The notes: a model not told the origin generated them from the letters alone. A stretch of 41,063 nucleotides of DNA from an uncultured bacterium (GCA_963934385.1 CAWVYO010000002.1:1-41063), one strand, 5' to 3'; positions 1 to 41,063 are shown, counted from the stretch's first letter. Numbers and translations: made by a program.

Positions 1-175
1 TGGAGTCTAGGTTACTTAGGACGCGCCCTTCTATGTCTACGCGCTCCTCCAGACCTCTTACATATGGGAGCAGGTTCTCGGCGTACGCACTCGGACAAAG
101 CGGCCCAGGGTTTCCATCAGAGACCATTCCCAGTGTTCCACCAGTGTGGATAAACAGAAGCTTCTTTTTAGCCAT
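1..175 (-). CDS. ansA: L-asparaginase type I, N-terminal part (runs off the window edge)
   Basis: My translation from ATG at 175 is MAKKKLLFIHTGGTLGMVSDGNPGPL...EGRVLSNLDS. It has the asparaginase TGGT(I/L)GM catalytic-Thr motif and the NxDS motif. A GAGG RBS lies upstream and there is no signal peptide. Not in the supplied ORF track because it is partial. Confidence 0.8.
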   Translation of the reverse strand, partial: MAKKKLLFIHTGGTLGMVSDGNPGPLCPSAYAENLLPYVRGLEERVDIEGRVLSNLDS

Positions 176-190
176 AGTTTTGGCCTCGGT

Positions 191-466
191 TTAAAAGCTG
201 TAGAGGATCTCATCATAGCAGACGCCATCGTTTAGCTCACTGCACGAGGATTCGCTGACACAGCCGAGGTAGTCAGTGAACGCCTCATCTAGCTCGGTAC
301 CATCCCAAACGTCTTCTTGTACGGCGCAGTCTAGTTGACAGGTCGCTTGAGTTGAAGAGGCGTTATCGAGCAAGTCGCACTCCAACAGCGCCTCACATGC
401 GCTAGAACAGGTGTCAGCGCAACCAGAGATGCCCCATAGAATGGTTAGTGTAAGTAGTCCCTTCAC
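191..466 (-). CDS. small Cys-rich lipoprotein (8 Cys in the mature part)
   Basis: Probable GTG start at 466, just after the upstream stop (the ORF track extends it to 475). Signal MKGLLTLTILWGISG-C with an ISGC lipobox. Pattern CxxxC-x5-C-x12-CxxxC-x21-C-x5-C-x7-C. Confidence 0.7.
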   Translation of the reverse strand: MKGLLTLTILWGISGCADTCSSACEALLECDLLDNASSTQATCQLDCAVQEDVWDGTELDEAFTDYLGCVSESSCSELNDGVCYDEILYSF

Positions 467-468
467 AG

Positions 469-843
469 TTACCAAACCGGCTGGCAGTAACCGCCGTTAG
501 CTGTATTTGTATCTAATCTATCGCAAGCCTGCAGGTCTACGCAGTCCATCCAGGCAGCAGCCTGCATCTCATTATCTAGAGAGATAGAAGAGGTTGAGCC
601 AGAGCGGCTATATGGGTCGTAATCACCTAGGTCGCCTGTATTGTCGAGTGCGAGTTCACAGTAACCCATGCACTTTTCAAACAACTCTGTTTGCCCATCA
701 GGAGCGGGGAAGCCGGCTCTCATAATGTTGCATTCATTTTCCATGTAGAGTTTTCGACATGTAGACTGGCAGGTGGGGCCAGCGAGACCACATCCAGTTA
801 TTGTGAGGGATCCTAATATGGAAAGAAGTGATAAAGCACGCAT
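469..843 (-). CDS. small Cys-rich lipoprotein, paralog of 191..466
   Basis: Probable ATG at 843 gives MRALSLLSILGSLTITG-C (ITGC lipobox). Pattern CxxxC-x8-C-x19-CxxxC-x42-C-x5-C-x12-C. Confidence 0.75.
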   Translation of the reverse strand: MRALSLLSILGSLTITGCGLAGPTCQSTCRKLYMENECNIMRAGFPAPDGQTELFEKCMGYCELALDNTGDLGDYDPYSRSGSTSSISLDNEMQAAAWMDCVDLQACDRLDTNTANGGYCQPVW

Positions 844-930
844 TTTGAGACTCCAAGTTTGCTCGAAGCATGGTATTTGACCCATAGAGAACAGTCAATT
901 GAAAAACAGTCAACTTACAGAGGTCTTACC

Positions 931-2115
931 TTGCATGTTTTACAGGTAACACCGTATTATCCGCCTACGTGGGCTTATGGTGGGATACCACGTATTGTTT
1001 ACGGGCTCTCAAGGGCGCTTGTCACTGCGGGGACTACTGTCTCTGTTTGGACGACTGACGCACTGGATGAAAGTAGCCGCTCCAAAGTACCAACTCATAG
1101 GGTTGATGAGGGTGTGAATGTTTTTGTCTCTAAGAACCTCTCGAATCGCCTAGCCTATGGTCAACAACTCTTCTTGCCTTTGAATTACAGGGCGGCGCTA
1201 GAATCTGTAGGACCGGTTGATTTGATTCACCTGCACGGGCACAGGCACCTTCTAAACAACGCAGCGATAGGTTTTGCTAAGCGCCATAATATACCGTGGG
1301 TAATGACACCAAACGGGACCCTGCCAAGACATGAAAACAAGGTAGCCCCCAAGGCAATCTGGGATGCGCTTATCGCCAACAGAGTTCCGGCTGGGGCGAG
1401 CAAGATGATAGCGGTGTCTGGAGTAGAAGTAGGTCAAATGCGTCGAGCTGGCATCCCTCAAGATAAGATAGCTCAAATTCCAAATGGGTTGACATTGGAG
1501 GAGTTCTCGAACCTCCCGCAAAAAGGATCTTTTCGAAACAAGTACAAAATTAAGGGTCCTATTGTCGCGTATCTCGGCCAGATATCTCCAAGAAAAGGGG
1601 TCTCACATCTTGTAGAGGCGTTTAGAGATCACAATATGATGGGGGCTACACTGGTTGTAGGTGGAAACGATATGGGTGCCATGGCTCAAGCAAAGAGCAT
1701 AGCCTCAACTGTGTCAGGCGAGCGGGTGATTTTTACTGGCCTGCTCGAAGGTGACGATCGCTTGGCTCTCCTGGTCGATGCCGATGTTCTCGTGTACCCC
1801 TCAACAGATGAGATCTTTGGTCTTGTCCCTTTTGAGGGTTTGTTATGTGGTGCGCCAGTTGTCGTGGGTGGTGACTGTGGTTGTGGGCAGCTAATCCAGC
1901 AGGCTGGCGCGGGGCTACTGGTAAAGCACGCTGACGTTGAGGGGCTTAGAGATAGAATATTGACTCTGCTGGGCGATAGAGTTGCAGCAGAGGCCATGGT
2001 TAATAGAGGGAAGAGCTACATTAACTCAAACCTGGGCTTCTCTAAGATTGCCCAAGACCACATTGCGCTCTACAATGCCGTATTAGATCGTCACAATAAA
2101 GAGAGGAAAATTTGA
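931..2115 (+). CDS. glycosyltransferase family 4 (GT-B fold)
   Basis: N-terminal HVLQVTPYYPP..YGGIP, RKG motif and ExFGLVxxE (EX7E) signature. Probable TTG start at 931 with AGAGGT RBS (ORF track starts at 859). Confidence 0.9.
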   Translation: MHVLQVTPYYPPTWAYGGIPRIVYGLSRALVTAGTTVSVWTTDALDESSRSKVPTHRVDEGVNVFVSKNLSNRLAYGQQLFLPLNYRAALESVGPVDLIHLHGHRHLLNNAAIGFAKRHNIPWVMTPNGTLPRHENKVAPKAIWDALIANRVPAGASKMIAVSGVEVGQMRRAGIPQDKIAQIPNGLTLEEFSNLPQKGSFRNKYKIKGPIVAYLGQISPRKGVSHLVEAFRDHNMMGATLVVGGNDMGAMAQAKSIASTVSGERVIFTGLLEGDDRLALLVDADVLVYPSTDEIFGLVPFEGLLCGAPVVVGGDCGCGQLIQQAGAGLLVKHADVEGLRDRILTLLGDRVAAEAMVNRGKSYINSNLGFSKIAQDHIALYNAVLDRHNKERKI

Positions 2116-3863
2116 AGGACGCGCCAGAGAAACAGGCTGATGATAGCGCTCAAACCGTAAAGGTTTGGTTGCTCTGGGCTGTGTTGATTGCGCTAATAGC
2201 TCTTGTCTGGAGTAACGGTCTCCACGGCGAGTTTACCTACGACGACAAACTGGAGGTCGTTGGGAATCGAACCATTCGCATGTTGAGCGAGTGGGGTGTT
2301 GTGGCCTCCTACAACCCAGCAAGGGTGTTTGTCATTGGCTCTTACGCTATTAATTATCACTACGCTGGGGCGGACCCATTTCTATATCATATGGTAGATG
2401 TCGCTATTCATATGGTGTGTGCTGGTTTGGCTATGCTGTTTGTCTCGACATTGGCGAGAAGCATAGGAGTGGCCAACCACCTTCGTGTCGGGTTTGTATC
2501 GGCTTTACTCTGGTCGCTTCACCCCCTAACAACCGAGGCGGTAACCTACACAACAGGTCGATCAGAGCAGCTGGTGGCGCTGTTTGGGTTGTGGGCTTGC
2601 TGGCTTTGGACGAGGTGGTTGGTTGAGAGAGAGCGTAGCCTCTGGATTACTGCTTGGTTGGGTGTCGCTTTAGCTTGTCTGTGCAAGGAGAATGCGGTGG
2701 TTATTCCCGCTGTGTTTTTGGTGATAGACATAGCCCTTTCTAGTCGCCAGACTACCAAGGGTCGCCCTAGTATTTTACGTAGAACAGCCCCTTACCTTCC
2801 AGGGTTGTTCATGTTGATCTTCGCTTTCGGTCTGAGGTTAAAACTTCATGGTGTTCTGACTACACCAACCCCTATGCGGGATCTTTTAAGCCAGGTGATG
2901 ACTGAGGCAATAGTTACGTGGCGGTACCTGTTTTTGTCTGTATTACCTATCGGTCAGACCGTATTTCATGACCAAGCTGAAGTTGGGGTTACCCCACTGT
3001 CGTTACTGGCTCTGGTTGGGATGTTGTCGGTCGTCGCTTTCGCTGTTGTTAGGAGATCTCGGAACCTGTTTTTATCTGTGGCAGTAGGCTGGTTCTTGCT
3101 GTTTTTGGCGCCTACTTTTATTGTTCCACTCAAAGAGACAATGGCCGAACACAGAGCGTTTATCGGGCTCTTAGGTGTGGCATGGTCTGTAGCTTGGCTA
3201 CTAGAGCTATTGGGTAATCGCCCTCGGCAGGTGGTAACATTTGTTATCGTTGCGGCGCTGGGGTTAGCCACTGTCCAGCGAAACAGTGTTTGGTCTACAG
3301 AGGTAACGCTCTGGGAGGAGGCAACACAGAGATCTCCAGAGTCAGCAGAGGCTTGGTATGGCTTTGGAGAGGCTCAACGATATACTTTAGCGAACCCAGA
3401 GCTCCCCGAGGCCGAAGCAGATAGATTGAACCCCGTTTCTGCATTTAGTAGGGCTGTTGAGTTAGACCCAGAGTACAAAGAGGCCTGGAACAAGCTCGGA
3501 ATATCACAGGCCGAGTTGGGTAATACTGACGTGGCAATCCAAGCTTGGCAGGAGGCGCTTCGAATAGACCCTCAGTACTGTAAACCACATACAAATTGGG
3601 GTAAGGCTCTTGCGCAGATGGGGCGTAACGTAGAGAGTTTAGAGGAGTTTCAGAGTGCACTGACGTGGTGCCCAGACAACGCGACTGCCCACTATTTCGC
3701 GGGATTGCTGTTCGATCAACGCATGAATGATGTAGAGAAGGCTCGCTTTCACTACGAGACCCTTCTAGAAATAGAGCCTACATTTGGCTGCCCGTTTGGG
3801 TTGGCTGGAGGGCAGTGTGTTGCTGAGGAGGTTCGTCAGCGGATCTTAGAGCTGACCTGGTAG
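2112..3863 (+). CDS. TMTC-like multi-TM GT-C protein with C-terminal TPR repeats (putative protein O-mannosyl/glycosyltransferase)
   Basis: FTYDD after TM1 (DD at 2241..2246), Y(N/R)P motif, LHPLTTEAVTYTTGRSEQL, CKENAV and EHRAF. About 10-11 TM segments are followed by WSTEVTLWE and TPRs (AWYGFG, AWNKLG, PHTNWG, AHYFAG). TTGA overlap with the GT4 stop. Confidence 0.85.
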   Translation: MKDAPEKQADDSAQTVKVWLLWAVLIALIALVWSNGLHGEFTYDDKLEVVGNRTIRMLSEWGVVASYNPARVFVIGSYAINYHYAGADPFLYHMVDVAIHMVCAGLAMLFVSTLARSIGVANHLRVGFVSALLWSLHPLTTEAVTYTTGRSEQLVALFGLWACWLWTRWLVERERSLWITAWLGVALACLCKENAVVIPAVFLVIDIALSSRQTTKGRPSILRRTAPYLPGLFMLIFAFGLRLKLHGVLTTPTPMRDLLSQVMTEAIVTWRYLFLSVLPIGQTVFHDQAEVGVTPLSLLALVGMLSVVAFAVVRRSRNLFLSVAVGWFLLFLAPTFIVPLKETMAEHRAFIGLLGVAWSVAWLLELLGNRPRQVVTFVIVAALGLATVQRNSVWSTEVTLWEEATQRSPESAEAWYGFGEAQRYTLANPELPEAEADRLNPVSAFSRAVELDPEYKEAWNKLGISQAELGNTDVAIQAWQEALRIDPQYCKPHTNWGKALAQMGRNVESLEEFQSALTWCPDNATAHYFAGLLFDQRMNDVEKARFHYETLLEIEPTFGCPFGLAGGQCVAEEVRQRILELTW

Positions 3864-5194
3864 TTGAGCATTATTCCACCTAGCCTCATCATCTCGCCTA
3901 CACTGCCAGAGTTCACAGCGTCTCGCCCAATACGCCACATGGGGGTGGGTCTGAAGTAGAAACCTCTCCAAGCATCACGCATTAGTTTGGAGAGCTCTCG
4001 GGCTGGTATTTCGGTTATTGTAGGTCGGCTGAGGTCTGAATCTACAGGGCTCAACACATTGACAGGCTCAATGTCGGATCCCAACTCAGTGCCTGGCAGT
4101 GCCGAAAGCGTGGAGTATTGAACGTAGTCAGCGCCGATCTCTTTTATAAACCTAGTAGTCTGTCTTACCTCTTTGGCGGTTTCGCCGGGAATGCCCAAAA
4201 TGGCATATGCCATTGTTCTTAGTCCGGCCTCACGAGTTTCGGAGAAGGCCTGGATTACTCTCTCGATGGTCACATCTTTTCTCAACTTGAGTAGGCTTTC
4301 TCGGTTTCCTGACTCAACTCCGTATGCGACCACGCGGCACCCAGCGAGATACATGAGCTTTAGTAGGGCGTGATCTACACCGTCTACCCGACCTTCACAT
4401 TTCCAGTGAATATCTAAACCACGCCTAATTATCTCATTGCAAATATTCACGACCCTTGAGCGTTTCAGGGTGAAGTTGTCGTCATAGATATTGATAAAAC
4501 CCACGCCACCGCGCGAAAGCTCCTCCATTTCGTCGACTACGTCAGTGGCATTTCTAGCTCTCCAGCTGCTCCCAGAAATAGATTTGTCGCAGAATGTGCA
4601 CCGGAACGGGCAGCCCCTAGATGTGATTATCGTTGCAAAGCCACGTCTCGTAGCCATTAGGTATCGATATTCTGCTCCTTGAAGCAGGTGTCGTGCAGGT
4701 CTAGCTATATCTTCGATGGATCTGGATATTTTTGCTTCCCTAAATGAGGTGCTTCGCGTCATCACTCCATCTGGCGGGGTTCCAGTTTCACCCTGCTCTA
4801 GCCATTTCACATAGGGGGCTATCACCTCTTCCCCTTCTCCTATAACTAAGTGGTCTATTTCGTTGCATTCTGTGAAGATTTTGGCTCTAACAGCGGTGGC
4901 GTGAGGCCCTCCGACTACAATCCACTTCGTATATGGTCTCACTATCTTAGCAGCTCTGTAGGCGATGTCTGCCGTGGGGGTCATTGTTCCAAGACCTACC
5001 ATGTCAGGTCGAGTTGTCTCAATATACCTCTCGAACTCTTCCCAGCCTACACCTAGACCAACGGCGTCAAAAATGTCAACGTCATAGCCAGCTTCGACCA
5101 ATGCGGACGCTACGTAAGCGAGACCCAGCGGTGGAACAGGTAGTCCAGCGTCTCGAGCATCTCGCCTTGGGGGGCGGGTAAGTAGGATTTTCAC
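3836..5194 (-). CDS. cobalamin-binding radical SAM protein (class B methyltransferase-like)
   Basis: N-terminal B12-binding domain (PPLGLAYVASAL, VVGGPHAT), TSRGCPFRCTFC (CX3CX2C), DDNFT and YGVESG. Probable GTG start at 5194 gives MKILLTRPP (ORF track 5212). Confidence 0.9.
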   Translation of the reverse strand: MKILLTRPPRRDARDAGLPVPPLGLAYVASALVEAGYDVDIFDAVGLGVGWEEFERYIETTRPDMVGLGTMTPTADIAYRAAKIVRPYTKWIVVGGPHATAVRAKIFTECNEIDHLVIGEGEEVIAPYVKWLEQGETGTPPDGVMTRSTSFREAKISRSIEDIARPARHLLQGAEYRYLMATRRGFATIITSRGCPFRCTFCDKSISGSSWRARNATDVVDEMEELSRGGVGFINIYDDNFTLKRSRVVNICNEIIRRGLDIHWKCEGRVDGVDHALLKLMYLAGCRVVAYGVESGNRESLLKLRKDVTIERVIQAFSETREAGLRTMAYAILGIPGETAKEVRQTTRFIKEIGADYVQYSTLSALPGTELGSDIEPVNVLSPVDSDLSRPTITEIPARELSKLMRDAWRGFYFRPTPMWRIGRDAVNSGSVGEMMRLGGIMLNYQVSSKIR

Positions 5195-5235
5195 TCTATG
5201 AGTGTAACCCATGGTTATGCCTCAGGTAAACTCAT

Positions 5236-5961
5236 TTAGCCTTGAACCAATCGCCCTTTGGTTACTTTCCAGCCAGTTGGTGGGTTTGCGACCATGTACT
5301 CCTGCGTGTCGCCAAGTAGCCATCGGCGCCCACCCGCTATCTCAGCGATCCTTACACGAACTCGGTTTGATTCTTCTCTATCATTAGATAAAGCGCCGAG
5401 TAGCCCTTTTCGAATCTCTTCAGTCTCTGTTTGAGCAGCTAAGACCTCTATGGCGCCAAAGCGCACACCTTCGTCAAAGTCCCCTAAAAATGGTAGCGCT
5501 TTGGCTCCAGCACGTTCGTCTTGGAACTCGGCAAGCTTAATGAGTAGAGATTTTTTCTTGTCCGGTTTCAACTCCGATTTTGCGGACTCAATAGCGAGTA
5601 ATTCAAATATCAGTTTTAACGTTTTATCATTGCCAGATATCTGCTGATAGAGAGCTAGAGGTCTAGCGAACTGCTTGCTTCTTCTTAGGAAATGTTCGAT
5701 AGCAGGGAGCGCTGTTTGGTCTAATTCTAGTACAAGAGCTTGAACAGCATCCTTTTCTTGAGAATCCTTCATGAGGTGCTCGTAGGTCATCTCAAACCTG
5801 CCCAATAGGGCCATTATTGCCTCGGTCGATCCGTTCTCAGCCAGCCAGTAGGCCGAGGCTATACGGTCCTCTTGTTGAGCATCCTTTTTCTTAATTCTGG
5901 TGGCATGCTTACCAATTTGCTTCTCAATTGATCCACCACTAAAAAAATCGAATAATCCCAT
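5236..5961 (-). CDS. HEAT-repeat protein, resembling a conserved myxobacterial family
   Basis: All-helical. HEAT-like LPFLGDFDEGVRFGAIEVLA. MGLFDFF start and ...DxxEK...PDKK... pattern recalled from Myxococcota proteins. AAGGAG RBS. Confidence 0.7.
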   Translation of the reverse strand: MGLFDFFSGGSIEKQIGKHATRIKKKDAQQEDRIASAYWLAENGSTEAIMALLGRFEMTYEHLMKDSQEKDAVQALVLELDQTALPAIEHFLRRSKQFARPLALYQQISGNDKTLKLIFELLAIESAKSELKPDKKKSLLIKLAEFQDERAGAKALPFLGDFDEGVRFGAIEVLAAQTETEEIRKGLLGALSNDREESNRVRVRIAEIAGGRRWLLGDTQEYMVANPPTGWKVTKGRLVQG

Positions 5962-6004
5962 CTTTAACTCCTTTCACGTACTCTCTAATTCACTCAGAGT
6001 GGGT

Positions 6005-6769
6005 TTAATCACCATTTGCCGTAGGACAAGCCCACATCCTGTGAATTGAGGCAGAGATCGAGTAATCGCCCGCCGCCGGTGAGAGACCTGCGGTGCTATT
6101 TAATCCGTACCCCCAGTTCCCATGTTTTCGTTCAACCCCTAGCCCTACCTTTAGATCTAGTGGGTTCCTAGGCGATTCTAGCCTAGCTATTACTCTGCCA
6201 CGAAAATTAAAATTACGGAGACTTGTGTCTATGGCAGCCCCAACTAGCATCACGTCGTCTTGGTTTGCGTACTGGAGTGGATCCCCTAAAATCTGTAACT
6301 CTCCTCCTGCCACTAATCCTATGTGGTCGTTACTCCAGCGCCCATAAGCACCTACTGAGACATCGGTCTCGTCTGTGCCTAACCCAGAGGTGTCTTGAGC
6401 ATTTGGCATTTTAGTGCTCCAGTCGAGCCATAAGGAGCTGTTTGAGCGTTCAAATATACGCCATGACGTACCTAATTTAATGTCGCCTGGACCGCTTATG
6501 GTCTCGCCGTTTGGCCAAGATACGCTCTGTGCCGAGCTAGTAATTCTAACTCCGACTGTATCGTTAGTGTACCACGATCCTGAGAGCTCAAGTTTTAGCT
6601 CATCTCTTGGTGAGACTGAGAAGTTGGGAACAACACCGCTTATTTGCTCGACATTCAGACACACTTCGCATGAAATTCTTTCACCAAAAACACCCAATGG
6701 AGAAAAAGGATCGACCTGTACGCTGGCAAGGGTTGGTAAAGACCAAAAAAGCGGTACTAATACTCTCAT
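6005..6769 (-). CDS. putative outer-membrane beta-barrel (MetA-pathway/CoxB-like transporter type)
   Basis: Signal peptide, alternating amphipathic strands, GPGDIKLG and KMPNAQDTSGLGTDETD (compare family GxGD..LG and LPTG...GLGxG..D). Confidence 0.55.
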   Translation of the reverse strand: MRVLVPLFWSLPTLASVQVDPFSPLGVFGERISCEVCLNVEQISGVVPNFSVSPRDELKLELSGSWYTNDTVGVRITSSAQSVSWPNGETISGPGDIKLGTSWRIFERSNSSLWLDWSTKMPNAQDTSGLGTDETDVSVGAYGRWSNDHIGLVAGGELQILGDPLQYANQDDVMLVGAAIDTSLRNFNFRGRVIARLESPRNPLDLKVGLGVERKHGNWGYGLNSTAGLSPAAGDYSISASIHRMWACPTANGD

Positions 6770-6839
6770 CTAATGATCTTTAAGTATGATATTTTGTAGT
6801 GCTTCACTTGTGTTTCAACTTGTTAGGTTTACTGTATTA

Positions 6840-6868
6840 TTGACTATAGTTATAGCTAAATGTAGAGT
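6840..6868 (+). promoter_or_regulatory. candidate sigma70-type promoter for the PKD/GT-C operon
   Basis: TTGACT (6840..6845), 17 nt spacer, TAGAGT (6863..6868), in an AT-rich divergent intergenic region. Confidence 0.35.
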
Positions 6869-6958
6869 ACCTCGTCTAAGTGTACTAAACTATATTTCAA
6901 CGGGTTCTTCTGTTTTTTAGGTATTAGCCGCTGCACTTTTGTCGGCTTGGAGCAGGAT

Positions 6959-8338
6959 ATGAGAAAAAAAAATCAAATCGTCGATTTAGCTTCAGCAGTT
7001 CTTATAACTGTTGTTTTGTCTGGTTGTGGCGGTAAACAGGACGATTCAGCCATGGCTTATTGTAAGCCTACAGCCAACGCTGGTGAGAACTTTAGCGTGT
7101 CTCTGGGGCAATCAGTGACCTTAAGTGGTAGTGAGTCAGGGTATGGAGATGGCTGCCAAACATACTCAAATACATATGTTTGGGGGTTTGACGCTGTACC
7201 TGTTGATTCAAACGTAGATGAAGGATCACTCACTGACAACAACACTGGCAACTCAGTAAGCACTGCATTTGTTCCAGATAACGTTGGAACATATGTGATC
7301 TCACTAGTCGTCTGTGACATCGTTGAATGTTCTGATCCAGACCTTATCGTCTTGACGGTTTCAGTTAGTGATTCAGTGCCAACTGCAGACGCTGGTCCGG
7401 ATGTCTTCAGCATGGTGGACGAGAGAGTTGAGTTGGACGGCTCAGGATCAAGCGACCCTGAAAATTCTCCAGTAGAGTTTTCGTGGTCTCTATCTTCATC
7501 TCCAGAGTGTTCATCGCTAGAGTCTGACGCTATCTACAACCCGAGCACTGCGATACCGGCATTTATACCAGACTGTGAGGGTGTATTTGTGGTCGCTCTT
7601 GTTGTAACAGATGGCACGTCGTGGTCTGACCCAGACTTCGTAGCAGTCACTGCCTCATCAACAAACCAGTCGCCAATCGCAGATGCCGGTGATTCCGCCA
7701 CACTTGAGCCATGTGTGGGTGCCTCTATTCCACTGAATGGGTTTGGCTCCTATGATCCAGAAGGCGAAAACCTTGAGTACGCTTGGTCTCTAATAGAAGT
7801 TCCAACAGATTCTGTGTCGACTGACGCCAACTTCAATGACCACACTTTAGGTGATGCTAAGTTCACTTGGGATACAGAGGGTAGCTACTCTTTCCAACTC
7901 CAAGTATTTGATGGACTATTTTGGTCGGCACCAGATGTGGTAACATATACTATTCAAGCTGATTATCAGAACCATCCACCCGTAGCCAATGGTGGTGGTG
8001 ATCAGACAGTAGACATTGAGACTGACTGCACCACTTCAGATTACACGGCTTGGACCTGTGAAGATTGCGGAGACGTCGAGTTTGACCTAGACGGATCTGG
8101 GACCTTTGATCAAGACGGCGACTCTCTTGATTACGGCTGGACTGATGTTGATGGGGGTCTAACGATGACAGGTACCCATACTACTTTCGCGACAGCTACC
8201 GTGCCATCTCAACCTTCCGAGTATGAAGTCACTACAAGCGAGAGCTTCAATGTCTCTCTTGAAGTCGAGGACTGTATGTATTCCGATACTGACTCGATCG
8301 TTCTAACAGTGACCTGTACTGGATCTTCAGCTAACTAA
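6959..8338 (+). CDS. lipoprotein with four PKD-like (KIAA0319/REJ-type) beta-sandwich repeats
   Basis: ATG at 6959 after GGAGCAGGA; LSGC lipobox. Repeats begin PTANAG, PTADAG, PIADAG and PVANGG, followed by LxGSxSxDPExxxLxYxW and GxYxxxLxVxD. Confidence 0.8.
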   Translation: MRKKNQIVDLASAVLITVVLSGCGGKQDDSAMAYCKPTANAGENFSVSLGQSVTLSGSESGYGDGCQTYSNTYVWGFDAVPVDSNVDEGSLTDNNTGNSVSTAFVPDNVGTYVISLVVCDIVECSDPDLIVLTVSVSDSVPTADAGPDVFSMVDERVELDGSGSSDPENSPVEFSWSLSSSPECSSLESDAIYNPSTAIPAFIPDCEGVFVVALVVTDGTSWSDPDFVAVTASSTNQSPIADAGDSATLEPCVGASIPLNGFGSYDPEGENLEYAWSLIEVPTDSVSTDANFNDHTLGDAKFTWDTEGSYSFQLQVFDGLFWSAPDVVTYTIQADYQNHPPVANGGGDQTVDIETDCTTSDYTAWTCEDCGDVEFDLDGSGTFDQDGDSLDYGWTDVDGGLTMTGTHTTFATATVPSQPSEYEVTTSESFNVSLEVEDCMYSDTDSIVLTVTCTGSSAN

Positions 8339-8359
8339 TATAATAGACTGGAACTCATT

Positions 8360-17419: not shown

Positions 17420-18205
17420 TTGGGTTATTTAGCCACCGCTGCAATTTCTGCAATGTCAGCCACTGCTGTGGCTGCGCCTTCGGCTCCAAGTCTCTTGGGT
17501 GCTTGGCAAGAAGCGTTGCCTTTTTTGGGCGATTTGTCGTCAGTATTGGATGTCACAGAGAGTGACTGGCAAGATGTAAGCAATGGGGAGATTGTCGCAA
17601 GAAGACTGCCCCAGATATCTGGACCCGACAGAGTGTTGGGGTTGTCTTTTGTAGACGAATCTCCAAGAGCCGTCTGGATTGCCATTATTGATGATCCTCA
17701 CCTACACCTTTCAGCGGAGCTTGTAGAGCACACTATGGCGGGGTCATCTCCTGAGAGAAAGGTACTTTATCAACTGTTGAATTTGCCGTTCCCATTGTCA
17801 GATCGGTGTTGGGTAATCGAGATATCAAGCGATAATGATGTTTATGAGGGTTCTGGCGGATTGATCTGGAGGAGAGAGTGGAGGGGTGTTGAGAACGGAC
17901 CAGCATCTCTATATGGTCTACCTTTGGATCTTCAGAGAGAAGCCTTAGCGGCAGTTTACACACCAGTAAATGAAGGCTCTTGGACTCTATTGTCTATAGA
18001 TGATGGAGTTATAGTTGTGTACGAGGGGCGAGCGGATACCGCTGGAAACCTACCAACGGGTCTGGTAGACAGGTTCGCACAAGATAACGTCGAGCGGACT
18101 CTCTCACGACTTAGCGACATAGCCGCTGAGAGCGAGTCGCACTATGGCGAGGAGGGGCACTATACAATATTCAAACCGAACTACGAACCGCTGGATCGAC
18201 AATGA
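17420..18205 (+). CDS. exported START/SRPBCC-like lipid-binding domain protein
   Basis: PFPLSDRCWV and ADTAGNLPTGLVDRFAQDNVERTLSRL (compare START WPxSDRD and DPGGxIPxWLVN). Ala-rich signal-like N-terminus. Confidence 0.6.
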   Translation: MGYLATAAISAMSATAVAAPSAPSLLGAWQEALPFLGDLSSVLDVTESDWQDVSNGEIVARRLPQISGPDRVLGLSFVDESPRAVWIAIIDDPHLHLSAELVEHTMAGSSPERKVLYQLLNLPFPLSDRCWVIEISSDNDVYEGSGGLIWRREWRGVENGPASLYGLPLDLQREALAAVYTPVNEGSWTLLSIDDGVIVVYEGRADTAGNLPTGLVDRFAQDNVERTLSRLSDIAAESESHYGEEGHYTIFKPNYEPLDRQ

Positions 18206-18708
18206 CTACAGAGCGCTGGCAAGGAACAAAAGATATTATAAAGGTCTACGGGTTAGGCTTAATTGCTGTGATATTCGTCTCAATTGCGTGGGACTTTTTA
18301 CAACCAAAACCTAAACTGCCAGAGTTCGCTCCTGACTTTACTCTTGTAGATGTAAACGGTGAGGAACATCAACTATCTCAGTATCTCGGCAAAACAGTTG
18401 TTCTTAATTTTTGGGCAAGCTGGTGCGGCCCGTGTGTTTCTGAAATACCAGATTTTGCTCGTTATGCCTCTGAGCACCCCGAGGTTGTTTTGCTTGGCTT
18501 GGCTACTGAGAGGAGTGAATCCGATGCAGTCTCTACTGCTGAGCGGCTAGGTGCTGAATACCCGATCATAATGGCGGGATCTGTCTCAGATGAGTACGAC
18601 GTTTCTGTTTTACCAACAACAGTAGTCGTAAGCCCAGATGGTAGGGTCAAGCAGGTTAGCGTTGGAGCGATGTCGTACCGAGCTTTATCAGCCGCAGTAG
18701 AGCGATAG
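18202..18708 (+). CDS. TlpA/ResA-family membrane-anchored thioredoxin-like protein
   Basis: N-terminal TM, APDFTL, VLNFWASWCGPC and VLPTTVVV (cis-Pro). ATGA overlap with the previous gene. Confidence 0.9.
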   Translation: MTTERWQGTKDIIKVYGLGLIAVIFVSIAWDFLQPKPKLPEFAPDFTLVDVNGEEHQLSQYLGKTVVLNFWASWCGPCVSEIPDFARYASEHPEVVLLGLATERSESDAVSTAERLGAEYPIIMAGSVSDEYDVSVLPTTVVVSPDGRVKQVSVGAMSYRALSAAVER

Positions 18709-20580
18709 TTATTCTTCGCGCTCTTCGCAGAAATCACTAGTTCCAGCGGCGGTGATACACAAAACTCTGGCAACAGAAGTTTCTTGTCGGCTCGCAAAGG
18801 CGTAGTCGAGCCACTCACGAGCATATTGTTTTGTGTTGTTTCTCCAAAGTTCAGACACTTCGGATGTCGCCGGATCTCTATCGACAACGTATGCGGCATC
18901 GTAGTGCACCCATAGTTTGTTAGCCGTCTCTGTTTTCAATCTAAACAAGTTATAAACCCTGCTCTCATAGGTTTCTCGACGCCACTCCTGTTTGTTTTCA
19001 AGCGCGTAGTCCGCCCATCGAATAGCCTCTTCAGCACGATCCAATTCTAACTGTGAGAGGCTTAGTGCATACATGAAACAGAGGTCTGGATCCGACCGAT
19101 CTATGTCCGCTAGGTGCCTTCCCATGAGCCTCAACAATTCAACTGAGTCTTGCCTGGCATCTGCGTCAACCATGAGGACTCTGGATATGTCTTTCTTCTC
19201 GGTCTGAAGCTCAACTGTTCCTATTCTCTCCTCTAGACATTGGCGCAATTCTTCACCAAGGCGCCCCATAAGAGCGAAGGGTTCAATAGCCAGGAGATTG
19301 CTACAGCCCGGTGGTATACCAGGTGGTCTAGTTGAAGCCGTAGGAGCTGGGGCTTGCGCTACTGTGCTGTTTTCGGTAGCGGTAACGACGGGGGTGGCTT
19401 CGACGACCGCGGGCTCGGTATCCGTTTCAGCTTCAACCAACTCTGTAGATGTTGTTGGTTCAACCGCTATTGCCACAGGTGCAGGTTGGTTTCTAAGGGC
19501 GTGAAGCGCCTGTGTAGCCTCGGCCATCTCTGGTACCCATACTCCAACGGTTACCTGTGCTGTAGGTCTCTCGTATTCAGTAATGAAGTTCTCCAGCCAT
19601 TGTATTCGTAGTTCATCACTCTCAATCTCCATGGCTGCCTGGAACGCTTCAGTCCCGCGTTCTCTTATTTGTCGAACAGATTGAGCCAGTGTTCCGCCTC
19701 TATAGACTCTCTCGAAAGGTGTCCAAATATCGTCGTTTGGAGGTGTTTCTAAGTCACCGACGGACAAAATTATGCCTTTGTCATCATTTACTGACGAAAC
19801 GTGTCGTCGGGCTAACCTTGTATTTTGTTGGCGAACCCATGCCTGTGCTTCATGCAGAGTTACAGTACCGTCGGTCTCGCCACTTAGAGATCCGTCGGCC
19901 CATCCACGAATGGCTGCGGTGACCATCCAAGTGAATAGTCCTTGGTTTGCCGTCTCCCAGATCGGAGCCAGCAACATGTCTTGGTCAGCCGACCAAACAG
20001 TGAGACGATCGTTATCGGTCTGAAATGTCTCCAGTCTCGCGACAGCGCGGTCTAGAACAGGTTCTCTAGTTCTTCCTCTTCCCGAGAAGGTGGCATCCAA
20101 TACAAGGACGATATTTCCTATATTTTCGCCAGCGCCCCACTCTTCAATTTCAGCGATTGAGATACCGTCTTGATTTATCCTAGATCCGTCGGCTCGCGTG
20201 TCTTTGCCCAGCATGAACCAACCGTCTTCGTTAGCGAAACCGTGTCCTGAGAAATACACCCATAGTGTCCCACCGTCGGTGACGCGTCCCGCGGCACTTC
20301 TTACAGCCCTTCTCATCTTTGAACGGTCACCACGGCTGTTGGTGATGATGTTTCTCTCGGGAATACCCATAGTGGCCATAGCCGCGCCCTGAAAGAGTGC
20401 AGCATCGGATTCAGTTCCAAAGGCGTTTCCGACATTTACATATTCCTCTACATGCAGTATCGCTGCGGCAGAGGTTGGAGATTCTGTCCCAATGACAGGT
20501 GTTGATATGTCAGGGACATCATTAGCTTGGGCGACCCCTAAAAAAAGGAAAGACCATAACAAAGGGATCGACGAAATCAT
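18709..20580 (-). CDS. secreted caspase/peptidase C14-fold protein, probably inactive (Cys to Thr), with P/T/E linker and helical C-terminal domain
   Basis: Probable ATG at 20580 with GGAG RBS and signal ending AQA (ORF track 20673). YFSGHG, VLVLDATFSG and QGLFTW...GWADG...DGTVT. Confidence 0.75.
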   Translation of the reverse strand: MISSIPLLWSFLFLGVAQANDVPDISTPVIGTESPTSAAAILHVEEYVNVGNAFGTESDAALFQGAAMATMGIPERNIITNSRGDRSKMRRAVRSAAGRVTDGGTLWVYFSGHGFANEDGWFMLGKDTRADGSRINQDGISIAEIEEWGAGENIGNIVLVLDATFSGRGRTREPVLDRAVARLETFQTDNDRLTVWSADQDMLLAPIWETANQGLFTWMVTAAIRGWADGSLSGETDGTVTLHEAQAWVRQQNTRLARRHVSSVNDDKGIILSVGDLETPPNDDIWTPFERVYRGGTLAQSVRQIRERGTEAFQAAMEIESDELRIQWLENFITEYERPTAQVTVGVWVPEMAEATQALHALRNQPAPVAIAVEPTTSTELVEAETDTEPAVVEATPVVTATENSTVAQAPAPTASTRPPGIPPGCSNLLAIEPFALMGRLGEELRQCLEERIGTVELQTEKKDISRVLMVDADARQDSVELLRLMGRHLADIDRSDPDLCFMYALSLSQLELDRAEEAIRWADYALENKQEWRRETYESRVYNLFRLKTETANKLWVHYDAAYVVDRDPATSEVSELWRNNTKQYAREWLDYAFASRQETSVARVLCITAAGTSDFCEEREE

Positions 20581-20785
20581 TGTTGCACTCCAGTGCCATG
20601 CAGAGTTGATTTCGGATGTTGCCATGATCAACAGCAAGATCGCAAGGTTGCTTTTTTCAATAGATTTATCCATTGGCTACACTCCGTCGCAAAACCAGAT
20701 ACAATAATCAGGCAAAACACCGAATGTGGGTCTGCATCATAAAAGACTCACCAGCGCGCGAAATACATATGAACAGGAAAAACTA

Positions 20786-22780
20786 ATGCGAATCAGCACA
20801 ATTTTTACGGCCGTCATCATGCTTGTTGCATGTGGTAAAGGCGATGACACTGGCGTGACCAGTCACACTGGTGAGACTGGTCACACCGGTCAGACAACTC
20901 ACACCGGAGAGACGGGCACTACTTCAGTTAACGATGTAGAGCTCCTTGAAATAGTGAACCCAAGTGATTCTGAAATCATAGTCCCAGCGACAAGCTTAGA
21001 GCTTACGGCTGACTTGACTGGAGTATTTGACCCCGAAGGGTTGGTGGCGACCGTCGAAGTAAACGGCGAAGCAGTAAATTTTGACATAGATAGCAGCGGC
21101 ATTGTGGCTAATATTACATGTGAATATGGTCAAAACACGGCAGAGATGTCAGTGCAAGATGACGAAGCGCTTCATACAGACTCTGTGATGTGGATCGGAA
21201 ATACGGCGCCGGTCGTATCTTTGGATCCTACCCCAGTAACGTTGGTTCAGGGAGATTCGGTGACCATAACGGGCATTGTTTTTGACGCTGATACGCCTGA
21301 GGATCTCTTGTTGACGTGGATGTTGGATGGCGAGGTCTATCTTACCGAGATGGCGCCAGTTGATGGTTCAGTCTCACTCTATTTTGAAGAGGCGCCAGGT
21401 GGTGCACATACAATTGAGTTGATCGCCGAAGACGAGTGGGAGTCAACGAGTGACGAAGTTGCGTTTGATGTAGCTTGTGCAGTCACTGATAACGTTCAAA
21501 TGTTGCTACATATGGATGATGGATCAGGTGTGGCTATCGCTGACTCTAGTTATGAGCCTAGCGAGGTATCCCTGATGGGTAGCCCCCTTTGGATTGACGG
21601 GATGGACGGCAAAGGAGTTGATCTTGGAGGTAACAGTTACTTGGCGGCGCTCGATCCAGAGTACCCTGACCTATGGACCATGGACTTCACATTTTCAGCG
21701 TGGCTAAAGCCGGATTCTGAGGTTCCAAATGGCAACGAAGCTATCTTCCAGCAGCTTGACGGACAGGGAGTTGGTCGTACGCTTCTCTACCGCTCTACAA
21801 GCTGTGGAAACGCTCTCACATCGTACTTGGGTGGCGCTACTCTGTGTGGGACTACGCCGCTGAATGCTGGTCAATGGAACCATGTAGTGCTGACGAGAAA
21901 CCGCACGACAGGAAAGATAGCAATCTACTTAAATGGTGTGCTCGAAGGCGAGGCTGACAGGTTTATGGAGCTAGCAGATGGGGGTTACCTGTTTGGTGTA
22001 GGAAAAACAGCATCTAGCCAGTACTTTGACGGAGCGATAGACGAGGTCGCGATCATGAGTGTCACATTAGACGAGGCAGATGTTCAGGCTCTATACGCCA
22101 CGGGCTTGCCGACGTGTGATCCAGGTTGTTTAGAGTTGCCAGAGACACCGTATACTTGGTTTGATGGTTCGGTAGACGGAAACGGCGATTTGTTGGATCA
22201 CGGTCAGAGTCAGTCTGTTCAGGTACAGGGTGGTTTTACTATAGGTGACGGGACTTCAGGCGATGCCGTACATCTAGATGGCTCAACTGGTTACTTTGAG
22301 CTAGCAGGTGCTGACTCGTACTCCGTATCAACAGGTGACTTTACCGTATCTCTTCGGGCAAGGTTTGATGGTTCGAGCTTTGTTGGCGAGGACCGCACCT
22401 TGGTTCAGATTTTAGACGGTACAGGCTTAGGTCGTACCCTTCTTTATGTAGATGATACCTGTGGAGGACAGATCTCTTCATTCATTGGTGGGCAAGAGTT
22501 TTGCAGTGGTACTCTTACAGCCGGTCTTTGGCACCATGTGGCAATTACCCACACTCAGTCGGACGATATGACTCAGATCTACATAGATGGTATCGGCAAG
22601 CCAATAGCACCTAGGGCAATGGCCGCATCAGATGGCGGCTTGAGGTTTGGTACTGGCAAGACCTTCAATGGGCAATGGTGGGACGGACCTATCGATGACA
22701 TTCTAATATTCGATAGGGTACTTACCGATCTCGAAATGGAAGATCTGCACTCCGATGGCACAGGATATTGCCCTCTTTAA
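20786..22780 (+). CDS. lipoprotein with Ig-like modules and two LamG/concanavalin A-like domains
   Basis: ATG at 20786, LVAC lipobox. Two repeats of FTxSxW/R...DGxGxGRTLLY..C...C...GxW(N/H)HVxxT...IYx(N/D)G...(F/W)DGxIDE/D. Confidence 0.8.
   Translation: MRISTIFTAVIMLVACGKGDDTGVTSHTGETGHTGQTTHTGETGTTSVNDVELLEIVNPSDSEIIVPATSLELTADLTGVFDPEGLVATVEVNGEAVNFDIDSSGIVANITCEYGQNTAEMSVQDDEALHTDSVMWIGNTAPVVSLDPTPVTLVQGDSVTITGIVFDADTPEDLLLTWMLDGEVYLTEMAPVDGSVSLYFEEAPGGAHTIELIAEDEWESTSDEVAFDVACAVTDNVQMLLHMDDGSGVAIADSSYEPSEVSLMGSPLWIDGMDGKGVDLGGNSYLAALDPEYPDLWTMDFTFSAWLKPDSEVPNGNEAIFQQLDGQGVGRTLLYRSTSCGNALTSYLGGATLCGTTPLNAGQWNHVVLTRNRTTGKIAIYLNGVLEGEADRFMELADGGYLFGVGKTASSQYFDGAIDEVAIMSVTLDEADVQALYATGLPTCDPGCLELPETPYTWFDGSVDGNGDLLDHGQSQSVQVQGGFTIGDGTSGDAVHLDGSTGYFELAGADSYSVSTGDFTVSLRARFDGSSFVGEDRTLVQILDGTGLGRTLLYVDDTCGGQISSFIGGQEFCSGTLTAGLWHHVAITHTQSDDMTQIYIDGIGKPIAPRAMAASDGGLRFGTGKTFNGQWWDGPIDDILIFDRVLTDLEMEDLHSDGTGYCPL
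20864..20917 (+). repeat. 3 x 18-bp coding repeat (HTGETG HTGQTT HTGETG)
   Basis: cacactggtgagactggt / cacaccggtcagacaact / cacaccggagagacgggc. Confidence 0.8.
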
Positions 22781-22800
22781 TAGTTGGGCACTTCAAAAAA

Positions 22801-23766
22801 ATGATTGATCGCATAGTCGACATTATTACCAAACCCACTGGTGAGTACTGGCAGAGTGTGTCAGACGAACAATTAGCCCCGAAAGGGGTGCTGTTTGGGT
22901 ATCTGCTGCCACTGACGGCGCTGGCAGTGGTATTACCCTTCTCATTCATGACGCAGGCAAGCGGAGTGGGCCCGGCGCTGTTGTTTATCGGAGACTGGAT
23001 CACGGGCGTAGTCCTGTTGAGTTTGGTGTTGGGGGTTATCTCTAATCGATTAGCGCCATTGTTTGGCGGTGAAAGCCGTGGATATCAAGGCTTTGTTCTT
23101 TTTGCCCTACTTCACACGCCGGTGTTGCTCTCCTCACTTTTGGGCGTATTGCTTTCTTTGGCTGGCGGTGAAATCTTTGGATCAATTCTTGCCAAGATTG
23201 GCTTGTTTTACGGCATCTACCTAATGTGGATAAGTGTCCCTGTTTTCTATAAGGTGAAGGGAGCCACCGAAGTAACGAGTGACTGGAGGGTTCCTGGTTT
23301 CGCTGTAACCGTCGCGGTTTTTTGGTTTTCGCTACGAAGTGTGAGTCTTATTATTTGGGGTCTCGCGTACCAATTGAATTTCGCTGCAGACCCTATTCAA
23401 GAGGCTATAGAGGCTCAATACAGTATTGGTGCCACCTCTATGGGTCTCCTGGCTCAGCACGATTTTTCACTAGTAGAGACCACGCTGCTCCAAGGTAACT
23501 CCTACCGTTTTATAGGGTTGTCAGAGGTTAGAACAACTGTGAGTTTGTCTATCGTGTCGTCTACAGGTGAACATATTGAGCAATCTACATCTAACGAAAG
23601 TAGTCAGTATACGTATTTGGATTTTGAACCAATCGAAAGCGGTACCTATCTGATTCAAATGAATGTAGGTGAGCTAACTGGGGCGGGGTCATCTACTGAG
23701 TCCGCAGTAGTGGAGATGTATCGATCCACGACGACAGACGCGTTACCTTTCATAGGTAACGAGTAA
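22801..23766 (+). CDS. Yip1-domain membrane protein with C-terminal beta-sandwich (PPC-like) domain
   Basis: RIVDIITKP..YW..V..E....GYLLPL, five TM segments, LFYGIYLMWISVPVFY. Soluble tail GNSYRFIG...SLSIVSSTG...FEPIESGTYLI. ATG at 22801 preferred over 22768. Confidence 0.7.
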   Translation: MIDRIVDIITKPTGEYWQSVSDEQLAPKGVLFGYLLPLTALAVVLPFSFMTQASGVGPALLFIGDWITGVVLLSLVLGVISNRLAPLFGGESRGYQGFVLFALLHTPVLLSSLLGVLLSLAGGEIFGSILAKIGLFYGIYLMWISVPVFYKVKGATEVTSDWRVPGFAVTVAVFWFSLRSVSLIIWGLAYQLNFAADPIQEAIEAQYSIGATSMGLLAQHDFSLVETTLLQGNSYRFIGLSEVRTTVSLSIVSSTGEHIEQSTSNESSQYTYLDFEPIESGTYLIQMNVGELTGAGSSTESAVVEMYRSTTTDALPFIGNE

Positions 23767-23780
23767 CGAGGTTCAAGCGT

Positions 23781-24629
23781 ATGATTAAGGCAATAGACAA
23801 TGCCATGGATCGAATGGGGGCGCTTAACTACACCTTACCCAAGGTGCTGCGCGTTGTGAATGATCTGAATTCTTCGGCGCTAGAGCTCGTTCGAATAATT
23901 CAGATGGATCCAGTGTTGACTGCACGCGTGCTAAAGGTCTCCAATTCCTCCTATTTTGGCGTCAGGGCCGAACCCATTAGTAACCTTCGACGGGCTACGA
24001 TCCTTATGGGAATGAATACTATTCGCAACCTGGCACTCGCCACTGCAGTGAAGAATTCCTTTGAGATACAGGCTGGTGGCGCCGTATCAAGTGAGGATTT
24101 TTGGCGGCACTCGGTAGCAGTTGCGGTCTTGTCGGATATTATCTCTAAAAGGAGTCCACTAAGTCGCAAAGACGGTGAGAAGTGCTTTGTTGTTGGAATG
24201 CTGCACCTGATAGGTCGAGCATTATTGATACAGCACTTCTCAGATGAGTTCAAGCGAGCAGTGATGGAGGCAAAAGCCAACAAGTGCTCTGTTACTGATG
24301 TAGAGCAGTCGGTCTTTAGCACTAACCACAAGAAGATAGGCATGCGTTTGGCAGCACGTTGGAAGCTACCGGATGAGTTTTTGGATGGAGTAGCCTTCTA
24401 CGATACCCCGAACGAGTCTGATCGAATGACTACTTGGATTGTAGCGATCGCTTCTGCTGCGGTAAAGCGTAGAGGTACAATGGGGTTTGTTGGAGATTTT
24501 AAATATCCTGTAATCCCCGATGCAATATACGAAGCAATAAATATTTCTGAAAGAGAGGTTATGAGTATAGTAGACTCTATTTTGGTTGTTGAGTTAGATA
24601 AAGCTGACGAATTTATCAGAGGAGATTAG
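23781..24629 (+). CDS. stand-alone HDOD-domain protein
   Basis: LPKVL, IIQMDPVLTARVLKVSNSSYFG, ISNLRRATILMG, FWRHSVAVA, GMLHLIG and H..IG..LAARWKLP. Confidence 0.9.
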   Translation: MIKAIDNAMDRMGALNYTLPKVLRVVNDLNSSALELVRIIQMDPVLTARVLKVSNSSYFGVRAEPISNLRRATILMGMNTIRNLALATAVKNSFEIQAGGAVSSEDFWRHSVAVAVLSDIISKRSPLSRKDGEKCFVVGMLHLIGRALLIQHFSDEFKRAVMEAKANKCSVTDVEQSVFSTNHKKIGMRLAARWKLPDEFLDGVAFYDTPNESDRMTTWIVAIASAAVKRRGTMGFVGDFKYPVIPDAIYEAINISEREVMSIVDSILVVELDKADEFIRGD

Positions 24630-25544
24630 GTGGAGGTTCAATTTTGGGGAACAAGAGGCTCGATCCCGACACCAGGTCCTGACACTGTTCGGTATGGTGG
24701 GAACACCACATGCCTAGAGATTCGCCACAATGATGACTTCATTATTATAGATGCTGGCACAGGGATAAGAGGTCTTGGCAATAAGTTACTCAGGGAGCGT
24801 GGGACCAGTGCTGATGTGCACCTATTGATCACTCATACTCACTGGGATCACATTCAAGGGTTACCATTTTTTCTGCCCGCCTTCATCAAGGGAAATAAGC
24901 TTAGAATATTTGGCCCACACAACCATCAAAGTTCATTCGACAAGGTGTTGGCTGATCAGATGCAGTTCTCATATTTTCCGGTGAACTTCTCACAGCTGCA
25001 AGCGGACATTAGCCCTCGTACACTTCACGAGCTCGAATCGTTTCAGGTTGGCTCTATTACTGTGACGCCGAAATATGTGAACCATCCAGTCCCAACACTC
25101 GCATACCGTATGGAGTCCGACGGAAAGGTCATTACGTTTATGACCGACGTAGAACCATATCGTGACATTATCTATGACGGTGTATGTCCGACAGAGGACG
25201 AACGAGAAGAGTTCGATGACGTACAGAGTGCGGTAAAAGAGCAGAACCAGAAGCTAATTGACTTTGCTAAGGGTTCAAACATTTTGATTCTCGATGCTCA
25301 ATACACAAGAGAGGAGTATTTGAACGGGAGAGTGGGCTGGGGGCACACTTGTATGGAGGACGCCATAGACATTGGGGCGGCTGCAGATGTGGAACAATTG
25401 TTGCTTTTTCACCACGACCCAGATCGAACGGACGCACAAATGGAGGCGTTAGTAGAGCTCCATAGGGGAAGAATAGCCGCGATGCCTAATTGCCCCATAA
25501 AGTTCCTGGAGGGTGCCGAGGAGGGTAGGACGTTTGTCGCCTAA
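24630..25544 (+). CDS. MBL-fold metallo-hydrolase (phosphodiesterase/ribonuclease Z-like clan)
   Basis: FWGTRGSIPTPG..RYGGNTTC, IDAGTG, THTHWDHIQG (HxHxDH), NHP, LDAQY, GWGH and LFHHDP. Starts immediately after the HDOD stop. Confidence 0.9.
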   Translation: MEVQFWGTRGSIPTPGPDTVRYGGNTTCLEIRHNDDFIIIDAGTGIRGLGNKLLRERGTSADVHLLITHTHWDHIQGLPFFLPAFIKGNKLRIFGPHNHQSSFDKVLADQMQFSYFPVNFSQLQADISPRTLHELESFQVGSITVTPKYVNHPVPTLAYRMESDGKVITFMTDVEPYRDIIYDGVCPTEDEREEFDDVQSAVKEQNQKLIDFAKGSNILILDAQYTREEYLNGRVGWGHTCMEDAIDIGAAADVEQLLLFHHDPDRTDAQMEALVELHRGRIAAMPNCPIKFLEGAEEGRTFVA

Positions 25545-25571
25545 GAAGTTGGTTCTTGTTACTCGCCGCTT

Positions 25572-26141
25572 ATGATTCTGTTACTCATCGCATGTATGCC
25601 AGCAACTAATGATGATACCGCCACTACCACAACTGTCGACGACGATACCGTAGTTGTAGGAGTACCTGAATCGTTATCCTCGATGAACCCGGAGTTGTTA
25701 CCTCAGAGTGCAGATGCATGTAGGGAGCCAGAGCTTGTAGAGGTCACTTATGTGGTTGATGGGGATACCTTTGACGCCGTAGCAAAGTGGGGTGGAGAGA
25801 CGGTTCGTATTATCGGTCTAAACACACCCGAAATAGATCACAATGGAGGTGATAGTGATTGTTATGGGCGAGAGGCTGCAGACTACACTGAGAGTCAACT
25901 AGACGGTAATTGGGTCTGGTTGTCGTTTGATGTTGAGTGCGAGGATCGATACGAGCGAACTCTTGCCTACGTAACGGTGAGTGATGAACCAATAGTTGGT
26001 TTTTTTCAGAGAGATCTTCTCCGTCAAGGGTTCGCGGAAGGTTTCGAATTTGAGCCAAATGTTTCGTACGCGGATCTGTTAAGTGCTGATGAAGCCTATG
26101 CTAAGAGTAGGGATATAGGGCTTTGGGGTGCCTGTGACTGA
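25572..26141 (+). CDS. thermonuclease (SNase-family) lipoprotein
   Basis: LIAC lipobox, YVVDGDTF, VRIIGLNTPE, DRYERTLAYV, LLRQGFA and GLWG. Confidence 0.85.
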   Translation: MILLLIACMPATNDDTATTTTVDDDTVVVGVPESLSSMNPELLPQSADACREPELVEVTYVVDGDTFDAVAKWGGETVRIIGLNTPEIDHNGGDSDCYGREAADYTESQLDGNWVWLSFDVECEDRYERTLAYVTVSDEPIVGFFQRDLLRQGFAEGFEFEPNVSYADLLSADEAYAKSRDIGLWGACD

Positions 26142-26180
26142 CTCGTCTACTCAGACTAAACTCTAGGTCTGGTAGAGAGT
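26141..26180 (+). terminator. imperfect hairpin between convergent genes, possible intrinsic terminator
   Basis: actc[g]tctac[t]cagac pairs with gtctggtagagagt around a 10-nt loop, followed by a T-rich tract. Confidence 0.4.
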
Positions 26181-26212
26181 TTACGTTGTTGTATTAACCG
26201 TTCACCGCTGGG

Positions 26213-27583
26213 TTATAATTCAACTACTACACCTAAAATCGCGGTGCACATTTCGTCAACCGATTCTTCACCAACAGAGATATCCGCTATAGATTCTCCA
26301 TCGCTATATTCCATAAGTGTAGCGTTGCTATCGCTGTTGTTGTAGGTGCAACTTACAGTGAGTACGTCGCCGTCAAATAGCTCTGGCATCTCATCATAGG
26401 TGCCATCTAACAGATAAGATCTCTGCCACCCAAAGTCCCAAGCGGGGATATGAGAGAGGCAGAGTTCAGTGCCGTCAGCTCGATTAATCGTTACTTTTAT
26501 TTCGGTCCCAGTTAGGTGCATGTGTGGGAAGATACCCCAGAGTCTTACCTTATATTGAATTGGGATATAGAGCGTCTCCTCCCAAGCTTCAGTGTGGTTG
26601 GTGGCCCCTGCTGGTATCATAAAAGGAGTGTCTACCCAGTGATCGCTGTCTACTTGTGATGCATCGACACCACCGTATACAAACATTGCAGCCAGCTTGC
26701 TTGGAGTTACGTCAAGCCATCGTACGGAAATGTCCGTTTGGTCTACCTCTTCTCTGCCGTTGGGGTGGTAGTGGATCTGTACGACAAGCCTACCGCCAGC
26801 CTGGAGGTAGGAACCAGAGTCTTCCATTAATGTTAGCGGCTGGCTACCAGGTGCCCAGGCATATGCTACGGCGCCGGAGCTGACTTTGGAGCCCCCAAAG
26901 CAAGGGTACATACCGTCATCTCCCCCTAGGGCTTCACTCTCCCCCTCAGGATCTACAAAGACAACCACGTGGTGAACCACCTCGGCGTTGCCAGCGTGGA
27001 TCTCTATACCATCAAACCATCCGTCCTCAGAGAGCTCAGGGTCTACAGAGAAACATAGGAACTTGTCGTCGAATTCGCCAGCGGGAATGGTGATGCCGCT
27101 TGTAGAGTAACGGGTGATTCCGTCTCCCTGAAGGGTCAATGGAGATGGGATGTCGTAATCTACAGTGTCGTTAGGATCACCCTCTGGGGTACCAGCATCT
27201 ATCCACTCCCCAAATACGGTAAGTTGCTCTTCAGATAGGCGACTGTCATCTCGCCAGTCCCCCAGCTCCTCACACTCGTCTGACTCCCTGTGTCCAAACG
27301 GTGGCATTAGGTATGGAGGTTCTGTACTGCCCTCCATCTTCTCCAACAGAATAGGCGCTAACCCAGAGACGGATTCGTAGTCGGTTAGGGCAAATGTAAA
27401 GTTATCCGTGTCTGAGTGGCACCCCTGACAGTGGGCACCAATTATTGGTTGGATGTCCCCATACCAGGTCGGATCGGCGACCGTTGCTGTATCAACCGTT
27501 GCTGTTTCTTTATTAGTTTCGCTACAGCCAACTGCAGTTAAAGATCCTGCAAAAATAATAGCCGTCAAAAAATGCCTCATCAT
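26213..27583 (-). CDS. lipoprotein: heme c domain fused to a copper type II (PHM/DBH-like) monooxygenase domain
   Basis: AVG-C signal. PTWYGDIQPII..HCQGCH (CxxCH 27416..27430). CuH-like VHH and HYH; CuM-like PHMH and DEMC; AWAPG and WDFGWQ. Confidence 0.8.
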   Translation of the reverse strand: MMRHFLTAIIFAGSLTAVGCSETNKETATVDTATVADPTWYGDIQPIIGAHCQGCHSDTDNFTFALTDYESVSGLAPILLEKMEGSTEPPYLMPPFGHRESDECEELGDWRDDSRLSEEQLTVFGEWIDAGTPEGDPNDTVDYDIPSPLTLQGDGITRYSTSGITIPAGEFDDKFLCFSVDPELSEDGWFDGIEIHAGNAEVVHHVVVFVDPEGESEALGGDDGMYPCFGGSKVSSGAVAYAWAPGSQPLTLMEDSGSYLQAGGRLVVQIHYHPNGREEVDQTDISVRWLDVTPSKLAAMFVYGGVDASQVDSDHWVDTPFMIPAGATNHTEAWEETLYIPIQYKVRLWGIFPHMHLTGTEIKVTINRADGTELCLSHIPAWDFGWQRSYLLDGTYDEMPELFDGDVLTVSCTYNNSDSNATLMEYSDGESIADISVGEESVDEMCTAILGVVVEL

Positions 27584-27607
27584 ATTCTCCTGTTGAGTAG
27601 CGGTACC

Positions 27608-29053
27608 TTACCCTCTAAGAGCGGCGACCACACCCTGAATAGTCTCTCGTGCATCACCAAACAGCATTTCAGTGTTGTCGTTGTAGAATAGCGGGTTCCC
27701 AACACCTGCATAGCCTGCTCCCAAGCTTCGCTTCAGAACTACTACAGTTCCTGCTTTCCAGGCTTGTATTACGGGCATTCCGTAGATCGGGCTTGACTCA
27801 TCGGTCTCAGCCCCTGGATTTACAATGTCATTGGCTCCTATTACAATCACAAGATCTGTGTTGGGGCAGTCGTCGTTGACTTCGTCCATCTCAAAGACAG
27901 TGTCGTACGGGACACCAGCCTCTGCGAGGAGTACGTTCATGTGACCTGGGAGGCGACCAGCTACTGGGTGGATGACGTAAGACACGTTTGCTCCGCCCTT
28001 TCGTAGCATGGTGGTCATCTCGTGGACAAGGTGCTGGGCTCTCGCGACAGCCATTCCATATCCAGGAATGATGAATATCGATCTGGCTGAACTGGCGAGT
28101 TCTGCGAGACCTGCGATATCTGTCTCTGTAACTGTGCCTGTAGGCTCACTTCCGTCAGAGGCTGGTTTCTTGCCAGCGTTAGCCCCAAAGCCACCAAAGA
28201 TCACGTTCCATATTGAGCGGTTCATCGCTTTACACATAATGAATGAGAGTATCGCTCCTGAGCTACCGACCAGTGCACCGATGATGATGAGTAGGTCGTT
28301 CTCTAGCATGAAGCCTGTGGCCGCCGCTGCCCAGCCAGAGTAGCTGTTGAGAAGTGAGACTACAACTGGCATATCTGCGCCACCAATGGACATCACCAAG
28401 TGGATACCGAGTAGACCAGCTAGCACGGACATTCCAATGAGTATGTAGAAGGAACTTGATGAGGTAATGGTCGCCATATCAAGTTCAGCGGCCCCACTAA
28501 TAAATGGAACAGCCAAGAAGATAATGGAGCCAGTTATAATGGCGTTTAGAAGATGGCGTGCTGGGAGGATAAGAGGTCTTCCTGAGATGCTTCCCCGCAA
28601 CTTTCCCCATGCGATAATCGAGCCTGTGAAGGTGATCGCGCCAATAGCGACTCCTAACCAGACCTCAATTTGGTGGACTGTACCAGCATGTGGGTGTGCC
28701 AGCCAAGTAGACATACCAACCAGCACCGCAGCGAGCCCTACAAAGCTGTGGAGCAGGGCGACAAGTTGTGGCATGGCGGTCATTACGACCCTGACAGCCA
28801 AGAATGTTCCGATGGCGAAACCGATTACGACGGCGCCGATCATTACGTTGTAGGCTGCGCCAAAGCCAGCCTCGTCGACTACAGATCTTACGCGTGGATC
28901 AATGGTTGTGGCGAGCATGGCTATGACCATGCCTATAATGCCAAAGAGATTTCCACGGCGGGCGGTCTCTTGGTTTGAGAGTCCCCCTAGGCTTCTTATG
29001 AATAGGATTGCGGCTACAAGATAGGCTGCGTTTGGTAGGTTTTCTATACTCAT
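27608..29053 (-). CDS. pntB: NAD(P) transhydrogenase subunit beta
   Basis: MPQLVALLHSFVGLAAVLV, TFTGS..AWGKL, IGGADMPVVVSLLNSYSGWA, PGYGMAVA, HPVAGRLPGHMNVLLAEA and VIGANDIVNP. Confidence 0.97.
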   Translation of the reverse strand: MSIENLPNAAYLVAAILFIRSLGGLSNQETARRGNLFGIIGMVIAMLATTIDPRVRSVVDEAGFGAAYNVMIGAVVIGFAIGTFLAVRVVMTAMPQLVALLHSFVGLAAVLVGMSTWLAHPHAGTVHQIEVWLGVAIGAITFTGSIIAWGKLRGSISGRPLILPARHLLNAIITGSIIFLAVPFISGAAELDMATITSSSSFYILIGMSVLAGLLGIHLVMSIGGADMPVVVSLLNSYSGWAAAATGFMLENDLLIIIGALVGSSGAILSFIMCKAMNRSIWNVIFGGFGANAGKKPASDGSEPTGTVTETDIAGLAELASSARSIFIIPGYGMAVARAQHLVHEMTTMLRKGGANVSYVIHPVAGRLPGHMNVLLAEAGVPYDTVFEMDEVNDDCPNTDLVIVIGANDIVNPGAETDESSPIYGMPVIQAWKAGTVVVLKRSLGAGYAGVGNPLFYNDNTEMLFGDARETIQGVVAALRG

Positions 29054-29056
29054 GGC

Positions 29057-30625
29057 TTAGTTTGCCTCCTTTCGGAACATCTGAAGCATTCGTTGCGTGA
29101 CCAAAAAGCCACCAGCGATATTGATACTAGCGACAAGGATTGCGAGGGCACCCAGCCAGACTGAGGTTGAGAGCGCGGGCGCTGCTGCCTGTAACATTCC
29201 ACCAACTACGATAATTCCACTAATAGCGTTTGTTACGCTCATTAGCGGTGTGTGTAGTGCTGGAGTAACGTTCCAGACTACTTGCCAGCCCACAAAGCAG
29301 GCCAATATGAACACGGTTAGATGCTGAACAAAGGTTGCCTCTGCGTAGAGTCCTACGGCCACCATTGCTGCAACTGCGATCGTCATCCCAAACGCCGACG
29401 CTAGTTTTGAGTTGCCTTTTGCAGCCTTTTTCGAGGTAGAATTGTCCACCTGAGGAGTTGGGGCTACTGCAGGTTTTTCCACTACAGGGTCTGGCGGAGG
29501 AGGCCAAATCTTGTCGCCGTTATGTAGCACTAAGGACTTGCGAATCACCTCGTCTTCAAGGTTAATCGCGTAACCATCCTCACTAACCATGTCAGATAGT
29601 AGGTTTACTATGTTGGTTCCGAAGAACTGGGAGGCGTGAGTGGGAAGCCTGCTTGTTAGGTCGGTGTATCCAATAATGTTTACCCCGCTCGCAACAATTA
29701 CTTTGTTGGCCTCTGTGTAGCCGCAATTTCCACCCTGAATGGCTGCAAGGTCGACAACTACCGAACCTGGTTTCATGGTGTCGACCATCTCTTTTGTGAT
29801 CAGTACAGGAGCTTTACGACCTGGGATGAGTGCCGTCGTGACGATAATGTTGACCTCTTTTGCTTGAGCTGCAAACAACGCCATCTCAGCGGCTATAAAT
29901 TCTGGAGACATCGTTTTAGCGTAACCACCGGAGGTTTCTCCGTCGTCATCTTCCTCAAAGTCTAGTTCTAAGAATTTTGCGCCCAAGCTCTCTACCTGAT
30001 CTTTTACAGCAGGTCTTACGTCGAAGGCGCGGACTTCAGCTCCCAAGCCTCGAGCAGCTGCTATTGCAGCCAAACCAGCGACCCCAGCTCCGATGACTAG
30101 GACTTGTGCGGGCCGTGTCTTTCCAGCAGCGGTCATCTGTCCAGCAAAGAAACCGCCATAGAGGTTAGAGGCCTCTACTATAGCTCTGTAGCCAGCGATG
30201 TTTGCCATGGAGGAGAGAACGTCCATCTTCTGTGCACGAGATATGCGTGGGATTTGATCTAAAGCGAGGGCTGTGACCCCTCTTTTGCCCAAACGCGCCA
30301 CTAACTCCTCATTTTGTGCGGGAAATAGTAAGCTAATGATGTGACCGTTTTCTCGTATGATGTCGGCCTCGTGAGTACCATCTTGGCGCTCTCCAGGTGC
30401 GTTGACCTTTAGTATTAATTCGGAGTCACTCCAGATTGAGCTTATGTCAGTGGTTACGGTGGCTCCAGACTCGGTGTAATCCGCGTCTAAATATTGCGCC
30501 TGCTCACCAGCACCCGCTTGTATTGAGACTTCAAAACCCATTTTTACGAGCTTTTTAATAGTGTCAGGAGTTGCTGCAACCCTCCGCTCGCCGCTTTGCG
30601 TCTCAGCCGGAATACCTATTTTCAT
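29057..30625 (-). CDS. pntA: NAD(P) transhydrogenase subunit alpha (single-chain)
   Basis: [48 protein letters not shown] and [14 protein letters not shown]. Confidence 0.97.
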
Positions 30626-30774
30626 GGTGGTTACCTCTCATATTTACATCTGTTTGTAGAGCACAATAATTCTGCCATTTGGGATAACCCAAGCGTCGCC
30701 AACTGCCATAGTTTGATTCTCAAACAATATGGGTTTTGATAGACTGTTTTGGTTGGCAAAAAAGGAGGGTCTCT

Positions 30775-31761
30775 TTGTTGCTGTTTTGTCTATTTTTATC
30801 GTGGTTGTCAAACCCGGCATTTGCTGGTGATAATGCGGCAGGTCAGCCCGTTTTGACGCTAACGGTCCCGGCAAATGGAGACACTAATTTTCCACTCAAT
30901 GGTAGTTTCTGGCTCTACGGAAAAAACCTAGACTCATTGCCACAAGAGGTCACTATTCCTACTGGGTATGCAGGCGATGAGATTCCGCCTTGGGAAACAA
31001 ACACCGAGTTGACCGACCTTTGGAGGGAGCCGCGTAGAGCCCAGTGGCGACGCAATAACGGTCAACGCCGCCTTAGAACCTTGACCGACGGTCTAGAGGG
31101 CATTTCGTTGGTACTCGTGAGCAGTGGCTTAGGAGTAGAGATAGAGGTGAGCACGTATGGTGCAGTATACAGACCCTCCCTCAGGTTCACAGCAGATGGC
31201 TTACCAATCGAGCGAGCCTTAGATAATGTTTTCGATCTGTTGGTTGTCACCCCTCTTGAACGGCTTGAGCCCGACACTGAGTACGCCCTGTTGGCCAATG
31301 GCAGCCTTAGTGTCTTTTCGACGGGTCAGTTAGATGACACTACAGCCCCCGACTGGGGTGGTATCGAAGATGTTAAGCATTTGGGCGAAAGAAATACGAT
31401 TTACACCCTCACCTCAGCAGGGGATGATTTCTCGTTTCCAGTTAGGGTTGAACTCTACAGAGGTCAGGCTAGAAGTCCCCGTCTGAGGCAGTTTGCTCTC
31501 GTCGGAAGTCGCCCTGTGACTGGTCGGTTATCGCCCTTGAATCGAGACTGTATTTTCACCAGAGCGGTGGATGTAGCAGGAAACTATACAGATCTGTTCC
31601 CTTGTTACCCTTACCCGGAGCCTCCAGAAGTGGAGCTTGAAGAAGAGACGATGTTTGGGTGTAATGTAGCGGGAGTTTTACCCACTCGGATTAGTGGGTG
31701 GCTTTTGATATTGTTGGGAACCATGTTCTCTAGAAGGATTGTAACTAGAGATATGACTTGA
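30775..31761 (+). CDS. secreted Ig/FN3-like surface protein with MYXO-CTERM-like C-terminal anchor
   Basis: Probable TTG start at 30775, 6 nt after AAGGAGG (ORF track 30736). Signal ending AFA, LEPDTEY and DTTAP. Tail GC...-hydrophobic TM-RR. Confidence 0.6.
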   Translation: MLLFCLFLSWLSNPAFAGDNAAGQPVLTLTVPANGDTNFPLNGSFWLYGKNLDSLPQEVTIPTGYAGDEIPPWETNTELTDLWREPRRAQWRRNNGQRRLRTLTDGLEGISLVLVSSGLGVEIEVSTYGAVYRPSLRFTADGLPIERALDNVFDLLVVTPLERLEPDTEYALLANGSLSVFSTGQLDDTTAPDWGGIEDVKHLGERNTIYTLTSAGDDFSFPVRVELYRGQARSPRLRQFALVGSRPVTGRLSPLNRDCIFTRAVDVAGNYTDLFPCYPYPEPPEVELEEETMFGCNVAGVLPTRISGWLLILLGTMFSRRIVTRDMT

Positions 31762-31841
31762 TGTGACACGCGACCCCTTTCCGCTCATGTTATAGAAGTA
31801 GCCTAAAGATTTCGGACCAATGAGGTCTGTAGGGGCACTCA

Positions 31842-33122
31842 ATGAACTCATCGCGGCTGCTAGCAATGCTATTTTCAACTCTTGTCGTTGGGGTAGGATC
31901 ATCATGTGGGGGAGAATACTCTGCAATCGAAAGGGGTGACGATCGTCCTAGGCAGACCGTTGAGACTCTTAAAACTATTACAGGTAGTGTGAGCGCTTGG
32001 TTGGAGACAACTGGAGTCGTAGAGTCTGAAGCCGAGGCGAATATTATCCCTGAAGCCTCGGGTATAGTCCTTTCTATAGCGGTTGAAGAGGGTGATTCGG
32101 TTCGACGTGGGGAAGTGTTGGCTACGATTGCCAACGCGAACTTGGATGCTGGGCTTTCTAGGGCTGCCAGCGAGGTCGCACGTGCGGAGAGAGAGTTGGC
32201 TAGAGGTGAAGTGTTAGCGGGTCAAGGAGCGCTCTCTGATAGAGAACTTCAGGAATTGCGATACGGCGCCCAGACAGCTGCTACTACACTGGCAGAAGCT
32301 GAGGCCACAGAGGGTCACACTAGACTTCGCAGCCCAATAGCTGGTACGGTTTCCATACGGGACATCCGCGAGGGAGAGCTTGCAGGAGCCGCCCGAGCCT
32401 TTCAGATAGTAGATTTAAGTCGCCTTAGAGTTGTTCTTGAATTGCCCGAACGAGATCTTCATTCTTTGGCTGTTGATCAGACTGTAGAGGTGGTTTCTCT
32501 CTACGATGATGAGTTGATGGTCGTAGGTCGGATCGAGCGAATATCTCCAACCGTAGATCCAATAAAAGGTACGGTTCGTGTGACTGTTGCTTTGCCAGTT
32601 GAACAGGCGACCCTAAAACCAGGTCAGTTTGTGTCAGCTAGGATTGAGGTGGGGCATCATGAGGATGTGGTTATTGTTCCACGGCGAGCCGTTCGTCTAG
32701 ACGAGGGATTGGCGGCGGTCTTTTTGGTTGGCGAAGAGATCGTTCCAGAGCCCGATCCCGAGGAAGAAGACGGTGAAAGTGAAGAGGTTGACGAGGCGAT
32801 ACCCGAGGAAGCTATCGACGGGGACGAAGAGCCGCCTGAGCCATCTATGCAGGCTTTTCGTACACCTATAACCTTAGCAGACCAGTATGTGACATCCTTG
32901 CGCTCGGACTCGGGTCAGGTTTTGGAGTGGATAGAGGTGGTCGAGGGACTAGATGCAGGCACACCAGTAATCTCACGTGGAATGGAGCTAATTCAAGACG
33001 GCGCTCTGGTTATCGTGGCAGACCCCATGGGTTCTACTGTAGCCACCGAGGAAGCCACCGAGGAAGCCACCGAGGAAGCCACCGAGGAAGTCACCGAAGA
33101 GGTTACGACTGATGAGCAATAA
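31842..33122 (+). CDS. RND efflux periplasmic adaptor (membrane fusion protein)
   Basis: PEASG.V..I.VEEGD.V..GEVLA, coiled-coil hairpin, LRSPIAGTV, RISPTVDP..GTVRV and LKPGQFV. Confidence 0.9.
   Translation: MNSSRLLAMLFSTLVVGVGSSCGGEYSAIERGDDRPRQTVETLKTITGSVSAWLETTGVVESEAEANIIPEASGIVLSIAVEEGDSVRRGEVLATIANANLDAGLSRAASEVARAERELARGEVLAGQGALSDRELQELRYGAQTAATTLAEAEATEGHTRLRSPIAGTVSIRDIREGELAGAARAFQIVDLSRLRVVLELPERDLHSLAVDQTVEVVSLYDDELMVVGRIERISPTVDPIKGTVRVTVALPVEQATLKPGQFVSARIEVGHHEDVVIVPRRAVRLDEGLAAVFLVGEEIVPEPDPEEEDGESEEVDEAIPEEAIDGDEEPPEPSMQAFRTPITLADQYVTSLRSDSGQVLEWIEVVEGLDAGTPVISRGMELIQDGALVIVADPMGSTVATEEATEEATEEATEEVTEEVTTDEQ
33042..33101 (+). repeat. 12-bp coding tandem repeat (ATEE x4 plus VTEE)
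   Basis: gccaccgaggaa is perfect four times (33042..33089), followed by gtcaccgaagag. Confidence 0.95.
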
Positions 33123-36100
33123 ATCTGGTTTCTTCGACCTTGTGGTCGATAGGCCAGTCACCGTTCTTATGTTTGCCATCGGCATGGCGGTGTTTGGGCT
33201 AGTTTCCCTGTCTCAATTACCGGTAGATCTCATGCCTGAGATCAGCTATCCGACCTTGACCGTAAGGACAGAATACGACGGCGCTGCTCCCCAAGAGGTG
33301 GAGCATCAAGTCTCTCGTCAGATCGAGAGCGCACTCTCTACGATTGATGGTTTGGTTGAGCTGGAGTCTCGCTCTCGGGCGGGTATATCAGATGTAATTC
33401 TGGAGTTTAATTGGGACACAGATATCCACGTTAGTTCTCAGTCTGTAAGGGAGTCGCTACAGACCCTGAGCATGCCTGATGGAGCGACAAAGCCACTTAT
33501 CTTGCGTTACGACCCCTCGTTAGAACCGATAATGAGGATAGCTCTATCTATGGAGTCGACCTCTATCGCGACGGGTGAGTCAGCCATAGACAACACTGCC
33601 ACGACCCTAGCTCGCCTACGAGAATATGCTGATGAAACACTTCGTCCAATAATCGAGAGCGTCAATGGTGTGGCTGCTGTGCGAGTTGGAGGTGGGTTAG
33701 AGTCCGAAATTCAGGTGGAGGTAGACCATGATCGTCTTATTGCAAGAGGGCTGTCAATAGAGCAGGTCCGCCAGACACTCTCTAGCGAGAACGTAAATAT
33801 GGCGGGCGGCTTGGTTAGAGATGGAAACAAAGACTATCTATTGAGGGTTGTAGGGGAGCTCACGACACTAGAAGAGATCCGCGACATTTCAATTCGAAGG
33901 AGTGACGGTTGGGCTGTCCCGCTTCGAGACGTCGCTGTAGTTTCTCAGAGCTATAAAGAGCGAGAGGTTGTAACGCACTTGCGTGGTCATGAGGCGGTTG
34001 AGTTGGAGGTCTTCCGCGAGGCCGAAGCGAACATGGTTGAGGCATCAAATAGTGTAAAGTTACTCTTGTCAGGTAACGATGATTTCTTACCACCAAATAT
34101 GAACACAACCGTACTTGATGACAGCGCTACATTTATCGAGGCGGCAATGGGCAACCTCAGCAAAACCGCCTGGTTCGGCGGTTTCTTGGCAATAGGTGTG
34201 TTGTTTCTTTTCTTGGGCTCCATGCGAGCCAGCTCTATAATTGCCACAGCAATACCCCTCTCTGTGATCGTCACTTTTGCGCCCTTGTACATACAGGGCG
34301 TCAGCTTGAACATGATGTCCCTTGGAGGTTTGGCGCTAGGAATAGGAATGTTGGTCGATAACGCCGTTGTTGTGTTGGAGGCTATTACTGTTCATGTTGA
34401 GGCTGGCAAAAGCAACCGTGACGCTTCAGTTGCTGGGGTAAGAGAGGTCGCTGCAGCAGTTACGGCCTCGACATTGACCACTGTGGCGGTGTTCCTTCCT
34501 ATAGTGTTTGTTGAGGGGGTTGCCGGACAACTGTTTGGCGACTTAGCCATGACCGTGGTGGTGAGCTTGCTTGCTTCATTAGTGGTGGCTTTGGTCTTTA
34601 TCCCAATGCTGGCGGCTAGAGAGGTGTACATCCCCCGTTCACACGGTCTAAAGGGGATCACGCAGGCCGCTAGGTTTAACTGTTTTAGGGAGTTCAAAGA
34701 AGGGCTCAAATGGATGAGAGAGAAGAAGTGGCGCTACCCTCTTTTCTTCTACTTCTTGTTGCGACTGCTGCTCAATTTGGTTTGGAGTTTGGTTGTTAGC
34801 TTGTGGGTTTACCCCGCGGCATTTACAGCTAGGATTGCTACCGCTGGCTTTAGAAAGGGTGGCGGCCCTTTTAGAAGATTTTTCATCCTTTTCGGAGGTC
34901 TGTTTAACAAGGGCTGGGGGGCTCTTTCGGGTGCTTATCCGCGGTGGTTAAGTAGTGCGTTAAAGCACCCAAAGTCTGTCATAGCAGGTGCCGTTTTGGC
35001 GTTGGGTTTGTCTCTTGTTGGTATAACTCAAATGGGCTCGGAATTACTTCCAAACCTCTCACAGGGGCGCTTCACTATAGAGACCTCTCTACCTGTTGGG
35101 ACACCCCTTACCGAGAATTTGGAGCTAATAGGTCAAGTTGAGGAGATAGCCAATAACCATCCAGATATTGCGACCGCGTGGACTGTTATTGGAGCTGAAA
35201 GGGGTGCTGACACTAGCTCAGATGAAGGACCGCACACGGCTAGAGTTCTGGTAGAGTTAGAGGGGCACGCAGTGGCACAGGAGGATCGAGTAAAGGCGGA
35301 GCTTCGCAGGTCTCTGTCGCAAATAACTGGGCTAAGTCAACAGATTAGGAGCCCAACCCTGTTTTCATTCAGGACTCCTATCGAGGTAATAATTCAAGGT
35401 GACGATCTCTATGCACTTCAAGAGGTTTCAGATTTAGCTGTCGAAGCTTTAGAGAGTGTTGAAGGTCTAGACGATGTTCAGAGCTCTCTCTCTAGAGGGT
35501 TTCCAGAACTTCGGGTTATTTACAGGCGTGAGCTCCTAGAGCGTCACGGACTGTCTGCCGCGGATGTGGCCACCTCTCTGCGCAATCAAGTTCAGGGGGT
35601 CAGGGCTACTAGTATCCGCCGAGGTAACCGCAGTGAGGATCTACTTGTTCGACTGCAAGAGGACGATCGTAGTTCATCTAGAGAGATAGAGAACATAAAC
35701 GTCAACCCGCAGGTCACCCCCCCAATCCCTCTTTCAAGTGTTGCTTATCTAGAGTCAGGAGTCGGCCCTTCTGAGATTAGACGAGTTGATCAAGTTAGGG
35801 TTGTAGTTGTAGAGGCATCGCTAACGGGCTTTGATCTAGGCTCTGGGGGCGAGAGCGCATCTTTAGCCCTCTCACGGGTGCCATGGCCCCCGGGCGTCAC
35901 CTGGCAGCTAGCAGGTCAACAGACAGAGATGGAGCGCTCAACGGCGTCTATGAAGTTTGCGATCGGCATGGCTGTTTTCTTGGTCTACATCATTATGGCG
36001 AGCACTTTTGAGAGTCTAGTGCATCCGTTTGTTATTCTTATGTCCCTGCCTCTAGCGCTCGTGGGGGTTGTTCTAGTGCTGCTACCCCTTGGAGTTCCGC

Positions 36101-36468
36101 TCTCGGTAGTAGTAATGATAGGGCTTATTGTATTGGCGGGGGTCGTTGTTAACAACGCTATTGTTTTGGTTGATACGATCAACAGACTCCGCGAGTCAGG
36201 CTTAGAGACTGTAGAGGCCATTGAAAAGGCTGCAGCATTGCGTCTACGTCCTATTATCATCACTACAGCGACGACGGTCTTAGGGCTTCTCCCGCTAGCC
36301 ATAGGTGGCGGACAGGGTGCAGAGCTTCAGCAGCCTTTAGCGCTGACTCTTATCTCTGGATTGTTGGTCAGTACTCTGCTTACGCTAGTTGTTATCCCCG
36401 TTGTGTATCAGCTGTTTGCTTTAGTCCTCTCTGATGCCCGTGGTGAGGGCTCTGCTAGTGGGGTTTAG
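33112..36468 (+). CDS. RND efflux permease (AcrB/AcrD/AcrF family), subunit 1
   Basis: RPVTV, LPVDLMPEISYPTLTV, GAAPQEVE, GMLVDNAVVV, GVVVNNAIVLVD and RLRPIIITT. Confidence 0.95.
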   Translation: MSNKSGFFDLVVDRPVTVLMFAIGMAVFGLVSLSQLPVDLMPEISYPTLTVRTEYDGAAPQEVEHQVSRQIESALSTIDGLVELESRSRAGISDVILEFNWDTDIHVSSQSVRESLQTLSMPDGATKPLILRYDPSLEPIMRIALSMESTSIATGESAIDNTATTLARLREYADETLRPIIESVNGVAAVRVGGGLESEIQVEVDHDRLIARGLSIEQVRQTLSSENVNMAGGLVRDGNKDYLLRVVGELTTLEEIRDISIRRSDGWAVPLRDVAVVSQSYKEREVVTHLRGHEAVELEVFREAEANMVEASNSVKLLLSGNDDFLPPNMNTTVLDDSATFIEAAMGNLSKTAWFGGFLAIGVLFLFLGSMRASSIIATAIPLSVIVTFAPLYIQGVSLNMMSLGGLALGIGMLVDNAVVVLEAITVHVEAGKSNRDASVAGVREVAAAVTASTLTTVAVFLPIVFVEGVAGQLFGDLAMTVVVSLLASLVVALVFIPMLAAREVYIPRSHGLKGITQAARFNCFREFKEGLKWMREKKWRYPLFFYFLLRLLLNLVWSLVVSLWVYPAAFTARIATAGFRKGGGPFRRFFILFGGLFNKGWGALSGAYPRWLSSALKHPKSVIAGAVLALGLSLVGITQMGSELLPNLSQGRFTIETSLPVGTPLTENLELIGQVEEIANNHPDIATAWTVIGAERGADTSSDEGPHTARVLVELEGHAVAQEDRVKAELRRSLSQITGLSQQIRSPTLFSFRTPIEVIIQGDDLYALQEVSDLAVEALESVEGLDDVQSSLSRGFPELRVIYRRELLERHGLSAADVATSLRNQVQGVRATSIRRGNRSEDLLVRLQEDDRSSSREIENINVNPQVTPPIPLSSVAYLESGVGPSEIRRVDQVRVVVVEASLTGFDLGSGGESASLALSRVPWPPGVTWQLAGQQTEMERSTASMKFAIGMAVFLVYIIMASTFESLVHPFVILMSLPLALVGVVLVLLPLGVPLSVVVMIGLIVLAGVVVNNAIVLVDTINRLRESGLETVEAIEKAAALRLRPIIITTATTVLGLLPLAIGGGQGAELQQPLALTLISGLLVSTLLTLVVIPVVYQLFALVLSDARGEGSASGV

Positions 36469-36485
36469 ACCATGAGCTATATATT

Positions 36486-39400
36486 ATGAGGAAGCTGTTT
36501 CCAGCGTTTGCCATTCGTCGCCCTGTGACGGTACTTATGCTCCTAGTGGCTATCTGCGTGGTTGGCTTAGGAGCGATCGCGAAGATTCCTCTGCAGATGA
36601 TGCCTTCTGGTTTCGCTCCTCCGTTTTTGTGGGCTTGGATACCGTACGAACAGAGCTCAACTATTGAGGCTGAGCGGACAATTGTTAGACCTGTTGAGGC
36701 TCAGTTGTCTACTGTCGCTGGAATAAAAACACTTAGAAGTTCGGCATCAAGAGAGTATGCAGGGTTTTTTATTGAGCTTCATGGGTCTACAGAACCAGCA
36801 GACGCCTACAACGCAATAGCTGACCGAATGGAACGGGTGATGATGGAGTTACCCGACGACGTTGGTGACTATCAACTCCGTAGGTACAACCCAGACGACG
36901 AACCTGTGATTTGGGCGGGGGTATCTCTTCCAGAGGGAATATCGGATCCATATGCTACACTTAAAAGGGGGCTTTTAGCTGAGCTAGAACGGCTTCCAGG
37001 AGTGGCAAAGGTAGACATATGGGGTCTAAATCCTAAGCAAGTCATAATCGAATTTGACCGAGAGCAGCTCATGGCCCACGCTGTTGACCTTGGGTCTGTC
37101 ATGGGCTCTCTGATGTCGGATAATTTTCAGGGCGCCGCAGGAGTGGTCACTGATTTTGGCTCCGAACGCTACCTGCGCTCGCTAGCGGTCTGGGAGAGTG
37201 TAGAAGACATAGCGGAAACCCCTATCGGGGGCGGGCTAACCGTTAGCGATGTAGCCACTGTAAACCTAATGGCGGAACCAACGTCGGATATTGGTAGAAT
37301 TGAGGGTCGACCTGCGATCGGTGTCGCTATCTACAAAGAATCCACAGCAAACACTGTCTCAGTCACCTCTGATGCCAGGATGCTTTTGTCTGGGACGAGT
37401 GCATCCGATTGGAGCTCTGAAGAGACATCTGAATCGGGGAAGTTAATCCAGACCTTTATCTTCTTTGATCAGGGTGAAACGATCACTGAAGCCATAGACA
37501 ACCTAAAGAACAGCGCCTTTCAAGGAGGTATATTAGCTGTCTTTGTGCTGTTTTTGTTCCTGAGAGAGATTCGAATGACTCTCATGGTAGCCGCAGCTAT
37601 TCCTCTATCGATGCTGGCTACGGTAGGGGTCGTCTTTGCCACTGGTGGGAGTATGAATCTACTCACCTTGTTGGGTCTGATGATTGCGGTTGGGATGGTA
37701 GTGGACAATTCAATCGTTGTTATTGAGACTATCTTCAAGCACCGACAAATGGGAGAGTCCCCTAAGGAGGCGGCTATTGCGGGTACGGGAGAGGTGTCCT
37801 TAGCTATACTACTCTCTACTATGACCACCATGGTGGTCTTTTTACCACTAATTTTGATGAGCGATGACGCTATGTTTTCGTTCTTTATGGGTCAGCTCGG
37901 GATGCCTGTTATCTACGCTTTGGGGGCGAGCCTTGTCGTGGCGCTGTTGTTTACTCCCTTATCTACGCTGCTCGTAAAAGATCAGAAGATGCATGAACCT
38001 AAGTCTATATTGTGGTTGACAAAACACTACAAACGAGCGCTCAAGTGGCTACTTTTGCATCGCAACGACAGCTCAATGGGACTCATAGGGCTGGTGTTTA
38101 TCACTGTGATGATCCCAATGAGCGTAGTGCAGTGTTCGGAGTCCTCCGATGGCATGATGGGGGAGTTCACAGTCAATTACCGGGTCGGTAGTCACTTCAC
38201 CCACTCCGAAGTGGAGGATGTGACCGACGTATTAGAGGAATGGGTTGATTCTCGTCGAGAGGATTGGCAGGTCGATGTTTATCGAATTCGATATGACGGA
38301 GGTAATGGTCGTGGTCGCCTGCAAGTTCAGTTGTCGGATGATCTCTCTGCATCCGAGCGCGTTTCTGTAATGGAAGAGGTGGAAGAGACGCTTCCTGTTG
38401 TTGTCGGAGTAGATATCTATGTCTCTCGTAGCAATGGCGGTGGAGCTAGGGGCAACAGTATCAATTTCGAGATTTTGGGCGACGATCCAGAGGTTTTGGC
38501 TCAAGTCACCGAGGAGGTTCGTCAACGGATTATTGACTTGGACTCAGTTATGCAGGTTGAAAACCCACTCGAAGGAGGAGGTAATTCAGAACTACTGCTT
38601 CAGCTTGATCGTGACGCTTTAGACCAGTCTGGTTTAAATGGGGCGTGGGTTGGCCCCACGATAGGATTCGCGATGCGAGGTCGCAGGCTGAGTGATTGGA
38701 GGGACGGTGATTCTGAGTACCCCATAATGGCTCGTTTCTCGGCTGAGGATCGCTCAGGCATCGACGCTCTAATGAACTTACCGATCTATGGCACTACAGG
38801 GGTGCCAGTGCCCTTGAGAGCCGTCACGGATCTTGAACAGGCTGAGGGGTTTGGGACTATCCGGAGAGTGAATGGGGTGTCGGGGTTGGAGCTTAATGTG
38901 GAGCTAAAAGAGGACATTACCAACGAAGACGCGATGTTGGAGATCGTCGATGCGATGGAACAAGTTGTTTTCCCTCCAGGGGTAAGTTGGTCTAAAGATC
39001 GCTACGAGTCTGATAAAGAAGGTGATTATGGCGCCCAAAAGAAGGCTATGATCCTTTCATCCGTGTTGGTTTTTCTCCTTATGGGCATCCTGTTTGAGAG
39101 CTTTCTGTTGCCATTCGCGATCATTATGACACTGCCTATGGCTGGCATAGGAGTCTACTGGACTCTATTCTTTACGAACACGCCGTTTGATATGATGGTT
39201 GGGATCGGCTTGGTCATATTAATAGGCGTTGTAGTAAACAACGGGATCGTTCTTATTGATAGGGTGACCACCTTGCGAGATGAGGGTCACAGCCGAGAAG
39301 AGGCATTGATAATGGCTGGCGAGCGCCGGTTGCGCCCAATCCTTATGACAGCTATGACCACGATCACAGGTCTCTTGCCTATGGCATTTGGCACCCGATC

Positions 39401-39575
39401 CTTTATTGGAATACCATATGCCCCGCTGGGTATCTCTGTCGCAGGAGGCCTCGCCACGGCAACCTTGCTCACTCTCTTTCTTCTCCCTATTCTCTACACG
39501 ATTTTTGACGACCTTAGGGGCGTTGTTATGAGATACTGGGGTTACGTTTTGGCTAATGCATCGGAGCGCGAATGA
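36486..39575 (+). CDS. RND efflux permease (AcrB/AcrD/AcrF family), subunit 2
   Basis: IRRPVTV, GMVVDNSIVV, GVVVNNGIVLID and RLRPILMTA. Confidence 0.95.
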   Translation: MRKLFPAFAIRRPVTVLMLLVAICVVGLGAIAKIPLQMMPSGFAPPFLWAWIPYEQSSTIEAERTIVRPVEAQLSTVAGIKTLRSSASREYAGFFIELHGSTEPADAYNAIADRMERVMMELPDDVGDYQLRRYNPDDEPVIWAGVSLPEGISDPYATLKRGLLAELERLPGVAKVDIWGLNPKQVIIEFDREQLMAHAVDLGSVMGSLMSDNFQGAAGVVTDFGSERYLRSLAVWESVEDIAETPIGGGLTVSDVATVNLMAEPTSDIGRIEGRPAIGVAIYKESTANTVSVTSDARMLLSGTSASDWSSEETSESGKLIQTFIFFDQGETITEAIDNLKNSAFQGGILAVFVLFLFLREIRMTLMVAAAIPLSMLATVGVVFATGGSMNLLTLLGLMIAVGMVVDNSIVVIETIFKHRQMGESPKEAAIAGTGEVSLAILLSTMTTMVVFLPLILMSDDAMFSFFMGQLGMPVIYALGASLVVALLFTPLSTLLVKDQKMHEPKSILWLTKHYKRALKWLLLHRNDSSMGLIGLVFITVMIPMSVVQCSESSDGMMGEFTVNYRVGSHFTHSEVEDVTDVLEEWVDSRREDWQVDVYRIRYDGGNGRGRLQVQLSDDLSASERVSVMEEVEETLPVVVGVDIYVSRSNGGGARGNSINFEILGDDPEVLAQVTEEVRQRIIDLDSVMQVENPLEGGGNSELLLQLDRDALDQSGLNGAWVGPTIGFAMRGRRLSDWRDGDSEYPIMARFSAEDRSGIDALMNLPIYGTTGVPVPLRAVTDLEQAEGFGTIRRVNGVSGLELNVELKEDITNEDAMLEIVDAMEQVVFPPGVSWSKDRYESDKEGDYGAQKKAMILSSVLVFLLMGILFESFLLPFAIIMTLPMAGIGVYWTLFFTNTPFDMMVGIGLVILIGVVVNNGIVLIDRVTTLRDEGHSREEALIMAGERRLRPILMTAMTTITGLLPMAFGTRSFIGIPYAPLGISVAGGLATATLLTLFLLPILYTIFDDLRGVVMRYWGYVLANASERE

Positions 39576-41011
39576 CTCTCTCTTTTTTATTACTCTCTGT
39601 CACTATGGCGAGAGAAGTCTCTTTGAACGATGCCCTTCAGGCAGCGTGGGACGACAACACCGACGTAGCAGTGGCTATGGCGGAAGTTCTCGCTAGCGAG
39701 GGGCGTGAGTTGAGCGCTCGCGGAGTGGGTGACATACAGCTCGGTCTTAACGCCAACTACAGCCCTATGGTTAGTGAGGGGCGCGGTCAGGGGTTTGTCT
39801 ACAGGCTCGACCAGGCAATGGCGGGTTGGGGTTCTAGTCTATCTCAGACCCTGCCAACAGGGACGACGTGGAACCTTAAATTCAACGGTATTCGAACACC
39901 CCCAGCAGAATACAGTTTCTCAGTTTCGGGTCAAGAAGTCACAGAGACAACTGACACAACCCACCAGACTAACTTTGCCCTTGAGTTCAGTCAGCAGTTA
40001 CTCGCAGGTCATCGATTATCATATAATCTTAGATCTATATCCACAGCGGAAAATACGACTAATCAGTCCGAGTTGAGGCTACAATCTGCGAGGATAGCTG
40101 TTGGGTTGGATACGGCTAGGGCCTATTGGGATTTAGCGTTGGCGTCTGGCTCTAAGGATCTGGCAGAGAACGCGGTTGTAGTCGCGACAGAGGAGTCCCG
40201 TGTGGTCAGTGCGTTGTTGGAGGGGGGGAGCGCTGCTCCGGTTGACTCAGCACGCGCTGCGAGCGCTCTAGCGACCGCTGAGCTTTCTCTCTTAGATACT
40301 GAAGAGGGGCTATTGGCGGCGATGGACAACTTAGCGAGGCTTACGGGCTGGGAAGTAGGTGAGGAATTGTTACCGAGCACACTTCCTGGGGAGGTACAAG
40401 TAGGATTGAACGTAGATATGCAGAGCTCTGTTGAGGCTACACTAGCCTCAAACCCCAACATCGCCCTTCAGAGGCTTGCCCTTGATCAGGCAGAAGCAGA
40501 GGTCTCTTGGGCTCGCCATGCGACCCTGCCGAACCTCTCTTTGGTAGGTCAGGTGGGCTGGAGTGGTTACGAGGAGGGTAAGCTTTCAGCCTCCTTGGCT
40601 GAGCTGACATCTATGGCTCTGCCGAGCCATTTTGTAGGTATTGAGTTCAACGCGCCACTGGGCAACAGAGCTAGTACAGGGATGCTACACACCCAGACTG
40701 CGATGTTGGCAATGTCGCATGCTAACGCTGAGGCTGCCACTAACGCACTAATCCAACAGGTGGCTTCGGCGGTGAGGACTCTCCAGAGTGCGGATCAGCG
40801 AGTGGAACTATCTGATCGAACAGTTGAGTTGGCTCAGCAGACTCTGGCGGCAGAGGTAGCGCTACGCGACGCTGGGCGCGGTCTTGAGCGAGAGGTGTTG
40901 CAGGCTCAATCAAGCCTAATCCAGATGAGACAAAACGCCCTGCGTGCACGAATTGACTATCGCAAGGCGCTGGTTGAGTTGCGGGGGTTGCGCGGGGAGT
41001 TGTTGCAGTAG
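39572..41011 (+). CDS. TolC-family outer-membrane efflux channel
   Basis: Signal peptide, SLNDALQAA..N, AYWDL..A, PNLSL and two OEP-like helical repeats. ATGA overlap with RND2. Confidence 0.9.
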   Translation: MTLSFLLLSVTMAREVSLNDALQAAWDDNTDVAVAMAEVLASEGRELSARGVGDIQLGLNANYSPMVSEGRGQGFVYRLDQAMAGWGSSLSQTLPTGTTWNLKFNGIRTPPAEYSFSVSGQEVTETTDTTHQTNFALEFSQQLLAGHRLSYNLRSISTAENTTNQSELRLQSARIAVGLDTARAYWDLALASGSKDLAENAVVVATEESRVVSALLEGGSAAPVDSARAASALATAELSLLDTEEGLLAAMDNLARLTGWEVGEELLPSTLPGEVQVGLNVDMQSSVEATLASNPNIALQRLALDQAEAEVSWARHATLPNLSLVGQVGWSGYEEGKLSASLAELTSMALPSHFVGIEFNAPLGNRASTGMLHTQTAMLAMSHANAEAATNALIQQVASAVRTLQSADQRVELSDRTVELAQQTLAAEVALRDAGRGLEREVLQAQSSLIQMRQNALRARIDYRKALVELRGLRGELLQ

Positions 41012-41014
41012 CAG

Positions 41015-41037
41015 GTGACCGTTTTTTAACGGTTCAC
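41015..41037 (+). terminator. possible intrinsic terminator hairpin after tolC
   Basis: gtgaccgtt-tttt-aacgg[t]tcac: 9-bp stem with one bulge. The downstream T tract is weak. Confidence 0.3.
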
Positions 41038-41063
41038 TACTAGCTTTTACTTGGTCACGGCAT

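What the first reader, a model, noticed from the sequence alone, without database searches (positions are those of the whole stretch)
20089..20244. Secreted pseudo-caspase: His kept, catalytic Cys replaced by Thr
Seen: FSGHG with His at 20242..20244 and LDATFSG, where the canonical DACxSG Cys codon is ACC (20089..20091). That is two base changes from TGC, so a single-base sequencing error is unlikely. The ORF is intact and has a Sec signal. Established: the C14 fold needs a His-Cys dyad, and inactive orthocaspase variants are described mainly in cyanobacteria. Inference: an exported, non-proteolytic caspase scaffold acting as a binding or receptor module.
Basis: partly seen in the sequence, partly recalled or inferred. 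Interest (0 to 1): 0.65.

Follow-up and report, generated by a model that had tools for sequence, protein, structure and literature searches.

The report
Exported dead caspase-like protein family
This gene encodes an exported protein whose caspase-like domain lost its catalytic cysteine long ago, and nearly every member of an uncultured myxobacterial order keeps it under purifying selection, so it is a conserved pseudo-protease, a kind already known from other bacteria.

Summary
On the minus strand, CAC (20244..20242) encodes the His of FSGHG and ACC (20091..20089) encodes the Thr of LDATFSG. That Thr sits in the column of the catalytic Cys, which aligns to MALT1 Cys464.

- **Fold:** the domain has a caspase fold. 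Foldseek top hits are CED-3, caspase-11, MALT1 and metacaspases.
- **Not an error:** the same ACC codon occurs in three independent assemblies. dN/dS of the domain is about 0.10.
- **Loss of Cys:** all 55 species-level genomes and all 38 cluster representatives with this two-domain architecture lack Cys. They carry G, S, D, A, P, T, N, V or R instead. Sister domains with other partners keep His and Cys in 28 of 31 and 45 of 55 cases. The tree needs one change of Cys state. Thr itself is not conserved, so an alternative nucleophile is unlikely.
- **Pocket:** the two S1 Asp residues (D90, D193) stay invariant.
- **Start and export:** the true start is M32, which gives a Sec signal peptide (AQA|ND).
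- **C-terminal domain:** a flexible linker leads to a 200-residue helical domain with four invariant Cys. It has no Pfam or PDB match. It also forms the extracytoplasmic end of Ser/Thr kinases and occurs in a paralogue in this genome.
- **Distribution:** at least one of the two domains is found in 118 of 121 genomes of the order; about two thirds of those genomes have a full-length two-domain match.

Verdict: a new, order-wide clade of the known pseudo-orthocaspase kind. Its binding role is inferred, not shown.

The parts
18709..20580 (-). Gene as corrected: start M32 (ATG 20580..20578), stop TAA 18711..18709, 623-aa precursor. The mechanical ORF runs up to 20673.
   Evidence: A relative (L086) has an in-frame stop in the upstream extension, GGAG lies 7 nt before the M32 ATG, and the codon-position pattern of differences fits non-coding sequence upstream.
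20524..20580 (-). Sec-type signal peptide MISSIPLLWSFLFLGVAQA, with predicted cleavage AQA|ND.
   Evidence: Nearly all family members have a hydrophobic N-terminus ending in AxA just before the conserved PPD(V/I)D.P motif. No SignalP was available, so the cleavage site is inferred.
19738..20523 (-). Caspase-fold (C14-like) pseudo-protease domain, ORF residues 51-312. It contains no Cys at all.
   Evidence: AF2 model; Foldseek hits to CED-3, caspase-11, MALT1 and metacaspases; profile hits to Yca1, AtMC4 and MALT1; NCBIfam NF047832 E 3.6e-13; dN/dS 0.097.
20242..20244 (-). His144 codon CAC (FSGHG), the retained half of the catalytic dyad.
   Evidence: It aligns with the catalytic His of Yca1, AtMC4 and MALT1. 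His is kept in 43 of 55 genome orthologues.
20089..20091 (-). Thr195 codon ACC, in the column of the catalytic Cys.
   Evidence: It aligns with MALT1 Cys464. The same ACC codon occurs in L085 and L086. The column never holds Cys in 55 of 55 and 38 of 38 two-domain proteins.
20095..20097 (-). Asp193 (Cys-2 position), equivalent to S1-pocket Asp211 of TbMCA2. Invariant.
   Evidence: Invariant column D144 of alignment A4. The role of this residue is taken from PMC6426788 section 17.
20404..20406 (-). Asp90, equivalent to S1-pocket Asp95 of TbMCA2 (the D of CINDA in Yca1). Invariant.
   Evidence: Invariant column D41 of A4; alignment to Yca1; role taken.
19492..19734 (-). Helical hairpin following the caspase-like domain (residues 314-394).
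   Evidence: AF2 helices 314-349, 353-367 and 381-394. The region is also conserved in FGE-sulfatase-fused relatives.
19321..19485 (-). Disordered Pro/Thr/Glu/Ala-rich linker (residues 397-451).
   Evidence: pLDDT below 50. It has the highest dN/dS of the gene (0.16) and variable length.
18712..19320 (-). C-terminal helical domain of about 200 residues. Invariant Cys at 457, 479, 639 and 649. Motifs RHL, DRSDPDLCF, YALENKQEW and EWLDYA. No family is assigned.
   Evidence: AF2 pLDDT 95.1 with 9 helices. No Pfam hit and no PDB sequence hit. Only weak TPR-like fold matches, E at least 0.03. The domain is also found in a paralogue on contig C38 and outside the membrane in Ser/Thr kinases.

Best explanation
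The gene encodes an exported (periplasmic or envelope) protein built as signal peptide, caspase-fold domain, helical hairpin, flexible linker and a Cys-containing TPR-like helical domain. The caspase-fold domain is a pseudo-protease. The catalytic Cys was lost once, at the origin of this two-domain architecture, and the position has drifted freely since. Other active-site elements have decayed with it. The fold and the two acidic S1-pocket residues have been kept under strong purifying selection. The most likely mode of action is non-catalytic. The dead caspase head keeps a pocket able to hold a basic (Arg/Lys) side chain of a protein or peptide without cutting it. The C-terminal domain, a module reused on membrane Ser/Thr kinases and on a second secreted paralogue, docks the protein to a common envelope partner or ligand. 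Shown here: the fold, the loss of the nucleophile, selection, export signals, modularity and order-wide conservation. Inferred: binding of basic residues, the docking role of the C-terminal domain, and disulfides between the invariant Cys.
For: The fold and the positional homology of His144 and Thr195 come. Cys is absent in 38 of 38 cluster representatives and 55 of 55 species genomes with the two-domain architecture, replaced by G, S, D, A, P, T, N, V or R. Sister domains with other partners (TPR, FGE-sulfatase, Lcl_C) keep Cys in 45 of 55 and 28 of 31 cases. In the tree, the two-domain rows lie on one side of a branch (SH-aLRT 90) and the Cys state needs one change. Active-site-associated positions are relaxed only in the pseudo clade: the Gly at residue 198, three positions after the Cys column, is kept in 58%, and the G-x-R-x3-P loop in 31, 13 and 47%. 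ORF residues 32-456 contain no Cys at all. D90 and D193 are invariant. dN/dS is 0.097 for the caspase domain and 0.114 for the C-terminal domain, and the ACC codon is identical in three assemblies. Signal peptides run through the whole family. The C-terminal domain follows a TM helix in the kinases P0127 and P0117. At least one of the two domains is found in 118 of 121 genomes of the order, and about two thirds of those genomes have a full-length two-domain match. There is no defence-system match.
Against: No experiment or ligand is known. The binding role rests on two conserved Asp residues and on analogy with cyanobacterial pseudo-orthocaspases. His is still kept in about 78% of genome orthologues, which is unexplained if the site has no chemistry. 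No conserved gene neighbour points to a partner. The resemblance of the C-terminal domain to TPR proteins is weak (E at least 0.03, TM at most 0.5), and its strongly conserved polar motifs (RH, DRSDPD, ENKQ) could instead mark an enzymatic or small-molecule site. The signal-peptide cleavage site and the disulfides are not tested.
Confidence: 0.7

Rival explanations
1. The protein is a regulator or decoy of active caspase-like proteases, like c-FLIP towards caspase-8. The dead domain heterodimerises with, or competes for substrates of, an intact-dyad paralogue in the envelope.
For: The same genome encodes one exported, intact-dyad C14 protein on contig C64 (LSGHG / MDTCHNG; Pfam 44 bits). Several related genomes carry both the pseudo form and active members of the same subfamily (record list). 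Pseudo-caspases that regulate active ones are established in animals (general knowledge).
Against: This genome and its closest small-genome relative have no active paralogue of the same subfamily. The C64-type protease is found in only 38 of 61 genomes of the order, against 118 of 121 for the family profile, although those 118 also include genomes that match through a single domain only. No linkage between the two genes was seen.
Confidence: 0.13
2. The function lies in the C-terminal domain, acting as sensor, enzyme or anchor. The dead caspase domain is only a conserved structural head or spacer with no ligand pocket of its own.
For: The C-terminal domain is the best conserved part of the protein. 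It occurs alone behind other heads (74 representatives, 50 of them with a CQDGWAGC head) and on kinases. It has expanded to 10-13 copies per genome in one family of the order. Its invariant polar motifs suggest a site.
Against: The caspase-like domain is under equally strong purifying selection (dN/dS 0.097 against 0.114). It keeps its pocket Asp residues and about 20 invariant residues across sequences about 30% identical, which is more than a spacer needs.
Confidence: 0.12
3. The protein is still a hydrolase that uses Thr or Ser with His144 as an alternative nucleophile pair.
For: His is retained here, and Thr or Ser occupies the Cys column in this lineage and in about a third of the family.
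Against: The commonest residue in that column is Gly, and Asp, Ala, Pro, Asn, Val and Arg also occur. His is replaced by Tyr, Gln, Ala or Glu in many members. The glycine three positions after the Cys column (residue 198) and the post-Cys loop motif have also decayed.
Confidence: 0.04
4. The Thr is an artefact or the gene is decaying: a sequencing or assembly error, or a pseudogene.
For: Raw reads could not be inspected.
Against: The identical ACC codon is present in three independent assemblies, the frame is intact, and dN/dS is about 0.1. The gene is conserved across the order.
Confidence: 0.01

Closest known systems
Bacterial pseudo-orthocaspases (Klemencic et al. 2019, PMC6426788), for example SyOC of Synechocystis (PMC7889975)
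   Same: A prokaryotic caspase homologue with a substituted His-Cys dyad. The fold and the two acidic S1-pocket Asp residues are conserved, and clade-specific C-terminal domains are present. Presumed non-proteolytic.
   Different: The described ones are about 90% from Alphaproteobacteria and Cyanobacteria, typically with fixed substitutions such as Tyr-Ser or Tyr-Asn. This clade is from Myxococcota. His is mostly kept and the Cys column is hypervariable. The protein carries a Sec signal and is fused to an unclassified helical domain shared with Ser/Thr kinases. It falls below the Pfam C14 threshold, so surveys based on that model would probably miss it.
Active caspase-like proteins of the same subfamily in Myxococcota (fused to TPR arrays, FGE-sulfatase or Lcl_C domains)
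   Same: About 30% identity and shared motifs (GTLWVYF.GHG, HG.FT, GALRGWADG, DG.VTL.EA). The N-terminal signal peptide and the helical hairpin are also shared.
   Different: They keep the Cys, the glycine three positions after it, and a G-x-R-x3-P loop. They lack the C-terminal domain found here.
Metacaspases and paracaspase (Yca1, AtMC4, MALT1) and caspases (CED-3, caspase-11)
   Same: The same alpha/beta fold. The His motif and the Asp-x-Cys strand align.
   Different: No catalytic Cys. Sequence identity is only 10-15%. The protein is exported and belongs to a bacterial envelope setting.
NCBIfam NF047832, caspase of the EACC1-associated type
   Same: The best-scoring curated model for residues 100-281 (E 3.6e-13).
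   Different: The score of 49.5 is far below the cutoff of 140. No EACC1 domain is present, there is no conflict-system context, and PADLOC gives no hit.

Membership tests
Peptidase C14 / caspase fold (clan CD) | Caspase-type alpha/beta fold | tested here: met
   Foldseek of the AF2 model: CED-3 E 5.8e-6, caspase-11, MALT1, metacaspases and GSU0716, with TM on target 0.5-0.65.
Peptidase C14 / caspase fold (clan CD) | Score above the Pfam PF00656 gathering threshold | tested here: not met
   15.7 bits against 21.4, E 0.012. Some orthologues and the active sister proteins do pass.
Peptidase C14 / caspase fold (clan CD) | Catalytic His | tested here: met
   H144 aligns with the catalytic His of Yca1, AtMC4 and MALT1.
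Peptidase C14 / caspase fold (clan CD) | Catalytic Cys | tested here: not met
   T195 lies in the column of MALT1 Cys464. No Cys occurs anywhere in residues 32-456. The protein therefore has the fold but is not an active C14 peptidase.
Pseudo-orthocaspase (sense of PMC6426788) | Prokaryotic p20-type caspase homologue with at least one dyad residue substituted | tested here: met
   definition taken.
Pseudo-orthocaspase (sense of PMC6426788) | Acidic S1-pocket residues retained (equivalents of TbMCA2 Asp95 and Asp211) | tested here: met
   D90 and D193 are invariant in alignment A4. Equivalence follows from the Yca1 alignment and the Cys-2 position.
Pseudo-orthocaspase (sense of PMC6426788) | Absence of a p10 domain | tested here: inconclusive
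   Structural alignments span 260-290 columns of whole caspases, and the model has strands after the Cys strand. No separate p10 test was made.
Pseudo-orthocaspase (sense of PMC6426788) | Lack of proteolytic activity | not testable with these tools
   This needs an enzyme assay.
NCBIfam NF047832 caspase_w_EACC1 | Score above the curated cutoff | tested here: not met
   49.5 bits against 140.
TPR-like helical repeat (C-terminal domain) | Significant sequence or structural match to TPR families | tested here: inconclusive
   No Pfam TPR hit in 39 members. The best Foldseek hits are TPR proteins but only at E 0.03-0.3 and TM 0.3-0.5.

The most novel reading that the evidence does not exclude
The C-terminal helical domain is an undescribed extracytoplasmic sensor or docking domain of this myxobacterial order, shared by membrane Ser/Thr kinases, a small secreted paralogue and this protein. 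The dead caspase head would act as a periplasmic co-receptor. It would capture Arg/Lys-bearing peptides or protein termini and bring them, through C-terminal domain contacts, to kinase signalling. A protease would thus have been repurposed as the ligand-binding arm of a signalling system.
Probability: 0.1. Interest if true: 0.7.

Novelty: new variant of a known kind. Interest (0 to 1): 0.4.

Why it matters
Pseudo-proteases are a recognised but poorly understood class. For bacterial caspase homologues, only cyanobacterial and alphaproteobacterial examples have been surveyed, and a single knock-out has been studied. This is a monophyletic clade whose nucleophile loss is ancient. It is under dN/dS of about 0.1 and is widespread in a whole order of Myxococcota, so a non-catalytic function evidently matters to these cells. 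It shows cleanly that the pocket was kept while the chemistry decayed. It also exposes an unclassified, highly conserved envelope domain reused on Ser/Thr kinases. The practical value is limited because the organisms are uncultured and no partner is known.

Tried and rejected
- **Raw reads and transcripts:** I used independent assemblies instead.
- **PDB sequence searches:** the full-length profile gave only chance-level cytochrome b562 hits. The C-terminal profile gave nothing.
- **Family searches for the C-terminal domain:** Pfam and NCBIfam gave no family. The Foldseek search gave no hit below E 0.03.
- **Defence-system reading:** rejected. PADLOC finds nothing and the gene is a vertically inherited core gene.
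- **Conserved operon partner:** clustering of flanking ORFs in 57 loci found nothing universal. A MiaB-like gene lies downstream in 16-18 loci. The divergent LamG-Yip1-HDOD-MBL-SNase block and the convergent TlpA-like gene appear only in close kin.
- **M1 as the start codon:** rejected.
- **Promoter and terminator scan:** nothing above the shuffled background.
- **Earlier findings searched by sequence:** none.
- **Literature on orthocaspases in Myxococcus:** nothing relevant.

Full report
**1. Observation**

The window's minus strand carries an intact ORF, 18709..20673, of 654 aa. Reading the strand directly confirms both claims. CAC at 20244..20242 is the His of WVYFSGHG (residue 144). ACC at 20091..20089 is the Thr of VLVLDATFSG (residue 195). 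ACC is two base changes from TGC.

Pfam's Peptidase_C14 matches only weakly (15.7 bits, below the 21.4 cutoff). NCBIfam's nearest caspase model gives E 3.6e-13 but scores far below its cutoff. The family assignment therefore needed independent support.

**2. The domain is caspase-fold, and Thr195 is in the catalytic Cys column**

An AlphaFold2 model built on 13 orthologues shows five parts:
- an alpha/beta domain at about residues 60-310;
- a helical hairpin at 314-394;
- a disordered linker at 397-451;
- a confident helical domain at 452-654;
- mean pLDDT 73.8 over the whole chain.

Foldseek against the PDB returns CED-3, caspase-11, MALT1, plant and yeast metacaspases and GSU0716 as top hits (E 6e-6 to 1e-3, TM on target 0.5-0.65).

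A profile of 39 N-terminal domains (A4) hits Yca1 (E 5.5e-4), AtMC4 (1e-3) and MALT1 (0.02). FaGhG aligns on their catalytic His motif. lDaCfsg aligns on LDMCRKR of MALT1, which holds the catalytic Cys464.

**3. Not an error and not decay**

The same ACC codon occurs in two other independent assemblies: L085, whose product is 92% identical, and L086, at 74%. A 43% relative has GCG (Ala) there and also TAC (Tyr) in place of His.

Nei-Gojobori dN/dS against L085:

| Region | dN/dS |
|---|---|
| Caspase-like domain | 0.097 |
| C-terminal domain | 0.114 |
| Linker | 0.16 |

**4. The loss of Cys is a family trait tied to one architecture**

A word-index search found 12 full-length homologues. A profile search of 1.84 billion representatives found 913 proteins at E below 1e-30. 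A scan of GTDB species genomes gave 80 loci. The table counts residues in the two dyad columns.

| Data set | Two-domain architecture | Same subfamily, other partners |
|---|---|---|
| Cluster representatives, Cys column | 0 of 38 have Cys (G 12, S 11, A 5, T 3, N 2, D 2, V, P, R) | 45 of 55 have Cys |
| Cluster representatives, His column | 25 of 38 have His | 54 of 55 have His |
| Species genomes | 0 of 55 have Cys (G 25, S 18, D 5, A 4, P 3); 43 of 55 have His | 28 of 31 have both His and Cys |

The other partners of the active sister domains are TPR arrays, FGE-sulfatase and Lcl_C domains.

I built a maximum-likelihood tree of the domain with the two dyad columns removed. It puts the two-domain rows on one side of a branch (SH-aLRT 90) and needs a single change of Cys state.

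Several positions are at least 90% conserved in the active sisters but relaxed in the pseudo clade:
- the Gly of the first strand;
- the Cys itself;
- the Gly at residue 198, three positions after the Cys column (58% kept);
- a G-x-R-x3-P loop after the Cys strand (31, 13 and 47% kept).

ORF residues 32-456 contain no Cys at all, so no other Cys can substitute.

Thr is therefore a lineage-specific filler and not a conserved alternative nucleophile. What is conserved is the absence of a nucleophile.

**5. What stays conserved**

The structural core motifs are shared with the active sisters: GTLWVYF.GHG, F196, R201, HG.FT, GALRGWADG and DG.VTL.EAQ.

Two Asp residues are invariant in all 39 pseudo and active sequences. 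D90 aligns with the D of CINDA in Yca1. D193 sits two residues before the Cys column. These correspond to Asp95 and Asp211 of TbMCA2, which hold the basic P1 residue. The published survey reports the same retention for cyanobacterial pseudo-orthocaspases (PMC6426788). This is the basis, by inference only, for proposing that the head still binds Arg/Lys side chains.

**6. Export and the true start**

The listed ORF begins at M1, but three lines of evidence favour M32:
- L086 has an in-frame stop inside the 31-codon extension.
- Differences to L085 in codons 1-31 fall 3/0/0 by codon position, against 2/1/13 in codons 32-130.
- GGAG lies 7 nt before the M32 ATG (20580..20578).

The precursor then starts MISSIPLLWSFLFLGVAQA|NDVPD. 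Almost every family member starts with a hydrophobic segment ending in AxA just before the conserved PPD(V/I)D.P motif. Many are textbook signal peptides, for example MRRLLALLLLVACGRAQA.

**7. The C-terminal domain**

Modelled alone on 39 sequences, it gives pLDDT 95.1 with nine helices. It has four invariant Cys (457, 479, 639, 649) and strongly conserved polar motifs (RHL, DRSDPDLCF, YALENKQEW, EWLDYA).

It matches no Pfam or NCBIfam family and no PDB sequence. Structurally it shows only weak likeness to TPR-type solenoids such as the KLC1 TPR domain, EMC2, MamA and BamD (E at least 0.03, TM at most 0.5).

It is a reusable module:
- Among the 168 proteins examined, 74 proteins carry it without the caspase head.
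- Fifty of these share a small Cys-containing head (LPCQDGWAGC...MR.GWFDL) and a Pro-rich linker.
- One such paralogue lies in this genome on contig C38.
- In P0127 the order is Ser/Thr kinase (residues 7-268), one TM helix (435-453), a low-complexity linker, then this domain (604-800). P0117 is alike.

That topology, the conserved Cys and the signal peptides together place the domain outside the cytoplasm.

**8. Distribution and context**

Related contigs are from uncultured Myxococcota or 'Deltaproteobacteria' MAGs, mostly aquatic. Some records bear implausible names such as Enterobacterales or Klebsiella.

In the window's own order, the family profile matches 118 of 121 genomes and 60 of 61 good-quality ones. 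About two thirds of these have a full-length two-domain match; families f3 and f6 mostly match through one domain or as split hits. The typical pattern is one full-length copy plus one copy with the C-terminal domain only. One family with complete genomes has 10-13 copies of the C-terminal domain but no fusion to the pseudo-caspase.

No gene neighbour is conserved across the clade. The divergent LamG-Yip1-HDOD-MBL-SNase block and the convergent TlpA-like redoxin recur only in close kin. A 32% relative has different neighbours. PADLOC finds nothing. This looks like a vertically inherited envelope gene and not a conflict system.

**9. Mechanism and rivals**

The best reading (about 0.7) is an exported non-catalytic protein. 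Its dead caspase head keeps a pocket for basic side chains. Its C-terminal module docks to a common envelope partner or ligand.

A c-FLIP-like regulator of active paralogues is possible but weakly supported. The genome has one intact-dyad, exported C14 protein on C64. It belongs to another subfamily and occurs in only 38 of 61 genomes of the order.

A residual Thr/Ser-His hydrolase is unlikely, given Gly, Asp and Pro in the Cys column and the partial loss of His. Sequencing error or pseudogene is excluded.

**10. Comparison and novelty**

Pseudo-orthocaspases are a described kind. They make up 8.6% of bacterial caspase homologues, and 90% of them come from Alphaproteobacteria and Cyanobacteria (PMC6426788). 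One has been studied by knock-out (PMC7889975).

This protein meets that definition but differs in several respects:
- It forms a separate, monophyletic clade in Myxococcota.
- His is mostly kept, and the Cys column is hypervariable.
- It carries a Sec signal.
- It is fused to an unclassified domain shared with Ser/Thr kinases.
- It scores below the Pfam C14 threshold, so Pfam-based surveys would largely miss it.

I rate it a new variant of a known kind, with interest about 0.4.

Noticed in passing
window 20581-20673 (-): The first 31 codons of the mechanical ORF are probably not coding. A relative has an in-frame stop there, and the substitutions do not follow a codon pattern. The divergent intergenic region towards the LamG lipoprotein gene (whose likely start is at 20786) is then about 205 bp instead of 52 bp.
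   Followed up: yes
G000 contig C38:9362-10672 (+), locus L002:1006-2250: A paralogue carries only the C-terminal domain. It has a signal peptide, a small Cys-containing head (PCMDGWAGC...MRIGWFDL), a TonB-like (EPVRV)n and poly-Pro linker, then the domain. It is translationally coupled to two lipoprotein-like ORFs that have no Pfam family. The same head recurs in 50 of 60 representatives that carry the C-terminal domain alone.
   Followed up: partly
G000 contig C64:3097-4716 (+): The only intact-dyad Peptidase_C14 protein of the genome (LSGHG / MDTCHNG, 44 bits). It has a signal peptide and a beta-rich C-terminal half ending ...DIGVGF, which resembles an outer-membrane-protein terminus. It is present in 38 of 61 genomes of the order.
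   Followed up: partly
P0127, P0117; genomes G059, G069, G094: The unclassified C-terminal domain forms the extracytoplasmic end of membrane Ser/Thr kinases. It has expanded to 10-13 copies per genome in one family of the order that includes complete genomes.
   Followed up: partly
Loci L059-L084 (active sister proteins): Active relatives share a G-x-R-x3-P loop just after the Cys strand (93-100% conserved) that is lost in the pseudo clade. It could be an autoprocessing site after Arg.
   Followed up: no
L032:4566-6455: One two-domain orthologue reads LDCAFGR, with a Cys one position upstream of the canonical D-x-C column. It could be coincidence or a shifted nucleophile.
   Followed up: no
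Record titles of L006-L009, L017, L048, L054, L056 and others: Public MAG records named 'uncultured Enterobacterales' or 'Klebsiella pneumoniae' carry this myxobacterial gene and cluster with Myxococcota MAGs. Their taxon labels look wrong.
   Followed up: no
window 17420-18708 (+): An operon with an unknown 261-aa protein and a TlpA-like thiol-disulfide oxidoreductase (WCGPC) ends exactly where the pseudo-caspase gene ends (18708/18709, convergent). In close relatives a cytochrome c gene precedes it. Its nearness to a Cys-bearing exported protein may or may not be meaningful.
   Followed up: partly
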